Origin: a virus
Taxonomy: Duplodnaviria; Heunggongvirae; Uroviricota; Caudoviricetes
Virus record (IMG/VR): IMGVR_UViG_2718218133_000007
Reading direction: 5' to 3' (one strand)
DNA length: 46,024 bases
Shown here: piece after piece, positions 1-46,024 of the stretch
Layout of the letters: the number at the start of each line of letters is the position of its first letter
Position numbering within the stretch: position 1 is the stretch's first letter
Notes under the pieces: generated by a model
What the model was told of the DNA's origin: nothing
The model's input: only the letters and a program-made list of their open reading frames with translations
Databases searched by the model: none
Position numbers and translations under genes: made by a program

Positions 1-750
1 TCAGTCAATTGTTTTGTTTATTCCATCTGTGACGCCGATTATTTTCTCAAAATAATGAGATGGCGTGACACCATAATAATCTTTAAATGCACATATGAAA
101 TATGAAGTACTGTTATAGCCACATTTCTGGGCTACGACATTGATAGAATAAGAGTTTGAAGTTATGAGTTTTTTTGCATACCTCATCCTAGTATCTCTCA
201 ATATTTCAGTAAATGACGTTCCTTCATCCCTTAATCTTTTTTTTATTAAACTTTCACTCGTATAAATCAATTCCGCAATATCTTTTAAATGCCATTGCCG
301 CTCAATATTAAAACTGATTATTCCAGTAATTTTACAGGTAAATGTATTTATATTTGTTAGTATAAATGAATTTACACTTTCGCGTTTTTTGAACATGGCA
401 AGTAAGGATATACATAGTCTTTCTTTTAACCAAAGGGAGTGTGAGTCTGCTATTTTAATCCCTTCAAACAGAGAAAAAACAAGCGATAATGGAGGTTCCT
501 CTTCAGCAATATAGCCATTCTTATCAAGAGTAAATTTGCCAGGCAGCTCATTATTCACGTCGATAAAAAAGGATAAACATGTTTTCTTATCTATATCAAC
601 AATTCTTAGTTTAGAGGGGCATACTGGTAACTCCCTTCTAATTTTGTCGCTTACAATAAACAATGAATTTTTTTTGAACGAGATAACTCTCCTGTTTATA
701 ATTAAATCAAATGATTGACAGATGAAAACTACGGAGCAAACATAATCCAT
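1..750 (-). CDS. appY: AraC-family transcriptional regulator, AppY-like (complete)
   Basis: 249-aa ORF with C-terminal AraC-type HTH (…[24 protein letters not shown]); matches my recollection of E. coli AppY (249 aa, DLP12 right end); long AT-rich region upstream. Confidence 0.75.
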
Positions 751-1425
751 CTTGCACCTATCATAAAATTAAAACAAGTTGATAGCAGTCAAATAACAAC
801 CAATTAAATACACAATCATAATCAGGATGATGTGCATTTATATTTTTATACACAAAATTATAGTTTGCAAATTTTAATAAATTTCATTTAAGATTAAATT
901 ATTATATGTATATTGTTTTTTATTCTAACGTATTTCAAAGTTACATTTTTCAACGCTTACTATACTTTTTATTAACATAAACTCACTACAACGCACCTGA
1001 AACCTCTTGCTATATATATGTCAACCGTTTGAATTTAAAATAAAAAGAGTATCATTTTTACTTGCATTTCTTATCAAGTCACATTCAACAACAGTAAAAA
1101 AACATTATTAGAACCATTCAATTAACAAAAAACCAACATCCAGCTTGCTTAATTTTTCTTTATTAAACGACATTGAAAATCAATTGATAAAATACATCTA
1201 AACAACCTTTTGGGGCGCAAAAGCATAACATCAAACAAACAAATAACACACCGAAAAAACTCACAATTAATAACCTATGATATACATACTGTTTATTATG
1301 GTTGAATAAGCCACTCGATATCTGGTGCTACGGAAGTGTCCACACGGTTTAGCAGCACCCGATACTTTTTCCAGGCTTCCAGCAACGAGTTTTCTTCCTC
1401 CGTTGCATATACAGCTCACCTTTTT
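751..1425. promoter_or_regulatory. AT-rich, ORF-poor upstream region of the appY-like gene (likely promoter/leader)
   Basis: ~675 bp of very AT-rich sequence with no credible ORF, directly upstream of the appY start at 750. Confidence 0.4.
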
Positions 1426-1719
1426 TCACCCACGATTAACCAACAGCCAGACCAGCAGACACGCCACCACCGGCACAGCAAAATCCATCAGGCTTGCCAC
1501 ATCCCACGCGCGCGGATCAAAACCGCCCCACCACGGCATATTCATTCGCTTGCCATGCCCGAACATTTCGATCCAGCGATATTCTGCCTAGGTGTGTTCA
1601 CGCGCAATGAAGAACGTACAACCGGCTATCGCCCCGTAAGCCCAGTTCCCGGTAAAAAGACCAATCAGTAGCTGCGCAGCCACAGCACAAAGCGCATGAA
1701 GGAAAGGTGTTATATCCAT
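1426..1719 (-). pseudogene. small hydrophobic protein ORF interrupted by an in-frame TAG (about 43 codons, TAG, about 53 codons)
   Basis: Hand translation of the minus strand from ATG ~1719: MDITPFLHALCAVAAQLLIGLFTGNWAYGAIAGCTFFIAREHT-TAG-AEYRWIEMFGHGKRMNMPWWGGFDPRAWDVASLMDFAVPVVACLLVWLLVNRG; neither half reaches the 60-aa ORF-track cutoff. Confidence 0.3.
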
Positions 1720-1732
1720 TTTCATCCTACCC

Positions 1733-1755
1733 AATAAAACGGGGCGCTCGGCCCC
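1733..1755 (-). terminator. putative intrinsic terminator downstream of the distal tail-fibre gene
   Basis: GC stem ggggc/gcccc (~1741-1755) followed on the minus strand by a T-rich tract (gttttatt). Confidence 0.4.
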
Positions 1756-1761
1756 TTAATA

Positions 1762-2802
1762 TTATTTAGACGCAAGCGCCGCCTCAATTGCAGATAATCT
1801 TTGTCTTAATTCTGCGTTTTCTTCTTCCAGTGCTGTTATCCTGTCGTCTGACTCTCTGGCTACCTGAACAAGCAAACCCGTTACGCCTGAGTAATCAACG
1901 GTATAGTATCTTTCTCCCTCTTCTCCATCAGACCCATTGTCCCCGCTCTTGTACTTTATTGTGCTACCAACTGATTCAGGGATTGCATTAAGTGCCTCTT
2001 GCGCAATAACGCCAGCATAAGGCATACCATTAGACTTGAGACGGTAAGTATACCCATTCATTAATCTGATGCGCTCAGTGGCATTATCAATAACCTGAAT
2101 GTTTTCTTTAAGATCTCTGTCCGACACCTGGTCGAATGATGTAGCCTTGCATGACCCGTTTATCTCAAGCTGATAGGTTTTATCTGGGTTCCTTTGTGCA
2201 TAAAACAAAAAAAGCCCGCCATCATCCCTAATTTCATAAACAACTGGACGACTGGAATTTCCCCATAATAACGTCGACACACCAGAATACGCCGTACCTT
2301 GCGTGTTTAGTGTCATGGTCGACCCGTGATTAGCATATTTGATCTGCAATGAGTCTGTATTATCAAACTTAATAAGCGCGTTACTTCCCCGCACACCATA
2401 CGACATGAGACAGTTCCCCATCTTAAGGTAACCATCACTGCCTGGAAAAATTAAAGTTCCTCCGTAAAGATCACTAAAGTCCCAAAAGATACCTTTTGTC
2501 CCGTTATGTGTGACGATCCTCGTCATTGTATCTTTAGTACCATCAATATTTTTTCTGGTATATATGTCACTATAAGCGTTTTCCGTTTCACCAGTCTTAT
2601 TTGACAAATGCAGCTTACCGCTGAATATAGTTCCAGTTGTTGGCAATGTTTTTTGATCATAGATTACATTGCAATAACCATTCCATGTTGTTTTATTGTC
2701 TACATAAGATTTTGTTGCGTAGTTTCCTTGATCGGTTTTTAATTTACTAACATCCGATTTTAGCGTTTTGATGTCATCAGGAATTACTGTTTTTGTAACC
2801 AT
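1762..2802 (-). CDS. tail fibre / receptor-binding protein with C-terminal intramolecular chaperone (peptidase S74-like) domain
   Basis: 346-aa ORF; C-terminal region (…SDRDLKENIQVIDNATERIRLMNGYTYRL…, coiled-coil tail ALEEENAELRQRL) resembles the auto-cleaving chaperone domain of phage fibres/tailspikes; last gene of the tail operon; AT-rich relative to lambda-like core. Confidence 0.55.
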   Translation of the reverse strand: MVTKTVIPDDIKTLKSDVSKLKTDQGNYATKSYVDNKTTWNGYCNVIYDQKTLPTTGTIFSGKLHLSNKTGETENAYSDIYTRKNIDGTKDTMTRIVTHNGTKGIFWDFSDLYGGTLIFPGSDGYLKMGNCLMSYGVRGSNALIKFDNTDSLQIKYANHGSTMTLNTQGTAYSGVSTLLWGNSSRPVVYEIRDDGGLFLFYAQRNPDKTYQLEINGSCKATSFDQVSDRDLKENIQVIDNATERIRLMNGYTYRLKSNGMPYAGVIAQEALNAIPESVGSTIKYKSGDNGSDGEEGERYYTVDYSGVTGLLVQVARESDDRITALEEENAELRQRLSAIEAALASK

Positions 2803-2814
2803 TGTCTTACTCCA

Positions 2815-3084
2815 TTAAGCCCATGTCCTTACATGCTGATCTGTCGTAATGAAAGGCATTAAAGAAGATATGTTTTTACTGCTATCAACAATCCTCATGT
2901 TTACGAAAAAACCACCGCGATCAATGCCCGTACATCTTTCGTTTTCTGGCTCCTCGTAATCAATAATGCAGCCAATAACATCAACAAGAACCCCATTTTC
3001 TTCTTCAAGACTGAACAGGCCACTGTCATATACAATTGCGTTAAACTGTTCTCTGTTATCGAATCGTAATGTTATATCCCGCAT
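2815..3084 (-). CDS. hypothetical small protein between the two fibre genes (89 aa)
   Basis: ORF start overlaps the stf stop (coupling-type arrangement); no family recognised. Confidence 0.35.
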   Translation of the reverse strand: MRDITLRFDNREQFNAIVYDSGLFSLEEENGVLVDVIGCIIDYEEPENERCTGIDRGGFFVNMRIVDSSKNISSLMPFITTDQHVRTWA

Positions 3085-5447
3085 TATACGTATTCCTTAA
3101 GCTGCGTATCTGACAATGCTCTGTTCCAGAAACGGAGGTTTTTTATATGACCATTAAGGTGTCGTAATCCTGTCGTCGTTTGCCCCCCGATTCGAATCAC
3201 GGCTGCTTCACGAATATATTTCCATACTGTTTTGGTTTCAGTGCTTATATGCTTATTTGCAAATGAGCATGTCATGCCGTCAGCCTTAACCCTGAATCCC
3301 ATAACGAGATCTCTTACTCCGCATGACTCATATACACGCCGGTTAGCCCCGCCTATATCGCAATACGAATAACCATCCTGACTGATAGTTCCAGAAGAAC
3401 CAAACCCCATAATAAATGGGCCTCCGGACTGGTGATTTTCTGAATCAATGACACGCGGTGCAGCATTATGAGAAATAAACCAGTTTTTATGGACTTCCAC
3501 CATGAACGTAAAAGGCATGGTATACATATTTTTCATCAGCGGAAATTTACATAAATCTGATGCACGAGTCGCTGGCTCTGTTGTCGTTATGATAAAGGAA
3601 GTTGCACAAGCACCATACTCGAATTGCGGGGTGGTTACTTCTATCCAGTCACCTGTTGCAAAAGCCCCCACTGCTCTGTCGGCTGCAATTTGCAGCTGCG
3701 TACCAACCATTCCCCATTCTGGCAGACATTTCAGTGTTGCCTGAAAATATATCCATCCACTACCAGGGTCGATTTCAAAGTTTGCTGTTAATAGCTGGGC
3801 ATTACCACCCGTAATTTGTAGTTCATGAGTCTGTAATGACAAATAGGCGTCACAAAGGAAAGTGTATCCTTCCGAGTTATACCGTTCAAAACGGATACGT
3901 GCGCGAACATTGAGATCACTTCTTACCCTGAACGACGCGGTAACATACGGACCTTTACTGTACTGATCATCGCCAGTCACATCTATGCCTTTATTACCAG
4001 CAACTGTGCATATATTTCTCCCTGTTGTCGTTCCTGCTATGTCGCTTCCTACTGTGAAACGTCCATATTTAAACTCAAATTCATCTGTTGATGATGTTAC
4101 AGATATACCACCGCTTTTATTCCACGCATCAGGATTAAAACTATTTACGAACATGTTTGTTCGCTGATTCTCTATCAGCAAACCATATTTTTCAAAACGA
4201 GGAACGTTATTCCCTGCCACGGTAATATGCCCGGACTTATCAATATACGTTGCTGATGAAGCGCGGCTAAATTGGCATATGCCATTAACAGGCATTGTTA
4301 TTTCATCACTGCCGATGGTTATTGTTTTATAGCCCGGGGCATACCCTGTTATCGCTTCCAGAGAATCATTCAAGGGTAGCCAGATATCAGGAAGCGGAGG
4401 GACTGAAGCAGGATCAGCGGCATCTTCTGCAATCCGGGCTGCATTCTCTGCTCTTGTTGCGGCTGACGTTGCTTCTATCTCGCTGGCTGCTGCTTTTGTT
4501 TCACTCGTCTTTGCGTTAGTTTCACTGGTTTTTGCAGCTTTTTGGCTATTAGCTGCCGCACTTGCAGAACCAGCTGCGGCACTCTCGCTTTGGGCCGCTG
4601 CATCCTGACTGTTTTTTGCCGCAGTTTCGCTGGCTTTGGCATTCGTTTCGCTGGTCTTCGCTGCCGTCTGGCTGGACTTTGCGTTAGTTTCACTCGTCTT
4701 CGCAGCTTTCTGGCTGTTAGCCGCAGCAGTTGCTGATCCAGCTGCTGAAGTCGCAGAACCGGCTGCTGCGCTCTCGCTTTCAGCTGCTGCAGCCTGGCTA
4801 TTTTTCGCCGCAGTTTCACTGGCTTTGGCATTCGTTTCGCTGGTTTTCGCTGCCGTCTGGCTGGACTTTGCGTTGGTTTCGCTCGTCTTTGCGGCTGTCT
4901 CGCTGTTTTTCGCGTTGGTTTCTGATTTTTTGGCTGCTGTCGCGGAGTTTGCCGATGCAGTCTGCGAGGACGCTGCCGCCTGTGCGCTGTTAGCTGCATT
5001 CGTTTCTGAGGTTTTCGCCGCGTTCTTCGATGATGCCGCTGCAGTTTCGGATTTCTTTGCCACCGCTGCGCTCTGAGAGGCGGCTTCGGCGTTGCGTGCC
5101 GCTTCTTCCACCATTGCCTCAAAACGACGCAATGCCTCCGGCATGACATCATCTTCCGTCATGGCACCGAGAAAATCATTCAGCGTACCTGGTCTGGAAC
5201 CTTCATAGACGGTAATGGTTCCGGCATGTGAAGGCGGAAAACCTTCAACCAGCAGGGTGACGCTGTACTGGCCATACTCAACATCCATGCTGTAACGCCC
5301 GGCTTCATCCGGATTTTCAGAGGCCACCGTGTTCACCAGTACCGTGGTGCTGTTACGCTTTGCCTTCAGTTGAATAGTGCAGTTCTGTATTGGTTTTCCC
5401 GCACCATCTTTCAGCACACCTGAGATTTTTACTGCTGCCATATCCAC
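3084..5447 (-). CDS. stf: side tail fibre protein Stf (lambda Stf-like N-terminus, Ala/Ser/Thr/Lys-rich repeat region, LamG/concanavalin-like C-terminus)
   Basis: 787-aa ORF; N-terminus MAAVKISGVLKDGAGKPIQNCTIQLKA… matches recalled lambda Stf; internal AAKTSETNAKSSQTAAK-type repeats; C-terminal …GHIKNLRFWNRALSDTQLKEYV typical of LamG-like domains; follows lom. Confidence 0.85.
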   Translation of the reverse strand: MDMAAVKISGVLKDGAGKPIQNCTIQLKAKRNSTTVLVNTVASENPDEAGRYSMDVEYGQYSVTLLVEGFPPSHAGTITVYEGSRPGTLNDFLGAMTEDDVMPEALRRFEAMVEEAARNAEAASQSAAVAKKSETAAASSKNAAKTSETNAANSAQAAASSQTASANSATAAKKSETNAKNSETAAKTSETNAKSSQTAAKTSETNAKASETAAKNSQAAAAESESAAAGSATSAAGSATAAANSQKAAKTSETNAKSSQTAAKTSETNAKASETAAKNSQDAAAQSESAAAGSASAAANSQKAAKTSETNAKTSETKAAASEIEATSAATRAENAARIAEDAADPASVPPLPDIWLPLNDSLEAITGYAPGYKTITIGSDEITMPVNGICQFSRASSATYIDKSGHITVAGNNVPRFEKYGLLIENQRTNMFVNSFNPDAWNKSGGISVTSSTDEFEFKYGRFTVGSDIAGTTTGRNICTVAGNKGIDVTGDDQYSKGPYVTASFRVRSDLNVRARIRFERYNSEGYTFLCDAYLSLQTHELQITGGNAQLLTANFEIDPGSGWIYFQATLKCLPEWGMVGTQLQIAADRAVGAFATGDWIEVTTPQFEYGACATSFIITTTEPATRASDLCKFPLMKNMYTMPFTFMVEVHKNWFISHNAAPRVIDSENHQSGGPFIMGFGSSGTISQDGYSYCDIGGANRRVYESCGVRDLVMGFRVKADGMTCSFANKHISTETKTVWKYIREAAVIRIGGQTTTGLRHLNGHIKNLRFWNRALSDTQLKEYV
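4440..5080. repeat. degenerate tandem DNA repeats (period about 189 bp, 63 codons) inside stf
   Basis: Near-identical blocks beginning ~4621 and ~4810 (…cagtttcgctggctttggcattcgtttcgctgg…), with further degenerate copies ~4440-4560; creates spurious alternative-frame ORFs. Confidence 0.6.
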
Positions 5448-5505
5448 TCCACAAAAAAGCCCGCCTGAACCGGCGGGCTGTCATAACACTGTGTTACCTG
5501 GCTAA

Positions 5506-6105
5506 TCAGAATTTATAACCGACACCCACGATGAAACCGTCAGTGCGCCAGTCGCCACTGCCGGAGCCTTCATAAGCAATATCAATGGCCACGGATTCGG
5601 TCGGGTTAAACTGCACGCCAGCTCCCCACGCCAGAGACGTGTTGCTGTGGCGATCGTCATCACTTCCGGTCAGCACATCGTGCGTTTTCCCCTTGTTGTC
5701 AGTTACGCGGAGATAATCCCCGGAGAACGTCGAAACACGGCTGTAAGCCACACCTGCCATCGCATAAGCACTGAACCATTCATTCACGCGTACAGATGGC
5801 CCCGCCATCATGCTGAACCAGCGGTTACGCACTGAATCTTCATGCCAGCGGGTATCGCTGTAATGCGTTTTTTGCTCATCTTTGGCATTGGCATAACTGA
5901 ATGACGTCACCAGCCCCAGCGTGTCCGTAAATTCATAACGGTATTTCACGTTAATGCCCTTCAGGTCATCACTGCCTGGCATATCAGTATAGGTCTGAAG
6001 ATACCCGGCGCTTAGTGTGGACTGATGCTCTGCTGCGCTCGCTGGCGTACCAGCGGCAACCAGCCAGACTACTGCGGACAGAATAACAGCACATAATTTA
6101 CGCAT
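5506..6105 (-). CDS. lom: Lom-like outer-membrane protein (Ail/Lom family)
   Basis: 199-aa ORF with signal peptide and C-terminal …GFIVGVGYKF beta-barrel ending; position between J and stf as in lambda. Confidence 0.85.
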   Translation of the reverse strand: MRKLCAVILSAVVWLVAAGTPASAAEHQSTLSAGYLQTYTDMPGSDDLKGINVKYRYEFTDTLGLVTSFSYANAKDEQKTHYSDTRWHEDSVRNRWFSMMAGPSVRVNEWFSAYAMAGVAYSRVSTFSGDYLRVTDNKGKTHDVLTGSDDDRHSNTSLAWGAGVQFNPTESVAIDIAYEGSGSGDWRTDGFIVGVGYKF

Positions 6106-6172
6106 AATTACCTCTCGCTTTTCTGCAATAAAAAAGGCGTCATTTCTGACGCCCGTATTGGGGTTATAAAAT

Positions 6173-9100
6173 TCAGCTGATACTGATGCCTGCGGTGGCT
6201 TTCTTCATCACCACAACCAGCAAATCGCTGATACTTGCTGTGGGATACCAGCCATTTACCAGCCATGCCGATACAGAAAATTCCAGTGTCATGACACCAC
6301 TGCCTGCAGGCATATCAATAACACCCGTATATATCAGCGTATTATCCAGAGCCGTTCGGTTATAAATTTCAGCACCGTTTTTTCGTACTATCAGACGGCA
6401 TGAGGAGTAGATATCAGTATGATCTTGCTCATGTTTAGCGCCACTGAATGCCACCGCCGGGATAACAATTTGCCGGTCAAACGGCTGATCGTCATAAACC
6501 CTGACGGTAATGGTTCCTGATGGCCACCGCTCCGGTGCACGGGAGTCCCGGGGGAAAGCTTTGCCCACCGTTTTAACGAGATCGCCTTCAATCTGGTTCG
6601 CGGACAGTTTTCCCAGAACCCGGCAGTTCTCGTTAATCGTGACGTTGTTGAGCGTCCCGGAGTTCGCATTCACGTTACCGCTGATATCGGCATTTTTCGC
6701 CGTCAGCCGCCCGTCCGGTGTCAGGGAAAATGCCGGAGGATTACCGCCGCTGGTAATGGTGGGAGCCGTCAGATATTTCAGGAACACTTCGTTCATGAAT
6801 ATCTGATCGCCCTGACCAACAAACATCGGCTTTGTGTTGCCATTCGCAGGATTAACCATCGCAATCCTGTCCGCCGCCAGCAGCACCTGACTCTGCATGC
6901 CGTCAGGGGTGTTCTCAATACCGGCACCAATACCCGCGATATAAAGGCGTCCGTCCTGCATCTGCTGCAGCTTCACAGCCCACATGCTGTTCAGGTTATT
7001 ATTTGTATCAACCTGAACCTTCTGTATCTGCTGGATCGCCGCACTCTGGTCTTCCAGTTTCTTATTGACAGTCTGCGTGATTTCATTGCTGACATCCGTA
7101 ATGGACGTCCTGATTTCAGCCAGGTCAGGCGCAAGCTGACCGTTATCAATCTGCGTCCACAGCTCCTGAGCCAGATGTGTTTTCCCTATCTCTCCTTTGA
7201 AAAAATCCAGGTAACCTTCCGCATCATCGCTCGCCCGACCGATAGCCTCCACGAATGCCGATTTGCCAACAGTATTCACACTGCGGATATAAAAGTAATA
7301 ATCATGGCCCGGTTTGATATTGATACTGGCGGCTATCCAGTACAGTGCCGTACCAAGATAACGCGCGCTGGTTTCAACCTGCCTGATATCCGCAATCCGT
7401 TTTTCCGAGAACCAGAACTCAAACTGTACCGTCGGGTCATAAACCGCAAGATGCGGCGTGGCGGTTATCTGAAAATAGCCCGGTGTCAGCTCAATCCGAG
7501 ACGGCGCTGCCGGTGCGGCAATCCGGAACGATACCGATGCCGGATCGCCCTGCTGTCCCCACGCATTTACCGCCCGGACTGTCAGCCTGTAGTTCCCCAA
7601 CGCCAGTTGTGTGAAGCGGTATGTGGTTTCCGTCGTCCGGGCCGTGCTGACCAGCCGCTCACTGCCGTCGTCCGCTGTTACGGTCAGACGGAGCAGGAAG
7701 CTCACGCCCTTCACCACCTTCGGTGTGTCCCAGCGCGCCAGCACCTGATATTCCCCGCTGTCTGCGGTGACTTCGGCAGTCAGGTGCTGCACCGCTGGCG
7801 GCGTGACACCATTCACCGTGCCGCTCTGGTCGCCGTCAAAGTGCGCCCCGTTATCCACGATGGCCTCTTTTTCCGGCACATGCTGCACGGCGGTGATGGC
7901 ATACGTGCCGTCGTCGTTCTCACGGATACTCACACAGCGGAACAGGCGCTGGCGCAGCGTCGGCAGCTTCAGCCCCCACACACTGTATTCTGCAACGCCG
8001 TCAGGAACCCGGTTCACTTTCACCTTAAGTCCGTCGGTGACGGACTGAACCTCCACGCTGACCGGATTACCACTTCCGTCAACCAGGCTTATCAGCGTGG
8101 TACCGGAGGATGGCAGCGTGATTTCACGGTCGAGCGTCAGCGTCCGGGTCTGGCTGTTCACCGCCAGCACGCGACCACCGGTGCTGATACCGACATAGTC
8201 ATCATCGCAGATTTCAATGACATCGCCCGGTACATGGCGAAGCCCTTCAGCACCCACGCTGAAATCCACGGTCTGCGTCTCCAGCAGTTCCGTTTTAATC
8301 AGCCACAGCCCGGCGCGGTGTGCCTGCCCCCGGCTGGTACAGCCAAAGGCATCCATCTTCGTGACATTACGACCGTAACGGGCAATGGCCTGCGTATCTT
8401 CAACAAGCTCTGTCGCCGTCTCCCAGCCGTTGTCCGGGTCAATCCAGTTCACCTCAACGGCATTATGGCGGTCCTTCAGGGCGCTGAAGCTGTAGCGGAA
8501 CGGCGCGCCATCATCCGGCATCACCACATTACTGCGGTTATAGGTCCACACCTTATCCGACGGTCGGTCCTGCACGAACGTCAGCGTCTGCCCGTTCCAT
8601 ACCGGCATACAGCGCATCGCCGAGCAGAAATCACTGAGCACATCCCACGCCTTGCGCTGTGTGGTCAGGTACGCATTACAGGTGATGCGCGGCTCCGTGC
8701 CGCCAAAGCCGTCCGGCACTGACTGGTCGCAGTACTGGCCGATGACATACAGCGCCCATTTGTCCACATCCGCCGCACCAAGACGTTTCCCCATGCCGTA
8801 GCGTGGATGGGTCAGCATATCCCACAGACACCAGGCCATGTTATTGCTGTATGCTGGCTTAAACGTTCCGTCCCAGATACCGCTGTATTGCCGAGTCTGC
8901 GGGTTATAGTTCGACGGCACCTGCAGAATACGCCCGCGCAGATGATAATTACGGCTCACCTGCTGGCTGCCGAACTGCTCCGAATCCACCTGTACGCCGA
9001 CCAGTGCCGTGTTCGGGTAGCACTGTTTCACATCGATGATTTCGGTGTATGACGACCAGAGCGTTTTGTTCTGCAGCTGGTCTGTGGTGCTGTCCGGCGT

Positions 9101-9652
9101 CATCCTGCGCATCCGGATATTGAACGGGCGCGGCGGCAGGTTATCCACCACCACCGAGGCCAGATACTGCGAGGTGGTTTTGCCCTTAATGGTGATGTCT
9201 TTTTCCGTCACCCAGCCACCATTACGCTGTATCTGAACCAGCAGGCGGACTTCCGACGGATTCCGGTCCCCCTTTGAGGTGGTTTCCACCAGTGCCTGTA
9301 CACCGAAGGTAAAGCGCAGACGGTCGATGTTTGCCGACGTGATGGTCCGGGTGATCGGCGTGTCATATTTCACTTCCGTACCCAGCACCGTCTCGGAGCC
9401 GGAGGATTCAAATCCCTCCGGCGGTGACTGCTCCTGCTCACCGGTCCGGAACACCACCGTGACGCCGGAGATATTGGTATTCCCCTCACTGTCCAGCACC
9501 GGCGTACTGTTCAGCAGCACGCTTTTTAATCCGTCCACCGGACCTTCAACCGGCCCTTCGCTGATGGCATCGATCACACTCAGCAGCTGCGTGGACTTCA
9601 GGTTGTCCTTCGCTTCGCGCGGGGTATGCCCCTTACTGCTGCCTTTACCCAT
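6173..9652 (-). CDS. J: host specificity / central tail fibre protein J
   Basis: 1159-aa ORF; N-terminus and fibronectin-III region match recalled lambda J; extreme C-terminus diverges. Confidence 0.95.
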
Positions 9653-9712
9653 TCCTCACGCTCCATAAACGACAAAACCGCCCGCAGGCGGTTTCACATA
9701 AAACATTTTGCA

Positions 9713-10384
9713 TCAGCGACCAATCACCACAACCTGACCACCATCCCCTTCGTCTGCCGTGCTGATCTCCTGAGAAACCACGCGTGACCCCACGCGCATT
9801 TCACCGTACAGAACAGGCAGAACATTGCCCTGGGCAACCATGTTATCCAGTGAGGAGAAATAGGTGTTCTGTTTGCCGTTATCCGTTGTCTGTGTACGGG
9901 GAGTTCTGGCTTTCGGTGCCAGCATCTGCGCCACACCACCGAGCACCATACTGGCACCGAGAGAAAACAGGATGCCGGTCATACCACCGGCCCCAATGGC
10001 TGCCCCCCATGCTGCAAGGGTGGCTCCGGCAGTAAAGAATGATCCGGCAATGGCGGCTGCTCCCAGGACAATCTGGAATACGCCACCTGACTTGGCCCCG
10101 GCGACTCTGGGAACAATATGAATCACAGCGCCATCAGGCAGAGTCTCATGTAACTGCGCCGTTAACCCGGACGTGCTGACGTCCCGCCCGGCAATCCGTA
10201 CCTGATACCAGCCGTCGCTCAGTTTCTGACGAAACGCCGGGAGCTGTGTGGCCAGTGCGCGGATGGCTTCAGCCCCCGTTTTCACACGAAGGTCGATGCG
10301 GCGGCCAAATCGTTGCAAATCCCCGTAAAGGCAGATGCGCGCCATGCCCGGTGACGCCAGAGGGAGTGTGTGCGTCGCTGCCAT
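9713..10384 (-). CDS. I: tail tip assembly protein I
   Basis: 223-aa ORF matching recalled lambda I (MAATHTLPLASPGMARICLYGDLQRFGRR…); overlaps K by ~100 bp as in lambda. Confidence 0.9.
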   Translation of the reverse strand: MAATHTLPLASPGMARICLYGDLQRFGRRIDLRVKTGAEAIRALATQLPAFRQKLSDGWYQVRIAGRDVSTSGLTAQLHETLPDGAVIHIVPRVAGAKSGGVFQIVLGAAAIAGSFFTAGATLAAWGAAIGAGGMTGILFSLGASMVLGGVAQMLAPKARTPRTQTTDNGKQNTYFSSLDNMVAQGNVLPVLYGEMRVGSRVVSQEISTADEGDGGQVVVIGR

Positions 10385-11025
10385 TTGTCGGTGTACCTCT
10401 CTCGTTTGCTCAGTTGTTCAGGAATATGGTGCAGCAGCTCGCCGTCGCCGCAGTAAATTGCGGCGTGATTCGGCACCGATGAACCAAAACAGCACAGCAG
10501 CACATCGCCCGGCTGTGCCGCTGACAACGGCACCTGATACAGCCCCGTCGCCTCCAGATTATCCAGATAGAGATTCTGGCCGTTACGCCACCAGTCATCC
10601 TCACGATGAAAGTCCGGCATCTCAATCCCCGCCAGATGATAAGCATCCCGGAACAGTGTGTAACAGTCCGTCACACCGTGCTCAAAGCGCCGCCCGGTGA
10701 GATGCGGCACACAGCGGAACTTATGAATCGTCCCCCGGCAGACCAGCCACCACGGCAAATCACTCTGCACCTGCAGCCGCCGGTCGGCCTCACTCAGCCA
10801 GGGCAGACCACCGGGGTGGCTGTGGACCAGCGCCACAATCTCACCCTGCATTTCTGCCTGCAGCCAGTCTTCCGGCGACATACGGAAATACGCCTCCGGC
10901 TCACCGGAGATATTCACGCAGGGGAAATATCTTTCCCCCTCCGGCGTGCTTACCACGAAGCCGCACGACTCCGCTGGCGCACATCGCCGGGCGTGCGCCA
11001 GAATCGCTGATTCTGTCTGTGTCAT
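10282..11025 (-). CDS. K: tail tip assembly protein K (MPN/JAMM plus NlpC/P60-like)
   Basis: ORF with JAMM-type HSHPGG motif; begins 6 bp after L stop; exact start uncertain (longest ORF used). Confidence 0.85.
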   Translation of the reverse strand: MTQTESAILAHARRCAPAESCGFVVSTPEGERYFPCVNISGEPEAYFRMSPEDWLQAEMQGEIVALVHSHPGGLPWLSEADRRLQVQSDLPWWLVCRGTIHKFRCVPHLTGRRFEHGVTDCYTLFRDAYHLAGIEMPDFHREDDWWRNGQNLYLDNLEATGLYQVPLSAAQPGDVLLCCFGSSVPNHAAIYCGDGELLHHIPEQLSKRERYTDKWQRRTHSLWRHRAWRASAFTGICNDLAAASTFV

Positions 11026-11030
11026 GGGAT

Positions 11031-11729
11031 TTACTGCGAAAGTTTGTTAATGGAAAGGAAGCCGCCAAAGTTGCCGACGTTATTGCGGAACTTACAACCG
11101 CTCAGGCATTTGCTGCATTTATCCTTCGTGATATCGGACGTTGGCTGGTCATATTCATCCGCGACCGCCGGACCGCTATAACCGCACTCGTCACCGCGAT
11201 AGGTCCAGGTGCAGGTGTTGGCCAGCATGATACGTCCCGGAAAAACAGCGCCATCCGTTTCCGTCGGCGTGGACAGTACAAAGGAGGCACTCACCGCGCT
11301 CAGTTCGCTGCACTGCTCAATGCGCCAGCGGCTGATCACCTCCTGCTCCGGATCGGCATAACTGTTTCCGTTGACGAAGTTCACCGCATCCAGAAAACGG
11401 GCGTAAACCTTACGCCGGACCACCGTTCCGCCGACCAGACTCTGCATATCTTCCGCCATCCCGGTGACCATACCGTACAGGTTAGAAACCGTCAGCGTGG
11501 GGCGCGTACTGGTGCCTTTGCCATTCAGTTCAAAACCGCTCCCCTGAATGGGATACGGCTGATACTGTCGCCCCTGCCAGGTGACCGGCTCACCTTTTTC
11601 GTTCTGCTCATTACAGAAAAAATAACGTTCTCCACCGACCTCTGTCAGGTCGATTTCCCAGAGCACCACGCTGGCCGACTGCTCCGCACGGGTGCATTCA
11701 TTCAGTGTTTCCTGCCGGATATCCTGCAT
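11031..11729 (-). CDS. L: tail tip assembly protein L
   Basis: 232-aa ORF, lambda L length and position. Confidence 0.9.
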   Translation of the reverse strand: MQDIRQETLNECTRAEQSASVVLWEIDLTEVGGERYFFCNEQNEKGEPVTWQGRQYQPYPIQGSGFELNGKGTSTRPTLTVSNLYGMVTGMAEDMQSLVGGTVVRRKVYARFLDAVNFVNGNSYADPEQEVISRWRIEQCSELSAVSASFVLSTPTETDGAVFPGRIMLANTCTWTYRGDECGYSGPAVADEYDQPTSDITKDKCSKCLSGCKFRNNVGNFGGFLSINKLSQ

Positions 11730-12058
11730 CAGTTCACCACCTGTTCAAACTCTGCGCTGAACTCAACACGCAGCATACTGACCCGCGACGACCATTTTGC
11801 GCAGGTCACCTTTATCTGCCGCCACTCATAAGGCGGCGTCCACAGAAAGGCTTTCCAGCCCCCGTGCTCTTCCAGAAACGACTCCAGTACCGTGGCCTCC
11901 TCACGGGGGACAGAAAGCGTCACGCTGTACGTTTTCAGGTTGGCATTCAGCCCGGCAGGCGCTCGCTGGGAACAGCCATCACCAAAGCGCACCTTTCTTA
12001 CAGAAGGGGCCGAAGCCACATCCATACCGGGTTTCACTTTCCAGCGGAAGGTTTTCAT
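11729..12058 (-). CDS. M: tail tip protein M
   Basis: 109-aa ORF MKTFRWKVKPGMDVAS… matching recalled lambda M. Confidence 0.9.
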   Translation of the reverse strand: MKTFRWKVKPGMDVASAPSVRKVRFGDGCSQRAPAGLNANLKTYSVTLSVPREEATVLESFLEEHGGWKAFLWTPPYEWRQIKVTCAKWSSRVSMLRVEFSAEFEQVVN

Positions 12059-14616
12059 CGTCCACCTCCGGAGAACAGACCACCATCACGCATCTGTGTC
12101 TGAATTTCATCACGGACACCCTTGCGGGCCATGTCATACACCGCCTTCAGAGCAGCCGGACCTATCTGCCCGTTCGTGCCGTCGTTGTTAATCACCACAT
12201 GGTTATTCTGCTCAAACGTCCCGGACGCCTGCGACCGGCTGTCTGCCATGCTGCCCGGTGTACCGACATAACCGCCGGTGGCATAGCCGCGCATCAGCCG
12301 GTAAAGATTCCCCACGCCAATCCGGCTGGTTGCCTCCTTCGTGAAGACAAACTCACCACGGTGAACAATCCCCGCTGGCTCATATTTGCCGCCGGTTCCC
12401 GTAAATCCTCCGGTTGCAAAATGGAATTTCGCCGCAGCGGCCTGAATGGCTGTACCGCCTGACGCGGATGCGCCGCCACCAACAGCCCCGCCAATGGCGC
12501 TGCCGATACTCCCGACAATCCCCACCATTGCCTGCTTAAGCAGAATTTCTGTCATCATGGACAGCACGGAACGGGTGAAGCTGCGCCAGTTCTGCTCACT
12601 GCCGGTCAGCATCGCCGCCATATTCTGTGCAATACCATCAAAGGTCTGCGTGGCTGCACTTTTTACCTGCGACATACTGTCCGTGGCGCTCTCTTCCCAC
12701 TCACTCCAGCCGGACTTCAGGCCTGCCATCCAGCTCCCGCGAAGCTGGTCTTCAGCCGCCCAGGTCTTTTTCTGCTCTGACATGACGTTATTCAGCGCCA
12801 GCGGATTATCGCCATACTGTTCCTTCAGGCGCTGTTCCGTGGCTTCCCGTTCTGCCTGCCGGTCAGTCAGCCCCCGGCTTTTCGCATCAATGGCGGCCCG
12901 TTTTGCCCGTTGCTGCTGTGCGAATTTATCCGCCTGCTGCGCCAGCGCGTTCAGGCGCTCCTGATACGTAACCTTGTCGCCAAGTGCAGCCAGCTGGCGT
13001 TTGTACTCCAGCGTCTCATCTTTATGCGCCAGCAGGGATTTCTCCTGTGCGGACAGCTGGCGACGTTGTGCCGCCTCCTCCAGTACCGCGAACTGACTTT
13101 CTGCCTTCCACAAATCCCGGCGCTGCTGGCTGATTTTCTCATTCGCTCCGGCATGCTTCTCCAGCGTCCGGAGTTCTGCCTGAAGCGTCAGCAGGGCAGC
13201 ATGAGCACTGTCTTCCTGACGATCGCCCGCAGACACTTTCACGCCGGACTGTTTCGGCTTTTTCAGCGTCGCTTCATAATCCTTTTTCGCCGCCGCCATC
13301 AGCGTGTTGTAATCTGCCTGCAGGATTTTCCCGTCTTTCAGTGCCTTGTTCAGTTCTTCCTGACGGGCGGTATATTTCTCCAGCGGCGTCTGCAGCCGTT
13401 CGTAAGCCTTCTGCGCCTCTTCGGTATATTTCAGCCGTGACGCTTCGGTATCGCTCTGCTGCTGCGCATTTTTGTCCTGTTGAGTCTGCTGCTCAGCCTT
13501 CTTTCGGGCGGCTTCAAGCGCAAGACGGGCCTTTTCACGATCATCCCAGTAACGCGCCCGCGCTTCATCGTTAACAAAATAATCATCCTTGCGCAGATTC
13601 CAGATGTCGTCTGCTTTCTTAAACGCAGCCTCTGCCTTAATCAGCATCTCCTGCGCGGTATCAGGACGACCAATATCCAGCACCGCATCCCACATGGATT
13701 TGAATGCCCGCGCAGTCCTGTCTGCCCAGGTCTCCAGCGTGCCCATGTTCTCTTTCAGGCGGCGGGTCTGGTCATCAAACCCTTTCGTTGCGGCCTCGTT
13801 CGCCGCCTGCAATGCCCCGGCTTCATCGCCGGAACGCTGCAACTGAGCAACATACGCAATCTGCTCCGCCGTCACGTTATGGAACTGGCGTGCCATCGCC
13901 GTCAGCCCCGACGTCGGGTCTGTGGTCAGCTTCCCGAAGGCTTCAGCGACCTTGTCCACCTCCACGCCGGATGCAGAGGAGAAACGCGCCACACTCTGGC
14001 TGATGGACGCAATCTGAGCCTCACCGCTTACCCCCGCCTTAACCAGTGCGCTGAGTGACTCGCTGGTCTGGTTAAACGTCAGCCCTGCCGCCTGCCCGGC
14101 TCTGGACAGGACCAGCATACGATCTGCCGTCAGACCCGACTGATGACCGGAAAGGACCAGCGTTTTGTTGAAATCGGACAGGGTTGAGTTGCCCTGATAC
14201 CAGGCATACGCCAGCGCACCGGTCGCCACCGCCAGCGAGGTGGCCCCCACCATCGGCAGGGTGATCGCACCGGCAAGCCCCCTGAACATGGGGATCATCC
14301 CGCCGAAGGAGTCCTTCACCTGCCCCCCCTGTTGCAGCAGGATCAGCCACGGACTTTGCCCGCCTGCAAGCTGCGTGGCCACGTCAGTGAACTGCGCAGG
14401 CAGCATACGCATGGCAGCTTTATACTGCCCGACGGAAATCCCCGCTTTCTGTGCAGCCAGCGCCTGTCGGCTCAGCGACTGTTCAACGACTGCCGCTGTT
14501 TTTTTCGCATCACTTTCCGTACCGGAAAAATGACGCCTGACTCTGGCCATCTGCTCGTCAAATCTGGCCGCATCCAGACTCAAATCAACGACCAGATCGC
14601 CTACCGGTTCAGCCAT
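12055..14616 (-). CDS. H: tail tape measure protein H
   Basis: 853-aa ORF (lambda H length), Ala/Gln-rich coiled-coil centre, Gly-rich C-terminus. Confidence 0.9.
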   Translation of the reverse strand: MAEPVGDLVVDLSLDAARFDEQMARVRRHFSGTESDAKKTAAVVEQSLSRQALAAQKAGISVGQYKAAMRMLPAQFTDVATQLAGGQSPWLILLQQGGQVKDSFGGMIPMFRGLAGAITLPMVGATSLAVATGALAYAWYQGNSTLSDFNKTLVLSGHQSGLTADRMLVLSRAGQAAGLTFNQTSESLSALVKAGVSGEAQIASISQSVARFSSASGVEVDKVAEAFGKLTTDPTSGLTAMARQFHNVTAEQIAYVAQLQRSGDEAGALQAANEAATKGFDDQTRRLKENMGTLETWADRTARAFKSMWDAVLDIGRPDTAQEMLIKAEAAFKKADDIWNLRKDDYFVNDEARARYWDDREKARLALEAARKKAEQQTQQDKNAQQQSDTEASRLKYTEEAQKAYERLQTPLEKYTARQEELNKALKDGKILQADYNTLMAAAKKDYEATLKKPKQSGVKVSAGDRQEDSAHAALLTLQAELRTLEKHAGANEKISQQRRDLWKAESQFAVLEEAAQRRQLSAQEKSLLAHKDETLEYKRQLAALGDKVTYQERLNALAQQADKFAQQQRAKRAAIDAKSRGLTDRQAEREATEQRLKEQYGDNPLALNNVMSEQKKTWAAEDQLRGSWMAGLKSGWSEWEESATDSMSQVKSAATQTFDGIAQNMAAMLTGSEQNWRSFTRSVLSMMTEILLKQAMVGIVGSIGSAIGGAVGGGASASGGTAIQAAAAKFHFATGGFTGTGGKYEPAGIVHRGEFVFTKEATSRIGVGNLYRLMRGYATGGYVGTPGSMADSRSQASGTFEQNNHVVINNDGTNGQIGPAALKAVYDMARKGVRDEIQTQMRDGGLFSGGGR

Positions 14617-15043
14617 ACCGGACTCCTCCTGCGATCCCTTCTGATACTGTCATCAGCATTGCGTCATCCTCCGTCATGTCCGCCACATCCGGGGAAGTAG
14701 GGATAACTTCATTCCCGTCCGGGCCAAAGCGGACACCTCCGGCAAGCCCTGCCGCTTTCTGCATCAGCACATCATCTTCAGGCTCTTCGTCAGCCTCGCG
14801 CCGGTTCAGCAGACTGAAATCCAGCGGATGCATATCCGGATCGCTGAAAAACAGGCTGAGCACGGTGTACGTCAGCCCGGAAAAGTGCATATCCAGCAGA
14901 ACATCATGAAAATAATGGGTACTGTAAAAGCGGTGCCAGTCGGCATACTCCGTGGATGACATCCCGGCAAGCATGGCACGCCAGTCGGGTCGCCCCATCT
15001 CACGCGCCAGTTTCAGGGCAAAACTCAGCTCACCGTCGAACAC
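14609..15043 (-). CDS. T: T segment of the G-T tail assembly chaperone (expressed only as -1 frameshift fusion with G)
   Basis: ORF in -1 frame relative to G, overlapping the G 3' end; slippery heptamer GGGAAAG present. Confidence 0.8.
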   Translation of the reverse strand: MFDGELSFALKLAREMGRPDWRAMLAGMSSTEYADWHRFYSTHYFHDVLLDMHFSGLTYTVLSLFFSDPDMHPLDFSLLNRREADEEPEDDVLMQKAAGLAGGVRFGPDGNEVIPTSPDVADMTEDDAMLMTVSEGIAGGVRYG

Positions 15044-15447
15044 TTTCCCGCAGAAACAGGTTCTGCGGGCCCGGCGTCCTCTGCCTGTTCAGGGGCATTA
15101 TTCACCACAAACTCATACATACCAGACAGCCGGTACACCACGTTTTCAGCATGAGAAATTGCCTCTGTGGGCCAGGTGGTAAGCACTTCCTGCTCAATCT
15201 GTTTAACGGCTTCATTCATGGAAGGCTGCTTTGTCTTCTGCGGATGGTTATGCCACAGGGACATCGCCACCAGAAACGCGCCGGTTCTGATGGCGTCTTC
15301 CACAGTAAACTTCCGGTTGCTGTCTGACTCCGCCTGTTCTGCCTGCCGTTTCATCAGGGCGAGATGCTCAATACGCTGCAGGGCTGACAGTTCAGAAAGC
15401 GTGACGGTCACACCGTTATGTTCAAATGATTCGGTTTTCAGGAACAT
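15025..15447 (-). CDS. G: tail assembly chaperone G
   Basis: 140-aa ORF MFLKTESFEHNGVTVTLSELSALQRIEHLALMKRQAEQ… matching recalled lambda G. Confidence 0.9.
   Translation of the reverse strand: MFLKTESFEHNGVTVTLSELSALQRIEHLALMKRQAEQAESDSNRKFTVEDAIRTGAFLVAMSLWHNHPQKTKQPSMNEAVKQIEQEVLTTWPTEAISHAENVVYRLSGMYEFVVNNAPEQAEDAGPAEPVSAGKCSTVS
15043..15049 (-). other. programmed -1 ribosomal frameshift slippery site (G GGA AAG) for G-T
   Basis: + strand ctttccc (~15043-15049) is the reverse complement of gggaaag, located just before the G stop as in lambda. Confidence 0.75.
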
Positions 15448-15462
15448 CTCTGACTCTCCGGA

Positions 15463-16233
15463 TTAACTGGCGGTGACGGTGATTTCTGCAACCGCAGCAA
15501 ACTCACCATTACCGGATACAATCGGAATGTTGACCTTGCCTGCAGCAACGCCATTCACGGTGATGGTCATACCACTGACCGACACGGTGGCTTTTGTTTT
15601 ATCCGCTGACACCGCACGGAAGCTCTTGTCGGTTGCGCCTTCCGGCTGGAATGCCACGGTCAGCGTGGTGCTCTTCCCTTTCACTACGGAAGCGCTGGCT
15701 GGCGTCACGGTCATACCGGTTACCGCTGTTACCGTGCTGCGATCTTCTGCCATCGACGGACGTCCCACATTGGTGACTTTCACCGTGCGGGTGATCACTT
15801 CCTTCGCCGTCACCGCCTTACCGATACTGCTGACCCAGCCGCGGAACACATCGACCGTGCCGTTCGGGAAGCGGATTTTATAGGCACGGGTATCACCTTC
15901 ATTAAACCACGCCAGCAGCGCCTGCTGCCCCTGCTCTCCGGGCATCCACGCCAGCGTGAAGCTGGTATCTCCGGCGGATTTCTGCCCCTGTCCGGTCGCG
16001 GTCCAGTCCGCATCTTCATCATCGAGATAACTGTCGTCATAGGACTCAGCGGTCAGTTCGCCGGGCGTCAGGTCTTTAACCTTTGCCAGACGCGACCAGT
16101 CATTGTCTGAAAGCGGGTTTGCATAAGGGTCGCCGCTCCCGTTATAAACCCACAGGGTGGTCCCGGCCCCTTTCACCGGTGCCAGAGGATTTGGTGTTGG
16201 CATATCGTCCTCACATTTCATAGGTAATGACAT
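15463..16233 (-). CDS. V: major tail tube protein V (with C-terminal Ig-like domain)
   Basis: 256-aa ORF matching recalled lambda V. Confidence 0.9.
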
Positions 16234-16606
16234 AAGTCAGATCGGCTGAACTCCACAGGCCCGCATCATCGTCGCGCCGGTAGTCATAGCCACTGGCCAC
16301 CATACTGGTGATCAAATCTGACAGTGCCGGGATATCGCTCATCACCGGATAAATCCGGGACTCCATCCACGCATCCAGCTCTGAATCCGGCACCTGAGCA
16401 GGCAGGAAAACTTCGATATGCAGCTCCGCCTGCCAGGTATCGCTGTCCAGCTCTTCGCCCGTGTATTCAGCGCCGGTGAGATAAACGGCAACTGCCGGAA
16501 AATCCGCCTCATCAAAAACAGCGGGGCGACCATCAAAAAACGTCGCCCCGGTGTCATGCTTCTCCAGTGCATCCAGTACGGCTGCGCGGAGTTCAGTATG
16601 TTTCAT
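16211..16606 (-). CDS. U: tail terminator protein U
   Basis: 131-aa ORF, lambda U length and position. Confidence 0.9.
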
Positions 16607-17181
16607 CGCTTTATTACCATTCTCAGTTGATGCTGCAGCGCATAGCCCAGCTCTTTCGGAAGACGTTCACGCCGTATCCGCTCAATATTCTGTTTAAACG
16701 CCGTGGTCAGCGGCACCGCCATCGGAATTTTCACCACATCAATGGGGTAACGGTTTTTCCCGGCCACACGCTGCATGACATGCCACCGGCCATTTTTCAG
16801 TTGCTGAATAAACGCGCCGGGAATACGACGGTTTCCCACCACAAGCACGCTGCCGCCACCTTTCAGGGATGAACGCTGCCCCTTTTTACGACGCCTGCGG
16901 CGCGAAAGGACAACCCGCGCATTACCCAGCTTGATTACGGGCAAATCCCCCCGGTTAACCCTGATTCTGGCCTGCGGATTTTTGACCGTGGCCCTTTTCA
17001 GCCTGGCCCTTTCCTTTACCAGTTTCCGGCGTACCTTTGTCTCACGGGCAACCTGTGACGCCGACTGCGATATCGCGGATGAAGCAACTCGGTTAATGGC
17101 CATTGCGGCGGCACCGGGCACCGCCGTTCTGCTGATACGGCTGAGGTTTTCAACGGCCTGCTCAAGACCTTTTATGGCCAT
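16603..17181 (-). CDS. Z: tail completion protein Z
   Basis: 192-aa ORF at the lambda Z position. Confidence 0.85.
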   Translation of the reverse strand: MAIKGLEQAVENLSRISRTAVPGAAAMAINRVASSAISQSASQVARETKVRRKLVKERARLKRATVKNPQARIRVNRGDLPVIKLGNARVVLSRRRRRKKGQRSSLKGGGSVLVVGNRRIPGAFIQQLKNGRWHVMQRVAGKNRYPIDVVKIPMAVPLTTAFKQNIERIRRERLPKELGYALQHQLRMVIKR

Positions 17182-17192
17182 ACATCCCCCTT

Positions 17193-17546
17193 TCAGCGGC
17201 GACGGTTAACGGCAGGCGGTACGCCCCGTCCAAGCCAGAGATGACAGCTTCCGCCATCATCCGGCGAAACCCGATCTACCCAGAAATTTTCCTCACCGAT
17301 GGTCAGCGTGTCTCCACGCCGCAGCTGCCGCACCTCATCAGTCCGGACAAACAGGGACGGGCTGGAGCCTTCAACGCGCACGCCCTGTCCGGCATAGCTG
17401 ATATTTTCAGGGTCATCAAAAACACCACGTATCACCGCACCTGACTGCTCACCGGATGTCATGGTGGCTGACGTTCCCATGTACCCGCGTATCGTTTCAT
17501 CGGCGCGGGCAATGGCAGCATCGAACAGGTTATCGAAATCAGCCAC
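17193..17546 (-). CDS. FII: head-tail connector protein FII
   Basis: 117-aa ORF at the lambda FII position. Confidence 0.85.
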   Translation of the reverse strand: MADFDNLFDAAIARADETIRGYMGTSATMTSGEQSGAVIRGVFDDPENISYAGQGVRVEGSSPSLFVRTDEVRQLRRGDTLTIGEENFWVDRVSPDDGGSCHLWLGRGVPPAVNRRR

Positions 17547-17557
17547 AGCGCCTCCCG

Positions 17558-17956
17558 TTATTGCATTCTGGCCAGGCCGCGCTCTGTCATTTCGGCTGCC
17601 ACACCGGCAGAGACACGAAACGCCGTTCCCGGCAGCACAAATGCCACAGGTTCATCCCGCGTGGCGTGAAGTGCATCAGTATGCAGCTTCACCAGTGCCA
17701 CGACCGTGACCAGTTCAGACGTATCCAGAATCACGGTATCCGGCTGCGCTGATCCCACCTCATTTTCATGTCCGGTCAGCACATTTTCCCGGCTGAGAGG
17801 GGTGTCCTGACCGGCAGTTTCATCCGTGTCATCAAGCTCCTCTTTCAGCTCTGCCACACGGAGCGCCAGTTCTTCTTTCGTCCCCGTCAGGCTGACATCA
17901 CGGTTCAGTTGTTCACCCAGCGAGCGGAGACGGGCAATCAGTTCATCTTTCGTCAT
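17558..17956 (-). CDS. FI: DNA packaging protein FI
   Basis: Start placed at internal Met (MTKDELIARLRSLGEQLNRD…) giving 132 aa as in lambda FI; ORF track extends to 17995. Confidence 0.85.
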   Translation of the reverse strand: MTKDELIARLRSLGEQLNRDVSLTGTKEELALRVAELKEELDDTDETAGQDTPLSRENVLTGHENEVGSAQPDTVILDTSELVTVVALVKLHTDALHATRDEPVAFVLPGTAFRVSAGVAAEMTERGLARMQ

Positions 17957-17997
17957 GGACTCCTCCACAGAGAAACAATGGCCCCGAAGGGCCATGA

Positions 17998-19023
17998 TTA
18001 CGCCAGTTGAACGGACACGAACTCATCAGGATCAGCCAGCAGCATCAGCGGTGCTGACTGAATCATGGTGAACTCACGCGCCGGATCGCCGGTAGTCACC
18101 CAGTTTTTCGGGTAACGGGCAGAGGCGTTAATGCCTTCGCGCTGTGCGTCCGCATCCTGAATGCAGCCATAGGTGCGCAGACCGCGAGCCTGAGTGTTCC
18201 CCAGCACCATCGTGTTGTCCGGCAGGAAGTTCTTTTTGACGCCGTTTTCCACGTACTGTCCGGAATACACGACGATGGCCACATCGCCATACATTCCCTT
18301 ATAGGACACCGCTTTGCCCAGGTCTTTTACCGCTGTCTCCAGCTCGGAATGAGAGCCGCGACGGGTATCCAGCTTCTCCTTGACGGCTTTGAAGGAACGG
18401 AACAGCGCCCAGCCTTTCGGATCAAACACGATGATATTCACCACACCGCTGGCGTTCAGCGCGTAGGCTTCGATATCGTCGGTCGGGTCATACGTGGACT
18501 TGTCACGCTTGCTCCACTCCGTGCCGCCGGACTGCGTGATGTTATTCGCCTCACTGCGGCCCATATCCACCTCAACCGGATCGAAGGCTTCACCGGTCAT
18601 GGTATATTTGCCCTTAAGCACGGCAGAAACTGCCTGCATCTCTTCGACCTGAGCAATGGCCAGCTCTTCGTCACGCATGTTCTGCATGATGATGCGACGG
18701 CGGCGGTAAGCCGGGTCCGCCAGATTCTGCGGATCTTCATCCGGCAGGCGACGCAGGGTCATCTGCGGATTCACTTCATGCTTGGGTTTGACATATCCCG
18801 GCGTAAATTCAGAGGTGGAGCCGCCACGGGAACGGATAACCTCACCGGAAACAATCGGCGAAACGTACAGCGCCATGTTTACCAGTCCCGGAATTTGTGA
18901 GAGATAGACTTTCTCCGTAGTGAAGGGATAGCTCTCACGGAAAAAGAGACGCAGAAACAGCGGATCAAACTTAAATTTCTGCTCATTTGCCGCCAGCAGC
19001 TGGGCGGTTGTGTACATCGACAT
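17998..19023 (-). CDS. E: major capsid protein E
   Basis: Start at MSMYTTAQLLAANEQKFKFDPLFLRLFF… (341 aa, lambda E length); ORF track extends to 19050. Confidence 0.9.
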   Translation of the reverse strand: MSMYTTAQLLAANEQKFKFDPLFLRLFFRESYPFTTEKVYLSQIPGLVNMALYVSPIVSGEVIRSRGGSTSEFTPGYVKPKHEVNPQMTLRRLPDEDPQNLADPAYRRRRIIMQNMRDEELAIAQVEEMQAVSAVLKGKYTMTGEAFDPVEVDMGRSEANNITQSGGTEWSKRDKSTYDPTDDIEAYALNASGVVNIIVFDPKGWALFRSFKAVKEKLDTRRGSHSELETAVKDLGKAVSYKGMYGDVAIVVYSGQYVENGVKKNFLPDNTMVLGNTQARGLRTYGCIQDADAQREGINASARYPKNWVTTGDPAREFTMIQSAPLMLLADPDEFVSVQLA

Positions 19024-19078
19024 AAAAAAATCCCGTAAAAAAAGCCGCACAGGCGGCCTTTAGTGATGAAGGGTAAAG

Positions 19079-19411
19079 TTAAACGATGCTGATTGCCGTT
19101 CCGGCAAACGCGGTCCGTTTTTTCGTCTCGTCGCTGGCAGCCTCCGGCCAGAGCACATCCTCATAACGGAACGTGCCGGACTTGTAGAACGTCAGCGTGG
19201 TGCTGGTCTGGTCAGCAGCAACCGCAAGAATGCCAACGGCAGCACCGTCGGTGGTGCCATCCCACGCAACCAGCTTACGGCTGGAGGTGTCCAGCATCAG
19301 CGGGGTCATTGCAGGCGCTTTCGCACTCAATCCGCCGGGCGCGGTTGCGGTATGAGCCGGGTCACTGTTGCCCTGCGGCTGGTAATGGGTAAAGGTTTCT
19401 TTGCTCGTCAT
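19079..19411 (-). CDS. D: head decoration protein D
   Basis: [27 protein letters not shown]…, 110 aa from second Met. Confidence 0.9.
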
Positions 19412-19420
19412 AAACATCCC

Positions 19421-20026
19421 TTACACTGGTGTGTTCAGCAAATCGTTAACGGCATCAGATGCCGGGTTACCTGCAGCCAGCGGTGCCGGTGCCCCCTGCA
19501 TCAGACGATCCAGCGCAGTGTCACTGCGCGCCTGTGCACTCTGTGGTGCTGCGGCCAGAATGCGGCGGGCCGTTTTCACGGTCATACCGGGGGTTTCTGC
19601 CAGCACGCGTGCCTGTTCTTCGCGTCCGTGAGCCTCCTCACAGTTGAGGATCCCCATAATGCGGCTGTTTTCTGCCGCAACCGCTGCGGTGATCTGCGCG
19701 TTCACGTCCGGCTGCGCCGCGCTGGCGTTCTCGCCCTCCGTCGCTGGCACCACGTCAGTAACGTCAGCCTGCGAAGCAGTGGCTGAAACAGTTGTTGATT
19801 GAGTCTCTTTGGTCATTCGCCCTCCTGAGAGACGGGATTTACGTGCATCCAGTGCATCACGCATGACGGTGATCGCATCGGTGCTGTTAACAAGTTCATC
19901 AGCCAGTCCGGCATCAATGGCCTCCTGACCGCTGTACACTGCAGCCTCGGTATCCAGCACAGCCTGCACGGACAGGCCGGTATATGCCGACACCTTCTGT
20001 GCAAACATCCGGCGGGTTGCATCCAT
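19421..20026 (-). CDS. Nu3: scaffolding protein Nu3 (in-frame internal start within C)
   Basis: Internal ATG (MDATRR…) about 606 nt before the C stop, same frame, as in lambda. Confidence 0.7.
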   Translation of the reverse strand: MDATRRMFAQKVSAYTGLSVQAVLDTEAAVYSGQEAIDAGLADELVNSTDAITVMRDALDARKSRLSGGRMTKETQSTTVSATASQADVTDVVPATEGENASAAQPDVNAQITAAVAAENSRIMGILNCEEAHGREEQARVLAETPGMTVKTARRILAAAPQSAQARSDTALDRLMQGAPAPLAAGNPASDAVNDLLNTPV

Positions 20027-20720
20027 CCGGGACTGCAGTGTTTCCCGGACATCATCCGGTAGATGGCTGTAGGGGTTGCCATCCACCTTATGGCTGCCGC
20101 TGTAAATCAGCGTGATTTCCACGCCCTGTTTCTCCAGCGCAGCACCGTAATTACTGTGAGCCATCATGACGCCGATGGAGCCTGTCCGGGCGGTCTGCGT
20201 GACCAGACGCCGGGAGGCGGCGCTGGCAAGCAGCTGACCTGCACTGCAGTTCATGTCGTTGGCCAGCGCCCATACCGGTTTTATGTCTCGCACACGGGCG
20301 ATGATGTCAGCACAGTCAAATGCTCCCGCCACCATCCCGCCCGGTGTGTCCATATCCAGCAGAATGCCGTCCACCATCGGATCGCTGGCAGCCTGTTGCA
20401 GACGGGCGATAATGCCGTTGTAACCGGTCATTCCCGAATACGGCTGCAGCGCCCGCGTCCGGCTGACCAGCGTACCGGACACCGGCAGCACGGCGATGCC
20501 GTTCATGACCTGATAACTGCGGGCCTGTCGTGGTCCGTCATCATCACCGGATAACGCCAGCGCCGCGGGTGCCTCTCCGGCAGTCAGGCTGTCGCCGGAT
20601 ACTGCATCCGTCAGGCGGCTGATCCCAAACTGGCCTGCAAGCGCACAAAAGAAAACCCGCGCATAGGCGGGTTCAAGCATCAGCGGCTCATTAAAAGCCA
20701 TGCTGGCAATATGCGGGAGA

Positions 20721-20740
<20 letters not shown>
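19421..20740 (-). CDS. C: capsid assembly protease C (GTG start overlapping B)
   Basis: 439 aa from a GTG at ~20740 (…V-TAELRNLPHIASMAFNEP…), 20-nt overlap with B as in lambda; S49-type protease fold region. Confidence 0.85.
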
Positions 20741-24421
<3,681 letters not shown>

Positions 24422-24447
<26 letters not shown>

Positions 24448-24967
24448 TCAGCAACCCCGGTATCAGTTCATCCAGCGCGGCTGCTTTGTTCATGGCTTTG
24501 ATAATATCCCGTTTCAGGAAATCAACATGTCGGTTTTCCAGTTCCGGAAAACGCCGCTGCACCGACAGGGGGAGCCCGTCGAGAATACTGGCAATTTCAC
24601 CTGCGATCCGCGACAACACGAAAGTACAGAATGCGGTTTCCACCACTTCAGCGGAGTCTCTGGCATTCTTCAGTTCCTGTGCGTCGGCCTGCGCACGCGT
24701 AAGTCGATGGCGTTCGTACTCAATAGTTCCTGGCTGGAGATCTGCCTCGCTGGCCTGCCGCAGTTCTTCAACCTCCCGGCGCAGCTTTTCGTTCTCAATT
24801 TCAGCATCCCTTTCGGCATACCATTTTATGACGGCGGCAGAGTCATAAAGCACCTCATTACCCTTGCCACCGCCTCGCAGAACGGGCATTCCCTGTTCCT
24901 GCCAGTTCTGAATGGTACGGATACTCGCACCGAAAATGTCAGCCAGCTGCTTTTTGTTGACTTCCAT
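24422..24967 (-). CDS. Nu1: terminase small subunit Nu1
   Basis: 181-aa ORF MEVNKKQLADIFGASIRTIQNWQEQGMP… matching recalled lambda Nu1; first gene after cos. Confidence 0.9.
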
Positions 24968-25144
24968 TGTTCATTCCACGGACAAAAACAGAGAAAGGAA
25001 ACGACAGAGGCCAAAAAGCTCGCTTTCAGCACCTGTCGTTTCCTTTCTTTTCAGAGGGTATTTTAAATAAAAACATTAAGTTATGACGAAGAAGAACGGA
25101 AACGCCTTAAACCGGAAATTTTTCATAAATAGCGAAAACCCGCG

Positions 25145-25156
25145 AGGTCGCCGCCC
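25145..25156 (-). other. cos cohesive-end site (cosN core, lambda-type 12-nt GGGCGGCGACCT)
   Basis: + strand aggtcgccgccc is the reverse complement of the lambda cohesive end; located ~180 bp upstream of Nu1; coordinates approximate to a few bp. Confidence 0.7.
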
Positions 25157-25355
25157 CGTAACCTGTCGGATCGCCGGAAAGGACCCGCAAAATGATAATA
25201 ATTATCATCTGCATGTCACAACGTGCATCTACGCCATCAAACCACGTCAAATAATCAATTATGACGCAGGTATCATATTAATTGATCTGCATCAACTTAA
25301 CGTAAAAACAACTTCAGACAATACAAATCAGCGACACTAAATACGGGACAACCTC

Positions 25356-25589
25356 ATGTCAACGAAGAACAGAACCCGCAGAACAACAATCCGCAACATC
25401 CGCTTTCCTAACCAAATGATTGAACAAATTAACATCGCTCTTGATCAAAAAGGGTCCGGGAATTTCTCAGCCTGGGTCATTGAAGCCTGCCGCCGGAGAC
25501 TGTGCTCAGAAAAAAGAGTTTCTCCTGAAGCAAACAAAGAAAAGAGTGACATTACTGAATTGCTCAGAAAACAGATCAGACCAGATTGA
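25356..25589 (+). CDS. small DNA-binding-like protein, YlcI/DUF3950-like (tentative)
   Basis: 77-aa ORF; orientation and position relative to cos and the lysis genes match ylcI in K-12 DLP12; family assignment from recollection only. Confidence 0.45.
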   Translation: MSTKNRTRRTTIRNIRFPNQMIEQINIALDQKGSGNFSAWVIEACRRRLCSEKRVSPEANKEKSDITELLRKQIRPD

Positions 25590-25645
25590 AGCAATTTAGA
25601 TAATCGTGCAGACTACGCCCCTCATATCACATGGAAGGTACCACA

Positions 25646-26056
25646 ATGGCTCAGGTTGCCATTTTTAAACAAATATTCGATAAAGTGCGAAATAATTTAA
25701 ACTATCACTGGTTTTATTCTGAACTAAAACGTCACAATGTCTCACATTACATTTACTATTTAGCTACAGAGAATATTCATCTTGTTCTTGAAAACGATAA
25801 TACGGTTTTAATAAAAGGACAGGGTAAGGTTGTAAATGTAAGATTTTCAAAAAATAAATGCCTTATAGAAGCCACCTTAAAAGGATTCAAATCAGGAGAG
25901 TTATCATTTTACGAATACAGGAAAAATCTTGCTACAGCAGGGGTTTTCAGATGGATTACAAATATCCACGAAAACAAAAGGTATTACTATACCTTTGATA
26001 ATTCATTACTCTTTACTGAGAACATTCAGAACACTACACAAATATTTCCGCACTAA
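25646..26056 (+). CDS. YbcV-like (DUF1398-type) protein (tentative)
   Basis: 136 aa from the second Met ([14 protein letters not shown]…); position and orientation match ybcV of DLP12; ORF track begins at 25631. Confidence 0.45.
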
Positions 26057-26313
26057 ATCATAACGTCCGGTTTCTTCCGTGCCAGAACCGGACTCGCTGG
26101 CATGATGAAATATGTGTACCCGGTAACCCCGGTGTGCATCGTTTTTGATTATTCCCGCACACTCGCGCAGAAGGAGTTCCCCGTCGGGCTACGGTCTCTG
26201 TTAATACGGGAATACGGCGACGATACAGCGCATGATGTGTCAGGCTTGAATACCTTTATCCTTTAAAAGGGATATCAGTTAAGTTATCCCGTGTAGGGTA
26301 TAAACCATTATCA

Positions 26314-26340
26314 AAGCCACTCTGTAGGAAGTGGCTTTTG
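26314..26340. terminator. hairpin with flanking A/T tracts (possible bidirectional terminator) between ybcV-like and the lysis genes
   Basis: aaagccact-ctgtagga-agtggcttt followed by ttg; inverted repeat read directly. Confidence 0.4.
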
Positions 26341-26547
26341 TAATGGCAATAAAAAGCCCCGCGAATGCGAGGCTAAATCCTGGTATTTGTAATGACTGGT
26401 TCTTATCTCAACGCAGCCCCTTACCGCGCGCAAAATGCTCAATATCAAGCATCAGCAATGAGATGTTTAATCTGGATTCACTCCAGAAGTGAGCACCACC
26501 CTGTCTACAGAGCCAGATGTGAAGGATGATGAGTAAAATTATCGCTA

Positions 26548-27015
26548 TCATCGAAGGCATTGCGTCCTGATGTATTCCTGAAGCGTTCTCAGTGCTGTTT
26601 GGTCGCGGATAATTCCGTCCCGGATACCGAGAACGTTTCGTCCAGCAACTGGAGAGAGTTCGACGGTGGCATCATTGCCCATGCCGGAGGCGCTGGAGGT
26701 TTCGGCTGAGGATGGCACAGGGCATTTTCCTTTGACGAGCACCCGACCACCATTATCAAGCTTGCGCCGAAGAGCATCATTTTCAGCTTTCGCATCAGCT
26801 AACTCCTTCGTGTATTTATCATCGAGTGCATCAGCATCACGCTGGCGCTGCTGCATGTCAGTAATGGTGGCGTTCGCCTTCTCCAGTTCACTGGCCTTGT
26901 TATCACGCTGTTCTTTGTAGGCGATTGCATTATCACGGTAATGATTAACAGCCCATGACAGGCAGACGATGATGCAGATAACCAGAGCGGAGATAATCGC
27001 GGTTACCCTGCTCAT
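26548..27015 (-). CDS. Rz: i-spanin Rz
   Basis: [31 protein letters not shown]… N-terminal TM plus coiled coil; start at second Met (track ORF to 27027); follows endolysin. Confidence 0.85.
26589..26795 (-). CDS. Rz1: o-spanin Rz1 (embedded in +1 frame within Rz)
   Basis: [19 protein letters not shown]… lipobox (VVGC) and proline-rich stretch; entirely inside Rz in another frame. Confidence 0.75.
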
Positions 27016-27509
27016 TGTTGCCCCCACAAACAGACCTCACGCTCAATCTCACGACGAGTCATCAGGCCTTTCCATTGCTTACCGCCAGCGTATGCCCAGC
27101 GACGTAGCTGGTCACATGCGCCCTTGATATCGCCCTGGTTTATTTTGCGAAGAAGAGTAGATGTTCTGAAATTGCCTGCGCCCACGTTATAGACGAACGA
27201 GTAAAGAGCGCCGCGCGTTGTTTCCGGTATATCGACTTTGATGTACGGGTTAATTTGTCTGGCTACCGTGGCAAGGTCTTTATTCAGGAGGGCTTTGCAT
27301 TCTGCTTCGGTATACGTTTTACCGGGAATGATGTCTTTTCCTGTATGCCCGTGACATACAGTCCATACGCCAACGATATCTTTGTATGGTATGTAGCTGA
27401 CACCTTCCAGACCATCGTTACCACTTGGGCCAGTGATTAACACTGATGCTATAGCAATTGCTCCGCCACCAATAGCAGCAGCAACGGCTTTTCGTAATGA
27501 TGGAGGCAT
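27012..27509 (-). CDS. R: SAR endolysin (T4-lysozyme-like, phage 21 R / RrrD type)
   Basis: 165-aa ORF; N-terminal Gly/Ala-rich signal-anchor-release segment ([20 protein letters not shown]), E…D…T catalytic motif region ([25 protein letters not shown]). Confidence 0.9.
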
Positions 27510-27724
27510 TATTCACCTCTCGCAGCCTTGCGCTTATCTTCTTTAATCTTGAAATAAAGGTTTGTCAGGTACGTCAGCAGGCCAAATACCAAGCTACCCA
27601 GCACACCTATTGCTGCCCACTGTGAGGGCGTGACTTTATCGAGCAGCTGTAAAAACCAGTAGCCAGCACTGCCTGCGGAGGTGCCGTAGGCAATGCCCGT
27701 TGTTAACTTATCCATGGATTTCAT
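27509..27724 (-). CDS. S: class II holin / pinholin (S21-like) with dual-start motif
   Basis: 71-aa [29 protein letters not shown]… two TMs; Met1-Lys-Ser-Met4 dual start typical of holin/antiholin pair. Confidence 0.9.
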
Positions 27725-27742
27725 AGCCTCACCTCCGCAAAT

Positions 27743-27751
27743 AACGGATGG
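27743..27751. repeat. 9-bp target-site duplication (left copy, aacggatgg) of the IS1 insertion
   Basis: Identical 9-mer found immediately flanking both IS1 ends; IS1 is known to make 8-9-bp duplications. Confidence 0.65.
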
Positions 27752-27806
27752 GGTAATGCTGCCAACTTACTGATTTAGTGTATGATGGTGATTTTAAGGT
27801 GCTTGC

Positions 27807-28082
27807 GTGGCTTCCATTTCCATCAGATGTCCTTCCTGCTCCGCTACTGAAGGCGTGGTGCGTAACGGCAAAAGCACTGCCGGACATCAGCGCTATCTCT
27901 GCTCTCATTGCCGTAAAACATGGCAACTGCAGTTCACTTACACCGCTTCTCAACCCGGTACGCACCAGAAAATCATTGATATGGCCATGAATGGCGTTGG
28001 ATGCCGGGCAACTGCCCGCATTATGGGCGTTGGTCTCAACACGATTTTACGTCACTTAAAAAACTCAGGCCGCAGTCGGTAA
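27807..28082 (+). CDS. insA: IS1 InsA
   Basis: 91-aa [43 protein letters not shown]… matches recalled IS1 InsA (zinc finger + HTH). Confidence 0.9.
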
Positions 28083-28504
28083 CCTCGCGCATACAGCCGG
28101 GCAGTGACGTCATCGTCTGCGCGGAAATGGGCGAACAGTGGGGCTATGTCGGGGCTAAATCGCGCCAGCGCTGGCTGTTTTACGCGTATGACAGGCTCCG
28201 GAAGACGGTTGTTGCGCACGTATTCGGTGAACGCACGATGGCGACGCTGGGGCGTCTTATGAGCCTGCTGTCACCCTTTGACGTGGTGATATGGATGACG
28301 GATGGCTGGCCGCTGTATGAATCCCGCCTGAAGGGAAAGCTGCACGTAATCAGCAAGCGATATACGCAGCGAATTGAGCGGCATAACCTGAATCTGAGGC
28401 AGCACCTGGCACGGCTGGGACGGAAGTCGCTGTCGTTCTCAAAATCGGTGGAGCTGCATGACAAAGTCATCGGGCATTATCTGAACATAAAACACTATCA
28501 ATAA
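28001..28504 (+). CDS. insB: IS1 InsB (expressed as InsAB' transposase by -1 frameshift)
   Basis: 167-aa ORF matching recalled InsB; overlaps insA in -1 frame across the A6C motif (~28058-28064). Confidence 0.9.
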
Positions 28505-28519
28505 GTTGGAGTCATTACC

Positions 28520-28528
28520 AACGGATGG
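28520..28528. repeat. 9-bp target-site duplication (right copy, aacggatgg) of the IS1 insertion
   Basis: See left copy. Confidence 0.65.
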
Positions 28529-28688
28529 TGTACACGGTTCGGAACGAAGAGGAAAGGTATAGAAGTTACATTAGCGTAAGGCTTGAACATCTATTCAAAA
28601 AGAAAAACGCCGCGATTATTCTGGCGTAGCTGAAAGCATCATACAATTATCAAATACGAAAATTACAAAATCATTAAAACGCATCACG

Positions 28689-29429
28689 TTACATCATGTC
28701 TTTTTCTAAAAAAAATCTTGATGAATATTGATGGGGAGGAACACCAAAATACCTTCTGAAAACACTTACAAAATATGACGTGTTTTCATAACTGCATATC
28801 TCAGCAACTTTTCCAACAGAATATAAATTGTAGCTTAATAACCTTTCCGCCATCACCATTCGCTCTTCAAGAATTAACTTACTAAATGATAAGCCTTCGT
28901 GCTTTAATTTTCTTTTTAACAGACTTTCACTCAGATACAGTCTTGAAGATATATCACAAAGTCTCCATGCTGCAGATATATCCGTGTGAATAATAGCCTT
29001 AACTTTACTTCCTAAACTATTAAGACATCCAAATAAAAAACTTTGCACTATTTTCTCTGAAGATAAGATAGCAAGACATGCAAGTGATATTTGATTTCTA
29101 ACAAAATCCACAGTTCTGCCATCACAATTCAAGCATGCAATCAAGTTCTTTAACAATGAAAAATCTTCACATTCCACCATCAAGTATGCCGGATAAAACC
29201 TTCTTACAGAAAAAGGTGAGAGTGTGTTGCTTTTAAAGAAATCATTAACTGTTTTTTCTTCAACATCTACGATCATTACATGATCTATATTTGATGAAAA
29301 AAAATCTTTTAAATTGTAATCAATGAGAACAGCACTTCCTTTTTTAAACAAAATATCTTCTTTACCAATTCGGACATCAAACGAGTTCAACACCAAAATG
29401 ATAGAACATATGTATAGCATATTATCCAC
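28689..29429 (-). CDS. AraC-family transcriptional regulator (AppY/GadX-like paralogue), cargo gene
   Basis: 246-aa ORF; C-terminal AraC HTH (…YENTSYFVSVFRRYFGVPPHQY); N-terminal domain shows AppY-like pattern (ILFKKGSAVLID vs [13 protein letters not shown]); AT-rich own upstream region; hairpin+T-tract downstream. Confidence 0.8.
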   Translation of the reverse strand: MDNMLYICSIILVLNSFDVRIGKEDILFKKGSAVLIDYNLKDFFSSNIDHVMIVDVEEKTVNDFFKSNTLSPFSVRRFYPAYLMVECEDFSLLKNLIACLNCDGRTVDFVRNQISLACLAILSSEKIVQSFLFGCLNSLGSKVKAIIHTDISAAWRLCDISSRLYLSESLLKRKLKHEGLSFSKLILEERMVMAERLLSYNLYSVGKVAEICSYENTSYFVSVFRRYFGVPPHQYSSRFFLEKDMM

Positions 29430-29771
29430 CTGATATCATTGGGGTTACACCAGGTAAGTATAGGTGGAAAATCAATATTCGCCAGTTCAACAATAAGGAA
29501 AATTTCATTGCATCACAAGTATAAAATTATGTATTTAACTCACAAAGACAAATTATTAAACCAATCTGTTATATTATATATAGCTGCGTGGAATCATAAT
29601 ATTATATATTTTGACTGGCATGTTTACTAACTTTAAGTTGCATCTCAATTGTTTCTTCAGCGTAAACAGAGTTTTTATACAAACTGACACTCTGGGTATC
29701 ATAGTGTAGTTTTTACGATTGTAAATATCCTGCATGCAGGAACTCATCCTTTTGGATGATATCGCATACAA

Positions 29772-30731
29772 TTAATTTACCATCAGTCTTAGAGCCAGTT
29801 CGTCCGGATAGGGATCGAAGTAATTCTGTGTAAGCAAGTAATCATTAGGATACTCACCCAGATAATGCTTCAGCAGAGTCAACGGCGCAAGAAGAGGTAA
29901 TGTGCCAGAACGATAGTTAAGTATAACCTCGCTCAACTCTTTACGCTGGCGTGTACTTAAGTAGTTACTAAAATACCCCTGTATATGCATCAGCACATTC
30001 GTGTGATTTTTACGTGATGCAGGTTTTCTGAGAATCGCCATCAGCTTATCACGATACACCTCAAAGTATGATTCAAGGTCCGCCCACTCGTGTATTGCAG
30101 CCACAAATGGTCCCATATCTTTATAGCCTGCCTGACTATGCGCCAACAACTGAAGCTTATAACGACTATGAAAAGCTAATAACTCTCTTCTTGATAATTT
30201 CTCCTTGTAAAGGTGATTGAGCTCATGCAAAGCAAAAACTCTTTCAACAAAATTCTCACGAAGCACTGGATCATGTAATCGCCCATCCTCTTCAACCGGT
30301 AGCCAGGAAAACTTTTCCATCAAAGTGCTCGTAAATAGTCCCACTCCATCTTTACGACCTCGATTACCATTTTCATCATAGACACGCACGCGCTCCATGC
30401 CACAGCTGGGAGATTTAGCACAAACCACAAACCCCGATACATCCTTTAATTTGTCCATATAAGAACGACTAAACTCTGTCATTCTCTCTGTCACATCCTC
30501 ATTCTGGTCGTGGCTGAAACACATCCGTATATTTCCTTGCGTCGAGCGCACAAGACGTAGAGCAGGACGCGGAACTGGCAGCCCTATAGCCATTTCCGGA
30601 CATACTGGTCTGAATGTTACCCATTCCACTAATTTGTCCATTAAAAAGTCAGCTCTTTTGTGACCACCATCAAAACGAACAGCAGAACCGGCCAAACAAC
30701 CGCTGATTCCAATCACAGGTTTTTTTATCAT
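29772..30731 (-). CDS. YbgA-like protein (DUF523 N-terminal domain + DUF1722 C-terminal domain)
   Basis: 319-aa ORF; conserved YbgA-family blocks recalled from E. coli YbgA: IGISGCLAG…VRFDGGHK, FRPVCPEMAIGLPVPRP, KSPSCGMERV, LPVEEDGRL…LRENF, HSRYKLQLLAH, LPLLAPLTLLKHY. Confidence 0.75.
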   Translation of the reverse strand: MIKKPVIGISGCLAGSAVRFDGGHKRADFLMDKLVEWVTFRPVCPEMAIGLPVPRPALRLVRSTQGNIRMCFSHDQNEDVTERMTEFSRSYMDKLKDVSGFVVCAKSPSCGMERVRVYDENGNRGRKDGVGLFTSTLMEKFSWLPVEEDGRLHDPVLRENFVERVFALHELNHLYKEKLSRRELLAFHSRYKLQLLAHSQAGYKDMGPFVAAIHEWADLESYFEVYRDKLMAILRKPASRKNHTNVLMHIQGYFSNYLSTRQRKELSEVILNYRSGTLPLLAPLTLLKHYLGEYPNDYLLTQNYFDPYPDELALRLMVN

Positions 30732-30923
30732 ATTCTCCCCCTTGACTAATTCATTAACACATAAACTGTGTAGTGCACGGAATAAATTGCCTTTCTGGCG
30801 TCATCACTGACAATTTTTCTGTTATGGACTATTCCTAATATAGTATGAAAGTTCTTTAAGTGATCGGTCGTAATCATCTATCTTTCATACTTACTCTCAA
30901 CTATCAAAAGTACAGGATTTATT

Positions 30924-31448
30924 ATGAAGTTATGGCCTGTGTTGACTGGCATTGCACTCTCTTTCACTCTTATAGCATGTAAGGCCCCGACACCACCTAA
31001 AGGTGTGCAGCCGATTACAAATTTTGACGCCAACCGCTACCTCGGAAAATGGTATGAAATAGCTCGCCTCGAGAACCGGTTCGAACGTGGTCTGGAACAG
31101 GTCAGCGCTACTTATGGAAAACGGAACGACGGAGGGATTCGTGTACTTAACCGTGGATACGATCCAACGAAAAATAAATGGAGCGAGAGCGAAGGTAAAG
31201 CATACTTTACTGGAGATACTAAAACTGCAGCATTGAAGGTTTCGTTTTTTGGCCCCTTCTATGGTGGCTATAATGTAATCAAACTGGATGATGAGTATAA
31301 GTATGCTCTTGTCAGTGGTCCGAACAGAGAATACCTATGGATTCTGGCAAGGACCCCAACTATTCCAGATAAAGTAAAAGCAGACTATGTGCGAACCGCT
31401 CAAAAGTTGGGATTCAATGTCAATGAATTATTATGGGTTAAACAATAA
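30924..31448 (+). CDS. Blc-like bacterial lipocalin, outer-membrane lipoprotein
   Basis: 174-aa ORF with lipobox (LIAC), lipocalin motifs GKWYEIARLENRFERGLEQVSATY and KVSFFGPFYGGYNVI…YLWILARTP matching recalled Blc; only plus-strand gene inside the late region. Confidence 0.8.
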   Translation: MKLWPVLTGIALSFTLIACKAPTPPKGVQPITNFDANRYLGKWYEIARLENRFERGLEQVSATYGKRNDGGIRVLNRGYDPTKNKWSESEGKAYFTGDTKTAALKVSFFGPFYGGYNVIKLDDEYKYALVSGPNREYLWILARTPTIPDKVKADYVRTAQKLGFNVNELLWVKQ

Positions 31449-31480
31449 AATCCCTACCCGAAATAATACTTATTAGAAAA

Positions 31481-31505
31481 AAACCAGCCTTTGGGGAGGC
31501 TGGCT
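31481..31505. terminator. strong hairpin with A-tract/T-tract (bidirectional terminator; candidate tR' for the late promoter and terminator for blc-like)
   Basis: aaaaaaa-ccagcct-ttgggg-aggctgg; on the minus strand the stem is followed by ttttttt, ~100 nt downstream of Q. Confidence 0.55.
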
Positions 31506-31603
31506 AAATCAGGAAACAAGCTGTTATATGATAATAACTACGTTGCGATTCCAACATTTAAAATGTTAGACTAATGACAATCAGACAGCAACTTTTCCTT
31601 TAA

Positions 31604-31996
31604 TTATTTCGAACAATCAGCATCCATCTCCAATCGGAGATCCAACACCATCAGCATACCCTCCACTACGCCCTCAGCTTTCTGAAGCATCCTGCCAACC
31701 CAACAATCAGATCGCCCATGCTTACGTGCAAGCGCCATAAAAGTCATGCCGCCGACATAATAGTCCACCAATAAATCATGCAAATCGCTGTTGTTCTTTT
31801 TCAGACGGGCCATGCACCCGCAAATGATCATCGCGTCATCGTCACAACATTGTGGGCGAGATTTTACTTTTGAAGTAATTAATCCCTTAAAACCGGCGGC
31901 AATGGACGACCAGGTCACATCTTCATGATTATTAGCCGCCCACGCTCCCCAACGCTCAAGAACCATCTGAATATCACGCATCAACTTACTCCACAA
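31604..31996 (-). CDS. Q: late-gene antiterminator Q (QuuD / phage 82-type)
   Basis: …[34 protein letters not shown]…[16 protein letters not shown]… resembles recalled QuuD; position downstream of rusA and upstream of late region; true start may be an internal Met. Confidence 0.8.
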
Positions 31997-32203
31997 AAAT
32001 CAGACCAGAACGCCAATTACAAGCAAAAATCAACGAAACAGTATTAGTTGATTGTTATCTCTGACTTCATACTCCTGCTCCTGTCAGGGTTTTGGCGTAA
32101 TTCTTCAGTATTCGGTAATCGGTCAAAACAGAACCGGGGAAACGATATAAGCGCAGACGCCCCCAGCGGTGGCGAAGACGTTCTGCCATATAAAACTCAA
32201 ACA

Positions 32204-32566
32204 TCATTCATTCCCCATTTCGGTGATGGTCAGTTCCAGCCTCCCACCTTTGGTAACAGGCATCTTCACAACGCGGTAATCAACGACCTGAGCATCATCC
32301 AGCCAGAAACCTGCTTTAGTGAGTGCGTCAAAAGCGGCTTTTTGCAGATTATCCAGGTCACGGCGACGGCGATCCGGCATGTGGCACTCAATGCGGATTT
32401 TCACAGGCATAGCCAGGCCGATATCCAGCATTGCGTTTTTAATGATTCGGGCGACGTTATCGCGGTATGCCTGCCCCTCTGCGCTGACGTGCGTGCGCCC
32501 GCGATTATGGCGGTAATAGCGATTATTGCTCGGAGGCCAGGGTAATGTGATGCTGTAGGTATTCAC
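32204..32566 (-). CDS. rusA: Holliday-junction resolvase RusA
   Basis: 120-aa [39 protein letters not shown]… matching recalled RusA. Confidence 0.9.
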
Positions 32567-32853
32567 GCCTTAATAACCCCCTCTTTCAGCCAGATAACCT
32601 GTGTTCTCGCCATACCTTCCAGCGCGCATTCTTTTGCATATGCAGCATCGACAAAATGTGTGCGGCGGTCGATTTCGTCGTGGCAGGCAGAACATGCAAT
32701 GGTGGCAATCAGGTCTGGCGGTTTGGTACCGGTGCCGCACAATCCAGTCAGCCGGATATGTGCCAGTACAGACGTTTCAGGGTTGCCATTACATACGCCA
32801 GGGATTCTTACCTGGCATTCCCGACTACGCGCTGCTTTTCTCAAATCAGCCAT
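32563..32853 (-). CDS. ybcO: YbcO-like protein (DUF1364)
   Basis: 96 aa from internal Met ([27 protein letters not shown]…), Cys-rich; ORF track extends to 32892. Confidence 0.75.
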
Positions 32854-33016
32854 GATTCCTCCTTGCTGCCAGTCGCAACCATTTTTTATCAACCAGGCTG
32901 GCGGTATATCCGAGCAGTGTTGGTATTTCGGAAGGCTTCAGCTCCGGTTTACGCTTACGACGATCTGGTACTCTGTAGATGTGTCCGTTCATGACACGAA
33001 TAAGCGGTGTAGCCAT
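32846..33016 (-). CDS. ninE: NinE-like small protein (56 aa)
   Basis: Hand-translated ORF below the 60-aa track cutoff: [56 protein letters not shown]; start overlaps ybcN stop, stop overlaps ybcO start. Confidence 0.6.
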   Translation of the reverse strand: MATPLIRVMNGHIYRVPDRRKRKPELKPSEIPTLLGYTASLVDKKWLRLAARRNHG

Positions 33017-33471
33017 TACGCCTCCTGCTTGTCGCGGAGCAGCTGGAACTCGCAGCTCTGCGGAATAGTCAGGTGGCAGCCAATATTCACCGCCCAGGCT
33101 TCAACCTTACACAGGAAGACATACATCTCTCCGGTATCAAGATCGGAGGTATGGCGTAACGACTGGATAGTGGTGATATCACCGGTTACGACATCAACCA
33201 GGTCTTTGGTTTCATAACCGAGATATGTGTGTTTGAGAGCATCTTTTACCCAAGCTGGAGTAGCGAACGTTTTACCCCTGCTGATGAGGTATTCACTGAT
33301 TTCGCTGTACCACATGTGGCTGAGTGCATTCTGGGAAAGACTGCGTTTCTCACGCCACGGTTTAAGCACCATGCGAAAGCATTTGCCCTCCTCCAGATAA
33401 GGCTGGATCTGCCGACCGATAGCGGTGAAGTTACCGCGATGTAATTTGATGCCATCTTGTGGGAGATTCAC
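33016..33471 (-). CDS. ybcN: YbcN-like protein (DUF1367)
   Basis: 151-aa ORF at the ybcN position of DLP12-type nin regions. Confidence 0.7.
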
Positions 33472-33658
33472 GCTTCACCTCCGCAGAGGTCAAACGCTGG
33501 ATACAATATATCGCAGGTGCATTTCTGCATCTGTGGAGGGAGAAGAGAGTTTGGATTGTGTGTGCGCATAAACGTCCCCGTTTAGCGCAGAAGTCACCGG
33601 AGTTGTTCAGGCTCCGATGACATGATTATGGCGAGTTGATTATCGCAAATCAAAGGTT

Positions 33659-34015
33659 TTAATTGTGCTTTATTCCTTCAAGCGTTGCCTTCATACCAAC
33701 CAAAGAAATGTTTAGCTCTCCAACTTTCTCAGGGCTATATAATTCAGAATGAAGCCAATATTCTGATTTATCTAAACATCTTTTAGCCAGCTCTCGATCA
33801 AAGTCTACGACTTGGGAAGACGCTTCATACCAAAGTCTATAAAGTTTTTCTTCTTCGTTTGGGTTATTAGGCTCACCACGTTTTAATTTTTCAGTATATA
33901 AAATTGTTGAATAAATCGCAGGAGTTAATCCAGTGATTGCCCTCTGCCGCAGATCGGATTTGTTTGTTATCCACCCCAACAGACGATCTCCCATCCATGT
34001 GATAATTGTATCCAT
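33659..34015 (-). CDS. hypothetical protein (118 aa), no family recognised
   Basis: ORF with plausible RBS (aagaaggg…ATG); AT-rich relative to flanking nin genes; occupies the position where K-12 DLP12 has ybcM/ybcL. Confidence 0.45.
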   Translation of the reverse strand: MDTIITWMGDRLLGWITNKSDLRQRAITGLTPAIYSTILYTEKLKRGEPNNPNEEEKLYRLWYEASSQVVDFDRELAKRCLDKSEYWLHSELYSPEKVGELNISLVGMKATLEGIKHN

Positions 34016-34476
34016 GCTTTAGCCCTTCTTAGTAAATAGTGTGTAGGGCGACTGAAGGACCGAGTTTATGCTTTTTCGCATTGCTTTCAGTTAGTACACC
34101 GGTATCGCACCGGAAACAATCCTACGGCAAATTGGTTGTCTGACCTCTCGGTTTTTCGTGCATTAACCGATACCCACTACAGTCTCGGCGAAAGCTGCAC
34201 ACCCCCAGGGTGTACTGGTAGCACTCGGCACAGCCTAGCACGCCACTTTCTTCTCACTATCCAGTCTAATTTTATCCCCTAGTCAGACACTCAGATGTAG
34301 TGCTCCGCAGCGGCATGCGGGGGAATACAAAAACTCGGACAAAATTGGGCCCTCCTTTTTGAATCACTCGCGGGGATGTAGTTATTAATACATGGAAAAA
34401 GATCTGTTTTCAAATCCAACATTATATGGTTTCAATACCACGGGGTGGCTATGTGTTTCTCATTGTTAATTGGAAT

Positions 34477-34800
34477 CTACTGTAATCGATCCGAACGTAA
34501 ATGCGGCAAAACTCGACTCCACTTATCATCCTGCCACGGCCGGAATTTTACATGTGCCGTTTCTCTGGCAAGGATTGCCTGTGCCTTATTGAGTATCTGG
34601 GGATATTCTTGCTCGATAGAAGTGAAGCGACCAGCTTCACGATGCTCCGCAACCTGAAGAAGAGGAGTAACGTTCTGGTAGGTAATTAACATCACATTCC
34701 CTGCTCGCCATAACCAGGCGAGTGTGCAAAGTTCGTTATCAGTGAATTGTTTTGTGATTGGGTATTGTTGAACTGCTAGAACGAGAACGCCAGCATCCAT
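34477..34800 (-). CDS. hypothetical protein (107 aa), no family recognised
   Basis: ORF downstream of ybcK on the same strand; no recognisable motifs. Confidence 0.4.
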   Translation of the reverse strand: MDAGVLVLAVQQYPITKQFTDNELCTLAWLWRAGNVMLITYQNVTPLLQVAEHREAGRFTSIEQEYPQILNKAQAILARETAHVKFRPWQDDKWSRVLPHLRSDRLQ

Positions 34801-34911
34801 TGGCAGTCTCTATAGTAAAACCATAGCTCAGGACGCTTCGTTCAGGATAGATAATTTTATTGTACTTACCTAACTTTCTTACTATAGCACGGTTGAAAAA
34901 GTGATTATTAC

Positions 34912-36438
34912 TCAAAAATAAACCTCACCATCAACCATATATTTGAGAGTACTTATCGCCTGCTGGGCGGATATTGTTTTCATTAAAGGATAGTGTTTAA
35001 AAACAATGCCATTCATAAAATAGATATCACAGGTTTTATTATCTGTATTGATTATGATTTTTTCGAATGTTTTATAGGCAAGTGTACGACATAGCTCTCG
35101 CCCATTTTTACTGGTTAAGTCAATAGCATGAAAATCACCAAGTGAACTCACCGCTTTACTCTTCAAAGTTTTTAATGATACAGAAGCCCTTCGTAATTCC
35201 TTATCTAATACTCTGATTTTTTCTGCTATAGCGGTAACTTCAGGCGCAACAGATAATGCAGCAATTAAATTATTAATTTTCATCTGGAGCTCAATAATTT
35301 TCAACTCTAAAGTTTCATTAGCATCTTTCTTGTTTTCAACTGGTTGGATTTTACTACAATTAAAAAGCAACTCATTAATGATATTATAATCAACCAAATC
35401 TCTCTTTATTGATGGCCTGTCACATCGATGCAGTCTTCTCATCGGACAAACATAATAGCCATGCAAACTTCCAGATACCGCATGAACAATCATGGTATTA
35501 CCACAAGCCTCGCACTTCATAACTGTTCGAAGTAGATTTATCAACATAGGATTTTTGCTACTATTGCTAATACCAAAAGGTGCCAACCGAATTTCCTGTA
35601 CAGCGTAAAACAAATCATCTGATATGACTCTGGGATAATAGCCAGCGATTTCACTTATTCCTTTACCTCTTGCACGATATGAAGGTACGCATATACCTAT
35701 CAGAGCTTTATTCGCTAATAATTTTTCAATTACAGAAGGTCCCCATGCACTTTCTTTTCCTGAGAAATTCTTTACAGCATGATCATTTAAATACTTGGCT
35801 ATTGCATTCAATGAGCGCCTTTCCATCCTGAGTTTAAAAATTAGCTCAATAGTTTTCACCCTGTCGGGGTCTGGAACAAAAGCCGTTCTTTTGTCATCTA
35901 AGGAGAGCCATCTCGGACAAGACGCCGTCATAATCGTACCTGATTCCAGTGCATCCTGCCGTTTTTTCTTCCATGATAATTTAACCCGACTTGACTTTAT
36001 CTCGCTTTCTTCATTTGCCCTTTGTGCTATAAGTATGGCTTTTATTAATGAATATGGCTCATTCAAAGAGTCAATATTATAGACTGTATTGTCGCAAAGA
36101 GTTATAACATCAATACCGTGATTCAAAATCAATTTCAGACGTTCAATCGCTTCACCGACTTTTTCTCTTGAAAGTCTGTCCAGACTTTCAACTAACAATG
36201 TAGTTCCTGGCAATATATAACCATGCTCTATAGCATCTAAAAATTCCGAAAAAGCTCCTGATTGTGCATGCTTTCCTTTGAATGCACTTAATCCTAAATC
36301 TTCATATGTTATGGTATCAAGATAATAATCACTATTTACCTTTAACCATTCAGCAATAAGTCTTCTCTGTCGGTTTAATGAGTCGCCAGACATCTGACCT
36401 GGTGATGAAAATCGCATATATGCTATGGCTTTTTTCAT
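34912..36438 (-). CDS. ybcK: large serine recombinase (resolvase/invertase-type N-terminal domain, recombinase domain, zinc ribbon, coiled coil), YbcK-like
   Basis: 508-aa ORF; N-terminal …AIAYMRFSSPGQ… with candidate catalytic Ser; Cys cluster CEACG…C…C; AT-rich; adjacent to emrE as in DLP12. Confidence 0.75.
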   Translation of the reverse strand: MKKAIAYMRFSSPGQMSGDSLNRQRRLIAEWLKVNSDYYLDTITYEDLGLSAFKGKHAQSGAFSEFLDAIEHGYILPGTTLLVESLDRLSREKVGEAIERLKLILNHGIDVITLCDNTVYNIDSLNEPYSLIKAILIAQRANEESEIKSSRVKLSWKKKRQDALESGTIMTASCPRWLSLDDKRTAFVPDPDRVKTIELIFKLRMERRSLNAIAKYLNDHAVKNFSGKESAWGPSVIEKLLANKALIGICVPSYRARGKGISEIAGYYPRVISDDLFYAVQEIRLAPFGISNSSKNPMLINLLRTVMKCEACGNTMIVHAVSGSLHGYYVCPMRRLHRCDRPSIKRDLVDYNIINELLFNCSKIQPVENKKDANETLELKIIELQMKINNLIAALSVAPEVTAIAEKIRVLDKELRRASVSLKTLKSKAVSSLGDFHAIDLTSKNGRELCRTLAYKTFEKIIINTDNKTCDIYFMNGIVFKHYPLMKTISAQQAISTLKYMVDGEVYF

Positions 36439-36694
36439 GGTGACACCTGCTAACGTATGCTTTTATAAACCTTAGTGGTGGGATATAATTTTTGTTTAAT
36501 TTTTATTTAAAAAGACAATTAAGGTCACATTATCTTGAATATACAACAATAATCGTATTGCAATTTTCTTACGCCATAATCTTGAAAGCACAAAAGAATA
36601 CATAAAAAAATAAAGACATTAACAAAAAGCATAAAACGAGGCTCATATAAATATAAGAGCCTCCATATTTTAGTCGTTTAGAAACAAATTATTT

Positions 36695-37027
36695 TTAATG
36701 TGGTGTGCTTCGTGACAATAAATTAATAACCAACACACCGGCACAAATCAACATCATGCCTATAATGGCTGGCAGGTCCAGCCGTTGGCCGAAAAGTCCC
36801 CATGACAGTAAGCTAATCAGGACAATACCGACTCCTGACCAGATAGCATAAGCAATCCCTGTAGGAATATAAGCCAGCGTCTGAGCTAATAACCAGAATG
36901 ATGCACAATAACAAATAATTGTACCAACAGATGGCCATAACCGTGTAAAACCTTCTGAAAACTTCATTAAGGTTGTACCAATGACCTCTGCAAGTATTGC
37001 ACCACCAAGATAAATATAAGGGTTCAT
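36695..37027 (-). CDS. emrE: small multidrug resistance efflux transporter EmrE
   Basis: 110 aa from MNPYIYLGGAILAEVIGTTLMKFSEGF… matches recalled EmrE; four TM segments; ORF track extends to 37081. Confidence 0.9.
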   Translation of the reverse strand: MNPYIYLGGAILAEVIGTTLMKFSEGFTRLWPSVGTIICYCASFWLLAQTLAYIPTGIAYAIWSGVGIVLISLLSWGLFGQRLDLPAIIGMMLICAGVLVINLLSRSTPH

Positions 37028-37094
37028 AGAATATTCTTTCCTGTTCAAACTGGAGAGAATTGTACTACAGTTTGAACTCAACTCACCTGTTTCA

Positions 37095-37397
37095 TCATTG
37101 TGTACCCATTGATGTTCTTTTATATACCCTCAATACCCGTTTCATCGCGGCACTCTGGCGACACTCCTTAAAAATCAGATTCGTGCTCACCTTTCCTTCC
37201 CGTTCTTCTCTGGTAGCAAACCGGTAATACACCGTTCGCCAGACCTTACCTTCGATAGCCAGAAGACCTGCCCGTGCCATTTTAGCCGCAGCCTGATTTA
37301 TGCTGGTTACCGTTGCGCCTGTTACCGCGGCAACGTCCTGCGCACAGAATTTCTTATGAGTCCCCAGGTAATGAATAATTGCCTCTTTGCCCGTCAT
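37095..37397 (-). CDS. ren: Ren-like protein
   Basis: 100-aa ORF MTGKEAIIHYLGTH…QAAAKMARAGLL… matching recalled lambda Ren; overlaps P stop. Confidence 0.85.
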   Translation of the reverse strand: MTGKEAIIHYLGTHKKFCAQDVAAVTGATVTSINQAAAKMARAGLLAIEGKVWRTVYYRFATREEREGKVSTNLIFKECRQSAAMKRVLRVYKRTSMGTQ

Positions 37398-38095
37398 ACC
37401 CTTGCTCCTTTCAGCCCAAACTTAGCTTTGATTTCTGCGATCTTCGCCAGAGCCTGTGCACGATTTAGAGGTCTACCGCCCATGACAGGAAGTTGTTTTA
37501 CTGGTTCAGGTATAGCCTCACCACGGTTAATTCGTGCGGTCATACAGGACAGTTCATCGGCAGCCTTGCGCCGTAATTCCGCGTCAGTCAACGCATTGGC
37601 CCGCATGTTCTGATACAGGTTGGTAACCAGCCAGTAGTGCGCGTTTGATTTCCACGGATAAGACTCTGCATCCGGATACAGCCCGCGCTTCCGGCAATAC
37701 TCGTAAACCATATCAACCAGCTCGCTGGCGTTTGGCAGCCCGGCGGTAACGGATGCTTCTTCCCGGCACCAGGCGACAAACTGCCCGGGTGATGGCAGGA
37801 ATGGTCGATTCTGCCGACGGGCTACGCGCATTCCAGCGTTAACCTGTTCCATTGTGGTGATCCCGTTTTCCCGAAAAGCCAGCACCCACTGGCGGCGGAT
37901 TTCGTTCAGTTCATTCTGGTCACGGTTAGCCAGGCTCGCCGGGAAAGTTGCCAGTAACTGGCTGAACACACCGTTGATGATCTGCGCTACCTGCTGTACC
38001 TGCGGCTTTTCGTCGTACTGTTCCGGCATGTTGTTGGCGATCCGACGCATCTGCTCACGGTCAAAGTTAACCATCTGTGCGGCGATGTTTTTCAT
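37394..38095 (-). CDS. P: replication protein P (DnaB helicase loader)
   Basis: 233-aa ORF matching recalled lambda P. Confidence 0.9.
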   Translation of the reverse strand: MKNIAAQMVNFDREQMRRIANNMPEQYDEKPQVQQVAQIINGVFSQLLATFPASLANRDQNELNEIRRQWVLAFRENGITTMEQVNAGMRVARRQNRPFLPSPGQFVAWCREEASVTAGLPNASELVDMVYEYCRKRGLYPDAESYPWKSNAHYWLVTNLYQNMRANALTDAELRRKAADELSCMTARINRGEAIPEPVKQLPVMGGRPLNRAQALAKIAEIKAKFGLKGARV

Positions 38096-39111
38096 AAATC
38101 CACCCCGTAAATCCAGTCAGTGTTTGTCAGGTCGAGTTTTGGTTTGCTGGCTATCATGCCTGCCTGTTGCTTGTTACGGTTGATTTCGAGTTGGGTCCAC
38201 TTGTCGCGGAGTTTGGCCGGACTTAGCACGTTACCGGACCAGAAGTTGTCCTGGCATGCCCAGCGGAAAAGCACGCACATGTCGCGGTGGTTACGTCCGT
38301 CACGTTCACGCATCAGGCGGATATCGTTAGCCCACCCTGCAAAATTCGGTTTTCTGGCTGATGGTGCGATGGTCTTCACCATGTCAAACATCCACTCTGC
38401 GGCGGTCAGGTCTTCTGCTGTCCCCCACTTGCTGCCGCTCTGAATTGCAGCATCTGGTTTCACCACAGGAAGATCGTTTTCTGGTTGGTCAGAGGATTCG
38501 CCAGAATTCTCGGACGAAAAAGGTTTTATATTGTCTTTTGTTAGTTTGTCTTTTGTGTTTACCTGATTCGGGTAAACGCCTTTACCTGATTTGGGTAAAC
38601 TTTTCTTACCTGATTCAGGTAAATTTACCTCTTTCAGGTAAACTTTATTTTTCTTACCTGATTCGGGTAATGTTGACCATTCACTGACCACATTATTAAT
38701 ACCGATATTCCGCCCGCTCTGAATCAAAATCCCACGCTTTACCAGAACACTTTTTGCAGCAGAACACTTGTGCGGTAATATCCCGGTCAATCCGGACAGT
38801 TGCTCGTTGCTCACCCAATCCAGTTTTTTATTAAAGCCATATGTTTTGCGCATGACAGCCAGGAAGACCAGAAGCTGGTGCTGTGTTAATCCGGCCAGCA
38901 TCACAGCTTCCAGCAACTCATTTGCAATGCGCGTATAACCATCATCGAGATCTGCCACGCGCGGCTCCTTTTGTGCCGCATCCGGCACTGGAAAATTGAA
39001 TATCTCAGCAGTGTTTGCCATAATTCCTCCCGCAATGAGTGTGTTACGATTTGCACCTGAAAGTCGGTTCTGTTCCAGCAGACCGGCTTTCGCCATTTCT
39101 GAACCTGTCAT
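38092..39111 (-). CDS. O: replication initiator protein O (contains ori)
   Basis: N- and C-terminal regions resemble lambda O; iterons inside the gene; start codon uncertain (Met1, Met6 or Met31 of the track ORF). Confidence 0.85.
   Translation of the reverse strand: MTGSEMAKAGLLEQNRLSGANRNTLIAGGIMANTAEIFNFPVPDAAQKEPRVADLDDGYTRIANELLEAVMLAGLTQHQLLVFLAVMRKTYGFNKKLDWVSNEQLSGLTGILPHKCSAAKSVLVKRGILIQSGRNIGINNVVSEWSTLPESGKKNKVYLKEVNLPESGKKSLPKSGKGVYPNQVNTKDKLTKDNIKPFSSENSGESSDQPENDLPVVKPDAAIQSGSKWGTAEDLTAAEWMFDMVKTIAPSARKPNFAGWANDIRLMRERDGRNHRDMCVLFRWACQDNFWSGNVLSPAKLRDKWTQLEINRNKQQAGMIASKPKLDLTNTDWIYGVDL
38558..38672. repeat. origin iterons (4-5 copies of a ~19-20-bp unit tacctgattcgggtaaa-like) with adjacent AT-rich tract
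   Basis: tttacctgattcgggtaaac, tttacctgatttgggtaaac, cttacctgattcaggtaaat, ttacctctttcaggtaaac, cttacctgattcgggtaatg read directly; AT-rich segment at ~38520-38557. Confidence 0.8.
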
Positions 39112-39647
39112 ATCGCCCCCAGCATGGTAGTAACCATCGCCATCAATGGACCAGCCAGATCTGGGTCCACACGAAACATCGATACAATACCTTCACTAAT
39201 TTCCTTCAGTTTCTGGTGGCGTGGTGCGTTGAGAATGACAGCCTGTTTTGCCTCACTGAGTTCCTTTTCCATTTCAGCCAACCTGGCCATGAAGCTATCC
39301 TGCTCAACCAGGTAACCGCGATATTCCAGCGGTAGTACCGCCAGAATTGCCGGGGTCAGTTCACGCACGTTATTTCGGTATTTTTCAGAATCGAATTTGT
39401 TATCGAGGAAGCGGAACAGCTTCTGGCGTGCACGGCTGACATCATCAGGGAAATCGATGGTGCCGCCGCCCTGCTCCCGATACTCATTCACAATGAGTGT
39501 GGCAACGACATCCTGATTATCTACAGCCGACCAGGCGCGGACGGCATCACGGATTTTTTCGTGGCCTGGCACCTGTTTTGTTTGAGAACGATTTATCACC
39601 GCAGTCGGGCTAAATCCGCTAGTCTGTTGGTATGGAAGTGGTTGCAT
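39108..39647 (-). CDS. putative regulator occupying the cII position (not lambda-cII-like; possibly phage 186 CII / YdaT-like)
   Basis: 179-aa ORF directly after cro and nutR-like boxA, stop overlapping O start (ATGA); family assignment is a guess. Confidence 0.4.
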   Translation of the reverse strand: MQPLPYQQTSGFSPTAVINRSQTKQVPGHEKIRDAVRAWSAVDNQDVVATLIVNEYREQGGGTIDFPDDVSRARQKLFRFLDNKFDSEKYRNNVRELTPAILAVLPLEYRGYLVEQDSFMARLAEMEKELSEAKQAVILNAPRHQKLKEISEGIVSMFRVDPDLAGPLMAMVTTMLGAI

Positions 39648-39691
39648 AATTGACTCCTTTAGTTTGAATTGACTGTTAAGTTGATTGCTTA

Positions 39692-39704
39692 TTGTTAAAG
39701 AGCG
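39692..39704 (-). promoter_or_regulatory. boxA-like element (CGCTCTTTAACAA) in the cro-proximal rightward transcript (nutR-like)
   Basis: + strand ttgttaaagagcg; lies between cro stop and the next gene; no convincing boxB hairpin identified. Confidence 0.45.
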
Positions 39705-39716
39705 TGAAATGGAAAT

Positions 39717-39947
39717 TTAAGCTGCGTTCTTTTCGGTGTGTGGAAACAACTTCGGAAGATCCGGGCGAATCTGGTATGCCTTCACTACTCCACCAGTAGC
39801 CGTAACAATGCTGCCGACATGTTCAGGGGATACCTTTGCTTTGTTGTGAAGCCACTTATAGACGGCCTGCTGTGAAACTTCGCAAGCAGCGCCCAGTTTC
39901 TTTTGTGAACCAACGATATTGATCGCTGTTTTGATAGCTGGGTTCAT
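39717..39947 (-). CDS. cro: Cro-like repressor (HTH)
   Basis: 76-aa ORF with HTH (…QKKLGAACEVSQQAVYKWLH…), divergent from cI, first gene of rightward operon. Confidence 0.75.
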   Translation of the reverse strand: MNPAIKTAINIVGSQKKLGAACEVSQQAVYKWLHNKAKVSPEHVGSIVTATGGVVKAYQIRPDLPKLFPHTEKNAA

Positions 39948-40051
39948 AACAACCTCCGTGGTTAATTTGAATCAAGATTAAAACTATGGTTGTTTTTAGT
40001 CAACAACCATTTTCGTTTGATGGAATAAAACCTTGGTTGTACATTTGGACT
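39948..40051. promoter_or_regulatory. OR-like operator/promoter region between cro and cI (PR/PRM)
   Basis: Repeated ACAACC / GGTTGT half-sites in inverted arrangement (e.g. atggttgtttttagtcaacaaccat) in the divergent intergenic region. Confidence 0.6.
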
Positions 40052-40741
40052 ATGAAAACAACACTCTCAGAAAGACTTAAAGAAGCCAGATTAGCGCGAG
40101 GCCTTACACAAAAGGCGCTTGGGGATTTGGTCGGGGTTAGCCAGGCTGCTATTCAGAAAATCGAAACAGGGAAAGCTAATCAAACAACTAAAATCGTGGA
40201 GATCGCGAACGCTTTGGGTGTGCGCGCAGAATGGTTATCTTCTGGCGTTGGAAATATGTCAGACAGTACAGTGCAACCAATACAATCAACTGTCAGCCAT
40301 TCCAAATACTTCAAGATTGACGTTCTTGATATAGAAGTCAGTGCTGGGCCGGGAGTCATCAACCGTGAGTTTGTAGAAGTTCTACGCTCGGTTGAGTACT
40401 CGTTTGACGATGCTCGTCACATGTTCGATGGTAGGAAGGCGGAAAATATCCGCATCATTAACGTGCGTGGTGACAGCATGTCAGGAACGATCGAACCAGG
40501 TGATCTGCTGTTCGTTGATATCACAGTTAAATCTTTCGACGGTGATGGTATCTATGCGTTTCTGTACGACGACACAGCCCATGTAAAGCGCCTGCAAATG
40601 ATGAAGGATAAGCTGCTGGTCATCTCTGATAACAAAAGCTACTCACCGTGGGACCCGATCGAGAAAGACGAGATGAACCGGGTGTTCATCTTCGGTAAGG
40701 TTATTGGGAGCATGCCGCAGACATATAGGAAGCATGGGTAG
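40052..40741 (+). CDS. cI: CI-type prophage repressor (N-terminal HTH, C-terminal LexA/S24-like autocleavage domain)
   Basis: MKTTLSERLKEARLARGLTQKALGDLVGVSQAAIQKIETGK… HTH; C-terminal GDSM…KRL Ser/Lys dyad; start placed at Met23 of the track ORF (39986). Confidence 0.85.
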   Translation: MKTTLSERLKEARLARGLTQKALGDLVGVSQAAIQKIETGKANQTTKIVEIANALGVRAEWLSSGVGNMSDSTVQPIQSTVSHSKYFKIDVLDIEVSAGPGVINREFVEVLRSVEYSFDDARHMFDGRKAENIRIINVRGDSMSGTIEPGDLLFVDITVKSFDGDGIYAFLYDDTAHVKRLQMMKDKLLVISDNKSYSPWDPIEKDEMNRVFIFGKVIGSMPQTYRKHG

Positions 40742-40863
40742 TACCAATTAAAAATTATCAACTGGGCATTGTGCTCATTCAGTAAAGAACTAATTCCTAT
40801 CTTTGCTCTAGGTAGTAATATTAAGCCACCGCAATAATATCTTTACCTAACGGCGTAAGAATC

Positions 40864-40889
40864 CCGGTCACCGTGCCGGGTTTTCTTTT
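40864..40889 (+). terminator. intrinsic terminator downstream of cI
   Basis: cccgg-tcaccgtg-ccggg followed by ttttctttt. Confidence 0.55.
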
Positions 40890-40979
40890 GCCCTCCCCTC
40901 ATCACACACACCGTTAAAAAAACCACCATAACCTCGCTTCAGTTATCGCTATGCGATTCAAGTCACAAAATAAATCCAT

Positions 40980-41060
40980 CCTAAATACAACCAGTTATAT
41001 CTAAAACAACCAATAAAACAACTTTTGTTGTTGACGATAAAACAACTATAGTTTTAAATA
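40980..41060 (+). promoter_or_regulatory. OL/pL-like region: ACAAC/GTTGT operator repeats with candidate -35 TTGACG and -10 TAAATA (18-bp spacer)
   Basis: aacaacttttgttgttgacg…(18 bp)…taaata; same half-site family as the OR region. Confidence 0.5.
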
Positions 41061-41335
41061 AGTTCATCGCAACAACACAACGATACGGCAACTACCTGAT
41101 TCACCGTTGCGATGACCGCTTAGATCCGCAGTTTGAATTTCAGCAGGCTTCGGGGAGTGCGAGGGGTGAAACGGACGCGTGAACGTCGGTGTGACCAGCT
41201 GAAATTAACTCAACATTTCATACCTCAGTCGCTTCAACGAGGCGGCTTAGTTATGACAACCGGCGGCCATCCACCGCCTGAATATGCGCAGAAGTCTCTA
41301 TATGTTCAGCAGCCCAGCTTACGGGCGGAGTTTTT

Positions 41336-41542
41336 ATGGTTCATCAACATTACGGAACACAGACCGTTAATCGCGGCGCGGTCATGCCAGGAATGCTGGT
41401 CAAACACAAAGATGGTACCTGGACTGCATCAGCTAATTTACGCGGACGGCTTTATCTGCATCGCGGCATCGAGCGCACTTATACCAGTGATTTGCTCGTG
41501 GAAGTTTTTCTCGACGGACGCGGTAACGGCCTGAATCACTAA
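41336..41542 (+). CDS. hypothetical small protein (68 aa) immediately upstream of gam
   Basis: Good RBS (ggcggag-N5-ATG); natural-looking composition; occupies the kil/cIII position. Confidence 0.45.
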   Translation: MVHQHYGTQTVNRGAVMPGMLVKHKDGTWTASANLRGRLYLHRGIERTYTSDLLVEVFLDGRGNGLNH

Positions 41543-41618
41543 CCCCCCTTTCCTGTTTTCCTAATCAGCCTGGCATTTCGCGGGCGATATTTTCACAGCC
41601 ATTTTCAGGAGTTCAGCC

Positions 41619-41915
41619 ATGAACGCTTATTACATTCAGGATCGTCTTGAGGCTCAGAGCTGGGCGCGTCACTACCAGCAGCTCGCCCGTGAAGAGAAAG
41701 AGGCAGAACTGGCAGACGACATGGAAAAAGGTCTGCCCCAGCACCTGTTTGAATCACTCTGCATCGATCATTTACAACGCCACGGGGCCAGCAAAAAAGC
41801 CATTACCCGTGCGTTTGATGACGATGTTGAGTTTCAGGAGCGCATGGCAGAACACATCCGGTACATGGTTGAAACCATTGCTCACCACCAGGTTGATATT
41901 GATTCAGAGGTATAA
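41619..41915 (+). CDS. gam: Gam (RecBCD inhibitor), short form
   Basis: 98-aa [34 protein letters not shown]… matches recalled lambda GamS; in-frame stop upstream excludes the long form. Confidence 0.9.
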
Positions 41916-41920
41916 AACGG

Positions 41921-42706
41921 ATGAGTACAGCACTCGCAACGCTGGCTGGGAAGCTGGCTGAACGCGTCGGCATGGATTCTGTCGACCCACAGGAACTGAT
42001 CACCACTCTTCGCCAGACGGCATTTAAAGGTGATGCCAGCGATGCGCAGTTCATCGCATTGCTGATCGTCGCCAACCAGTACGGCCTTAATCCGTGGACG
42101 AAAGAAATTTACGCCTTCCCTGACAAGCAGAACGGCATCGTTCCGGTGGTGGGCGTTGATGGCTGGCCCCGTATCATCAATGAAAACCAGCAGTTTGATG
42201 GCATGGACTTTGAGCAGGACAATGAATCCTGCACATGCCGGATTTACCGCAAGGACCGCAATCATCCGATCTGCGTTACCGAGTGGATGGATGAATGCCG
42301 CCGCGAACCATTCAAAACCCGCGAAGGCAGAGAAATCACGGGGCCGTGGCAGTCGCATCCCAAACGGATGTTACGGCATAAAGCCATGATTCAGTGTGCC
42401 CGTCTCGCCTTCGGATTTGCTGGTATCTATGACAAGGATGAAGCCGAGCGCATTGTCGAAAATACCGCATACACTGCAGAACGTCAGCCGGAACGCGACA
42501 TCACTCCGGTTAACGATGAAACCATGCAGGAGATTAACACTCTGCTGATCGCCCTGGATAAAACATGGAATGACGACTTATTGCCGCTCTGTTCCCAGAT
42601 ATTTCGCCGCGACATTCGCGCATCGTCAGAACTGACACAGGCCGAAGCAGTGAAAGCTCTTGGTTTCCTGAAACAGAAAGCCACTGAGCAGAAGGTGGCA
42701 GCATGA
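41921..42706 (+). CDS. bet: Bet (Red-beta ssDNA annealing protein)
   Basis: 261-aa ORF matching recalled lambda Bet. Confidence 0.95.
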
Positions 42707-43383
42707 CACCGGACATTATCCTGCAGCGTACCGGGATCGACGTGAGAGCTGTCGAACAGGGGGATGATGCATGGCACAAATTACGGCTCGGCGTCATCAC
42801 CGCTTCAGAAGTTCACAACGTGATAGCCAAGCCCCGCTCAGGAAAGAAGTGGCCTGACATGAAAATGTCCTACTTCCACACCCTGCTGGCTGAGGTTTGC
42901 ACCGGTGTGGCTCCGGAAGTTAATGCTAAGGCGCTGGCATGGGGAAAACAGTACGAGAACGACGCCAGAACTCTGTTTGAATTCACTTCCGGCGTGAATG
43001 TTACTGAATCCCCGATCATCTATCGCGACGAAAGTATGCGCACCGCCTGCTCTCCCGATGGTTTATGCAGTGACGGCAATGGCCTTGAGCTGAAATGCCC
43101 GTTTACCTCCCGGGATTTCATGAAGTTCCGGCTCGGTGGTTTCGAGGCCATAAAGTCGGCTTACATGGCCCAGGTGCAGTACAGCATGTGGGTGACACGA
43201 AAAGATGCCTGGTACTTTGCCAACTATGACCCGCGTATGAAGCGTGAAGGACTGCATTATGTCGTGGTTGAGCGGGATGAAAAGTACATGGCGAGTTTTG
43301 ACGAGATGGTGCCGGAGTTCATCGAAAAAATGGACGAGGCACTGGCTGAAATTGGTTTTGTATTTGGGGAGCAATGGCGATGA
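42703..43383 (+). CDS. exo: Exo (lambda exonuclease, Red-alpha)
   Basis: 226-aa ORF matching recalled lambda Exo. Confidence 0.95.
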
Positions 43384-43562
43384 CGCATCCTCACGATAAT
43401 ATCCGGGTAGGCGCGATCACTTTCGTCTACTCCGTTACAAAGCGAGGCTGGGTATTTCCCGGCCTTTCTGTTATCAGAAATCCACTGAAAGCACAGCGGC
43501 TGGCTGAGAAGATAAATAATAAACGGGAGGCGGTATGCACAAAGCATCTCCTGTTGAGTTAA
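43374..43562 (+). CDS. small hypothetical protein (lambda orf60a-like)
   Basis: 62-aa ORF overlapping exo stop; resembles a small lambda ORF from memory. Confidence 0.5.
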
Positions 43563-43726
43563 GAACGAGTATTGAGATGGCACATAGCCTTGCTCAAATT
43601 GGAGTCAGGTTTGTGCCAATACCAGTAGAAACAGACGAAGAATTTCATACGTTAGCCACATCCCTTTCACAAAAGCTGGAAATGATGGTGGCGAAAGCAG
43701 AAGCAGATGAGAGAGACCAGGTATGA
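43535..43726 (+). CDS. small hypothetical protein (lambda orf63-like)
   Basis: 63-aa ORF, acidic C-terminus. Confidence 0.5.
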   Translation: MHKASPVELRTSIEMAHSLAQIGVRFVPIPVETDEEFHTLATSLSQKLEMMVAKAEADERDQV

Positions 43727-43836
43727 CAACCACTGAATGCATTTTTCTGGCAGCGGGCTTCATATTCTGTGTGCTTATGCTTGCCGACATGGGGCTTGTT
43801 TAATGACACCTCAGCAAGAAAACGCCCTTCGCAGCA

Positions 43837-44019
43837 TTGCCCGTCAGGCTAATTCTGAAATCAAAAAAAGCCAGACAGCAGTTTCCGGATAAAAACGTCG
43901 ATGACATTTGCCGTAGCGTACTGAAGAAGCACCGCGAAACGGTAACGCTGATGGGATTCACACCAACTCATTTAAGCCTGGCGATCGGCATGTTAAACGG
44001 CGTCTTTAAGGAACGATGA
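43837..44019 (+). CDS. small hypothetical protein
   Basis: 60-aa ORF in the early-left operon. Confidence 0.35.
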   Translation: MPVRLILKSKKARQQFPDKNVDDICRSVLKKHRETVTLMGFTPTHLSLAIGMLNGVFKER

Positions 44020-44117
44020 ACATGAAAAGCAAAATTATCAGGGAGCTACAGGCTCCTTTTTTATTGTTCGCATTCACCCTCAAGCGTATTAACCAACAGT
44101 TCAGGGATTAATGAAAG

Positions 44118-44336
44118 ATGGCAGACATCATTGATTCAGCATCAGAAATCGAAGAATTACAGCGCAATACAGCAATAAAAATGCGTCGTCAGAACTACCA
44201 GACTGTATCCGCAACTCATTGTTGTGAGTGTGGCGATCCGATAGCTGAGCGAAGACGCCTGGCTGTTCAGGGTTGTCGGACTTGTGCAAGTTGCCAGGAG
44301 GAGATCGAACTTAAGAACAAACAATGGGGACTGTGA
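44118..44336 (+). CDS. DksA/TraR-family C4 zinc-finger protein
   Basis: 72-aa ORF with CxxC…(17)…CxxC (CCECGDPIAERRRLAVQGCRTCASCQ). Confidence 0.75.
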   Translation: MADIIDSASEIEELQRNTAIKMRRQNYQTVSATHCCECGDPIAERRRLAVQGCRTCASCQEEIELKNKQWGL

Positions 44337-44383
44337 TGGCCTCAAAGCAGCAAATTTCAACATCGTCCAACTGAGGTGTAAAA

Positions 44384-44662
44384 ATGTTCAGAATCATTTT
44401 TCCTAACACCTGGTACGTCGACCACCACGGCACTCCCTGCAAAATCCTGCGTTCTACCCACAACAAAGTTCACTACATCCGAAAAGGCAGAACATGTATC
44501 GCCAGCATGTTCCGCTTTAATCATGACTTTGAACCTGTGAATAAAGCTGATGCAGATCGGATAGCAGAAGAGATCGAAACGGCAGAACACATTAAGAAGT
44601 TACGTGACATGCGTTCAAAAAGCAGAGGTAACCATGGAATCATACAGCCTCACACTCGATGA
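44384..44662 (+). CDS. hypothetical protein (92 aa)
   Basis: ORF between the zinc-finger gene and xis-like gene; no family recognised. Confidence 0.4.
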   Translation: MFRIIFPNTWYVDHHGTPCKILRSTHNKVHYIRKGRTCIASMFRFNHDFEPVNKADADRIAEEIETAEHIKKLRDMRSKSRGNHGIIQPHTR

Positions 44663-45005
44663 GGCCTGTCAGTTTCTTAAGATATCCAGACCAACCGCCA
44701 CCAACTGGATACGAACAGGCCGCCTACAGGCAACACGTAAAGATCCAACCAAGCCAAAATCTCCTTACCTCACAACACGGCAAGCCTGCATTGCGGCGCT
44801 TCAGTCTCCGCTGCATACTGTCCAGGTGAGCGCGGGTGATGGCATAACAGAGGAAAGAAAATGTCACTCTTCCGCAGAAATGAAATATGGTATGCCTCGT
44901 ATTCGCTCCCGGGCGGGAAACGAATTAAGGAATCTCTTGGCACAAAGGACAAGCGGCAAGCTCAGGAGTTGCACGACAAGCGAAAAGCAGAACTCTGGCG
45001 AGTAG
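44634..45005 (+). CDS. xis: excisionase-like HTH protein (Xis/AlpA-type); C-terminal extent uncertain
   Basis: N-terminal …[29 protein letters not shown]… excisionase-family HTH; directly upstream of and overlapping int; ORF is longer than typical Xis. Confidence 0.5.
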
Positions 45006-46024
45006 AAAAGCTAGGGGATTTACCTGATGTCACTTTTGAAGAGGCCTGCCTAAGATGGCTTGAGGAAAAAGCTGATAAAAAATCTCTCGATTCAGATAAA
45101 AGCCGGATTGAGTTCTGGCTTGAACATTTTGAGGGTATAAGGCTTAAAGATATCTCGGAGGCAAAGATTTACTCTGCTGTAAGCAGAATGCATAACAGAA
45201 AGACGAAAGAAATATGGAAACAGAAAGTTCAGGCCGCCATCAGGAAAGGTAAAGAACTGCCTGTTTATGAACCAAAGCCAGTATCAACTCAGACAAAGGC
45301 AAAGCATCTTGCCATGATAAAGGCCATTCTCCGTGCTGCAGAACGCGACTGGAAGTGGCTGGAAAAAGCGCCTGTCATCAAGATACCAGCGGTCAGAAAC
45401 AAGCGAGTCAGATGGCTGGAAAAGGAGGAAGCAAAACGCCTTATTGATGAGTGCCCCGAACCACTGAAATCTGTCGTCAAGTTTGCGCTGGCAACTGGTC
45501 TGAGAAAGTCGAACATCATAAATCTGGAATGGCAACAAATCGACATGCAGCGACGAGTTGCCTGGGTGAATCCAGAAGAGAGCAAATCAAACCGCGCCAT
45601 TGGTGTGGCGCTGAACGATACCGCCTGTAAAGTGTTGCGTGATCAAATAGGCAAGCATCACAAATGGGTGTTTGTACATACCAAGGCGGCTAAGCGAGCA
45701 GATGGAACATCAACGCCTGCGGTCAGGAAGATGCGCATCGACAGCAAGACATCATGGCTATCAGCTTGTCGTCGTGCAGGAATTGAAGATTTCCGTTTCC
45801 ATGACCTCAGACACACCTGGGCAAGCTGGCTGATTCAGTCAGGCGTCCCATTATCAGTGCTTCAGGAAATGGGCGGATGGGAGTCCATAGAAATGGTTCG
45901 TAGGTATGCTCACCTTGCGCCTAATCATTTGACAGAGCATGCGAGGAAAATAGACGACATTTTTGGTGATAATGTCCCAAATATGTCCCACTCTGGAATT
46001 ATGGAGGATATAAAGAAGGCGTAA
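44861..46024 (+). CDS. intD: tyrosine integrase (IntD-like, DLP12 type)
   Basis: 387-aa ORF; C-terminal catalytic region [11 protein letters not shown]…MVRRYAHL (R…HxxR…Y); matches recollection of DLP12 IntD; stop at window end. Confidence 0.9.

Follow-up and report, generated by a model that had tools for sequence, protein, structure and literature searches.

An in-frame amber codon in a small membrane-protein gene of a DLP12-site lambdoid prophage: very probably a recent, clonally inherited nonsense mutation

The inspection of a 46,024 nt stretch of prophage DNA (referred to below as the window) showed a small reading frame of the minus strand to be interrupted once, in frame, by a TAG codon. 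A preliminary description, made from the sequence alone, had left two readings of this frame side by side: a recent pseudogene, or a gene whose expression depends on amber suppression. The question raised by the locus is which of the two applies. The results set out below indicate that the frame is very probably a recent nonsense pseudogene, inherited clonally, which derives from a single C-to-T change at an invariant glutamine codon (Gln-44) and involves no suppression. The feature as such is already known, RefSeq marking the gene as a pseudogene with an internal stop. The features of the window that are relevant to the question are collected in Table 1.

Table 1. Location of the disrupted small gene, its parts and its neighbours in the window.
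Feature	Position	Strand	Remarks
Caudo_TAP tail-fibre assembly relic, C-terminal 36 residues, without N-terminus	1296..1406	-	PF02413 positions 95-130 of 131, E = 3.3e-15
Disrupted small-gene ORF, 97 codons	1426..1719	-	phrog_1443 family, three-helix membrane protein; one in-frame TAG; pseudogene
Residual 46-codon ORF, Met52 to natural stop	1426..1566	-	Taken by gene callers as a separate 'gene' (phrog_34165)
Former Dcm site, ancestral CCAGG now CTAGG	1587..1591	-	Mutated C is the methylated inner C; read from alignments
Premature amber codon TAG, codon 44	1590..1588	-	Sole internal stop of the frame
Expected translated part, residues 1-43	1591..1719	-	Helix 1 and first two-thirds of helix 2
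G+C-rich terminator-like hairpin, then GTTTTATT	1741..1755	-	Between tail-fibre stop and small gene
Tail fibre, 346 aa, with C-terminal intramolecular chaperone domain	1762..2802	-	phrog_4563, E = 4.9e-200; Peptidase_S74, E = 2.3e-12
Side tail-fibre gene, 787 codons, uninterrupted	3084-5447	-	Sequence identical in FDAARGOS_497
IS1, 768 bp	27751-28518		InsA 27807-28082, InsB 28001-28504 (+); absent from the FDAARGOS_497 prophage
ybcK serine recombinase	34912-36438		Window prophage
emrE	36695-37081		Window prophage

Computational translation of window positions 1426-1734 on the minus strand, repeated by script, gave MDITPFLHALCAVAAQLLIGLFTGNWAYGAIAGCTFFIAREHT, a stop, AEYRWIEMFGHGKRMNMPWWGGFDPRAWDVASLMDFAVPVVACLLVWLLVNRG and a second stop. 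The frame starts with an ATG at 1719, ends with a TGA at 1428..1426 and comprises 97 codons, and the base that follows the TAG at codon 44 is a G. The translation confirmed the coordinates, the length of about 97 codons and the in-frame amber codon that had been read by hand, and an earlier worry about misreading of single bases was not borne out. The alignment of the window ORF with intact homologues spanned 294 columns and was free of gaps, so there was no indel; a frameshift in place of the stop was rejected on these grounds. The only disruptive difference in the alignment was a C-to-T change at the first base of codon 44, which turns CAG into TAG (window position 1590; C to T on the coding strand, G to A on the plus strand). 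CAG was one of the sense codons that had been suggested beforehand as the one replaced. The ORF lies next to the tail-fibre module, as the preliminary description had it; its distance downstream of the gene for the 346-aa tail fibre is 42 nt.

The length of the ORF is by itself weak evidence for a gene: 9.5% of shuffles of its sequence contain at most one in-frame stop. Its status as a real gene follows from homology. The BL21 orthologue, which shares 95.9% DNA identity with the window ORF, matched positions 1-96 of the 97 of phrog_1443 (E = 2.4e-58), and the family falls into 577 clusters at 90% identity and 436 at 50%. The 90%-identity clusters span Escherichia, Shigella, Salmonella, Citrobacter, Enterobacter, Leclercia, Aeromonas and Comamonas, and all are annotated as 'hypothetical'. 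Conserved homologues of the joined frame, in the form of intact 97-aa copies, therefore do exist. An antisense ORF of 111 aa on the plus strand (1336-1671) was rejected as a real gene, since homology and annotation all lie on the minus strand.

Codon 44 is CAG in the homologues of the BL21 Rac prophage, HYM1, HannyBb, PhiR49_2, AF26 and Comamonas, and CAA, which also encodes Gln, in one distant JGI homologue. At the protein level Gln44 was invariant in all 42 close relatives, where it lies inside AREHTQAEYRWI, and at least 90% conserved in 34 distant relatives (29-57% identity), where it lies within RE(H)xQAE. The core motif of the family that holds it reads AREHTQAEYRW. In the 34 distant relatives only H8, R40, E41 and W72 were strictly invariant, and His8, Arg40, Glu41, Gln44 and Glu46 form a conserved polar cluster. 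The family core can be written as H8, R40-E41, Q44-A45-E46, W72 and P83, all of which the window ORF encodes except for Q44, replaced by the TAG. Judged from its sequence, the window gene is a member of phrog_1443 by descent, but a broken one, the residues after position 43 lying beyond the reach of translation.

Two membrane-like segments had been predicted for the product. Kyte-Doolittle hydropathy did show two strong peaks, at about residues 7-24 and 76-93, in agreement with that prediction, along with a weaker one at residues 25-39; three helices nonetheless describe the protein better, since an AlphaFold2 model built with 42 homologues (mean pLDDT 92.5) placed helices at residues 4-23, 26-52 and 74-96. 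Residue 44 falls within the second of these. Under standard bacterial termination, translation would stop after 43 residues, inside helix 2 and ahead of the region that is conserved best, and for this reason the allele is interpreted as a loss-of-function pseudogene. The part lost past the TAG is the conserved half that contains QAEYRW, W72 and P83. On the model, the stop is expected to remove an essential-looking residue and, with it, the last part of helix 2, the whole of helix 3 and the conserved loop.

Intact copies of the gene are widespread. Of 5,426 complete E. coli genomes, 1,914 contain matches to a 361-nt region, at 3,939 places in all; 53 phage records match it too. Intact copies are annotated as 97-aa hypothetical proteins in the Rac prophage of BL21 (WP_000355360.1) and in HYM1 (WP_001405873.1), and as a 'putative membrane protein' in phage 21; that of phage HannyBb (XNS40204.1) is also intact. 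These four genes are orthologous to the window pseudogene, encode 97 aa, share 93-99% DNA identity and occupy the same position after tail-fibre genes; they differ from it in being uninterrupted, codon 44 being CAG in place of TAG. The HannyBb gene lies 2 nt from the window ORF, and the conceptual protein of the window is identical to the HannyBb protein except for the stop. Only the codon-44 base and one synonymous site thus separate the window ORF from the intact allele of a viable phage, which marks the allele as young.

The frequency of the stop was determined with a 33-mer query centred on the TAG and designed so that any megablast match must include the T. It matched 37 of the 5,426 complete E. 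coli genomes, at one place each, while the CAG version of the same 33-mer matched 1,812 places in 1,169 E. coli genomes. The TAG on the other common background (CAT ACC) gave no match in the E. coli genomes, and a search of 50,697 phage records with the TAG 33-mer was likewise empty. Of the 37 TAG loci, ten were inspected. In nine of them the ORF, checked base by base, was 100% identical to that of the window, the gene order was the same (side tail fibre, 89-aa protein, 346-aa fibre, ORF, tail-fibre-assembly relic, appY, ompT), and the PGAP/RefSeq label read 'hypothetical protein, internal stop'. One such locus is EGY17_RS16205, a RefSeq/PGAP pseudogene of strain FDAARGOS_497; it is 100% identical over the 294-nt ORF, has the neighbours found in the window (tail fibre WP_022645319.1, tfa relic, appY and ompT) and shows no difference from the window at the locus itself.

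The carriers were sampled from humans, a pig, a dog, a dolphin and wastewater, on several continents. Strains ECONIH1 and MS14385 have been typed as ST648 (PMC8454413), Ecol_881 serves as an ST648 reference (PMC9174282), and one further carrier bears the strain name ST648. The TAG allele is thus inherited clonally and marks the lambdoid prophage that the ST648 lineage carries beside appY, at the DLP12 site. The reading as a recent pseudogene agrees with these observations: the TAG replaces an invariant CAG, it is rare and essentially clonal (37 genomes versus 1,812 CAG places), and RefSeq/PGAP record an internal stop.

The tenth inspected locus was different. Escherichia coli A41, a marsupial isolate, carries a TAG copy in another prophage, beside a manganese catalase gene (NZ_CP028735.1, 2376217-2376441). 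This copy is 5'-truncated and has ten further differences, among them G29R and D68E at invariant positions, and it is an older pseudogene in a more advanced state of decay. Its TAG would derive either from an independent event at the Dcm site or from recombination. The ST648-type clonal copies have no further changes, signs of relaxed selection being visible only in the A41 copy.

The persistence of the allele could also mean that the stop was selected in ST648, either as an adaptive knock-out of a costly or phage-sensitising protein or as a split of the gene into two peptides, of residues 1-43 and 52-97, the second made by re-initiation at Met52. The allele is unchanged in a clone that has spread globally through several hosts and continents, and A41 provides a second TAG-bearing copy in another prophage context. 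Further, the ATG of Met52 stands only 24 nt past the TAG, and the 46-aa ORF that starts there is common enough in databases to make up phrog_34165. However, clonal hitch-hiking explains the persistence without selection, a reading of the sequence upstream of Met52 revealed no convincing Shine-Dalgarno sequence, and the A41 copy bears the further damaging changes mentioned above. The prophage also shows other marks of decay: the zapA-like gene and ylcJ are frameshifted in FDAARGOS_497, and in the window an IS1 has inserted upstream of the lysis genes. Selection for the stop is considered improbable. The same low probability is given to the broader proposal that the stop was selected in ST648, its inactivating or splitting effect altering the phage susceptibility or the envelope of the lysogen, or that a low level of UAG readthrough is functional. 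Were this proposal true, the loss of an inner-membrane protein linked to receptor-binding genes would change the phage susceptibility or envelope properties of lysogens.

The proposal that a full-length product is made from a functional gene, through amber suppression or programmed readthrough of the TAG, fared worse. The frame downstream of the TAG is open and unchanged in all the ST648-type copies sampled, and low-level natural readthrough of UAG-G is compatible with the sequence. An intact downstream frame is nevertheless no surprise if the mutation is young, as the 2 nt that separate the ORF from the intact phage allele indicate. No tRNA gene was found in the 46-kb window, and a scan of the whole window at the Rfam gathering thresholds gave no match. 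In the near-identical genome of FDAARGOS_497, the glnX-glnV-metU-glnW-glnU cluster has wild-type anticodons (CTG in glnX and glnV, TTG in glnW and glnU); neither supE nor supB was found among its four Gln tRNAs. The search for a suppressor, which covered the tRNAs of the window and these four Gln tRNAs, thus found none. As a positive control, a supE44 33-mer was searched for and found in 157 genomes; among the 60 matches listed of the 157, all look like K-12 laboratory strains, as judged from strain names and chromosomes of 4.5-4.8 Mb. Efficient amber suppressors are rare in natural isolates, since several hundred E. coli genes end in TAG. The TAG at codon 44 was not found to be conserved among homologues (CAG at 1,812 places versus TAG at 37 with the same 33-mer), and no conserved recoding signal is seen, homologues reading CAG at at least 1,812 places. 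With no tRNA in the window, wild-type Gln anticodons in a near-identical genome and a TAG that is not conserved, the claim that expression depends on amber suppression finds no support. A suppression-dependent gene is, on this sequence evidence, very unlikely, and a functional full-length product made by suppression or programmed readthrough is rated still lower than selection for the stop. The idea that the TAG reflects a fault of sequencing or assembly, or that it was misread, which the earlier warning about base-level error would favour, is close to untenable: the base is shared by 37 complete genomes that were assembled independently, nine of them were checked base by base, and the translation agrees.

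The preferred reading, a single recent nonsense mutation, leaves the origin of the base change to be accounted for. In CCAGG the inner C is the target of Dcm methylation, and the 5-methylcytosine so formed becomes T on deamination. Codon 44 and its flanks are ACC CAG GCA in the intact alleles and ACC TAG G in the window; the change at codon 44 is a C-to-T at the inner C of CC(A/T)GG, the change that deamination at a Dcm site leaves. Given this position within a Dcm site, deamination is the most likely origin. Spontaneous deamination of 5-methylcytosine to thymine at window position 1590 (coding strand), escaping very-short-patch repair as at the lacI amber hotspots, would have converted the Gln-44 codon of the 97-codon phrog_1443 prophage gene from CAG to TAG. 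The dcm gene was found in 5,367 of the 5,426 complete E. coli genomes (98.9%), and the ST648-type lineage almost certainly has it. At the lacI amber hotspots, GC-to-AT transitions occur at the second C of CCAGG (Coulondre, Miller, Farabaugh and Gilbert 1978; reviewed in PMC12606429). The window allele shows the same GC-to-AT change at the second C of CCAGG, and in both cases CAG becomes TAG, although the lacI hotspots were seen in selected laboratory mutants while the window allele is a natural one carried by a prophage. The context fits that of a Dcm hotspot perfectly; the evidence that this change is a putative hotspot is thin, with at most two backgrounds carrying the TAG (ST648-type and A41) and none being the CAT background.

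The amber codon, a nonsense mutation of the textbook kind that has hit an accessory gene of a prophage, is itself of little consequence. Its uses are limited, at most, to marking the lineage of the ST648-type DLP12-site prophage and to illustrating a natural CAG-to-TAG change at a Dcm site. A more useful by-product is the family itself, a conserved and unannotated family of small membrane proteins encoded nearly always directly after receptor-binding genes; its intact members are reasonable candidates for experimental study, and natural knock-out strains exist.

phrog_1443 is an uncharacterised family whose members have about 97 residues and three predicted helices. A Pfam search of the family returned nothing significant, with only a sub-threshold match to PhoR (E = 0.059), and no family or model was matched in searches of NCBIfam and PADLOC. 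Structure searches returned generic helical-bundle matches only. A profile search of 1.8 billion representatives detected stand-alone proteins of 58-146 aa exclusively, with no informative domain fusions. A literature search by accessions and PHROG identifier found no paper on the family. With respect to exclusion genes that adjoin tail fibres, the paper on the Tai tail-assembly interference system (PMC11364771) shows no link to phrog_1443 and makes no mention of transmembrane proteins. A second profile, phrog_34165, has 46 positions and matches residues 52-97 (E = 7.4e-35), that is, it corresponds to residues 52-97 of phrog_1443. Its source sequences are probably ORFs left over in broken alleles, and it would then be a database artefact.

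Eight phrog_1443 loci outside E. coli were examined for their gene neighbourhoods. In six of the eight, as in every E. coli prophage or phage locus examined, the gene adjoins fibre, spike or tail-tip genes. It begins 1 nt past a 939-aa S74-type fibre gene in a Leclercia P2-like prophage, overlaps the gene for an 875-aa fibre by 4 nt in an Aeromonas salmonicida P2-like prophage, follows a pectate-lyase spike located downstream of J in a Citrobacter prophage, follows a Tail_spike_N/GDSL-esterase spike in two metagenomic contigs, and lies one gene past a 2,520-aa J-like protein in a Comamonas prophage. The remaining two loci, in the chromosome of Aeromonas rivipollensis and in one JGI contig, had no phage genes nearby. 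The receptor-binding neighbours belong to both lambdoid and P2-like tail modules. The family is therefore tightly linked to receptor-binding genes, and not specific to one type of them.

Because the gene lies nearly always directly 3' of receptor-binding genes, our best guess, offered tentatively and with less than even confidence, is that the intact protein may be an inner-membrane factor of lysogenic conversion or superinfection exclusion that acts on a conserved step. The intact family could prove to be an exclusion or fibre-related factor, encoded by phages, of a kind not described before. Superinfection exclusion genes beside receptor-binding genes are exemplified by cor (phi80, N15 and HK022) and llp (T5), which encode outer-membrane lipoproteins, each matched to one receptor. 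Like Cor and Llp, the phrog_1443 proteins are small, belong to the cell envelope and have genes that directly adjoin the host-range genes of temperate or siphoviral phages. They differ in being predicted integral membrane proteins with three helices, conserved downstream of unrelated types of fibres and spikes, and homology of phrog_1443 to Cor or Llp was not detected. A lipoprotein of the Cor/Llp type was rejected as an identity for want of a lipobox: residues 8-11 read HALC, the -1 position is Leu, and Cys11 is replaced by A, I, S or G in relatives.

The slot immediately 3' of the fibre gene, in which phrog_1443 genes lie, is also the one of the tail-fibre assembly chaperones (Caudo_TAP proteins, lambda Tfa and P2 G). 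Identity with a Tfa chaperone was rejected, as there is no sequence similarity and the protein is hydrophobic and, as modelled, membrane-embedded. The E. coli phrog_1443 gene precedes a truncated Caudo_TAP relic and does not replace the Caudo_TAP function. In the window the relic starts twenty bases downstream of the small gene, and PGAP labels it 'tail fiber assembly protein, missing N-terminus'. The same Caudo_TAP relic follows the small gene in most E. coli copies. This arrangement suggests that the 5' part of an older fibre/tfa cassette gave way to the small gene, either alone or together with the S74-type fibre. As regards the features of a moron cassette, a terminator-like hairpin is present upstream of the small gene (1755-1741) and not downstream, and a consensus scan from the hairpin to the ATG saw no sigma-70-like promoter.

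The window as a whole (1-46024) is a complete lambdoid prophage at the DLP12 site, argU (tRNA-Arg)/intD to appY. It has a full set of replication, lysis, head and tail genes, plus genes for a lipocalin, a YbgA-like protein and an AraC-type regulator. Besides emrE and ybcK it also carries ybcN, rusA, essD and rrrD, and it resembles an intact counterpart of the DLP12 remnant of K-12. It is 99.98-100% identical to positions 2,908,942-2,954,188 of FDAARGOS_497, an IS1 insertion aside, the differences amounting to five SNPs (12116, 16961, 17460, 27185 and 27752) plus the IS1. The IS1 is flanked by 9-bp direct repeats, AACGGATGG (27742-27750 and about 28519-28528), and lies some 27 bp upstream of the start of the essD holin gene, where it is probably polar on the late operon (lysis, head and tail). 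General erosion of the prophage appears, from such changes, to be under way. The side tail-fibre gene is annotated unevenly: in FDAARGOS_497 PGAP splits it in two, one CDS being N-terminal and marked 'partial' and the other named 'phage head spike fiber domain', and its annotated lengths differ among sister genomes. The split looks like an annotation artefact in an Ala/Ser-rich repeat region and not a real break.

Follow-up and report, generated by a model that had tools for sequence, protein, structure and literature searches.

It is the side, or lateral, tail fibres that determine the O-antigen or surface type open to a phage. For IrisVonRoten (Bas32, Tequintavirus), AlphaFold-Multimer models place the distal receptor-binding protein Gp24 on a proximal fibre, Gp22, with a 'galectin-like domain' at its C-terminus (Humolli et al. 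2025, PMC11990801). That domain is described as protruding from the fibre and as a possible extra receptor-binding domain, not as a socket; the account rests on AlphaFold-Multimer, and the small protein encoded alongside is not discussed (PMC11990801). In phage AKFV33, mass spectrometry identified ORF137, a homologue of the proximal protein p1 described below, in the virion (Niu et al. 2012, PMC3326045). It has been proposed that ORF137 and ORF135 ('ltpA/ltpB') together make up the fibres, with no mention of the small ORF (PMC3326045). Literature searches for a lambdoid version of the cassette, or for the small protein p2, found no description.

The window, the whole 46,024-nucleotide stretch analysed here, contains the part of an E. 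coli lambda-like prophage that serves host recognition, with a three-gene fibre cassette at 1762-5447. Every element of the original prediction lies where it had been placed, on the minus strand. We put at about 0.65 the probability that the three genes specify one bipartite side tail fibre with an exchangeable tip. The module itself is ordinary: a prophage present in dozens of sequenced E. coli genomes matches it at 100% identity, isolated phages match it at 94-98%, and its proximal/distal arrangement has already been modelled for IrisVonRoten Gp22/Gp24. Its parts are the following.

5458-5479, minus strand: terminator-like hairpin (8 bp stem, then a T-run) between lom and stf
3084-5447, minus strand: stf, encoding 'p1', the proximal side tail fibre protein (full-length match to phrog_1419)
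5046-5435, minus strand: lambda-type domain for virion attachment at the Stf N-terminus, residues 5-134 (Pfam PF08400 phage_tail_N)
4422-5093, minus strand: Stf shaft of Ser/Ala/Thr-rich heptad repeats, residues 119-342, GC 0.56
4564-4907, minus strand: higher-order tandem duplication in the shaft, 189 bp or 63 aa or nine heptads (TRF)
3087-4421, minus strand: p1C, the C-terminal 445-aa all-beta module of Stf, GC 0.44
2815-3084, minus strand: p2, 89-aa acidic protein, pI 4.4 (phrog_1361)
1762-2802, minus strand: p3, 346-aa distal fibre or receptor-binding protein (phrog_4563)
2755-2802, minus strand: 16-residue N-terminal motif of p3, MVTKTVIPDDIKTLKS, the proposed docking peptide
1765-2124, minus strand: C-terminal intramolecular chaperone of p3, residues 227-346 (Pfam S74 core 227-278)
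1741-1755, minus strand: GC-rich hairpin GGGGCCGAGCGCCCC, then a T-run, 6 nt past the p3 stop codon

The stf reading frame spans 787 aa from a GTG at 5447 or 785 aa from an ATG at 5441; the latter, with GGAG 5 nt upstream, is probably the real start and is the one annotated in RefSeq and PhiR11_1. A lambda-like N-terminus had been proposed and is borne out by the phage_tail_N match to residues 5-134 (E=3.1e-66, 221.9 bits against a cutoff of 26.6). At the protein level the shaft comprises some 32 heptads of the form S-E/Q-T-x-A-x-x. The tandem repeats of ~189 bp foreseen in stf are real as to period but amount to only 1.8 copies (TRF on 4564-4907, 88% match, score 562), and the 189-bp repeat nests in sub-repeats of 21/42 bp. 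Variation in repeat copy number was considered as the source of the Stf length classes (760-801 aa) and set aside, given that alignment traces them mostly to differences in start-codon calls; an extra heptad, after residue 288, occurs in just one related locus.

In homologues, p1C is always the extreme C-terminus. A Pfam search of Stf found neither S74 nor, at E<0.1, Laminin_G or any other lectin domain. Structure prediction and fold search nonetheless return a concanavalin-like beta-sandwich, NCBIfam NF048003 (phage/GTA head spike fibre) matches residues 424-629 with 47.9 bits against a cutoff of 36, and phmmer aligns Stf with Rcc01080 (6TB9) at E=1.5e-3. The LamG-like C-terminus of the original prediction therefore survives through its fold and an NCBIfam domain, although the Pfam LamG model gives it no backing. 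Modelling supports the reading of p1C as tandem concanavalin/galectin/LamG-like beta-sandwiches that include the RcGTA head-spike-fibre domain, and such a lectin module may bind glycans.

The start codon of p2 overlaps the stop codon of stf (TAATG), as the predicted translational coupling of the 89-aa frame implies. The protein has a small alpha/beta fold, and few positions besides its C-terminal R-x-W-A are invariant; its fold search gave no significant match, and PDB sequence searches with p2 and with the head domain of p3 returned nothing meaningful. Its family, phrog_1361, counts 117 homologues, every one annotated as hypothetical; p2 alone as a query recovered only 4 fragments, and a profile built from phage-derived homologues was needed to reach the relatives. 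From its sequence and setting, p2 would be an assembly factor or a connector of the proximal fibre.

The gene for p3 has its own ATG, with GGAG 9 nt upstream. A chaperone domain had been expected at the C-terminus of this 346-aa protein, and Pfam confirms it directly (PF13884 Peptidase_S74, residues 227-278 of 346, E=2.3e-12, 47.4 bits against a cutoff of 22). The Ser-Lys dyad motif S227-D-R-D-L-K232 (S-x4-K) aligns with SDRRIK of S16 gp37 (chain 6F45), and cleavage at V226|S227 would leave a mature protein of 226 aa and 25 kDa. A Pfam search of p3 found no phage_tail_N or other known anchor domain. At least five p3 alleles occur among 29 near-identical prophage loci whose Stf and p2 are 97-100% conserved; the alleles are collinear and vary in mosaic patches, at residues 36-105 and 166-226, which is the pattern that a specificity determinant would be expected to show. 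The p3 of the virulent phage JenP1 is 93% identical to that of the window, against 50% for p1C and ~30% for p2, and p3 thus appears to move independently, with a junction at its conserved N-terminus. Decayed copies exist among relatives, one disrupted by an IS, one deleted, and one truncated. In PhiR47_1 p3 is cut short within the chaperone domain, yet plaques form, so that p3 can be dispensable on some hosts.

A lambda-type Stf has its cognate Tfa immediately downstream, and none is found here. Domain searches for Caudo_TAP, DUF4376, and Tfa matched none of the three products of 1762-5447, and tblastn of the whole window with one Tfa query (DUF4376-type, from locus L031) was negative; within these searches the predicted lack of a recognisable Tfa in the interval holds. 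Two remnants lie beyond it.

1426-1719, minus strand: pseudogene of a 95-102-aa protein (phrog_1443) with hydrophobic N- and C-terminal stretches
1296-1406, minus strand: tfa 3' stump of ~37 codons, from a lambda-type tail fibre assembly gene

The pseudogene contains an in-frame TAG where relatives have CAG, and in lambdoid relatives the phrog_1443 gene always follows the cassette. The tfa stump is a relic of a displaced stf-tfa pair, and the older full stf'-tfa pair survives in two related loci (L031/L033). The cassette unit is flanked by the terminator-like hairpins, of which GGGGCCGAGCGCCCC at 1741-1755 is probably where fibre transcription ends, and by a GC step. The module had been called AT-rich, which is true of 1762-4421 (GC 0.39-0.44) but not of the stf N-domain and shaft (0.51-0.56; phage core, 0.57), and the sharp step coincides with the shaft/C-domain boundary of stf. 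The horizontal replacement proposed originally is supported by the GC step, by the occurrence of the cassette in T5-like, Queuovirinae, P1-like, and HK97-like phages, by the 93%-identical gene 3 in virulent JenP1, and by the leftovers of the older stf-tfa pair. The C-domain, p2, and p3 (1762-4421) would have been gained by recombination inside an older stf, ousting its original tip and tfa.

Judged by gene order and sequence, p1C, a protein of ~90 aa, and a distal fibre form a portable cassette, newly recognised here. The same order holds in 14 cassettes, and it is found in five phage backgrounds: lambdoid prophages and the induced phages PhiR11_1/PhiR47_1/PhiR55_1; Queuovirinae (JenP1, VogelGryff, SA126VB, phiG7); T5-like phages (IrisVonRoten, AKFV33, L6jm, KookSpook, phA11, EC104, WP85); a P1-like phage-plasmid with a contractile tail; and an HK97-like prophage. 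Every cassette keeps the 16-residue N-terminus of p3 whatever the body behind it: all gene 3 products begin M-x-T-x-T-x-IP-x-DI-x-x-LK, the N-termini being 50-100% identical over 16 residues, whereas the bodies are unrelated, at ~21-35% between types. Because the carrier phages have different tails, p1C and p2 are the only partners common to all p3 proteins. Identity of p1C correlates with that of p2 (Spearman 0.71) and is uncoupled from that of the p3 body (0.14); p2 identity correlates with the p3 N-terminus at 0.49. The p1C-p2 correlation could reflect tight linkage instead of interaction. In six cassettes, spread over four backgrounds (lambdoid, T5-like, Queuovirinae, HK97-like), the assembly device of p3 is an S74 domain in cis; in the P1-like phage it is a downstream Caudo_TAP gene. 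Since every p3 brings its own device, p2 is the only candidate helper for a p1 that lacks both S74 and Tfa. Two lambdoid loci (L048/L049) have p1 and p2 and no p3, so the proximal fibre may function unaided, its lectin module serving for receptor binding; p3 apart from p1C-p2 was never seen in the loci examined.

We envisage Stf as the proximal part of the fibre: its N-domain would fix it to the tail tip, its heptad shaft would provide reach, and it would end in a globular tandem lectin fold. As the distal, exchangeable receptor-binding protein, p3 would presumably trimerise with the aid of the S74 chaperone at its C-terminus. The chaperone would afterwards release itself by cleavage at V226|S227, as other S74 proteins do, and the conserved 16-residue N-terminal peptide of p3 would plug into Stf at its distal end. 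With its translation coupled to that of Stf, p2 would be a partner dedicated to the Stf C-terminal module, most probably as a folding or assembly factor that replaces the missing Tfa, or alternatively as a small connector retained in the joint. Both the physical attachment of p3 to p1 and the role of p2 are inferred. The 346-aa protein had been seen as a separate fibre; a fibre protein it is, while its separateness gives way to the more likely role of distal exchangeable part of the Stf fibre. That Stf is instead a complete lectin-tipped fibre with p2 as its chaperone, and p3 an independent second fibre attached elsewhere on the tail, we consider improbable. The loci with p1 and p2 alone fit such an arrangement, as do the fold of the C-module, which is that of glycan-binding domains and homologous to the RcGTA head-spike fibre, and the suggestion that the galectin-like domain might serve as a further receptor-binding domain (Humolli et al., PMC11990801). 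Against it, p3 has no phage_tail_N or other known anchor domain, has the same N-terminus across five phage groups whose tail attachment sites differ, and keeps constant company with p1C-p2 in the loci examined.

Whether p2 stays in the virion bears on the details of the bipartite fibre. A structural connector that bridges the Stf C-module and the N-terminal peptide of p3, rather than a chaperone, is on balance unlikely, though a serious contender: the p2 gene always has a fibre gene on either side and its translation is coupled to that of p1, an invariant R-x-W-A amid few other invariant positions is typical of an interface protein, and its identity tracks both p1C (0.71) and the p3 N-terminus (0.49). 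Against a connector, p2 persists in L048/L049, where p3 is absent; its fold match is not significant, and no virion proteome reports it, although the AKFV33 analysis, of four gel bands only, is weak on this point (PMC3326045). It is scarcely credible that the 346-aa frame is a non-functional relic, a 3' fragment of a longer fibre gene left by recombination. PHROG profiles do align p3 to the C-terminal ends of fibre proteins of 1200-1570 aa, and decayed copies (IS-disrupted, deleted, truncated) do occur, but the gene has its own ATG and GGAG, a conserved N-terminal motif that long fibres lack internally, collinear alleles with localised variable patches, and intact copies in virulent JenP1 (93% identical) and in plaque-forming PhiR11_1.

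The data suggest that specificity in this widespread E. coli/Salmonella cassette resides in a small, freely swapping gene whose 16-residue N-terminus is conserved, while the proximal fibre and its tiny partner protein remain constant. More tentatively, and with odds somewhat against us, p1C with the ~90-aa protein may be a universal 'socket' and the 16-residue N-terminus of p3 a universal 'plug', a portable docking standard shared by five lineages. If true, this standard would let unrelated receptor-binding proteins pass between phages with long non-contractile tails and contractile-tailed (P1-like) ones, lambda-, T5-, and P1-type vectors could be retargeted by exchanging gene 3 while keeping its first 16 codons, and a function would be assigned to a family of ~90-aa 'hypothetical' proteins, phrog_1361 becoming a class of tail-fibre connector or chaperone not recognised before.

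Several described systems share parts of this design. The branched lateral fibre LtfA/LtfB of T5-like DT57C (Golomidova 2016, PMC4728585; Ayala 2023, PMC10713586) has a tail-anchored fibre protein that bears a second, specificity-bearing one, as is proposed here for p1 and p3, but S74 chaperones end both proteins and a ~90-aa gene is not described, whereas the Stf of the window has no S74 and ends in a lectin fold; the junctions are not homologous, the resemblance is functional only, and membership of that family was rejected because the proximal protein lacks S74. A preprint on lambda-STF engineering (Eligo) was checked and found not relevant. With the endosialidase, T5 pb1, and S16 gp37 chaperones p3 has in common the C-terminal position, the S-D-R-x-x-K motif, and the coiled-coil tail, and differs in a mature part of only 226 aa. 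The RcGTA head spike fibre Rcc01080 (PDB 6TB9) is homologous at the sequence level to Stf residues ~393-642, but it serves a gene transfer agent as a capsid-vertex fibre, while the domain in the window stands at the end of a tail fibre, with a second beta-sandwich behind it. In Ur-lambda, Stf and Tfa likewise come after J and lom in the genome, and the Stf has a homologous phage_tail_N; the lambda tip and Tfa chaperone are replaced in the window, where the ~37-codon stump is left. AKFV33 (ORF137/ORF136/ORF135) and JenP1 (Nonagvirus) have the same three-gene order, in virulent phages with other anchors, AKFV33 being a divergent subtype (p1C 36% and p2 32% identical to the window; p3 beginning MTTYTNIP). 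The lateral tail fibre cassette Gp22-Gp23-Gp24 of IrisVonRoten (PMC11990801) is homologous, with identities of 52% for p1C, 36% for the ~92-aa gene, and 75% over the 16 aa of the p3 N-terminal motif. Its anchor is T5 pb1-like where that of the window is lambda phage_tail_N, and its 574-aa, 'T-shaped', dual-RBD distal protein is unrelated to the 346-aa p3, yet it too ends in an S74 chaperone.

The tail-fibre module of this lambda-like prophage is most likely a lambdoid form of a bipartite, proximal/distal lateral fibre, already abundant in databases and among isolated phages; the original prediction read it essentially correctly, and the finding is real. The prophage adjoins appY (1-750, minus strand) and ompT, and the minus-strand order is J, lom, stf, the gene for an 89-aa protein (p2), the gene for a 346-aa protein (gene 3, product p3), a terminator-like hairpin, a small pseudogene, a tfa stump, low-GC DNA and appY. 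The features with separate coordinates are as follows.

6173-9652, minus strand: J
5506-6105, minus strand: lom
3084-5447, minus strand: stf open reading frame, GGAG preceding the ATG at 5441
1426-1719, minus strand: pseudogene, its product hydrophobic at both the N- and the C-terminal end (MDITPFLHALCAV...), phrog_1443
1296-1406, minus strand: 3' stump of tfa, about 37 codons

Many complete E. coli genomes (e.g. NZ_CP033850, ECONIH1) contain prophages 100% identical to a 4.2-kb query around the cassette, at least 80% of which is present in 74 of 5,426 genomes, and the plaque-forming phages PhiR11_1, PhiR47_1 and PhiR55_1, recorded with ECOR hosts, are 94-98% identical to it. Positions 751-1295, between appY and the prophage end, are non-coding and very AT-rich (25% GC), and no tRNA genes were found anywhere in the window.

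Stf, whose start is likely the ATG at 5441, has the expected lambda-like N-terminus (phage_tail_N, residues 5-134, E=3e-66) and a shaft (residues 119-342) of about 32 heptads rich in Ser, Ala and Thr. The predicted tandem unit of about 189 bp exists (4564-4907, 88% identity, TRF) but in only 1.8 copies, alongside which TRF resolves the heptads as 21/42-bp repeats. A Pfam search of the last 445 residues gave no LamG match, yet the lectin-like fold is supported: this C-module matches the NCBIfam 'phage head spike fiber' domain at 47.9 bits (cutoff 36) and the RcGTA head-spike fibre 6TB9, and its AlphaFold model is all-beta (pLDDT 90.3, pTM 0.88). It may bind glycans. Among the full-length matches listed, it lies at the very C-terminal end of proteins 440-1,480 aa long; 37 homologues, out of 2,073 relatives found by search, were aligned. 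RefSeq (PGAP) cuts the identical, uninterrupted stf frame (window 3084-5447; 4585-6942 in the related locus L001) into a 'pseudogene' N-terminal fragment and a 659-aa 'phage head spike fiber domain-containing protein', a split that seems to stem from the annotation and not from a true break in the gene.

The C-terminal chaperone domain foreseen in p3 is Pfam Peptidase_S74 (residues 227-278, E=2e-12), and its dyad motif, S227-DRDL-K232, predicts autocleavage to a 25-kDa mature protein. Across cassettes, gene-3 products range from 227 to 586 aa with unrelated bodies, among them various sorts of S74-type fibre and one Gp34_trimer type, while all of those compared start M-[VAT]-[TS]-x-T-x-IP-x-DI-x-x-LK. 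Stf and the 89-aa protein hardly vary (97-100% conserved) among 29 near-identical prophage loci, in which gene 3 takes at least five allelic forms and is elsewhere disrupted or deleted. The 346-aa alleles align collinearly and show two variable patches, residues 36-105 (identity as low as 31%) and 166-226 (about 61-64%). Gene 3 of PhiR47_1 (L003 2050-3090) is a recombinant of two 346-aa alleles, broken inside the chaperone domain into 294 aa and a separate 37-aa frame; either p3 is not needed on ECOR13, or there is a sequencing error in the record.

The intervening gene is translationally coupled as claimed, its start lying on the stf stop codon (TAATG), and p2 is acidic (pI 4.4). A tblastn search with the 89-aa protein followed by a profile search gave about 117 homologues, every one annotated hypothetical; wherever a source is named, it is a phage or prophage of E. 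coli or Salmonella. Upstream of the small gene in every locus inspected lies a protein ending in the same module of about 440 aa (35-52% identity to the window), and downstream, in all but two, a fibre gene. Each gene-3 product has an assembly aid, either S74 in cis or, in the P1-like case, downstream Caudo_TAP genes. Given that p3 thus has its own aid, and that an Stf lacking both S74 and Tfa has only the coupled, acidic p2, a role for p2 as assembly factor of the Stf C-module is favoured over the main alternative, a connector retained in the fibre. When 14 cassettes are compared, the C-module diverges in step with the small protein (Spearman 0.71) and not with the gene-3 body (0.14); the former correlation may reflect simple linkage.

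In the proposed architecture, Stf would be the proximal fibre, providing anchor, shaft and lectin-fold end, and gene 3 would encode an exchangeable receptor-binding protein folded by its own S74 chaperone. Because the tails differ and gene-3 products share only the neighbouring C-module and p2, the conserved N-terminal peptide of p3 would be a plug docking it onto the distal end of Stf. Domain content, fold, coupling, distribution and conservation are what the data show directly; the attachment, the part played by p2, the autocleavage and any glycan binding are inferred from them. Against this count two lambdoid loci (L048, L049) that have stf and the p2 gene with p3 absent, and PhiR47_1, which plates although its p3 is truncated within the chaperone domain. 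That plug and socket form a universal standard, with a new class of connector or chaperone, is a tentative proposition to which we give somewhat under even odds (about 0.4).

The main result is comparative: gene order and sequence are evidence that the cassette is portable and that five phage lineages share it. In JenP1, a virulent Nonagvirus, the three genes recur in unchanged order and encode a fibre of 703 aa with a C-module about 50% identical to that of the window, a protein of 92 aa (about 30% identical) and one of 351 aa (93%). Further carriers are T5-like (IrisVonRoten, AKFV33, L6jm, KookSpook, phA11, EC104, WP85) and Queuovirinae (VogelGryff, SA126VB, phiG7). A P1-like phage-plasmid carries the module fused to the repeat region of its tail-fibre locus, beside a resolvase-type invertase gene. 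At the P1-like loci L045 (2101-8851) and L044, the lectin module, a gene of about 92 aa and a Gp34_trimer-type gene 3 lie beside the invertase gene, with alternative fibre and Caudo_TAP genes inverted; the upstream part of L044 is flipped, as though captured in the course of an inversion. One HK97-like prophage background also carries the cassette. There (L046 2887-6369; L047) it is flanked by head-completion genes and the tail-tube gene instead of following the tail-tip genes, and, given the homology to the GTA head-spike fibre, might form a neck or head fibre.

As to origin, none of the products of the interval is Tfa-like, as had been stated, and tblastn with one query, the DUF4376-type Tfa of L031, found no Tfa elsewhere in the window. 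The AT-richness ascribed to the whole module is confined to 1762-4421 (GC 0.40 in p3, 0.39 in p2, 0.44 in the C-module), with 0.56 in the shaft, 0.51 in the N-domain, 0.56 in J, 0.57 in the core and 0.54 in the downstream gene. The related loci L031 and L033 keep, downstream of the cassette, a truncated older stf (347 aa, phage_tail_N at positions 34-131) and an intact 197-aa Tfa (DUF4376) (L031 6973-8617; L033 6261-7905). These pairs and the tfa stump record recombination history. Together with the GC step at the shaft/C-module boundary and the 93% identity of p3 to a virulent-phage gene, they bear out horizontal replacement and point to 1762-4421 having been gained by recombination inside an older stf, at the cost of the original tip and tfa. 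Low-GC islands (0.33-0.38) at 25000-26000, 29000-30000 and 35000-37000, inside the prophage, are likely other horizontally acquired accessory genes. The gene at 1426-1719, inactivated in the window by an in-frame TAG (CAG in relatives), has no Pfam match; in all lambdoid relatives, L048 and L049 included although they lack gene 3, its place is beyond the terminator-like hairpin that closes the cassette, and it could be a moron acting, say, in superinfection exclusion or surface modification.

Among published accounts the nearest is that of IrisVonRoten, where AlphaFold-Multimer models put the distal 'T-shaped' receptor-binding protein Gp24, with its intramolecular chaperone, on the proximal fibre Gp22, whose C-terminal 'galectin-like domain' was suggested to be an extra receptor-binding domain; the intervening small gene goes undiscussed there (PMC11990801). 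For AKFV33, ORF137 and ORF135 were proposed in 2012 to make up the fibres together, ORF137 being detected in virions (PMC3326045), and according to the BASEL paper a lateral fibre may be built from a single protein, from two or from more (PMC8594841). In the library searched, no paper was found describing the lambdoid version, the family of about 90 aa or the conserved N-terminal motif. To these accounts the present analysis adds the evidence for a portable cassette, a proposed docking motif of 16 conserved residues and an uncharacterised partner family of about 90 aa. The branched LtfA/LtfB fibres of DT57C work similarly (PMC4728585, PMC10713586) but, since both DT57C proteins carry S74, are not homologous at the joint.

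Follow-up and report, generated by a model that had tools for sequence, protein, structure and literature searches.

A simple, very recent IS1 insertion in the leader of the holin gene essD of an Escherichia coli lambdoid prophage

Results

Features of the prophage and of the IS1 element

The window, by which we mean the whole analysed stretch of 46,024 nucleotides (IMG/VR record IMGVR_UViG_2718218133_000007), is a lambdoid E. coli prophage, and intD ends it at the int stop codon. In the chromosome NZ_AP024687, intD is followed by a tRNA-Arg gene and then by fimZ/sfm genes, an arrangement that identifies the DLP12 (argU) site. The gene set looks complete, with int, exo/bet/gam, a repressor pair, replication genes (O/P), Q, lysis, terminase, portal, capsid and tail genes; it further includes emrE, ybcK and the series ybcN-ninE-ybcO-rusA-ylcG (RefSeq names). 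The positions of the features discussed below are collected in Table 1.

Table 1. Features of the IS1 insertion site, the lysis cassette, the cargo block and other prophage regions (positions in the window).
Feature	Position	Strand	Description and basis
Target-site duplication, left copy	27743-27751		AACGGATGG; repeat finder, script
Complete IS1	27752-28519	+	768 bp; sequence reading, repeat finder, scripts
IRL	27752-27774	+	23 nt, end facing the holin gene; repeat finder
insA	27807-28082	+	91 aa, GTG start; ORF list
insB frame	28001-28504	+	Catalytic part of the transposase; ORF list
A6C motif AAAAAAC	28058-28064	+	Programmed -1 frameshift motif; own script
IRR	28497-28519	+	23 nt; repeat finder
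Target-site duplication, right copy	28520-28528		AACGGATGG; repeat finder, script
Rz	26548-27027	-	Spanin; Pfam Phage_lysis, 4.1e-29
Rz1	26589-26795	-	Embedded in Rz; Pfam Rz1, 3.8e-21
rrrD	27012-27509	-	Endolysin, 165 aa; Pfam Phage_lysozyme, 8.9e-46; RefSeq name
essD	27509-27724	-	P21-type (class II) holin, 71 aa; Pfam Phage_holin_2_1, 2.2e-35; RefSeq name
Remaining native essD 5′ leader	27725-27751	-	Shine-Dalgarno GGAGGTG and small hairpin; direct reading
AraC-family regulator gene	28689-29429	-	Cargo gene next to IS1, upstream; Pfam HTH_18, HTH_AraC
YbgA-family gene	29772-30731	-	Cargo gene; 2-thiouracil desulfurase domain and DUF1722; Pfam, RefSeq
Blc-like lipocalin gene	30924-31448	+	Cargo gene, antisense to late transcription; Pfam, RefSeq
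Candidate tR′	31482-31505	-	Hairpin and T-run ~100 bp downstream of Q; consensus match only
Q	31604-31996	-	Late antiterminator; Pfam Phage_antitermQ (PF06530), 1e-50
Tail-fibre-region protein	1762-2802	-	346 aa; Peptidase_S74 (endosialidase chaperone) domain
ybcK	34912-36438	-	Large serine recombinase; Resolvase, Recombinase, Zn_ribbon_recom domains
emrE	36695-37027	-	Efflux pump gene; RefSeq name
Protein with YdaT toxin domain	39108-39647	-	Early region; domain match

The terminal inverted repeats of the element, GGTAATGCTGCCAACTTACTGAT and the complement of ATCAATAAGTTGGAGTCATTACC, are imperfect, with 83% complementarity over 23 nt. In Pfam, InsA matched Zn_ribbon_InsA (2.5e-20) and HTH_Tnp_IS1 (4.7e-31), and InsB matched DDE_Tnp_IS1 over the whole profile (2.8e-77; 1-131/131); the scores of PF03811, PF12759 and PF03400 in the element were all far over the curated cut-offs. 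A -1 shift at the A6C motif is predicted to yield the fusion protein InsAB′ (27807-28504, 232 aa), which is read without a stop codon, and RefSeq labels the element 'IS1 family transposase, programmed frameshift'. The sole match of the promoter scan at the IRL end was an inward insA promoter-like site (27759-27786, + strand, CTGCCA-16-TATGAT). Repeats, ORFs and Pfam matches thus bear out the initial annotation, which had described a complete 768-bp IS1 with insA/insB, the A6C motif and inverted repeats; the distance to the start of the P21-type holin, which had been put at about 30 bp, is 27 bp from the IRL end to the essD ATG (27724, minus strand).

Alignment with K-12 IS1A gave 97.1% identity across 768/768 bp, with 22 substitutions and zero gaps. 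Judged from the sequence by size, terminal repeats, frameshift architecture, protein domains, target duplication and identity to IS1A, the element is an IS1. Seventeen of the 22 differences crowd into the first 157 bp (27752-27908), a part that comprises IRL, the insA promoter region and the insA 5′ end, while the remainder is nearly identical to IS1A. The clustering of the differences suggests a mosaic or recombinant IS1 isoform. At the protein level, InsA differs from that of IS1A by V4I, S7R and D15E.

IS1 was acquired by a simple and very recent transposition

Both flanks of the element carry the same 9-mer, AACGGATGG, an identity that is expected by chance for two fixed 9-mers with a probability of ~4e-6. 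We constructed the corresponding empty site by deleting IS1 and one copy of the 9-mer. The resulting 804-bp sequence found 100% identical, one-piece matches in at least 33 E. coli chromosomes, and 802 genomes covered at least 80% of it. A twin prophage in MS14385 lacks IS1, has a single AACGGATGG and differs from the window by 3 SNPs (12116, 16961 and 17460) over the 37.9 kb compared. In the free phage IdasGreatGrand (PP925829), the site is likewise uninterrupted and the 9-mer occurs once. The initial claim of a 9-bp duplication left by direct transposition therefore stood up to re-inspection, and the empty site was found in uninterrupted relatives as had been anticipated.

We also searched 5,426 complete E. 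coli genomes with a 121-bp probe spanning the junction between essD and IRL. The exact junction was present in five of them (FUJ80154, 2021CK-00607, EC200461, 20AR0192 and N4220121), whose sources comprise Japan, Ireland, human isolates and wastewater. A 3-kb probe from the window had 100% identical matches in four chromosomes, one of them NZ_AP024687 (FUJ80154). The restriction of the junction to 5 of 5,426 genomes indicates inheritance inside one clone, and this rarity, combined with the near-identity of the IS-free twin, indicates a very recent simple transposition in that clone. Copies of IS1 that are 100% identical to the present one reside at other chromosomal sites in the junction-bearing 2021CK-00607 and in FDAARGOS_497 and ECONIH1, where the present site is empty, so an intragenomic donor is plausible. 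We conclude that IS1 entered an otherwise complete-looking prophage by a simple, very recent transposition.

The lysis cassette and the retained 27 bp of the essD leader are unaltered in sequence

EssD matched Phage_holin_2_1 with 120.9 bits against a cut-off of 26, covering profile positions 1-63/64, and its N-terminal MKSM is a dual-start motif. The N-terminus of RrrD contains a Gly/Ala-rich hydrophobic stretch, which is compatible with a SAR (signal-anchor-release) domain. IS1 disrupts no gene, and the 27 bp of leader that remain next to essD, with the ribosome-binding site, and both start codons are unaltered. Within the leader, the 5′ arm of the hairpin CCAUCCG...CGGAGGUG is the duplicated 9-mer, which reads CCAUCCGUU in the mRNA and pairs with the essD Shine-Dalgarno sequence. 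Minimum-energy folding gave this hairpin for the filled as well as the empty site, and a changed structure for initiation of holin translation was rejected because both forms fold with it. A perfect 10-nt inverted repeat (27674-27683 with 27730-27739) could, in addition, pair the Shine-Dalgarno region with essD codons ~14-17. The hairpin and the 10-nt repeat may serve as translational control structures for the dual-start holin.

A terminator-like hairpin and three cargo genes separate Q from IS1

All genes from the holin gene to the tail genes, terminase included, share the minus strand with Q and follow it, and this gene order confirms that insAB is antisense to essD and the other late genes, as initially described. 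The accompanying statement that IS1 lies between Q and the lysis genes holds for its position; Q itself is not adjacent, being 3.1 kb upstream of IS1 with a terminator-like hairpin and three cargo genes in between. The candidate tR′ has a 9-bp stem with 5 GC pairs and a TTTTTTC tail, and a weak promoter-like site, a consensus match only, is located at 31632-31603. The Q protein showed a weak sequence match (E = 1.8e-7) to the Q-protein chains of PDB entries 6P18 and 6JNX, which are Q21 complexes.

The cargo block (28529-31603) of ~3 kb has a GC content of 37.9%, as compared with 49.8% for the whole window. It occupies the spot where other lambdoid phages have a porin gene or stx. The entire module, consisting of the Q, lipocalin, YbgA, AraC-like, holin, endolysin and Rz genes, is found uninterrupted in IdasGreatGrand (97.9% identity) and in the Lambda_ev/1H12 series (~90.6% identity). 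A literature search on IdasGreatGrand, Lambda_ev087, 1H12 and ev243 gave unrelated papers only. Visual inspection alone revealed, on the minus strand at 28597-28630, a short hairpin with a long U-run after it, ACGCC-11 nt-GGCGU UUUUCUUUUU; it directly follows the AraC-like gene and precedes IS1. The terminator scan passed over it, probably owing to a loop of more than 8 nt. This hairpin could end cargo-gene transcripts ahead of the holin gene.

IS elements at other positions of the module and further observations on the prophage

The Q-to-Rz module of other lineages contains IS1 at at least 4-5 other positions. Among further genomes matched by the 3-kb probe, locus L002 has IS1 downstream of Rz, L003 has it between a truncated ybgA and the AraC-like gene, L004 has it within the 3′ end of the AraC-like gene, and L005 has it between ybgA and the lipocalin gene; the present site is empty in each of these. 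L002 and L003 additionally contain IS3, which sits within or beside the lipocalin and ybgA genes, and EC200461 has IS2 in the AraC-like gene together with the present IS1. The scatter of IS1, IS2 and IS3 indicates that the low-GC cargo region collects IS elements and that the insertions are independent; the Q-to-Rz region looks like an IS sink, which could reflect either selection or the known preference of IS1 for AT-rich targets. An insertion hot spot at the present site itself was rejected: 29 genomes carry an IS1 within ~1.5 kb, and the exact junction is found in five only.

Several further features of the prophage were recorded. The early region has cargo genes of its own, namely ybcK, emrE and the gene for the protein with a YdaT toxin domain (Table 1). 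An excisionase-like ORF (44634-45005, +), which matches Pfam HTH_17 (1.2e-8), overlaps the int start (44861); at this place RefSeq has only a 66-bp pseudogene, 'HTH, missing C-terminus'. The IS-free twin has the ORF in the same state, so that any excision defect would be independent of IS1. In the identical record, RefSeq lists two frameshifted pseudogenes, a ZapA-like gene (~43803-44019, +) and ylcJ (36496-36646, -), and both are older than the IS1 insertion since the twin has them as well. A second AraC-family regulator of 249 aa (1-750, -) lies beyond the tail fibre genes, in an AppY-like position, and shares 31% identity over 233 aa with the AraC-like cargo gene product. The gene for the Peptidase_S74 protein lies downstream of those for a 787-aa tail fibre and a Lom/Ail outer-membrane protein. 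The Rfam scan of the whole window at gathering thresholds gave zero matches.

Discussion

The insertion described here is a routine event that is already annotated in RefSeq, and all of it lies within known biology. IS1 transposase cut the target with a 9-bp stagger at AACGGATGG, and repair duplicated the 9-mer; the likely donor is an identical IS1 elsewhere in the chromosome of the same clone. As to its consequences, late transcription would start downstream of Q, at a putative promoter with a putative qut site that, with IS1 present, would be ~3.9 kb ahead of essD. Because the tR′-like terminator and ~3 kb of low-GC cargo DNA with one antisense gene lie between Q and IS1, the late polymerase must presumably be antiterminated already when it arrives at the element. 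Q proteins load on a paused polymerase and narrow its RNA exit channel, which makes it resistant to pausing and termination (PMC12360218, a 2025 review). Termination of either kind, intrinsic or Rho-dependent, is suppressed by Q antitermination, and polarity is suppressed by Q-lambda (PMC12360218). Given that the ~4 kb of antiterminated read-through in the native module works in free phages, a Q-modified polymerase would be expected to read through the extra 768 bp too.

IS1 would then be a nearly neutral passenger, causing at most a modest drop or delay in the expression of lysis and structural genes, and its effect on phage lysis is probably small. The insertion enlarges the genome by 777 bp. 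Packaging from lambda cos has size limits; since related phages measure 46.7-47.9 kb, the larger genome should still be packageable. We hold with high confidence the joint reading that a simple recent transposition brought in a near-neutral passenger. Several points speak against its second part. IS1 is known to be polar and the IS1-bearing form is missing from the deposited phage genomes (both taken up below); the Q for which polarity suppression is known is Q-lambda, as opposed to a PF06530-type Q such as the one found here; and the later gain of IS2 by EC200461 in the adjacent AraC-like gene could mean that selection on this prophage is relaxed.

The main alternative, which corresponds to the functional idea in the initial annotation, is that late transcripts terminate within IS1, leaving holin, endolysin, spanins and head and tail proteins at low levels and the prophage lysis-defective or non-productive. 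IS1 is strongly polar in both orientations by Rho-dependent termination, as the classical work on gal and lac established; here it sits in the stretch from Q to the lysis genes, insAB runs antisense to the late transcripts, and the entire late operon, from the lysis genes to terminase and on to the tail, lies downstream on the minus strand. The IS2 accrued beside IS1 in EC200461 also fits a block of this kind, and so does the occurrence of the IS1-bearing form in 0 of 50,697 deposited phage genomes, a weak point since chance also predicts zero for a variant with five genomes. Against it stand the capacity of Q antitermination to overcome both kinds of termination (PMC12360218), the native unit that crosses a terminator and ~3 kb of cargo DNA and still functions in free phages, and the intact translation signals of essD. 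Moreover, the minus strand of IS1 has a single terminator-like match, a weak stem of 5 bp at the edge of IRR, and in the region as a whole such matches were no more numerous than in shuffled sequence. We therefore consider a polar block unlikely.

An opposite effect, in which an outward or hybrid promoter at IRL drives constitutive, Q-independent, low-level expression of holin and endolysin, would have precedent, as IS1 ends are known to have made hybrid promoters, and direct reading shows an outward-pointing TTGGCA hexamer on the minus strand of IRL. The scan of the minus strand in the IS1-essD interval passed no sigma-70-like promoter reading from IRL into essD, however; TATTTG and ATTTGC, which come closest to a -10 element at a spacing of 16-17 bp, are without the conserved final T, and the transcript start would land within or past the Shine-Dalgarno sequence. 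Constitutive holin and endolysin would also be toxic, yet five isolates stably inherit the insertion, which makes such a promoter highly improbable. A rearrangement, a deletion boundary, a composite transposon or an assembly artefact in place of a simple insertion might be entertained on account of the many IS1 copies, at 15-17 places per record, that could promote recombination or assembly collapse. The perfect 9-bp duplication argues against this group of explanations, and the colinearity of both flanks with the IS-free twin and the same junction in five independently finished genomes effectively refute a rearrangement boundary or an assembly artefact, leaving this group next to no probability. 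The reading that we prefer thus remains a simple transposition with little effect on late expression.

A more far-reaching interpretation is that IS1 marks a first step of domestication, in which 768 bp of untranslated, Rho-sensitive sequence immediately ahead of the holin gene would measurably delay or reduce lysis and virion production, and that the cargo region between Q and the holin gene is a recurrent IS sink. We regard this combined proposal as quite unlikely. If true, it would place domestication in an internationally spread clinical clone with an otherwise intact prophage, and it would imply that the cargo region is a route by which prophages of this family are disarmed again and again in E. 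coli lineages.

The insertion has little discovery value as such, IS1 being among the best-known bacterial insertion sequences and IS elements in lambdoid prophages being commonplace. Its use lies in the natural, nearly isogenic pair formed by the prophages of MS14385 and of an IS1-bearing strain such as FUJ80154, which are separated by the 3 SNPs and IS1 over the 37.9 kb compared. This pair could be used for measuring the suppression of IS1 polarity by a PF06530-type Q. The essD/IRL junction could, in addition, act as a clonal marker for the five-genome lineage.

Comparison with known systems

The element shares with IS1A and the IS1 family of E. coli and Shigella the length of 768 bp, the imperfect repeats of ~23 bp, insA/insB, the A6C-directed synthesis of InsAB′ and the 9-bp duplication; RefSeq gives it the generic name 'IS1 family' instead of naming it IS1A or IS1B. 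The lysis genes resemble the cassette of phage 21 (the S21 pinholin, the R21 SAR endolysin and Rz/Rz1) in the end-to-end match to the Pfam family 'Bacteriophage P21 holin S', in the MKSM start and in the succession of lysozyme, Rz and embedded Rz1 after the holin. Unlike phage 21, the present prophage has IS1 in the leader, and pinhole formation and SAR-type export would follow here from family membership.

The prophage shares with DLP12 of K-12 the argU/intD site and the genes intD, emrE, ybcK, ybcN, ninE, ybcO, rusA, ylcG, Q, essD, rrrD and Rz. DLP12 also has an IS element in the interval between Q and the holin gene, an IS5 in nmpC between quuD and essD. DLP12 is cryptic, whereas the present prophage has an apparently complete gene set that extends from exo/bet/gam, repressor and O/P to terminase, portal, capsid and tail genes. 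The cargo differs as well, consisting of the lipocalin, YbgA and AraC-like genes here and of the porin gene nmpC in DLP12, and IS1 lies in a non-coding leader here whereas IS5 lies inside a gene in DLP12.

Our search for IS1 upstream of a prophage holin gene turned up nothing specific in the literature beyond remarks of a general kind about IS elements of Stx prophages. In those prophages, IS elements in the Q-stx-lysis region are common and documented, for example IS1203v next to or in stx2 (PMC8136144). Common to those cases and the present one is an IS element that has entered a lambdoid late transcription unit at a point after Q and before the lysis genes. The Stx prophage elements belong, however, to the IS3 family and were shown experimentally to abolish toxin expression, whereas the IS1 described here hits no coding sequence.

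Follow-up and report, generated by a model that had tools for sequence, protein, structure and literature searches.

A three-gene island lies between the antiterminator gene Q and the holin gene of a DLP12-type prophage at argU in E. coli (IMG/VR record IMGVR_UViG_2718218133_000007; the whole stretch analysed, 46,024 nucleotides, is called the window). At 28520..31603 we found three intact open reading frames, which encode a Blc-type lipocalin, a predicted tRNA desulfidase of the RudS type and an AraC-type regulator (Table 1). A sequence-only reading of the same DNA had placed three cargo genes in this interval. Its family calls held: the Pfam matches (HTH_18, DUF1722, DUF523 and Lipocalin_2) were all far above their cut-offs, and none of the three genes has a structural or lysis function.

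Table 1. Genes and signals in and around the Q-holin slot (window positions)
Feature	Position	Strand	Remarks
Antiterminator Q, phage-21/DLP12 type, 125 aa	31604..31981	-	PF06530 171 bits; upstream slot boundary
Q-proximal non-coding region	31449..31603	-	Strong intrinsic terminator
Blc-type lipocalin lipoprotein, 174 aa	30924..31448	+	Lipocalin_2 150 bits (gathering 24); antisense to late operon
Lipocalin-RudS divergent intergenic region	30732..30923	.	Presumed promoters of both genes
Predicted RudS-type tRNA 4-thiouridine desulfidase, TudS/DUF523 + DUF1722, 319 aa	29772..30731	-	Pfam; late-operon orientation
AT-rich spacer upstream of AraC gene	29421..29771	-	31.6% G+C; sigma-70-like promoter
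AraC/XylS regulator, AppY/YdeO/GadX/PatE group, 243 aa	28689..29420	-	HTH_18, HTH_AraC; 31.4% G+C
Weak terminator-like hairpin and T-run downstream of AraC gene	28596..28627	-	5-bp stem, then UUUUUCUUUUU
IS1, 768 bp	27752..28519	+	InsA and InsB Pfam matches; between AraC gene and holin
Class II (P21-type) holin	27509..27724	-	PF04971 121 bits; downstream slot boundary

Genes and signals of the slot

Q, for which we used the PGAP start from L001, is 88% identical to K-12 QuuD, and the differences lie in the C-terminal half. At the other boundary, the holin is followed by lysozyme and then Rz. Comparison of the quuD-essD interval confirmed that nmpC occupies the matching slot in K-12 DLP12, as the sequence-only reading had stated. 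Homology to K-12 ends at window position 31622 and resumes, in essD, at 27739; downstream of quuD the K-12 sequence differs from that of the window.

IS1 is flanked by a 9-bp target duplication, AACGGATGG, at 27743-27751 and 28520-28528, and the left coordinate of the island is the first base past the element. IS1 was not present in phage IdasGreatGrand, nor in 61 of 80 IMG/VR loci. Judged by these sequences, it is a secondary insertion outside the island proper, and it may have altered downstream expression here.

The lipocalin passed the cut-off of the NCBIfam Blc subfamily model NF007786 (316 bits against 267) and matched the Blc chains in the PDB at E 3.5e-69. Read directly off the translation, its lipobox is L-I-A-C with Cys19 followed by Lys (MKLWPVLTGIALSFTLIAC-KA), and the lack of Asp at +2 fits outer-membrane sorting. 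With the gene on the opposite strand, its earlier description as a divergent Blc-like lipoprotein stands. The protein is 64% identical to E. coli Blc (PDB 3mbt) and about 80% identical to the lipocalins that adjoin RudS in Enterobacter and related genera, and we therefore rejected it as an orthologue of chromosomal blc.

The neighbouring protein carries PF04463 (2-thiouracil desulfurase/DUF523) at residues 7-149 (138 bits; gathering 34.7) and PF08349 (DUF1722) at residues 192-309 (138 bits; gathering 22.5). It aligned without gaps, at 93% identity, to gp66 of phage 1H12, known as RudS_vir. The cluster-ligating cysteines of RudS_vir, Cys12, Cys44 and Cys110 (PMC11417400 Table 1), are found at the same positions in the island protein, and Glu46, Ser107 and Ser109 are also present. 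By its sequence, this is a full TudS-DUF1722 RudS, predicted to act as a tRNA s4U desulfidase. It had been described as a YbgA-like DUF523/DUF1722 protein. Both domains were confirmed, but the likeness to YbgA was not, since K-12 YbgA is a stand-alone DUF1722 protein of 169 aa with no activity on tRNA (PMC11417400). Identity with YbgA was rejected because of the extra TudS domain; the NCBIfam PRK10167 model (169 positions) covered residues 160-315 only, at 191 bits against a cut-off of 237. The further description as a putative nucleobase-handling enzyme was too generic for a protein of RudS architecture so close to RudS_vir.

Overexpression of RudS_vir in RudS-free E. coli lowers tRNA s4U (PMC11417400). 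Of the enzymes compared there, RudS_vir had the weakest tRNA desulfidase activity although the protein was made at good levels (PMC11417400), and tRNA s4U may therefore not be its only or best substrate. UV acting on s4U leads to growth delay and ppGpp accumulation (PMC11417400). According to the same paper, overexpression of RudS family members lessened the UVA growth delay.

The regulator has a C-terminal double helix-turn-helix (HTH_18 50 bits, cut-off 33.6; HTH_AraC 41 bits), and its gene has an alternative GTG start at 29429. Over the full length it shares 31% identity with AppY and 53% with ECs_0287 of Sakai Sp1, which is probably PatE. The NCBIfam YdeO and GadX models scored 123 and 82 bits against cut-offs of 348 and 500. 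With both models below cut-off and AppY so distant, we rejected the protein as an equivalog of AppY, YdeO or GadX. A true AppY, 100% identical to that of K-12, is encoded at window 1-750. The name "AppY-like AraC regulator" was thus right as to the AraC family but loose as to AppY. In its predicted fold the regulator is similar to Rns, CsvR and ToxT; the modelled DNA-binding domain is 39% identical to that of GadX, with an rmsd of 1.2 Å. The gene contains a T8 tract (29297-29304) whose length varies between contigs. It is broken or frameshifted in roughly a fifth of the IMG/VR loci and has been lost via IS events in some genomes, which suggests weaker or conditional selection.

In the Q-proximal non-coding region, the terminator scan found a hairpin at 31482-31505 followed by U7 (fold -14.9 kcal/mol, z = -3.4). 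The region is 91% identical to the 1H12 allele and the hairpin is invariant. It is probably the pR'/tR' leader of the late operon. From tR' to the holin, the scan found no strong terminator. A terminator had also been assigned to the AraC gene; the candidate is weak. The hairpin there folds at only -7 to -8 kcal/mol, no better than shuffled sequence (z = +0.75), and was not called by the scan.

The AT-rich region reported upstream of the AraC gene was verified (31.6% against 49.8% G+C for the window). The best promoter match of the region is TTTACA-N16-TATGAT at 29725-29698 (10/12); promoter calls here are consensus matches, and taken together they are no more numerous than in shuffled sequence (13 found, 11.6 expected). 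Both hexamers are kept in the 1H12 allele, while the spacer overall is 72% identical with 41 gap columns. The divergent lipocalin-RudS region (33.9% G+C) contains a promoter-like TTGAGA-N16-GATGAT at 30900-30873 (-). Here the two island alleles are 90% identical and hardly differ over about 140 bp on the lipocalin side; the region is better conserved than synonymous sites (inter-allele dS 0.20-0.29). No conservation was found between this region and Citrobacter chromosomal intergenic regions.

Distribution, selection and origin

Of 5426 complete E. coli genomes, 999 (~18%) carry the island, scored as present when at least 80% covered; E. coli B strains hold a remnant only. The gene-content comparison proposed in the sequence-only reading always recovered one order for the island, Q-lipocalin-RudS-AraC-holin, in isolated phages, in IMG/VR contigs (61 of 80) and in both DLP12-type and Qin-type prophages. 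Phage IdasGreatGrand carries the island at 99.2% nucleotide identity, and 1H12 and ten related records carry it at 87.3%. Among the 80 IMG/VR loci, 78 have both lipocalin and RudS at full length; the remaining two lie at contig ends that cut the gene short, and no disruption was seen. Variants without the AraC gene keep both intact.

The two alleles differ by 13% in DNA, yet their three frames are intact and of identical lengths. Between them, dN/dS is lowest of the three in the lipocalin gene (0.06), followed by RudS (0.11) and the AraC gene (0.26); the corresponding range for holin, lysozyme and Q is 0.06-0.12. These ratios indicate purifying selection on all three island genes. The G+C content is 43.8% in the lipocalin gene, 43.4% in RudS and 31.4% in the AraC gene, and 50-52% in neighbouring phage genes.

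Among 62 chromosomal loci of other Enterobacteriaceae, 42 have the lipocalin divergent from RudS and 43 have an MlrB-like regulator gene; the AraC gene was found in none of the 62. What is new here is that the island is composite, with a lipocalin/RudS pair and a separate AT-rich AraC module. The three-gene "module" of the sequence-only reading does sit together in the slot, but it is not one unit by origin.

Expression and likely role of the cargo

We favor, with a probability of roughly 0.6, a composite lysogenic-conversion (moron) cargo of two modules in the variable Q/tR'-holin slot of lambdoid phages. The first module would be a divergent pair captured from an enterobacterial chromosome, with loss of the MlrB-like MerR regulator. 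The lipocalin would serve as an outer-membrane Blc-type lipoprotein, and RudS as a [4Fe-4S] desulfidase converting tRNA 4-thiouridine to uridine. The second would be the AT-rich gene with its own promoter, encoding an AraC/XylS regulator of the prophage PatE/PsrB/AppY group. Characterised members of that group turn on host acid-resistance genes, and PatE, PsrB and AppY activate gadE and hdeA (PMC10877973, PMC10057817). In a lysogen, the lipocalin and the regulator would be expressed from their own promoters. Read-through from pR', once Q antiterminates, would provide further transcription of RudS and the regulator. Overall, the lysogen would gain in fitness through the envelope, UVA and stress tolerance, and regulatory rewiring.

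The cargo reading, which had already been proposed, fits the foreign base composition, the purifying selection, the carriage by viable phages and the published notes (PMC6969025, PMC11417400). The island would be an ordinary cargo module, because it occurs widely in E. coli and earlier papers had described two of the three genes. Both RudS_vir activity and the blc moron were known, the latter listed in more than 50% of infant-gut lambda phages (Mathieu et al. 2020, PMC6969025), and the gene identities here are members of known families.

The strongest competitor, to which we give perhaps a third of that weight, is that these are auxiliary genes of the lytic cycle and that the phage, not the lysogen, is the main beneficiary. 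Since RudS and the regulator follow Q/tR' in the direction of late transcription, with no strong terminator before the holin, they would be made with the late proteins after induction. Erasure of s4U8 would prevent UVA s4U8-C13 cross-links, uncharged tRNA and ppGpp accumulation, and late translation would continue after induction by UV or sunlight. UV induces lambdoid prophages and, according to PMC11417400, also acts on s4U; the reduced UVA growth delay in that paper agrees, and plaque-forming phages keep the island. However, the best-conserved gene, the lipocalin, runs antisense to the late transcript and falls outside what this model can explain. On the chromosome, the ancestors of the pair are ordinary stress genes of the host, late expression comes only shortly ahead of lysis, and RudS_vir activity is weak.

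Somewhat less probable is that the prophage erases a tRNA modification for its own benefit. RudS from the late operon would strip the photosensitive s4U8 from host tRNA upon induction by UV or sunlight, which would spare late protein synthesis the effects of UVA cross-links, uncharged tRNA and the ppGpp burst, and the AraC regulator of phage lineage, possibly with host MlrA, would control the captured pair.

A self-contained regulon is less probable again. Here the AraC protein would replace the lost MlrB-like regulator and control the lipocalin and RudS promoters, not host acid resistance. In E. coli phages the regulator-less pair is always accompanied by the AraC gene, a dedicated regulator is found in most chromosomal versions (43/62 loci), and the divergent region is AT-rich and strongly conserved between alleles. 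However, two Citrobacter chromosomes (L011, L056) hold the pair with no adjoining regulator, and the pair stays intact in variants lacking the AraC gene. That gene also evolves faster and differs in base composition, and its protein's closest relatives act on host regulons.

Many prophage lipoproteins bring about superinfection exclusion by masking receptors. The lipocalin could do the same in the manner of Cor or Llp, or RudS could block incoming phage through a change in tRNA, and membrane proteins do predominate among lambda morons (PMC6969025). We consider such a defence role very improbable: none of the three proteins matched a PADLOC model at E <= 0.01, the lipocalin is close to chromosomal housekeeping-type lipocalins, and it has no similarity to Cor or Llp. 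Equally improbable is neutral, decaying DNA kept by linkage to the Q-lysis module, for although the slot accepts many inserts and IS elements, the AraC gene is often broken and B strains hold a remnant, the low dN/dS over such divergent alleles, the equal-length frames, the full-length lipocalin and RudS in nearly all IMG/VR loci and the conserved intergenic elements all speak against it.

E. coli has been said to lack RudS (Jamontas et al., NAR 2024, PMC11417400), though a prophage-borne copy is present in ~18% of complete genomes; strains may thus differ in tRNA 4-thiouridine content, UVA growth delay and the stringent response according to the prophages that they carry. If the eraser reading were true, a tRNA modification would be under the control of a switch that is driven by phage, varies between strains and is present in about one in five E. 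coli. The island is also one further case of cargo in the familiar variable slot that follows Q. It would illustrate cargo assembly by a lambdoid phage, which would have taken the outer two genes of a host stress cluster, without their regulator, and set an AraC regulator of phage lineage alongside.

Comparison with known systems

The stx genes of Stx phages occupy the same Q-holin slot. Relatives of this prophage swap cargo there, namely nmpC in K-12 DLP12 and cspB/cspF in K-12 Qin, likewise just past Q and a terminator and before the holin. Cargo of this slot in general also has foreign base composition and genes in either orientation. The island differs in content, being a captured chromosomal pair plus a regulator.

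The lipocalin/MlrB/transthyretin-like/RudS cluster of the Enterobacter type contains the same divergent pair, with RudS 70-77% and the lipocalin about 80% identical to the island proteins. The phage version has neither the MlrB-like regulator nor the transthyretin-like gene, and the conserved Enterobacter operator dyad is absent from it. Its intergenic DNA is unrelated to that of the cluster, and the AraC gene has been added downstream. In the mlrB-orf319 locus of Salmonella SPI-2, orf319 corresponds to RudS_ST, and both MlrB and MlrA repress it.

The island lipocalin has the Lipocalin_2 fold and the lipobox in common with E. coli Blc; the RudS-divergent paralogue of Enterobacter, Leclercia, Citrobacter sedlakii and others is closer. 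The 1H12 copy, from the same phage collection as the infant-gut lambda blc moron, is 97% identical.

RudS_vir of 1H12 is alike in architecture, in its length of 319 aa, in its catalytic residues and in its place between the lipocalin and AraC genes downstream of Q. It is a distinct allele, with 7% amino-acid and about 8% nucleotide divergence, and is carried by a Jouyvirus, whereas the island RudS is in a DLP12-type prophage at argU. The activity of RudS_vir has been measured; the island enzyme is known from sequence.

PatE, PsrA and PsrB of EHEC and AppY of DLP12 are likewise proteins of about 245 aa with two domains and a C-terminal double helix-turn-helix, encoded by AT-rich, prophage-borne genes. 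The lysine equivalent to AppY K170 is kept in the island regulator. In contrast, appY, the Sp1 gene and the ev099/mEp332 homologues lie at the tail-fibre/att end, whereas the island gene is in the Q-holin slot. The island regulator forms a separate, narrow clade found in E. coli only, and it shares the window with the true AppY.

Layout of the Q-holin slot

The window is filled by a complete-looking DLP12-type lambdoid prophage whose late genes lie on the minus strand. Its flanks and gene content were taken from strain FUJ80154, which has a stretch of 100% identity; there the prophage ends with intD adjoining tRNA-Arg (argU) and fimZ. Like DLP12 of K-12, it carries emrE and ybcK. Replication, recombination, head and tail modules, all lost from K-12 DLP12, are present in full. 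Compared with K-12 DLP12, ybcL and ybcM are absent between ybcK and ybcN, and a gene with a P22AR C-terminal domain occupies the gap in their place (window ~34500-36650; 26078-28247 in L001, the retrieved locus that matches the window).

ORF and domain evidence confirmed the coordinates and gene calls of the sequence-only reading for the three-gene island between Q and the holin. The corresponding K-12 interval runs from quuD to essD and does hold nmpC, as that reading had stated. Homology to K-12 ends within the final codons of Q (window 31622) and restarts a short distance upstream of the holin (27739). IS1 lies within the late operon, between the AraC gene and the holin, and could have a polar effect on the lysis genes. 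An Rfam scan of window 26000-34000 gave no match. All three island proteins belong to PHROGs families (phrog_1450, 3275 and 2809), each annotated as of unknown function.

Features of the Q-holin slot and its borders (window coordinates)
Feature	Coordinates	Strand	Remarks
Q	31604-31981	-	PF06530
Non-coding stretch between Q and lipocalin			155 bp; strong hairpin and U7 terminator at 31482-31505
Lipocalin gene	30924-31448	opposite to late genes	
Lipocalin-RudS intergenic region			192 bp
DUF523+DUF1722 gene (RudS)	29772-30731	-	
RudS-AraC spacer			351 bp; AT-rich
AraC-family gene	28689-29420	-	
IS1	27752-28519	opposite to late operon	9-bp target duplication AACGGATGG at 27743-27751 and 28520-28528
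P21-type holin	27509-27724	-	followed by lysozyme and Rz

The three island proteins

The best-supported reading of the island is that it is lysogenic-conversion cargo, to which we assign a probability of about 0.6. The cargo would consist of an outer-membrane lipocalin, an enzyme, otherwise absent from E. coli, that erases 4-thiouridine (s4U) from tRNA, and a PatE/AppY-type regulator.

The lipocalin passes the NCBIfam Blc subfamily cut-off (316 bits versus 267). Its lipobox is LIAC and the next residue is Lys, which indicates an outer-membrane lipoprotein. Thus, the protein is the Blc-like lipocalin lipoprotein that had been proposed. Identity to E. coli Blc is 64%. Lipocalins are probably present in light-inducible regulons such as that of LitR.

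Domain profile matches identified the second protein as a full TudS-DUF1722 fusion. The sequence-only reading had described it as a YbgA-like DUF523/DUF1722 protein; the domains were correctly named, but the likeness to K-12 YbgA did not hold, as K-12 YbgA is a 169-aa stand-alone DUF1722 protein. The RudS family, named in 2024, strips s4U from tRNA via a [4Fe-4S] cluster, and RudS_vir, gp66 of Escherichia phage 1H12, was among the enzymes tested (PMC11417400). RudS_vir reduced tRNA s4U in E. coli less strongly than the other RudS enzymes and, of the RudS variants tested, had the shortest lag on 4-thiouracil (PMC11417400). Its gene in phage 1H12 is part of the same island, and the protein aligns with the window RudS at 93% identity with zero gaps. 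Cys12, Cys44 and Cys110, together with the Glu and Ser residues, are present in the window RudS. That RudS is absent from E. coli is true of K-12 and untrue of about one-fifth of complete genomes. The main rival reading is that RudS aids the phage during UV or sunlight induction, which we consider rather unlikely.

The third protein is a two-domain AraC/XylS regulator. It had been called AppY-like; the AraC family assignment stands, but the comparison with AppY is loose: identity to AppY over the full length is 31%, compared with 53% to ECs_0287 of Sakai prophage Sp1. ECs_0287 is presumably the Sakai copy of PatE (z0321), because it is the sole AraC-type gene in that region. The regulator scored far under the YdeO and GadX equivalog cut-offs. 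Its family is narrow, and all source-named matches are from E. coli. In a structure model of moderate confidence (pLDDT 72), the best full-length matches were Rns, CsvR and ToxT, and the DNA-binding domain resembled that of GadX. Window 1-750 (minus strand) encodes an AppY 100% identical to that of K-12, so this AraC/XylS subgroup is represented twice in the prophage, once per cargo site. PatE/AppY-type relatives switch on acid resistance (PMC10877973, PMC10057817). A correspondence of the regulator (243 aa) and RudS (319 aa) to Salmonella SPI-2 orf242-orf319 was also considered. It fails for the regulator, as orf242 is MlrB, of the MerR family.

The regulator gene is frameshifted or otherwise disrupted in about one-fifth of IMG/VR contigs. 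The frameshifts are mostly at a T8 tract in the coding strand (A8 on the plus strand, window 29297-29304). Related contigs carry T8 (n=47), T7 (n=7), T6 (n=2) or T9 (n=1), and lengths other than T8 shift the frame at about codon 40. These length differences could be either phase variation or sequencing error. The 1H12 allele, a divergent copy of the island, has no homopolymer at this site.

Chromosomal relatives, constraint and expression signals

The nearest chromosomal RudS homologues (66-77% identity) are from Citrobacter, Kluyvera, Enterobacter, Leclercia, Klebsiella oxytoca, Pectobacterium and related genera. A lipocalin lies divergently upstream of RudS in 42 of the 62 chromosomal loci and is 69-82% (typically ~80%) identical to the phage lipocalin. 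The order lipocalin, MlrA-like MerR regulator, transthyretin-like gene and RudS was found in 36 loci, and the direct lipocalin-RudS adjacency of the phage in two (Citrobacter sedlakii and Citrobacter sp. JGM124). Other genera have RudS as the last gene of an operon with amine oxidase, DUF1365, CFA-synthase-like, DUF2878 and DUF3833 genes. One Raoultella terrigena locus (L055) joins both contexts, with the lipocalin divergent from MlrB, followed by DUF1365, CFA-synthase-like and RudS genes, which suggests a larger ancestral cluster.

None of the 62 chromosomal RudS loci carries the AraC gene. Its G+C content is 31%, compared with 43-44% for the lipocalin/RudS pair, and in other phages its relatives occupy another moron slot, the one that separates the tail fibres from att. 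For these three reasons we regard the island as composite. We conclude that the pair came into the phage from a host stress cluster, minus the regulator of that cluster, and that the AraC gene is a separate module of prophage lineage. That the AraC protein is the pair's own regulator seems improbable.

The window and 1H12 alleles differ at 13% of DNA positions, and the three gene lengths are identical. Between these alleles, dN/dS was 0.06 for the lipocalin, 0.11 for RudS and 0.26 for the AraC-type regulator; the holin, lysozyme and Q gave 0.07, 0.06 and 0.12, respectively. These ratios indicate that selection maintains the cargo genes, with lower constraint on the regulator than on the other cargo genes. 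It is very doubtful that the cargo is neutral baggage.

MlrB and MlrA act as repressors of orf319, the Salmonella RudS orthologue, via an operator overlapping the orf319 promoter. Enterobacter-type RudS promoters contain a conserved dyad, ACTTGGACAA-N10-TTGTGTAAGT, overlapping -35/-10-like hexamers. The dyad lies at ~5930-5965 in retrieved loci L015, L016, L018, L024, L030 and L035, and also occurs in L051 and L060; it is probably an MlrB-like operator. No such dyad was found upstream of the phage RudS, and the phage lipocalin-RudS intergenic DNA could not be aligned to that of Citrobacter. A site at window 30783-30817 agrees, apart from one mismatch, with the outer arms of the MlrA palindrome of E. 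coli (AAAATTG...CAATTTT). These arms are separated by N21 and not N20, the inner arms are unmatched and the expectation is 0.39 such sites per window, so that as a candidate operator this site is a weak lead. The intergenic region is 90% identical between the alleles, its lipocalin-proximal 140 bp nearly invariant, which exceeds the neutral-site expectation from dS of 0.2-0.3.

Further expression signals of the island were predicted from the DNA. The alleles share an invariant hairpin downstream of Q, which is probably tR'. A terminator scan found no other strong terminator between tR' and the holin, so Q-modified polymerase should read through. It would traverse RudS and the AraC gene in sense and the lipocalin gene in antisense. 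As a strong terminator, the one previously placed after the AraC gene is unsupported, being weak by folding and uncalled by the scan; the AT-rich region noted upstream of that gene is present as the RudS-AraC spacer. The spacer is 72% identical between the alleles, with indels. It contains the top sigma-70-like promoter of the region (TTTACA-N16-TATGAT, 29725-29698), both hexamers of which are conserved between the alleles.

Distribution and comparison with known cargo

To determine the distribution, the island alone (window 28560-31480) was compared with 5426 complete E. coli genomes. Matches were found in 1151 genomes and covered at least 80% of the island in 999. By best match per genome, identity to the window was at least 99% in 601 of the 1151 genomes, 95-99% in 118, 90-95% in 325 and 80-90% in 107. 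The host prophages are DLP12-type at argU and Qin-type, e.g. in commensal E. coli HS. Among isolated phages, IdasGreatGrand carries the island at 99.2% nucleotide identity; in 1H12 and ten related records the figure is 87.3%. In every case the island occupies the Q-holin interval. Among 80 IMG/VR contigs, the gene order (Q, lipocalin, RudS, AraC, holin) was intact and free of IS1 in 61.

Many other genomes have insertion sequences in the slot (IS1, IS2 and IS3). A Vietnamese pig isolate (L072, NZ_AP023286.1, 620-3573) has an ISApl1-mcr-1.1-PAP2 unit in place of most of the AraC gene, which puts colistin resistance in the prophage Q-holin slot. We considered the AraC gene as a variable add-on in E. 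coli and rejected this, as AraC-less copies are secondary losses, not ancestral. The losses arose via IS1 or ISApl1-mcr-1 insertion or by deletion.

E. coli B derivatives (C43(DE3) and B-RalR; genomes H81 and H82, ~1.59-1.61 Mb) carry an island remnant made up of the lipocalin gene and a truncated TudS-domain gene, which covers 31% of the query with an identity of 97.3%. Two short contigs (L057 and L062) of a 'Candidatus Nanosynbacter' MAG encode Q, lipocalin, RudS, AraC and holin at 94-100% amino-acid identity, almost certainly because of bin contamination.

A role of the cargo in exclusion or defence is equally far-fetched as neutral baggage, as a PADLOC search of the island proteins for defence systems gave no match.

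In the literature, we found no description of the three genes together or of a composite origin of the island, and these appear to be the new part of this work. Two components are already known: blc is listed as a moron in more than half of infant-gut lambda phages (PMC6969025), and the activity of RudS_vir has been measured (PMC11417400). Both the slot and the idea of morons are already textbook, and K-12 itself carries cargo in the same slot, nmpC in DLP12 and cspB/cspF in Qin.

Follow-up and report, generated by a model that had tools for sequence, protein, structure and literature searches.

An uncharacterized AraC-family regulator of the PatE/Psr clade between Q and S in an Escherichia coli lambdoid prophage shared with appY

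Background

AraC-like regulators encoded by prophages of E. coli have been reported to act on the acid resistance genes of their hosts: AppY directly activates gadE, PatE and PsrB activate both gadE and hdeA, and PsrA raises GadE/YhiF (PMC10877973, PMC4456613, PMC10057817). Raised acid resistance and, in LEE-positive strains, repression of the T3SS via GadE/YhiF are described for PatE and PsrA/B only (PMC10877973). The PatE/Psr gene names, and the identification of psrA as ecs1087 in prophage Sp4, are taken from published work (PMC10877973, PMC13502914). An alternative assignment of psrA to Z1789/OI-50, given in two reviews, was rejected, as no AraC-like sequence was identified by tblastn in EDL933 1.625-1.675 Mb or in Sakai Sp6. 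With respect to DLP12 of E. coli K-12, it has already been noted that this prophage carries two AraC regulators, AppY and YbcM (PMC10057817).

The positions of these genes in their prophages differ. PatE-type genes are found after the tail-fibre genes (as in Sp1 and mEp332) and appY is found at the tail-fibre-distal end of its element, while psrA is a moron located just 3' of Q in Sakai Sp4. The interval between the antiterminator gene Q and the holin gene S is a classical site for lysogenic conversion cargo. Here we describe an AraC-family gene found in this interval of a 46,024-nucleotide viral sequence (IMG/VR record IMGVR_UViG_2718218133_000007, referred to in full as the window). For simplicity, its product is called the Q-S regulator.

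Results and discussion

Prophage and attachment sites

The window covers nearly all of a lambdoid E. coli prophage from the argU (DLP12) site, and the 2.6-kb region around the Q-S regulator gene is 100% identical to that of strain FUJ80154 (NZ_AP024687.1). The limits of the element, which measures 47.7 kb and includes ompT, appY and the whole phage, are marked in the source-identical genome by a 47-bp direct repeat corresponding to the argU 3' end. One copy of the repeat lies beside intD and the other lies between envY and ompT, with both att sites beyond the window. K-12 has an identical 47-bp repeat, and DLP12 is annotated over the corresponding interval. No matches were obtained when the window was scanned for Rfam families and tRNA genes.

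The gene at the left end of the window, described as appY-like in the initial annotation, is appY itself (Table 1), and in both the source strain and K-12 it occupies the tail-fibre-distal end of the element at argU. The accompanying statement that a single prophage contains two AraC regulators is correct, as both genes are found within the att-bounded element. The other DLP12 AraC gene of K-12, ybcM, is not annotated in the window prophage. A third AraC regulator, EnvY, is encoded just beyond attR.

Table 1. Features of the Q-S interval and of appY, with coordinates in the window
Feature	Coordinates	Strand	Evidence or remark
appY	1..750	-	100% identical to K-12 AppY
Holin gene essD (S), downstream edge of Q-S island	27509..27724	-	RefSeq
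IS1, 768 bp	27752..28519	+	9-bp target duplication AACGGATGG; junctions compared with an IS-free relative
Q-S regulator CDS, 243 aa, AraC family	28689..29420	-	ORF, RefSeq start, Pfam, phrog_1450
DNA-binding domain, residues 136-235	28716-29015	-	
N-terminal domain, residues 1-130	29031-29420	-	
T8 homopolymer, codons 39-42 (GAT TTT TTT TCA), frameshift hot spot	29297..29304	-	In frame in the window
AT-rich (31.6% GC) spacer between ybgA and AraC gene plus long leader, 351 bp	29421..29771	-	
Shine-Dalgarno AGGTGG	29426..29431	-	5 nt 5' of ATG 29420
Candidate sigma-70-like promoter, TTTACA-16-TATGAT	29698..29725	-	10/12 matches; ~270 nt before ATG
YbgA-family gene, 2-thiouracil desulfurase/DUF523 and DUF1722	29772..30731	-	Pfam, RefSeq
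Lipocalin gene (Blc-like)	30924..31448	+	Pfam Lipocalin_2, E=7e-44; opposite strand
Terminator-like hairpin and T run, candidate tR'	31482..31505	-	Scan; ~100 nt 3' of Q
Antiterminator gene Q, heads late region	31604..31981	-	RefSeq; phrog_79 Q-like, E=1e-50

Gene and start codon

The intact AraC-family ORF initially annotated at 28689..29429 on the minus strand is present and encodes a double helix-turn-helix. Pfam matches were obtained to HTH_18 (E=3.5e-13, 50.1 bits; cut-off 33.6) and HTH_AraC (E=2.6e-10, 40.6 bits; cut-off 26.6), such that the protein has the C-terminal domain of approximately 100 aa with two helix-turn-helix motifs that defines AraC/XylS proteins. At 31.4%, the GC content of the gene is well below that of the window (49.8%).

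The length of 246 aa first given for this protein requires correction to 243 aa, as the start moves by 9 nt from a GTG at 29429 to an ATG at 29420. This ATG is almost certainly the true start codon for four reasons. First, it is the start annotated by RefSeq for WP_022645309.1. Second, the Shine-Dalgarno sequence AGGTGG is positioned 5 nt ahead of it. Third, an aligned methionine opens all alleles of the protein as well as AppY, GadW, YdeO, PatE and PsrA. Fourth, the GTG falls within this Shine-Dalgarno sequence. The AGGTGG sequence is unchanged in six aligned copies belonging to four diverged allele types. A literature search returned nothing relevant to this protein or to the cassette in which it is encoded.

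Relationship to PatE and PsrA

The Q-S regulator was compared with YbcM, EnvY, YdeO, GadW, GadX and AdiY of K-12 and with ECs_0287 and PsrA of strain Sakai (Table 2). ECs_0287 was matched to PatE (Z0321) by synteny and is taken to be PatE because it is the sole AraC gene of Sp1, which corresponds to CP-933H/OI-8. The psrA annotation in Sakai is N-terminally truncated, and the full ORF encodes 237 aa.

Table 2. Similarity of the Q-S regulator to its full-length relatives
Relative	Identity	Identity, DNA-binding domain	N-terminal z	phrog_1450 (bits)
PatE (inferred)	53% over 235 aa	71%	39.5	321
PsrA	39% over 235 aa	56%	18.5	317
GadW	33%	44%	16.6	194
YdeO	31%	42%	14.9	182
AppY	31%	39%	14.4	162

The phrog_1450 profile matches the Q-S regulator over its whole length (353 bits, E=2.4e-105), and homology to both PatE and PsrA is likewise full-length, including the N-terminal domain. 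For GadX, AdiY and YbcM, matches to the Q-S regulator are confined to the C-terminal part. EnvY shows 29% identity over 215 aa with weak N-terminal similarity (z=3.3). When the N-terminal domain was used in a phmmer search of 1.84 billion representatives, the only proteins found were those of its own, the PatE and the PsrA clades and one YdeO-like protein. Among NCBIfam models, the best match is to YdeO (123 bits; cut-off, 348), and the GadX model scores 82 bits against a cut-off of 500; the protein is thus neither a YdeO nor a GadX equivalog.

In a neighbor-joining (distance) tree of 19 taxa, with support counted as unrooted splits, the alleles of the Q-S regulator form their own clade in 98 of 100 bootstrap replicates, group with the PatE clade in 100 and group with PsrA in 98. 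GadW, YdeO, GadX and AppY fall outside of this group. Like PatE (a prophage-borne AraC-like regulator of approximately 245 aa that also matches phrog_1450), the Q-S regulator is carried as cargo on lambdoid prophages and phages, and it shares both position and architecture with PsrA. GadW and YdeO have the same type of N-terminal domain and the same DNA-binding domain, but their genes are chromosomal rather than prophage-borne. Based on these comparisons, the Q-S regulator is placed as an uncharacterized member of the PatE/Psr clade and not as a duplicate of AppY. The initial annotation had named PatE/Psr-type prophage regulators among the proteins with which it should be compared, and it is among these that it belongs.

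Some differences from PatE and PsrA are apparent. In the region of the first recognition helix, 16 of 17 residues are identical between the Q-S regulator and PatE. Identity falls to 65% in the region of the second recognition helix, where the Q-S regulator has CSY in place of the conserved CGY motif, so the targets of the two proteins may differ. Similarly, as the N-terminal domains are 38% identical, the signal that is sensed may differ. Divergence in the N-terminal domain and in the second helix-turn-helix would therefore be compatible with another signal and with a regulon that differs in part. With respect to hosts, Psr genes are tied to T3SS effector loci and Pch regulators in LEE-positive strains, while matches to the Q-S regulator gene come from isolates from humans, animals and the environment.

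Relationship to AppY

AppY is likewise prophage-borne, AT-rich, two-domain and homologous to the Q-S regulator along its full length, with 31% identity over 233 residues (BLASTP, E=1e-40) in an alignment that is collinear from residue 1. The initial claim that recognizable blocks are shared by the two N-terminal domains proved to be justified: for the N-terminal 130 residues, the Smith-Waterman score is 111 compared to 31 +/- 5.6 for shuffled sequences (z=14.4), and none of 500 shuffles reached it. As the N-terminal domains alone are significantly similar, the relationship is not limited to the helix-turn-helix that is generic to AraC proteins. Because the N-terminal domains of GadX (z=0.3) and YbcM (z=-0.6) lack such similarity to the Q-S regulator, the likeness to AppY exceeds what membership in the AraC family would predict.

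Description of the protein as an AppY-type paralogue is nevertheless contradicted. AppY is no nearer to the Q-S regulator than GadW or YdeO are, PatE and PsrA are both closer, and AppY is the lowest phrog_1450 scorer of the relatives tested (Table 2). In the neighbor-joining analysis, which had been proposed as a check of this kinship, AppY groups with GadW in 100 of 100 replicates and with the Q-S regulator in none. AppY is thus not the nearest relative of the Q-S regulator, nor do the two form a clade; it is best regarded as a cousin, as distant as the chromosomally encoded GadW and YdeO.

Predicted structure

The AlphaFold2 model of the Q-S regulator (pLDDT 86.9, pTM 0.82) begins with an N-terminal beta-sandwich, followed by a helical linker and, at the C terminus, by the double helix-turn-helix. 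In a Foldseek search, CsvR, Rns and ToxT gave the best full-length matches (E from 4.5e-10 to 1e-6, with the top hits at approximately 1e-9 to 1e-10; probability 1.00; approximately 250 aligned columns), with which the model has the beta-sandwich and double helix-turn-helix fold in common despite sequence identities of 17-20%. Global TM-scores to these three proteins are approximately 0.42 because the predicted orientation of the domains differs. The structure of the GadX DNA-binding domain (3mkl) superposes on the model at 1.3 A rmsd. The Q-S regulator is therefore predicted to have a two-domain fold like that of Rns, ToxT and CsvR.

The Q-S cassette

The placement of the gene between Q and S is confirmed by the RefSeq annotation of both flanking genes. 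In order on the minus strand, the region ends with the regulator gene, IS1 and essD-rrrD-Rz, and the lipocalin gene is encoded on the opposite strand (Table 1). By analogy with lambda, the strong hairpin downstream of Q is a candidate for tR', the Q antitermination site, which would place the cassette within the late transcription unit.

The IS1 element is found 169 nt past the stop codon of the regulator gene and 27 bp before the start of essD. It is absent from all 80 of the IMG/VR loci compared and is a secondary, lineage-specific insertion. The complete cassette order, from Q to RrrD, is found in 68 of these 80 loci, and most of the others are cut by contig ends. At least 74 of the 80 pair the regulator gene with ybgA. 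The cassette is also found in the isolated phages IdasGreatGrand (98% protein identity) and Lambda_ev203 (82%), in a Qin-like prophage, in a remnant adjoining ilvA and, at 99.6% nucleotide identity and without appY nearby, in a Rac-like prophage. Based on these occurrences, Q-lipocalin-YbgA-AraC-holin is a conserved mobile module of the mosaic type.

Prevalence, selection and frameshifts

The gene encoding the Q-S regulator was identified in 1080 of 5426 complete E. coli genomes (approximately 20%), making it more common than the PatE-type gene (658 of the same 5426). In 497 of the 1080 genomes, nucleotide identity is at least 99%, and further allele classes are found at approximately 90% and 85%. 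The exact protein is encoded on at least 1000 contigs. A scan of GTDB species representatives produced three loci, of which one is clearly contamination and the other two align in the helix-turn-helix only, and is uninformative with regard to distribution.

In a comparison of five copies, all intact and belonging to four allele types, dN/dS is 0.20-0.26 at dS of up to 0.6. Protein divergence among the allele types reaches 19%, and each type retains the full ORF. These values indicate that the gene is under purifying selection.

One site in the gene is prone to frameshifting. Among 62 close IMG/VR copies, the homopolymer at codons 39-42 is T8 in 52, T7 in seven, T6 in two and T9 in one, such that 10 of the 62 (approximately 16%) are out of frame. 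Another T7 copy was found in a Logan contig. The nine out-of-frame copies captured by a haplotype analysis fall on seven private haplotypes, and the full set of ten on at least eight. None of these haplotypes is in common with in-frame copies, and two pairs of out-of-frame copies match in both haplotype and tract length. Both observations argue for real and repeated inactivation as opposed to sequencing error. Truncated forms are also recorded, such as a 178-aa form on 57 contigs. The initial annotation had considered that the gene might be a pseudogene in related strains. This applies to the frameshifted minority, the gene thus being dispensable in some lineages, but not to the window copy or to most others, which are intact.

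Regulatory signals

The candidate promoter is located in the AT-rich region upstream of the gene. The block TTTACAATCGTAAAAACT.C.CTATGAT is kept in every aligned copy, in contrast to its diverging flanks. Promoter-like matches in this region number 12, compared to 10.3 expected from shuffled sequence; as this is not above the level of shuffles, TTTACA-16-TATGAT is regarded as a candidate only. A hairpin that would sequester the ribosome binding site by pairing CCACCU with AGGUGG is present in the minimum-free-energy fold, yet it was rejected as its z-score against shuffled sequences is -0.55. This hairpin is without covariation because both of its arms are invariant.

Proposed function

We consider the Q-S regulator to be a PatE/Psr-clade transcription factor carried as a prophage moron, and a putative activator of the GAD/AR2 system whose co-residence with appY is a product of mosaicism and not a regulatory circuit (probability approximately 0.6). 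In a lysogen, the gene would be transcribed from its own sigma-70-type candidate promoter, approximately 270 nt upstream, with a start of transcription predicted near 29690. As in the known case of appY, H-NS probably silences it until a stress signal is received. Read-through by Q-modified RNA polymerase would add to its transcription in the lytic cycle. The protein would bind AT-rich host promoters and, most likely, activate glutamate-dependent acid resistance through gadE and hdeA, acting in parallel to chromosomal GadW/GadX/YdeO and to AppY. By analogy with its characterized relatives, activation of the gadE/hdeA acid resistance regulon is likely.

Four other roles, and one that combines several of them, were weighed against this proposal. 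The initial annotation suggested that two AraC regulators in one element provide layered control, which in its strongest form makes the Q-S regulator a specific AppY paralogue in a circuit over host acid resistance and secretion regulons. The full-length, collinear homology and the N-terminal similarity described above are consistent with such a circuit, as are the presence of both genes, each with approximately 31% GC, in one att-bounded element and the convergence of AppY and the PatE/Psr proteins on gadE. The paralogy is contradicted by the tree, however, and the Q-S regulator is no closer to AppY than to GadW or YdeO. Furthermore, in the Rac-like and Qin-like prophages, the ilvA remnant and the free phages, the cassette occurs without appY in the stretches examined, and the AppY motif ATGSCWGM has no exact match upstream of the gene (29421-29771). 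As both proteins act in trans, their co-residence carries no mechanistic weight; it looks incidental, a by-product of prophage mosaicism, and a layered circuit seems quite unlikely. A role limited to the cassette, in which the protein controls the adjoining genes for YbgA (a TudS-like desulfurase) and the lipocalin, perhaps upon sensing a lipid-like ligand, and does not reprogram the regulons of the host, is unlikely as well. AraC-family proteins often control adjoining genes, the cassette order is conserved in the IMG/VR loci and in four allele classes at different chromosomal sites, and the predicted fold matches those of the fatty-acid-binding regulators Rns and ToxT. However, genes of the PatE type, found after tail-fibre genes, do not have ybgA and lipocalin neighbours, psrA adjoins CAAX protease and tRNA genes instead, and both PatE and PsrA are reported to act on gadE and hdeA of the host. 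The linkage can be explained by inheritance of one mosaic module with a particular Q allele.

The location of the gene within the late operon, on the late-gene strand and directly before the holin gene, with Q and its tR'-like terminator on the other side, might suggest that its product modulates late or lysis gene expression of the phage. This we regard as most improbable, given that the interval is a known site for cargo (that of Sakai Sp4 holds psrA and tRNA genes), that phages exist in which the same late module has other cargo (nmpC in K-12 DLP12), that characterized relatives act on host genes and that frameshifted copies are found within otherwise conserved cassettes. Those same frameshifts (T6, T7 and T9, in 10 of 62 copies on private haplotypes that suggest repeated inactivation), along with truncated forms on dozens of contigs, would be expected if the gene were a functionless and decaying passenger, but the intact T8 window copy, the low dN/dS, the retention of a full ORF in four allele types with up to 19% protein divergence and the identical protein on at least 1000 contigs make this very unlikely. 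Finally, the lipocalin, YbgA and AraC genes could form one unit for ligand-gated, phase-variable rewiring of both the cassette and host stress genes, distinct from that of PatE/Psr. The AraC protein would then sense a lipid- or fatty-acid-like ligand via a pocket of the Rns/ToxT type, and the T8 tract in codons 39-42 would be a slippage switch, giving populations in which the regulator alternates between on and off states. As the 237-aa allele has an interruption in this tract, there is no sign of selection maintaining it; we consider this combined role to be highly speculative and its probability very low.

Conclusions

AppY, PatE and PsrA/B are established cases in which phages tap into the acid resistance and virulence circuitry of their hosts. 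The Q-S regulator represents an unstudied branch that is more common than PatE and has many human isolates among its carriers. Its class and start codon are corrected here, and its presence in one prophage with appY is not to be taken as a sign of a designed circuit. Viable temperate phages carry this gene and can spread it among strains. If the Q-S regulator activates gadE as its relatives do, acid tolerance of non-EHEC E. coli would have one more input that is horizontally mobile.

Homopolymeric tract and leader of the regulator gene

Tract length was compared among 62 IMG/VR copies of the AraC-family regulator gene that are at least 97% identical elsewhere. The tract is T8 in 52 of these copies, T7 in seven, T6 in two and T9 in one. 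Because every out-of-frame copy captured by the haplotype analysis lies on a private haplotype, the sequences suggest that the regulator gene has been inactivated for real and repeatedly. The tract could either be a hot spot for mutation or act as a slippage switch.

The CCACCU element in the leader is invariant across all alleles. It can pair with the AGGUGG Shine-Dalgarno sequence, and this pairing is present in the minimum-free-energy fold of the leader. The fold showed no gain in stability over shuffled sequence (z = -0.55), and no covariation was found in the CCACCU/Shine-Dalgarno pairing.

Coordinates of features in the window
Feature	Position	Strand	Description
Tail-fibre ORF	3084-5447	-	787 aa, intact; begins with an N-terminal domain of the prophage tail-fibre type (PF08400, E = 3e-66)
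IS1	27752-28519		768 bp; flanked by the 9-bp target duplication AACGGATGG (27743-27751, 28520-28528)
Homopolymer	29297-29304		A8 on + strand, T8 in regulator codons 39-42
Leader segment	29431-29476	-	Just 5' of the regulator start codon; site of the CCACCU element
YbgA-family gene	29772-30731	-	2-thiouracil desulfurase (TudS/DUF523) domain fused to DUF1722
Blc-like lipocalin gene	30924-31448	+	Strand opposite to YbgA-family gene

Annotation of psrA

The ORF of the related prophage regulator gene psrA (Sakai ECs_1087) occupies bp 18677-19390 of locus L009 and is annotated as 195 aa, starting from bp 18803. An upstream ATG extends it to 237 aa, and the longer protein regains the N-terminus M-x-x-V-C-S-V that is conserved throughout the family. 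The annotated PsrA appears to be N-terminally truncated. Two reviews give Z1789/OI-50 as the locus tag for psrA; no AraC-like sequence matching Z1789/OI-50 was found in EDL933 at 1.625-1.675 Mb or in Sakai prophage Sp6.

Neighbouring and distal genes

The YbgA-family and lipocalin genes are phage cargo that is tightly linked to the regulator across many phages, and their PHROG families (phrog_3275 and phrog_2809) are both of unknown function. IS1 has integrated 27 bp ahead of the start codon of the holin gene essD, separating the late promoter region from the lysis genes, and is absent from all 80 related IMG/VR loci. Lysis of this prophage may be impaired by IS1. At the tail-fibre ORF, RefSeq lists only a partial pseudogene covering the first ~120 codons (5075-5441), such that ~2 kb of the ORF is without RefSeq annotation.

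Related sequences in other records

A 98% identical copy of the regulator gene is found on a 3.2-kb contig (JARKOR010000151.1, locus L017) of a 'Candidatus Nanosynbacter' MAG. This contig is almost certainly an E. coli prophage fragment that was mis-binned into, or contaminates, a public MAG. The isolated phages Kati (PP925833.1) and PhiR68_2 (PV340576.1) match the regulator at 31.3% identity. As these matches equal that of AppY in both identity and span, they suggest that appY may still be borne by viable phages.

Follow-up and report, generated by a model that had tools for sequence, protein, structure and literature searches.

What does a two-domain desulfurase-like protein do when its gene lies between the antiterminator and the lysis genes of an Escherichia coli prophage, and is it a new kind of system? 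The question arises from a 46,024-nt stretch of DNA, hereafter the window, from a tailed virus (Caudoviricetes; IMG/VR record IMGVR_UViG_2718218133_000007), in which an intact open reading frame occupies exactly the interval given below, preceded by a ribosome-binding site.

29772..30731, minus strand: rudS, 319 aa with an ATG start, a TudS(DUF523)-DUF1722 fusion and predicted [4Fe-4S] tRNA 4-thiouridine desulfidase
30735..30742, minus strand: strong Shine-Dalgarno sequence AGGGGGAG, 3 nt before the rudS ATG, read from the sequence

Identity of the protein as RudS

The DUF523 plus DUF1722 composition proposed in an initial annotation was borne out by Pfam, as PF04463 (2-thiouracil desulfurase, formerly DUF523) matched residues 7-149 of the rudS product across the entire profile (E = 3.1e-40, 137.9 bits), and PF08349 (DUF1722) matched residues 192-309 at profile positions 1-117 of 117 (E = 1.9e-40, 138.2 bits), both scores lying far above the curated cutoffs of 34.7 and 22.5 bits, respectively. 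A Foldseek search with a predicted structure returned the TudS entries 6z96, 6zw9 and 6z92 as the sole credible PDB matches (probability 1.0, 142 columns, 28% identity), in keeping with the annotation's remark that the DUF523 family includes iron-sulfur thiouracil desulfidases, while the DUF1722 half found no solved structural relative in the same PDB search, its estrogen-receptor matches at E > 0.5 being noise. The AlphaFold model used is mediocre, with a mean pLDDT of 65 and values below 50 for residues 12-31 and 281-319, and it was built from a shallow alignment in which every homologue was 70-77% identical.

The TudS-DUF1722 fusion was named RudS by Jamontas et al. (2024, NAR 52:10543; PMC11417400), who reported that it desulfurates 4-thiouridine (s4U) in tRNA via a [4Fe-4S] cluster held by three cysteines and that its overexpression cuts tRNA s4U 4.7- to 26-fold. 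All six RudS genes tested in that study, RudS_vir among them, lowered tRNA s4U in E. coli, and mutating the catalytic or tRNA-binding residues of RudS_KT reduced or abolished activity (PMC11417400). A check for the Fe-S ligand cysteines found C12, C44 and C110 present in the window protein and invariant in both alignments (with 11 and 25 homologues), in which E46, R55, S107, S109, S239 and R240 were likewise invariant. By HMMER, C12, C44 and E46 align with Cys10, Cys43 and Glu45 of TudS (PDB 6z92), in a profile alignment that ends at residue 58 of the window protein, short of the third cysteine. Equivalences to RudS_KT were assigned by offset from the cysteines rather than by direct alignment to RudS_KT, with Glu46 at Cys44+2, Arg55 at Cys44+11, Ser107 at Cys110-3 and Ser109 at Cys110-1, and on this basis the catalytic Glu51, Arg60, Ser111 and Ser113 of RudS_KT correspond to Glu46, Arg55, Ser107 and Ser109 in the window. 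By the same offsets, the tRNA-binding Arg24, Tyr25, Asn26, Ser243 and Arg244 of RudS_KT correspond to Arg19, Phe20, Asp21, Ser239 and Arg240, so that the Arg, Ser and Arg are retained while Tyr is replaced by Phe and Asn by Asp.

The most direct comparison is with RudS_vir, which is gp66 of Escherichia phage 1H12 (NC_049947, YP_009909557.1) with cluster ligands Cys12, Cys44 and Cys110 (PMC11417400 Table 1). Both proteins are 319 aa long and align gaplessly with 298 of 319 residues identical (93%), and none of the 21 substitutions falls at a catalytic or cluster position. This near-identity to an assayed enzyme, together with the intact catalytic residues, makes it highly probable that the window protein is RudS, predicted to convert s4U in tRNA to U in a [4Fe-4S]-dependent manner, and the exact window allele would be expected to share that activity. 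The initial annotation had suggested action on modified nucleobases or in DNA-damage tolerance; the known substrate is a modified nucleoside of tRNA, not DNA or free bases.

A common chromosomal ybgA gene captured by assembly error was also considered and is out. The E. coli core YbgA (b0707), a DUF1722 protein, is 49% identical over 152 residues to window residues 164-315, in the DUF1722 half only; the window protein scored 190.8 bits against the YbgA equivalog model PRK10167, below the 237-bit cutoff; and core ybgA is present separately, as one copy beside phrB, in 5422 of the 5426 complete E. coli genomes. Together these exclude both an assembly artefact and a captured ybgA.

The blc-rudS-araC module and its expected transcription

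Compared with the annotated prophage of FDAARGOS_497, whose cassette is identical, the window is a lambdoid prophage of the DLP12 type at tRNA-Arg that appears to be complete. The early side holds intD at the right end, Gam/Bet/Exo, a CI-like S24 repressor and the O/P replication genes, followed further along by emrE, ybcK, ybcN-ninE-ybcO-rusA, Q, the cassette, essD/rrrD/Rz, terminase, and the head and tail genes. The genes and insertion around rudS are as follows.

31604..31996, minus strand: Q antiterminator of the late operon (Pfam Phage_antitermQ, E = 1e-50)
30924..31448, plus strand: blc-like outer-membrane lipocalin lipoprotein (Pfam Lipocalin_2, E = 7e-44), opposing the late operon
28689..29429, minus strand: AraC-family regulator of the YdeO/GadX/Psr type (Pfam HTH_18 and HTH_AraC)
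27753..28520: complete IS1 (insA/insB) separating the AraC gene from the holin gene and bordered by a 9-bp duplication, CCATCCGTT
26548..27724, minus strand: lysis genes (holin 27509..27724, lysozyme 27012..27509, Rz-like spanin 26548..27027)

The distance from the Q gene down to rudS is 870 bp, and the lysis genes lie further downstream; this place between Q and lysis on a common strand puts rudS at the head of the late operon, confirming the late-region location first proposed for it. The lysis genes are annotated as essD, rrrD and lysis protein in the matching FDAARGOS_497 prophage. A three-gene accessory module, consisting of the blc-like lipocalin gene, rudS and the AraC-like gene, thus fills the variable slot between Q and the lysis genes, the slot that holds stx in Stx phages and nmpC in the DLP12 prophage of K-12. 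The lipocalin scored 316 bits against the NCBIfam Blc subfamily model (cutoff 267). The AraC-like gene has its RefSeq start at the ATG at 29420, giving 243 aa, and its product has YdeO as its top NCBIfam match, below cutoff. This product shares 47% identity with PsrA (ECs_1087) from prophage Sp4 of O157 Sakai, a level at which we rejected orthology with PsrA, the two being different proteins of the same broad group. There is no photolyase gene in the window's cassette, and a literature search on the RefSeq accessions or on prophage lipocalin/AraC cassettes found nothing specific.

Two further features of the window lie away from the module. A second AraC-family gene of the YdeO/GadX type (positions 1-750, minus strand, 249 aa) sits in a 30% GC stretch at the left end, giving the prophage two such regulators, and its position is that of appY in K-12 DLP12. 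In the early region, an AT-rich island (34912-37081, minus strand, ~35% GC) encodes a ybcK-like large serine recombinase of 508 aa and the multidrug efflux protein EmrE, the latter scoring 238.8 bits against the NCBIfam EmrE model (cutoff 226).

Promoter and terminator scans of the region around the module, supplemented by eye, gave the following sites.

31591..31563, minus strand: candidate pR' hexamers TTGCTG-17-TAACAT, putative, found by eye
31472..31505, minus strand: terminator-like hairpin and T-run, candidate tR', which also faces the 3' end of blc (terminator scan)
30732..30923: divergent blc-rudS intergenic region, 192 bp (spacing 193 bp in 79 of 80 viral contigs)
30900..30873, minus strand: weak sigma-70-like match in the blc-rudS intergenic region (promoter scan)
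29725..29698, upstream of the AraC gene: sigma-70-like promoter matching at 10 of 12 positions (promoter scan)

The candidate pR' and the strong hairpin would together yield a tR'-terminated transcript of ~80 nt. Rfam gave no match for the candidate pR'-tR' stretch (31472-31600), nor any structured RNA in the window at gathering thresholds. From the candidate tR' to the lysis genes, no terminator-like site was found on the rudS strand except a weak one at the IS1 end. Given that rudS is on the late-operon strand with no terminator-like site intervening, Q-modified RNA polymerase should transcribe it after induction, and rudS would be the first sense gene of a late transcript that first runs antisense through blc. 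From this position we infer that rudS is expressed on induction, and perhaps in lysogens too. The 10/12 site suggests that the AraC gene has a promoter of its own.

The IS1 element, whose terminal repeats and duplication were read from the sequence, lies 22 bp upstream of the holin start, where it could influence read-through of the late operon into the lysis genes; the insertion is absent from most related viral contigs. The two phage allele groups share a conserved blc-rudS intergenic region, for which no alignment with the chromosomal loci of Citrobacter could be made, and we therefore rejected a shared promoter captured along with the genes.

Distribution, selection and origin

The initial annotation regarded such a gene as unusual phage cargo, a view that the distribution contradicts. 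Of 5426 complete E. coli genomes, 1182 (22%) carry rudS; 1110 of these retain at least 80% of its length, and the other 72 have partial copies only. The cassette also matched 12 deposited phage records and at least 127 stretches in IMG/VR. Isolated phages with the module include 1H12, the Lambda_ev series and IdasGreatGrand, a hypothetical protein of which is identical to the window RudS at 318 of 319 residues. Among the best 80 IMG/VR viral contigs, the order Q, blc (on the opposite strand), rudS, araC and lysis genes was kept in all 80, with nearly constant spacing and Q invariably directly upstream of the cassette. This fixed blc-rudS-araC module downstream of Q predicts co-expression with the phage late genes. 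In E. coli HS, the cassette lies in a Qin-like prophage. The primary RudS paper (PMC11417400) describes E. coli as lacking RudS, and a 2026 MMBR review does likewise.

The searches also returned several copies outside this pattern. E. coli BL21 (NZ_CP084683.1, 235836-235982) has just a 147-bp remnant of the rudS 5' end, from the part encoding the TudS domain, which carries the annotation 2-thiouracil desulfurase family protein. At ~60 places, E. coli plasmids (e.g., NZ_CP116914.1, 1-8542) carry a different RudS gene with 66% nucleotide identity, in the order partial lipocalin, MerR, uraH-like, rudS and AAA ATPase, as in the Enterobacter chromosome and beside IS26; it looks like an Enterobacter chromosomal fragment mobilised by IS26. 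Two short metagenome-assembled contigs assigned to 'Candidatus Nanosynbacter' (Saccharibacteria; JARKOR01) hold the E. coli cassette with 94-100% protein identity and are almost certainly mis-binned E. coli phage DNA. Finally, one 403-aa database protein joins E. coli RudS (99% identity, 92% coverage) to a GGDEF domain (PF00990); with one member on one contig, it is probably a fusion that arose from an insertion or an assembly error.

Between the window and 1H12 alleles, which represent the two phage allele groups, rudS has a dN/dS of 0.106 at a dS of 0.29, indicating that it is maintained by purifying selection; the same comparison gave 0.06 for blc and 0.26 for the AraC gene. The E. coli RudS protein cluster comprises 2556 members that are ~99% identical, followed by a gap to at most 77%, with Citrobacter next. 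The nearest relatives are chromosomal genes of Citrobacter, Kluyvera, Enterobacter, Leclercia, Klebsiella and Pectobacterium, which are 66-77% identical.

The neighbourhoods of these relatives bear on the photolyase linkage that the initial annotation had put forward, which stands for the DUF1722-only core ybgA but fails for the RudS clade: a tblastn search with K-12 Phr around the 64 closest chromosomal relatives found no photolyase at a distance of 6 kb or less. In ~40 of these 64 enterobacterial chromosomes, rudS has a linked lipocalin gene whose product shares ~80% identity with that of the phage, and the Enterobacter order is blc (on the opposite strand), an MlrA-like MerR regulator, a transthyretin-like protein and rudS. 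In Enterobacter, Leclercia and their kin (~40 loci), the MlrA-like MerR gene and a transthyretin/HIUase-like gene precede rudS, with blc divergent. In the enterobacterial clade, the genes that accompany rudS thus encode a lipocalin, an MlrA-like MerR regulator and a transthyretin-like protein instead of a photolyase, a neighbourhood unlike the photolyase/LitR operons reported for Pseudomonas RudS.

The blc and rudS genes of Citrobacter sedlakii are immediate neighbours with divergent orientation, an arrangement shared with the phage. The phage module appears to descend from a blc-rudS pair captured long ago, with loss of the MerR regulator and gain of an AraC-like gene. The GC content of rudS is 43%, that of the phage portal gene 58% and that of the chromosomal homologues 51-59%, and the difference between 43% and 51-59%, together with the unalignable intergenic region, argues against a recent transfer. 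No recent donor was identified, given the gap from 99% to at most 77% identity in the protein database and the much lower GC content of the phage gene.

Possible role and comparison with known systems

In the mechanism that we propose, Q-modified polymerase would read rudS after induction, and the helical DUF1722 domain would dock the product on tRNA. The TudS domain would carry a [4Fe-4S] cluster on Cys12, Cys44 and Cys110, whose free fourth iron may bind the thiocarbonyl sulfur of 4-thiouridine while Glu46, Ser107 and Ser109 catalyse the replacement of sulfur by oxygen, leaving tRNA with U8 in place of s4U8. In the cell, a lower tRNA s4U content would mean fewer s4U8-C13 cross-links under near-UV (UVA) light and a weaker UVA growth delay, a rescue that was shown for Pseudomonas RudS_KT only (PMC11417400). 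Late-only expression after UV might come too late, since RudS acts before irradiation and has no known cross-link repair activity. It is a tentative reading, to which we give a minority of our confidence, that prophage RudS is an eraser of a host tRNA modification, transcribed late from pR' under Q as Stx is and possibly at a low level in lysogens; any benefit of rudS to the phage or the lysogen is one that we infer.

Other roles can be weighed against the same evidence. Phage RudS might mainly perform TudS-like salvage or detoxification of free 4-thiouracil or 4-thio-UMP rather than act on intact tRNA, with thiolated pyrimidines from degraded host tRNA being recycled to the UMP pool during lytic growth. 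In a uracil auxotroph, RudS_vir gave the shortest lag on 4-thiouracil of the RudS tested, with growth delayed on 4-thiouracil and absent on 2-thiouracil, and it desulfidated less tRNA than RudS_ST at a similar protein level, a comparatively low activity despite high soluble protein (PMC11417400). The catalytic domain is moreover a TudS domain, and stand-alone TudS enzymes are reported to recycle 4-thio-UMP (PMC10611767). However, no RudS supported growth as TudS did, leading the authors to conclude that thiouracils are not the primary substrates, and RudS_vir did lower tRNA s4U (PMC11417400); the DUF1722 tRNA-docking domain is also under purifying selection, with the Ser239/Arg240 equivalents invariant. 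Salvage is therefore unlikely as the main role, though it is kept as a minor rival because RudS_vir is less active on tRNA than RudS_ST and the best of the RudS on 4-thiouracil.

We attach almost no weight to a counter-defence or DNA-directed function, in which RudS would remove sulfur from a thiolated defence target or alter tRNAs against anticodon nucleases. What speaks for it is position, as the slot between Q and lysis often holds accessory genes expressed on induction. However, RudS, the AraC-like protein and the lipocalin had no PADLOC match (E <= 0.01) and no PADLOC model adjoined the cassette, so that the anti-defence or repair role floated in the initial annotation found no support, and the PHROGs of the cassette (3275, 1450 and 2809) are all of unknown function. 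No defence system that relies on s4U8 is known to us, and the genes most closely related to rudS are unremarkable chromosomal ones with MerR, transthyretin-like and lipocalin neighbours. Chemically, the family is known for removing sulfur from the C4 thiocarbonyl of uracil rings and not from phosphorothioates (PMC11417400). It is also very improbable, if slightly less so, that rudS is a passenger, captured with blc or hitch-hiking with the AraC-like regulator and contributing nothing. Such a view would accommodate the interruption of the gene or cassette by IS1 in one genome or IS2 in three, the 72 of 1182 genomes with only partial copies, and a cassette that is AT-rich relative to the phage (43% GC in rudS, 58% in the portal gene). 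AT-richness is typical of horizontally acquired genes, which are often silenced by H-NS. Against it stand the dN/dS of 0.106 over a dS of 0.29, a reading frame of at least 80% in 1110 of the 1182 genomes, the invariance of all catalytic residues, the strong ribosome-binding site and an orthologue that is active when expressed (PMC11417400).

If prophage RudS does act as an eraser of tRNA s4U, about one-fifth of E. coli strains would differ from K-12 in near-UV physiology by virtue of a prophage gene. Given that 22% of complete E. coli genomes carry prophage rudS, experiments on s4U or near-UV responses in natural isolates of E. coli may deviate from those in K-12.

Among known systems, the assayed phage enzyme is closest. 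1H12 and the window are both lambdoid siphoviruses of E. coli, and they share the flanking genes Q, Blc lipocalin, rudS, an AraC-like hypothetical protein and holin, whereas the window allele belongs to the commoner group (at least 99% identity in 623 records) and sits in a DLP12-like backbone at argU that has an IS1 copy between its AraC and holin genes. The bacterial enzymes RudS_KT (P. putida PP_0741) and RudS_ST/ORF319 (Salmonella SPI-2 STM1389) have the same TudS-DUF1722 architecture and catalytic residues as the window protein, and ORF319 equals it in length and cysteine numbering. Their settings differ, as Pseudomonas rudS lies in light-regulated operons with phrB and LitR, neither of which accompanies the prophage copy, and Salmonella rudS is under a MerR-family regulator, whereas the prophage copy has none and adjoins an AraC-like gene in a late operon.

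The predicted catalytic-domain fold of the N-terminal half is common to TudS (PDB 6Z92/6Z96), but TudS is a single-domain protein without DUF1722, whereas the window protein has two domains; TudS acts on free thiouracils and 4-thio-UMP and causes no drop in tRNA s4U in vivo (PMC11417400). Core YbgA, by contrast, is a 169-aa protein without a TudS domain whose gene overlaps the start of phr in K-12, and it has no effect on tRNA s4U (PMC11417400). Both the RudS family and a phage representative of it are thus already published, and the window gene adds a further member rather than a new kind of system.

Follow-up and report, generated by a model that had tools for sequence, protein, structure and literature searches.

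What occupies the slot between ybcN and ybcK in this lambdoid prophage DNA, and do its two small genes belong together? The window, i.e. the whole stretch of 46,024 nucleotides analysed here, carries at this place two ORFs that a sequence-only reading had proposed to stand in for ylcH, ybcM and ybcL of K-12 DLP12, and to be the best candidate in the window for a small undescribed system. We found that the interval is a mosaic and not a two-protein system.

The slot between ybcN and ybcK

Both minus-strand ORFs were confirmed at the coordinates and on the strand first given for them, with the following layout of the interval and its flanks.

33016-33471: ybcN, flank of the cassette
33468-33569, minus strand: ylcH homologue, a retained 33-aa ORF, 82% identical to K-12 YlcH
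33659-34015, minus strand: ORF118 (118 aa), the cargo gene, for a predicted four-helix-bundle protein of an uncharacterised family
34477-34800, minus strand: ORF107 (107 aa), a 5'-truncated remnant of a 202-aa Bro-N plus P22AR_C (antirepressor/Rha-like) gene, with only the C-terminal domain remaining
34801-34911, minus strand: junction DNA, with K-12 homology ending at 34873 and Bro-N/P22AR_C homology starting at about 34787
34912-36438, minus strand: ybcK, large serine recombinase (Pfam Resolvase, Recombinase and Zn_ribbon_recom), the upstream flank

As judged by BLASTN, homology to K-12 MG1655 is lost at window positions 34873 and 33654, so that 1220 bp in the window stand for 1814 bp with ybcL and ybcM in K-12, and the segment replaced relative to K-12 DLP12 is 34873-33654 (1.2 kb, minus strand). 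The proposed loss of ybcL and ybcM was thereby borne out, but ylcH had been wrongly included, with K-12 homology picking up again at 33654 on the ylcH side. The ybcK side is 97% identical to K-12 as far as 34873, and ybcK is part of an emrE-ylcJ-ybcK module common to the window and K-12. The local AT-richness noted earlier holds for ORF118 (GC 0.37-0.39) but not for ORF107 (0.44-0.47) or for the spacer between them (up to 0.50). That spacer, of 462 bp, contains the most constrained sequence of the interval; the first description had overlooked it. Of 5426 complete E. coli genomes, 95 had the whole cassette, as did the record of phage Turner (PP925837), which was submitted as a complete genome. 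These comparisons support the view, already taken from the sequence, of an accessory slot that has been replaced where the nin region of a DLP12-like lambdoid prophage begins.

ORF107 as a gene remnant

Neither ORF had been thought to hold an assignable motif, which remains true of ORF118 with regard to Pfam but not of ORF107, with its match to Pfam P22_AR_C (PF10548, E = 1.1e-15, residues 15-85) and to phrog_7640 of PHROGs. Residues 5-107 align at 85% identity to residues 100-202 of an intact protein of phage IdasGreatGrand, and over several intact 202-aa proteins, labelled 'Rha protein' in some phage records, the C-terminal half was 79-85% identical to ORF107. An intact homologue has Bro-N at residues 17-100 in addition to P22_AR_C. 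The likeness of ORF107 to the P22 Ant / BRO-N antirepressor family consists in the P22_AR_C domain, and the difference in its N-terminus, where the Bro-N (or Ant/Rha) domain is absent and the first four codons derive from junction DNA; with Bro-N missing, ORF107 is a fragment and not a functional family member. About 86 bp at the junction (34873 to about 34787) lie between the two homologies and provide the ATG of ORF107, a terminator-like hairpin (34805-34788) overlaps its start, and its Shine-Dalgarno sequence is weak. The dN/dS of the remnant versus intact copies was 0.24-0.31, as compared with 0.07 for two intact copies versus each other. As read from these alignments, ORF107 is what is left, dead or in decay, of the 3' half of a gene of the Bro-N/P22AR_C antirepressor family, the Bro-N half of which was lost at the join with the emrE-ybcK module. 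In phage IdasGreatGrand, the intact 202-aa gene occupies the upstream place.

A conserved structured RNA in the spacer

The constrained part of the spacer has three features, all on the strand of ORF118.

34050-34378, minus strand: structured RNA, conserved and about 330 nt long, based on predicted fold and covariation, with no catalogued RNA family matched
34384-34413, minus strand: promoter-like site, with -35 TTGAAA (34413-34408), a spacer of 17-18 nt and -10 TATTAA/ATTAAT (34390-34384)
34283-34342, minus strand: candidate 19-codon upstream ORF in domain 1 of the RNA, with TTG start (34342-34340) and TGA stop (34285-34283)

The RNA has two domains (34378-34273 and 34266-34050), for which RNAalifold predicted 92 pairs in 18 helices, 17 of the pairs with compensatory changes. 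Three measures exceeded their values in shuffled alignments, with 0 of 500 shuffles reaching the observed value in each case: the proportion of paired cells (97.9% versus 92.5%), the covariation score (0.234 versus 0.136) and the number of pairs changed on both sides (17 versus 12.4 +/- 1.5, with 1-5 in slid controls). Covarying helices include 34189-34166, 34250-34190 and 34152/34059. Several helices show 3-5 pair types, and a split-sample test of the fold gave 96% pairing and 19-22 covarying pairs versus 2-6. The fold energy of the alignment was -81 kcal/mol on the ORF118 strand and -57 kcal/mol on the opposite strand, and in a manual tally of the alignment about 177 G.U cells stood against 29 non-canonical cells, which fixes the RNA strand as that of ORF118. 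Copies of the RNA are about 80% identical to each other while ORF118 has a dS of 1.5-2.2, i.e. with neighbouring synonymous sites saturated. The fold of the single sequence was not unusually stable (z = -0.76 versus dinucleotide shuffles). As the RNA family is narrow (78-100% identity, all Enterobacteriaceae), the covariation comes from few lineages, and the many helices that never vary carry no covariation test. The loops are extremely conserved, and one 24-nt stretch did not vary among the six diverse copies compared first; this stretch served as query for many later copies, and two copies in alignment A6 have C for T within it. The element is a structured, constrained RNA of about 330 nt.

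Against Rfam 15, the region 33000-37200 had no match at E <= 1, and 34020-34450 had none even with the cut-off relaxed to E <= 10; ARAGORN found no tRNA or tmRNA. A type III toxin-antitoxin RNA antitoxin was rejected on finding no tandem direct repeats in 33400-35000. The RNA was matched in 159 E. coli genomes, and in none of the 30 RefSeq copies listed among these was there any annotated feature under it; nor did we find a description of the RNA at 34378-34050 in the titles and abstracts listed by literature searches. Carriers include the E. coli strains FDAARGOS_497, ECONIH1 and MS6198. Of two RNA-motif scans of genome contigs, with one genome per species, one gave no matches and the other gave two; both of these lie in MAG contigs with the labels Planctomyces and Dehalococcoidia, and we assumed them to be chance 20-mer matches.

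The TTGA and T.AAT of the promoter-like site are invariant in 15 diverse copies, as read from alignment A6; the site is imperfect and was not called by a generic consensus promoter scan. No terminator-like site was seen between the RNA and ORF118, and no clear terminator 3' of ORF118. An invariant GGAGG precedes the TTG of the candidate upstream ORF, the frame of which is preserved in 14 of 15 copies. Of its first 12 codons, which were tabulated, eight vary at none of their three positions, a pattern suggesting constraint at the RNA level, and codon comparison gave no support for its coding status. Pairing of the RNA 3' end with the ribosome-binding site of ORF118 (anti-Shine-Dalgarno pairing) was dropped as a candidate, being found in the window but not conserved elsewhere. 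To regard the invariant AUGCGAAAAAGCAU hairpin as boxB-like would be speculation: no boxA-like sequence was seen by eye just upstream, and the loop size differs.

ORF118 as the founder of a protein family

With a dN/dS of about 0.1, ORF118 is a real gene under purifying selection. Structure prediction gave a very confident model of a four-helix bundle, and the family is broad, with 351 cluster representatives. Scans of Pfam, NCBIfam, PHROGs and PADLOC gave matches only to PHROGs of unknown function, and a PDB profile search using a 60-sequence alignment gave none. The sensitive profile searches proposed earlier thus assigned ORF107, as a P22_AR_C remnant, and with structure prediction yielded for ORF118 a fold and no PDB match. 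ORF118 founds a protein family lacking a Pfam entry. In the 60-sequence alignment, residues T37, Y40, W62, K83 and W87 are invariant and there is no invariant R...H (Rx4-6H), on which ground an HEPN RNase was rejected; Foldseek matches to HEPN all had E > 0.5. The resemblance to HPt / CheA-P1-like four-helix bundles (7-11% sequence identity only, without an invariant histidine) is generic bundle similarity and not homology.

Accessory slots of prophages and the vicinity of defence genes (GmrSD, TIR/NUDIX and DUF4145/AbiGi) are where distant relatives of ORF118 were found, and one bacterial relative is fused to a TIR domain; the defence association consists of six neighbourhoods and this one fusion. 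No exclusion, toxin-antitoxin or defence family, as had been surmised for the cassette, matched either ORF. What stands of the small undescribed system is a conserved ORF118 with relatives beside defence genes, but not a system of two ORFs.

RNA and cargo as a swappable module

At least six unrelated types of cargo follow the RNA across the lambdoid prophages that E. coli, Klebsiella, Enterobacter and Obesumbacterium carry. These include ORF118 and the following alternatives, each located 3' of the RNA.

178-191-aa protein with two TM segments
183-aa protein with RLRHNLLH (Rx4H motif), in Klebsiella
95-aa and 162-aa proteins, as a pair
177-aa protein
65-aa TM protein

The start of any cargo ORF lies 30-55 nt past the RNA, on the same strand. 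One locus, L019, has the RNA without cargo, the first ORF beginning 112 nt after the RNA and encoding a 204-aa protein that we take, from its sequence, to be DUF1367-like. More than 25 loci in which ORF118 is cut to 59-66 aa keep the RNA at 98-99% identity. The earlier suggestion to survey the co-occurrence of the two ORFs gave a negative answer: they are not a pair, and most other loci with ORF118 lack ORF107, as seen in L006, L008 and L011-L013, including Obesumbacterium and Enterobacter. Three of these (L006, L008 and L011) have ORF118 together with the RNA. More distant ORF118 homologues belong to other operons. No match was found in PADLOC-DB v2 for ORF107, ORF118, ybcK or five alternative cargo proteins. 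The travelling partner of ORF118 is the upstream structured RNA and not ORF107, and the module consists of the promoter-like site, the structured RNA and a cargo ORF 30-55 nt later, being separately mobile.

Discussion

With moderate confidence, we explain the interval as a mosaic of an ORF107 remnant and an RNA/cargo module, in which the RNA would be a cis-acting leader gating an accessory or defence slot. The leader role is our best guess, prompted by the position and strand of the RNA. In this view, the cargo mRNA would begin with the RNA as its 5' leader, and the RNA would have a promoter of its own, probably active in the lysogen; its folding would set or gate cargo expression in cis, possibly with the short leader ORF, and the genes in the slot would be accessory ones, the likeliest roles being exclusion of phages, defence or counter-defence. 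Going further, and only tentatively, the RNA could be the founding member of an undescribed family of large structured RNAs (about 330 nt) in lambdoid prophages of enterobacteria, serving as a portable, conserved control module for a swappable slot of small toxic or defence-type genes at the replication/nin boundary and making an RNA-gated defence hotspot, where it may sense infection or cell state and then release cargo expression.

The RNA might instead be an independent trans-acting non-coding RNA (sponge, decoy or regulator) with the downstream ORFs as passengers of the hotspot, which we consider possible, if doubtful. Its extremely conserved loops and a promoter-like site of its own speak for such a role, and its retention with truncated ORF118, or without cargo as in L019, agrees no less with action in trans than with a leader. 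However, the truncated-ORF118 loci are very recent relatives, so that retention there is little informative, and no intrinsic terminator separates the RNA from cargo that begins so shortly past the last helix on the same strand.

It is rather unlikely that ORF118 is a counter-defence or host-takeover protein of lytic growth, with delayed-early expression along with the nin genes, and not one protecting the lysogen. Its orientation with the pR operon, between replication and nin genes, would agree with this, as would distant homologues that lie without the RNA in an early-left operon, right after a Hot/theta homologue; the domain fused to TIR would also allow a free ORF118 copy to mimic or block a sensor domain. 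Yet the module appears to have a promoter of its own, and neighbouring cargo types have the look of effectors (two-TM proteins, Rx4H motif).

Mosaic joints of lambdoid phages often lie in conserved linkers, and the spacer does mark a boundary of exchange between cargo and upstream genes, but its being a DNA-level feature (recombination landing pad or protein-binding region), or recently transferred DNA without RNA function, is highly improbable in view of the 17 compensatory pairs, the helices with several pair types, a strand asymmetry (G.U tolerated, A.C not) unexpected for a DNA site, and a divergence far under the neighbouring synonymous rate. Least credible of all is a two-gene system of ORF107 and ORF118 (toxin-antitoxin, exclusion or anti-defence pair), for although they are adjacent on one strand and co-inherited in the 95 E. 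coli genomes and phage Turner, ORF107 is domain-truncated with its start from junction DNA, the 462-bp gap holds a separate conserved RNA with no tight operon, ORF118 lacks ORF107 in other genera, IdasGreatGrand has the intact gene upstream and PADLOC matches neither ORF.

The preferred arrangement of leader and cargo resembles phage morons and prophage accessory hotspots (P2/P4 defence hotspots, PD-lambda lambdoid slots) in having a variable slot between conserved phage genes, a composition unlike the surroundings, and small genes of unknown function exchanged among related phages. It differs from them in that the cargo adjoins a large structured RNA and not a core protein gene, and in that no cargo matches a catalogued defence system. 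In the record of phage PhiR26_1, a PD-lambda-1 gene is annotated between ren and the intact Bro-N gene, on the upstream side of the latter; that stretch corresponds to the emrE-ybcK position in the window. With cis-regulatory leaders (riboswitches, attenuators, and motifs ahead of abortive-infection genes such as Rfam abiF) the module shares a conserved sense-strand fold directly 5' of an ORF and a possible short leader ORF within the RNA, whereas this RNA, at about 330 nt, is far larger than typical, its downstream genes are mutually unrelated, and no ligand, terminator or anti-Shine-Dalgarno logic and no Rfam family was found.

Among the main places where phage-defence and counter-defence genes still await discovery are prophage accessory slots, which are normally located through the conserved protein genes on either side. 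In this case, the slot has as its conserved neighbour a large RNA, folded and clearly covarying, for which Rfam has no family, and cloning of ORF107 and ORF118 as a 'pair' would put the wrong unit under test. If the RNA regulates the cargo, it would represent a new class of cis-regulator and a practical means of finding further cargo genes, as well as a tractable model, since it is present both in isolated phages (Turner and IdasGreatGrand) and in clinical E. coli strains that have been sequenced.

Organization of the locus

The window holds a DLP12-like lambdoid prophage, with the early-right and late genes on the minus strand. In order of transcription, the upstream part comprises the replication genes O and P, a ren-like gene, emrE, a frameshifted ylcJ and ybcK, and the downstream part comprises ORF107, a 462-bp gap, ORF118, a ylcH homologue, ybcN and then ninE, ybcO, rusA, ylcG and Q. 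The features around the two small open reading frames are as follows.

34912–36438, minus strand, ybcK
34477–34800, minus strand, ORF107 (107 aa)
34050–34378, minus strand, conserved RNA element
33659–34015, minus strand, ORF118 (118 aa)
33468–33569, minus strand, ylcH homologue
33016–33471, minus strand, ybcN

As judged by BLASTN, both flanks were 96–97% identical to K-12 MG1655, with breakpoints of homology at 34873 and 33654, between which 1220 bp stood in place of the 1814 bp of K-12 that carry ybcL and ybcM. The sequence-only reading, according to which an AT-rich cassette of two proteins had replaced ylcH, ybcM and ybcL, was thus correct for ybcL and ybcM but not for ylcH, of which a homologue is kept (82% protein identity to K-12 YlcH). 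The AT-richness was likewise found for ORF118 (GC 0.37–0.39), and also for ybcK, but not for ORF107 or the 462-bp gap, where GC rose to 0.50. Of 5426 complete E. coli genomes, 95 carried the full arrangement; that of Escherichia phage Turner (PP925837), deposited as a complete phage genome, was essentially identical to the window. The slot between Q and essD, which holds nmpC in K-12, is another replaced accessory slot; here it has, on the opposite strand, a lipocalin-family gene (from the annotation of L001), together with genes of the YbgA family and of HTH type (30924–31448, plus strand, and on towards the lysis genes).

ORF118 and ORF107

ORF118 is a real coding gene of an uncharacterised family. 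Its close homologues, from E. coli, Obesumbacterium and Enterobacter prophages, were 69–99% identical and every one exactly 118 aa long, with dN/dS of 0.07–0.12 at saturated synonymous sites (dS 1.5–2.2). That it lacks an assignable motif was upheld, with no match in Pfam, NCBIfam or PADLOC and membership only in phrog_12412, of unknown function. When 1.84 billion cluster representatives were searched with a profile, 351 proteins were found at E ≤ 0.001, mostly of 120–135 aa and sharing invariant T37, Y40, W62, K83 and W87 and a near-invariant C80; none of 60 aligned members had a meaningful Pfam match, and the family had no PDB relative by sequence. One database member, P0027 (1661 aa), gave nine matched stretches of a partial domain (profile positions 36–82) and is a protein made up of repeats of this module. 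The neighbourhoods of the relatives were of two kinds, prophage accessory slots (in an early-left operon adjoining int, immediately following a homologue of Hot/theta; in a KwaA-carrying prophage, in the interval separating the lysis genes from terminase) and defence-type settings (fused to TIR_2 and adjoining GmrSD; close to both a TIR/NUDIX pair and an integrase; between DUF4145 and AbiGi; adjoining a PD-(D/E)XK protein). These neighbourhoods suggest, without proving it, an accessory or immunity-related role.

ORF107 had also been read as lacking a motif, and this was overturned by a match to Pfam P22_AR_C (E = 1e-15), with further matches to PHROG anti-repressor families. At the same locus phages IdasGreatGrand and PhiR26_1 carry an intact 202-aa gene, the product of which in IdasGreatGrand has Bro-N at residues 17–100 and P22_AR_C at residues 110–180, with residues 100–202 corresponding to ORF107 residues 5–107 at 85% identity. 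DNA homology of ORF107 to the intact gene runs from about 34787, and its first four codons, including the ATG, are supplied by ≈86 bp of unrelated junction DNA; its start has a weak Shine–Dalgarno sequence and is overlapped by a terminator-like hairpin. With dN/dS of 0.24–0.31 between remnant and intact copies, as compared with 0.07 between the two intact copies, constraint on ORF107 seems to be relaxed. ORF107 is thus a 5′-truncated remnant of a Bro-N/P22AR_C gene; residual function of a free P22AR_C domain is conceivable but unsupported. The junction DNA (34801–34873 region, minus strand), lying between the remnant and the point downstream of ybcK where K-12 homology stops, may be the end of an emrE–ylcJ–ybcK module.

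In PhiR26_1 (L004), an opposite-strand gene annotated PD-lambda-1 (1389–2891) is located in the interval from ren to the intact Bro-N gene, where the window has emrE–ybcK, and a different 169-aa ORF without the RNA element (4548–5057) is found at the place of the RNA and ORF118. Because PhiR26_1 thus differs from the window on both sides of the Bro-N gene, both sides are exchange hotspots.

The proposal that the two proteins form one system did not survive a survey of neighbourhoods. ORF118 recurred without any ORF107-like sequence in loci from Obesumbacterium (L006) and Enterobacter bugandensis (L008) and in L011–L013, its upstream neighbour in IdasGreatGrand is the intact 202-aa protein, and in the window the remnant lies 462 bp away. 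This outcome concerns the pairing only: the observation as a whole was largely right and the intuition of an accessory slot that may have undescribed content was reasonable, with the two-protein specifics wrong. The interesting object at the locus is instead an RNA-plus-cargo module.

A conserved structured RNA upstream of ORF118

Upstream of ORF118 the locus encodes a constrained structured RNA of which the existence, strand and boundaries are established. Alignment of diverse loci displayed long invariant runs, including the 24-mer GAGAGGTCAGACAACCAATTTGCC. The first six diverse copies all had this 24-mer unchanged; it then served as a search pattern for further copies, two of which had one C/T difference within it. 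Among 15 diverse copies, the RNA region was ≈78–82% identical to the window, while ORF118 in the same comparisons had a nucleotide identity of 72–74% with saturated dS, so that this non-coding stretch changes several-fold more slowly than the synonymous sites next to it. The conservation is not accounted for by any reading frame, and 2-nt indels also speak against a coding explanation. A 61-aa ORF present in some copies was rejected, having a stop at codon 4 in the window.

RNAalifold predicted 92 pairs in 18 helices over 34378–34050, with compensatory double changes in 17 of the pairs. In the helix at 34189–34166 six pairs covaried, showing as many as five pair types, and in that formed by 34250–34245 with 34195–34190 three did.

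Table. Support for the predicted structure compared with controls
Measure; observed; control; shuffles reaching observed
Cells paired; 97.9%; shuffled, 92.5%; 0/500
Covariation score; 0.234; shuffled, 0.136; 0/500
Pairs changed on both sides; 17; shuffled, 12.4 ± 1.5; 0/500
Pairs changed on both sides; 17; partners slid 1–3 columns, 1–5; not applicable

As this structure came from the same sequences as used for scoring covariation, a split-sample test was added, in which structure predicted from seven sequences gave 96% pairing and 19–22 covarying pairs in the other seven, compared with 2–6 in slid controls; two independent predictions had 98 of ≈100 pairs in common. An excess of G·U cells over non-canonical cells (≈177 versus 29) and a better alignment fold (−81 kcal/mol, versus −57 on the opposite strand) assign the RNA to the strand of ORF118. 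Its single-sequence stability was unremarkable (z = −0.76), and several helices are invariant, so that covariation says nothing about these.

All known copies are from Enterobacteriaceae at 78–100% identity, with 159 of the 5426 complete E. coli genomes carrying the element; in none of the 30 copies listed from these did an annotated feature underlie it. Rfam 15 gave no match at E ≤ 1 over 4.2 kb around the element or at E ≤ 10 over the 431-bp element, ARAGORN found no tRNA or tmRNA, and full-text searching (titles and abstracts) found no published description, although literature beyond the searchable library could differ. The case for a real and uncatalogued RNA is strong.

Further features within and next to the RNA were as follows.

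34413–34408, minus strand, −35-like TTGAAA of a promoter-like site, from the alignment
34390–34384, minus strand, TATTAA/ATTAAT of the same site, after a 17–18 nt spacer
34342–34283, minus strand, candidate 19-codon leader ORF in domain 1 (34378–34273), with invariant GGAGG, TTG start and TGA stop

TTGA and T.AAT are invariant in the first two, whose promoter-like character is inferred, the generic scan not having called the site. Overlapping the −35 region are the conserved motif AAACCATAT and a hairpin that is conserved in part (34420–34433; columns 14–33 of A6, the alignment of diverse copies); a regulator may bind here, or the preceding transcription unit may end here. The leader frame was kept in 14 of 15 copies, one lineage having a stop at codon 13, and of the first 12 codons, those tabulated, eight were invariant at all three positions, which points to constraint at the RNA level; translation of this candidate is uncertain.

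Variable cargo downstream of the RNA

We surveyed ≈100 loci, from viral and metagenome contigs found via three different RNA motifs plus BLAST hits, and what followed the RNA differed among them.

ORF118
ORF118 truncated to 59–66 aa (phrog_8527), more than 25 loci
178–191-aa protein with two terminal hydrophobic helices (L058, L078, L084, L100, L101, L108, L111, L112, L115, L116)
183-aa protein with RLRHNLLH motif, in two records of Klebsiella phages and in several viral or metagenome contigs without assignment (L075, L083, L086, L089, L091, L107, L109)
95-aa protein followed by a 162-aa protein
177-aa protein with N-terminus MKNIIIDSNAW
65-aa hydrophobic protein
no cargo before the first nin-type gene (L019)
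IS insertion (L062)

When five of the cargo proteins were scanned (not the 65-aa protein), nothing passed the Pfam threshold and PADLOC gave no match. Upstream neighbours varied as well, including a Bro-N gene or remnant, Ea22-like proteins and a MazG-like fragment, and the RNA always lay after the replication module and before the nin genes, in constant orientation. The RNA is associated with a variable cargo slot. The motif of the 183-aa protein, near its C-terminus, is of the Rx4H, HEPN-like type, making this protein, for which Pfam and PADLOC gave no match, a candidate RNase-type effector. The 178–191-aa protein, with no match to a known family, has hydrophobic helices at both ends, a shape typical of membrane-disrupting abortive-infection effectors.

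Proposed mode of action

We propose that the RNA would be the 5′ leader of the cargo mRNA, transcribed from its own promoter and controlling cargo expression in cis, and that the cargo would supply an accessory function, probably phage interference. The main rival is an RNA acting in trans with the downstream genes as passengers, which agrees with its persistence where cargo is truncated or absent; however, no terminator-like site separates RNA from ORF118, and cargo, where it exists, starts within a narrow 30–55 nt past the last RNA helix. A DNA-level explanation of the conserved stretch is unlikely, in view of the compensatory changes and the G·U asymmetry. Whether as the proposed cis-acting leader or otherwise, this is a taxonomically narrow RNA family, and the strong side of the case is that the RNA is real and uncatalogued.

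Follow-up and report, generated by a model that had tools for sequence, protein, structure and literature searches.

Evidence for a previously undescribed 332-nt structured RNA gene among the cargo of lambda-like Enterobacterales prophages

An ORF-free segment in a DLP12-like prophage

What occupies a stretch of about 460 bp without an open reading frame (ORF) among the early genes of a lambdoid prophage, and is it an RNA, the leader of a gene, or the remains of one? The stretch lies at positions 34016–34476 of a 46,024-nucleotide viral DNA (IMG/VR record IMGVR_UViG_2718218133_000007; the whole of this DNA is referred to as the window). The window represents a lambdoid E. coli prophage similar to DLP12, in which the early-right genes are encoded on the minus strand; the genes in this part run in the order emrE, ybcK, a 107-aa fragment, the gap, a 118-aa ORF, a small ylcH-like ORF, ybcN/ninB, ninE, ybcO, rusA, and Q. 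The absence of ORFs noted in a preliminary description of this DNA is real: the longest minus-strand ORF inside the segment is 43 aa. The neighboring features are as follows:

34912–36438: ybcK, serine recombinase
34477–34800, minus strand: 107-aa ORF, a truncated fragment with the P22 antirepressor C-terminal domain (P22_AR_C), flanking the segment
33659–34015, minus strand: 118-aa gene, flanking the segment on the other side; directly behind the RNA described below, with a 30-nt spacer and no terminator, and probably on the same transcript in the window
33016–33471: ybcN/ninB

None of 158 E. coli genomes carries an NCBI/RefSeq annotation in the segment. A tRNA/tmRNA scan found nothing, leaving the RNA described below without tRNA genes nearby, and Tandem Repeats Finder returned no tandem repeats over 33500–35000. 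We conclude, with a probability of about 0.9, that the segment holds a real and previously undescribed structured RNA gene.

A conserved sequence with sharp boundaries

A conserved core was first seen when the window was aligned with E. coli 3426 (83% identical) and a Klebsiella phage (78%). Across about 30 distinct homologues (78–100% identical), similarity starts and stops sharply at the same two bases in every lineage, and the boundaries remain sharp at both ends even in lineages that have different genes on either side. A covariance model built from 28 sequences has a single match in the window (400 bits) with the same limits:

34046–34377, minus strand: RNA gene, 332 nt, delimited by the conservation boundaries and the covariance model; alignment column n corresponds to window position 34378−n

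Its 5' end reads AUCCCCGCGAG (window position 34377) and its 3' end reads CCAGUCGCCC (34046; ...CCAGUCGCC). The RNA has a G+C content of 51%, versus 32% for the stretch upstream and 38% for the 118-aa gene.

Of 5426 complete E. coli genomes, 158 contain this DNA, as do the isolated coliphages Turner and IdasGreatGrand; a 78%-identical copy occurs in Klebsiella phages Kp4856-1 and Kp4862-1, and prophages of Enterobacter bugandensis and Obesumbacterium proteus also carry the RNA. The homologue set, gathered by pattern scans of IMG/VR and metagenomes and by look-ups via the 118-aa protein, comprises about 100 loci and about 30 distinct sequences. The RNA is unannotated in RefSeq, and phage Turner shows only short hypothetical ORFs at this place. 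A pattern scan of genome contigs for distant relatives gave one chance match, in a Limnohabitans MAG, a looser two-anchor scan gave five chance matches, and nhmmer and covariance-model searches of about 60 lambdoid loci that lack the RNA revealed no diverged copies. The family appears narrow, every member being at least 78% identical.

The preliminary description had named an Rfam covariance-model scan and comparative folding as checks. The first matched no family: Rfam 15 gave no match over the whole window at gathering thresholds, snoRNA noise only, outside the element, over 33500–35000 at E≤10, and no match at the element in the divergent homologues L184, L005, L056, and L071. A full-text literature search for four conserved sequence strings and their complements brought up nothing but unrelated mouse papers, and keyword searches found no description of the RNA. 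Comparative folding supported the helices described next.

Comparative evidence for a two-domain fold

The comparative fold was counted on alignment A2 (28 distinct sequences), and the resulting model comprises 15 helices and 89 pairs. Standard pairs fill 96.6% of the cells of these 89 pairs, versus 33–44% when the 3' partners are slid by 1–3 columns; both sides have changed at 19 pairs, versus 2–6 in the slid controls; and the covariation score of 0.233, versus about 0.05 after sliding, was reached by none of 500 shuffles. RNAalifold, run on the 28 distinct sequences, gave the two-domain fold and recovered the nested helices independently. Two held-out homologues, about 81% identical to the window RNA, were found at full length by the A2 covariance model (354–387 bits), with 81 of 89 pairs kept in Obesumbacterium and 87 of 89 in Enterobacter. 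When the opposite strand is read, pairing falls to 87% and G-U pairs turn into A-C mismatches, which assigns the fold to the minus-sense transcript. Altogether, the comparison supports at least 12 helices in two domains and an interdomain kissing loop. The folding energy of the single sequence is unremarkable against shuffles (z = −0.79 for the minus strand, −0.19 for the plus strand), so that the case for structure rests on the comparative evidence; the minimum free energy fold of the single sequence differs from the conserved one. The homologues fall into about eight lineages (at least 78% identity) that recombine, L080 being a mosaic, which keeps the count of independent compensatory events modest. 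The elements of the fold are as follows:

34274–34377 (columns 1–104), minus strand: 5' domain, with P1 (1–6/99–104), P2, P2a, P3, and hairpin P4 (66–74/83–90); RNAalifold agrees
34050–34266 (columns 112–328), minus strand: 3' domain, closed by P5 (112–117/323–328), with P6 (128–133/183–188) around P7 and P8, P9 (190–197/204–211), and P10 (226–231/314–319) around P11 and P12
34297–34302 (columns 76–81), minus strand: kissing-loop strand 1, CACUAC, in the loop of P4, paired with columns 198–203
34175–34180 (columns 198–203), minus strand: kissing-loop strand 2, GUAGUG, the entire 6-nt loop of P9, supported by covariation
34281–34287 (columns 91–97), minus strand: candidate second long-range helix, strand 1, UCUGACU, complementary to columns 233–239
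34139–34145 (columns 233–239), minus strand: candidate second long-range helix, strand 2, GGUCAGA, part of a run of 24 nt without variation (columns 229–252)
34099–34113, minus strand: hairpin P11, ccggtatcgcaccgg, peripheral and variable; pair 269:275 is AU, UA, or CG

The best-supported helices are P6, P7, P9, P11, P4, and P10. Pairs changed on both sides number five in P9, three each in P6, P7, and P11, and one in P10; the helices of the 3' domain are 84–100% paired, and pair 196:205 of P9 shows up to five pair types. Within P4, the changes run from G-U to A-U or G-C, with one compensatory pair (73:84). P1, P2, and P12 never vary, and covariation neither supports nor contradicts them. All three inverted repeats quoted in the preliminary description are present in the window sequence, but just one survives the comparison of homologues: ccggtatcgcaccgg, which is helix P11, with compensatory changes at 269:275. 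The ccgcatgccgctgcgg stem is broken in 18 of 28 homologues by the substitution G72A, which instead improves P4 (pair 72:85), and the long-range ggtatcg/cgatacc pairing holds in 71% of cells, both of its arms lying in the better-supported hairpins P9 and P11. The bases of these two discarded stems belong to helices P2/P4 and P9/P11. The L071/L025 lineage forms another hairpin from neighboring bases in place of P11.

The two domains are joined by the 6-bp kissing loop, which was found by a helix search allowing non-nested pairs and is paired in all 28 sequences. Pair 77:202 occurs as AU or GC and pair 79:200 as UA, AU, or CG, giving three haplotypes: CACUAC/GUAGUG, CACCAC/GUGGUG, and CGCAAC/GUUGCG. 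This covariation fits a contact inside one molecule and a contact between molecules alike. The second long-range helix (GUCUGAC/GUCAGAC) is a plausible candidate that covariation neither supports nor contradicts: six of its seven pairs never change and 97:233 is UG or CG. RNAalifold prefers a local 3-bp hairpin over it. Long unpaired stretches are also invariant, for example columns 229–252 (GAGAGGUCAGACAACCAAUUUGCC), and suggest sequence-specific contacts with a partner.

Ends of the RNA and its putative promoter

Upstream of the RNA lies a promoter-like element:

34384–34413, minus strand: −35 hexamer TTGAAA (34408–34413), 18-nt spacer, −10-like ATTAAT (34384–34389) preceded by TG, and 6 nt to the RNA start

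The geometry TTGNNN, 17/18 nt, (W)TTAAT or TTAAAT, 6 nt, RNA start recurs in 23 of 25 distinct upstream sequences whose surroundings have diverged. The second position of the −10-like hexamer is not the canonical A, and a stricter consensus promoter scan makes no call there. Palindromes, each specific to a lineage, extend over the −35-like hexamer and might serve as operators; a comparison of the RNA upstream region with the rest of the window for shared operator motifs returned chance 10-mers only.

A canonical intrinsic terminator directly 3' of the RNA, with one of two different stem sequences, is present in the L067, L071, L072, L069, L061, L062, L056, L025, and L055 types. A terminator between RNA and downstream gene, as expected of type III toxin–antitoxin (TA) systems, is present in most divergent homologues and missing from the window type and from L064, L059, L184, and L186; in these the 118-aa gene lies about 30 nt further on. 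We infer the start and end of the RNA and the use of its promoter. Transcription would begin at about 34377 from the sigma-70-like promoter and, in most relatives, would end at the intrinsic terminator just 3' of column 332; in the window, it probably runs into the 118-aa gene. Since no terminator intervenes there, the RNA is probably also the 5' leader (5' UTR) of that gene.

Of the three readings offered in the preliminary description, that of a structured noncoding RNA is strongly supported by the covariation, the sharp boundaries, the promoter and terminator geometry, and the lack of any coding signal. A long leader of the 118-aa gene holds topologically, in the window, but not as the main purpose of the RNA, for reasons that emerge from the genes around it.

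A swappable cassette in a variable slot

The genomic context was compared across 80 prophage loci in which ybcN is 97–99% identical. Only 20 of these near-identical backbones carry the RNA, and the breakpoints among the loci delimit the following unit:

33655–34494, minus strand: swappable cargo cassette, about 840 bp, comprising the promoter-like element, the RNA, and the 118-aa gene

On the left, flank homology ends at about 33654–33658. On the right, it resumes at about 34495 in some RNA-less loci, with 770–1159 bp of other cargo between; most commonly the match returns no earlier than 34873, where the 3' end of ybcK lies, and in others no right-hand match was seen. In L126, the same slot holds BstA (PADLOC E = 3.8e-121), a characterized prophage abortive-infection defense protein (PMC8585504); further alternative cargos encode a membrane protein of 169 aa and a Cys-rich protein of 260 aa. 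Given the defined breakpoints, the alternative cargos, and the presence of the RNA in only a quarter of the loci, the promoter-like element, RNA, and 118-aa gene together are one of several alternative cassettes in an accessory or defense hot spot upstream of ybcN/ninB.

The gene behind the RNA differs by lineage. Three RNA lineages have a member of the 118-aa family there; others have a gene for a 191-aa membrane protein, for a 183-aa protein containing an RxxxxH motif, or for one of 95 aa. In L056, the core nin-region DUF1367 gene lies directly behind the RNA, with no accessory gene. In a second E. coli clade, the RNA is 98.2–99.1% identical without indels, and the 118-aa gene is reduced to its first 193 nt, at about 91% identity and with indels. 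Conversely, homologues of the 118-aa protein at 51% identity sit in another operon that leaves no room for the RNA and has no match to it. A downstream gene that varies or is absent, the survival of the RNA beside a decayed 118-aa gene, and its absence from the loci of distant homologues of the 118-aa protein indicate that the RNA is the conserved, selected unit and not merely the leader of the 118-aa gene.

The 118-aa protein has no Pfam or PADLOC match and belongs to PHROG 12412, a family without assigned function; AlphaFold models it as a generic four-helix bundle (pLDDT 79.8) for which the PDB offers no significant match. The family comprises 21 protein clusters only, all from Enterobacterales. 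A HEPN toxin was considered and rejected, the HEPN matches being non-significant and the RxxxxH motif not conserved. Searches of the downstream partner proteins against Pfam, PADLOC, and PHROGs gave no informative match and no toxin-family match.

A folded RNA as the probable product

We propose that the locus is a free-standing gene for a 332-nt noncoding RNA, carried as moron-type cargo of lambda-like Enterobacterales prophages in the slot between the replication/accessory genes and ybcN/ninB. On the comparative evidence, the RNA folds into two multi-helix domains (columns 1–104 and 112–328) joined by the P4–P9 kissing loop; it would itself be the selected product, acting in trans as a folded molecule. 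We lean toward such an autonomous trans-acting RNA rather than a dedicated leader, because conservation spans the whole length, long unpaired stretches are invariant, and the tertiary contact is kept. Conservation of this kind is typical of RNAs that bind proteins or ligands, are catalytic, or self-assemble, and not of small RNAs that pair through a short seed. A search for antisense targets within the window returned 15 complementary 11-mers versus 7.3 ± 3.6 expected; the best complementarity (14 nt, to window positions 18843–18856) falls in the variable P11 region and is probably due to chance. What the RNA might do can be guessed from its slot, which holds the BstA defense gene in sibling prophages: a role in phage defense, superinfection exclusion, or counter-defense is a tentative suggestion.

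A possible leader that acts in cis

The RNA might instead act in cis, as a leader controlling the accessory, possibly toxic, gene downstream of it, by sensing a signal or by neutralizing the effector. We regard this as rather unlikely. In most contexts a small accessory gene lies within about 40 nt of the RNA, and for the 191-aa membrane and 183-aa RxxxxH proteins the order of RNA, terminator, and small gene leaves no room for a separate promoter. Genes of the nin region normally lack promoters of their own, so a missing downstream promoter proves little here. The linkage of RNA and 118-aa gene recurs in three RNA lineages and three genera, and, as read from the sequence, the window-type 3' tail GCCCU could pair with AGGGC in the ribosome-binding region of the 118-aa gene. 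The succession of promoter, structured RNA, terminator or RBS-sequestering hairpin, and effector resembles that of type III TA or AbiF/RCd22 systems, and a structured RNA upstream of a prophage Abi toxin provides a precedent (PMC12373285).

Against a leader, one and the same RNA precedes four unrelated proteins and also stands alone, before the DUF1367 gene of L056; it outlasts the decayed 118-aa gene; and distant 118-aa homologues do without it. For these reasons, a leader role does not appear to be its main purpose. There are also no tandem repeats, and no conserved alternative pairing with the terminators was seen: by eye, the tail GUCGCC could base-pair with the 3' half of certain terminators or around the RBS, an option that the L025 type lacks. 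A riboswitch or similar cis-regulatory leader would be expected always to precede functionally coherent genes; here the downstream genes are unrelated and the RNA persists past the decay of the gene behind it.

A mini-ORF within the RNA

A second alternative to a trans-acting folded RNA concerns a short reading frame in the 5' domain:

34283–34342, minus strand: 19-codon mini-ORF, UUG...UGA, encoding MSEFLYSPACRCGALHLSV, preceded by a Shine–Dalgarno-like AAGGAGG at 34351–34357; translation predicted at most

The RNA could be a dual-function RNA, or the mRNA for the 19-aa peptide MSEFLYSPACRC... with the rest serving as a structured regulatory 3' region. In its favor, a strong Shine–Dalgarno-like sequence is kept in two forms around an invariant GGAGG (AAGGAGG in most lineages, GGAGGUG in the L056/L184 type), 6–8 nt before the conserved UUG. 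GGAGG, UUG, and the frame are kept in all lineages, the exception being three E. coli variants with UGA as codon 13, and this sole premature stop falls just past the conserved first 12 codons. On the other hand, the variable sites of the mini-ORF are spread 5/4/4 over the codon positions, with no excess of third-position or synonymous change and no visible selection at the protein level; the changes at codons 12–17 are the compensatory changes of helix P4; and the Shine–Dalgarno sequence and start codon are partly buried in P2a and P3. The stop codon UGA lies within the GUCUGAC strand, and translation would unfold P2, P4, and the kissing loop. Nor is the peptide hydrophobic as type I toxins are, and no antisense promoter was found. 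On these points a coding function of the RNA looks decidedly improbable. A type I TA toxin mRNA of the hok kind was rejected, MSEFLYSPACRCGALHLSV not being a membrane helix and no plus-strand promoter being called.

Antitermination and gene decay as improbable readings

That the element is a processive antitermination RNA, like HK022 put, allowing read-through into the nin/Q region, is very improbable. Its constant position ahead of the nin genes and Q and in their orientation, at the place of tR2 in lambda, and the terminator immediately downstream would suit such a function. The put RNA is about 70 nt long, forms two stem-loops, and lies directly downstream of pL or pR, unlike the present RNA, which at 332 nt and at least 12 helices is about five times as long and lies several kb from the immunity region, not directly downstream of either promoter. 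The element also has a promoter-like sequence of its own and an apparently efficient terminator, both predicted; it has no Rfam match; and its absence from 60 of the 80 near-identical backbones makes it dispensable.

The weakest reading sees the segment as what is left of a protein gene, or as an element that works at the level of DNA, for example a recombination boundary or a cluster of operators. It would suit the mosaic junction beside the truncated antirepressor fragment (P22_AR_C) but is scarcely credible: the substitutions in helices are compensatory and tolerate G-U on one strand only, the RNA is far better conserved than the flanking genes, and there are no repeats. The preliminary suggestion of gene decay fails on codon statistics as well, with 134 of 332 alignment columns varying, split 46/42/46 over the three codon phases (p = 0.89). 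No ORF is conserved across the lineages, the longest stop-free stretches differing from one to the next, and a GTG ORF of 61–74 aa present in some homologues meets a TAG at codon 4 in the window. A decayed protein gene was rejected on the codon-phase figures and on this lack of a conserved ORF.

Relation to known prophage elements

Morons are accessory units that sit between conserved lambdoid genes and bring a promoter and terminator of their own (Hendrix/Juhala literature). The present cassette shares their traits, its promoter being a prediction: promoter-like geometry in 23 of 25 upstream sequences, terminators in most lineages, presence or absence between otherwise near-identical backbones (20 of 80), a distinct composition, and a slot common to BstA and other single genes. 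It differs in its payload, which is a large structured RNA and not a protein gene.

Among large RNAs, ROOL and GOLLD are ornate phage and prophage RNAs without assigned function, in which kissing loops were first detected by covariation, some of them intermolecular (PMC12286853). The present RNA resembles them in being prophage-borne, in its many helices, and in its covarying kissing loop. It differs in having no Rfam match to either, in its length (332 nt versus about 500–800 nt or more), in the lack of tRNA genes nearby, and in belonging to a very narrow family confined to Enterobacterales.

Type III TA systems (ToxI) and the AbiF-associated RCd22 (PMC12373285) share with it the order of promoter, RNA, terminator, and small gene and the prophage defense context. 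Unlike these, it has no tandem repeats and no match to the abiF motif, and it is joined to unrelated proteins or to none. A type III TA antitoxin RNA was rejected for want of tandem repeats and of a constant toxin partner, the partners being 118, 191, 183, or 95 aa long or absent. The lambdoid-prophage noncoding RNAs DicF, IpeX, STnc100, and Pas (bioRxiv 10.64898/2026.05.13.724894) also have their own promoters, a feature that is predicted here; compared with these base-pairing small RNAs, the present RNA is much longer, is constrained over its full length, has a tertiary contact, and has no recognizable seed or target. STnc100 itself occurs elsewhere in two related loci.

Several further resemblances were considered and dropped. 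Those to the B12 box, to group I intron R/S elements, and to tmRNA lacked support, as did a likeness of the GAAAAA loop of P12 to lambda boxB; a CsrB-like GGA sponge was set aside with only three invariant GGA motifs.

Implications

Large RNAs with conserved tertiary structure are rare, and past cases proved to be ribozymes, scaffolds for ribonucleoproteins, sensors, or self-assembling particles. The prophage RNAs ROOL and GOLLD are still without an assigned function, partly since their hosts are hard to work with. It is possible, though speculative, that the RNA described here represents a new functional class, a large compact RNA of E. coli and Klebsiella prophages that has no dedicated protein and may serve as an RNA-only exclusion or counter-defense factor, a ribozyme, or a self-assembling particle. 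If so, it would be the first protein-independent ornate RNA in the best-studied bacterial host, where it would be open to genetic tests. Its presence in ordinary clinical and commensal E. coli and in isolated coliphages makes its function directly testable with lambda genetics. More broadly, "intergenic" stretches in prophage defense hot spots can themselves be cargo.

Sequence elements within and upstream of the RNA

Several sequence features lie in and around the structured 332-nt RNA (window 34046–34377, minus strand) and the 118-aa gene directly behind it (window 33659–34015, minus strand). Within the 5′ domain of the RNA, an invariant Shine–Dalgarno-like motif precedes a short reading frame, the stop codon of which falls within the candidate second pseudoknot strand (columns 91–97); in three E. 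coli variants the frame ends after codon 12.

Window 34283–34357, minus strand: Shine–Dalgarno-like GGAGG, UUG and 19-codon mini-ORF (MSEFLYSPACRCGALHLSV)

At the other end of the RNA, the 3′-terminal GCCCU is complementary to the AGGGC that the 118-aa gene has in its ribosome-binding region, across the spacer at window 34016–34045 (minus strand); this pairing could represent a putative translational occlusion of that gene. Upstream, 30–60 nt before the RNA start in L064, L186 and L184, the −35-like hexamer falls within perfect palindromes that are specific to each lineage; these could be operators or the ends of upstream transcripts.

L064-type loci, upstream of the RNA: palindrome AACCATA-TGTTG-TATGGTT
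L184, upstream of the RNA: palindrome GATCGAAAGA...TCTTTCGATG

Genes behind the RNA and mosaicism

A second E. coli clade has the 118-aa gene in truncated or frameshifted form (L003:4800–5000, L004 at approximately 4700–5000, and six IMG/VR loci), annotated as a 66-aa ORF in L003 and not at all in L004; the RNA upstream is intact in these same loci. In Klebsiella phages a different gene lies behind the RNA and terminator.

L005:3394–3945 (also L025), minus strand: 183-aa gene

Its product carries the motif RLRHNLLH (Rx4-6H, HEPN-like) and had no match in Pfam or PADLOC; possibly, it is an RNase effector. Recombination within the element or at its edge is shown by the 1088-nt metagenome contig L080, a mosaic in which a Klebsiella-type promoter region is fused to an E. 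coli-type RNA body. Known prophage sRNAs occur elsewhere in related loci, STnc100 in two of them and isrJ in one, at L071:3784–3982, L005:156–351 and L184:7437–7512; both are unrelated to the 332-nt element.

The cargo slot

The cassette of promoter, RNA and 118-aa gene (window 33655–34494) is bordered by an antirepressor fragment, which looks like a truncated gene remaining beside the emrE–ybcK insertion.

Window 34477–34800, minus strand: 107-aa ORF, C-terminal domain only of a P22-type antirepressor (PF10548)

In sibling prophages the equivalent slot holds other genes, among them the known abortive-infection defence gene BstA, which replaces the RNA cassette between identical flanks.

L126:3860–4804: BstA
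L103:4297–4806: 169-aa membrane protein
L159:4026–4808: 260-aa Cys-rich protein

The stretch from the antirepressor fragment to ybcN is a hot spot for cargo and defence genes.
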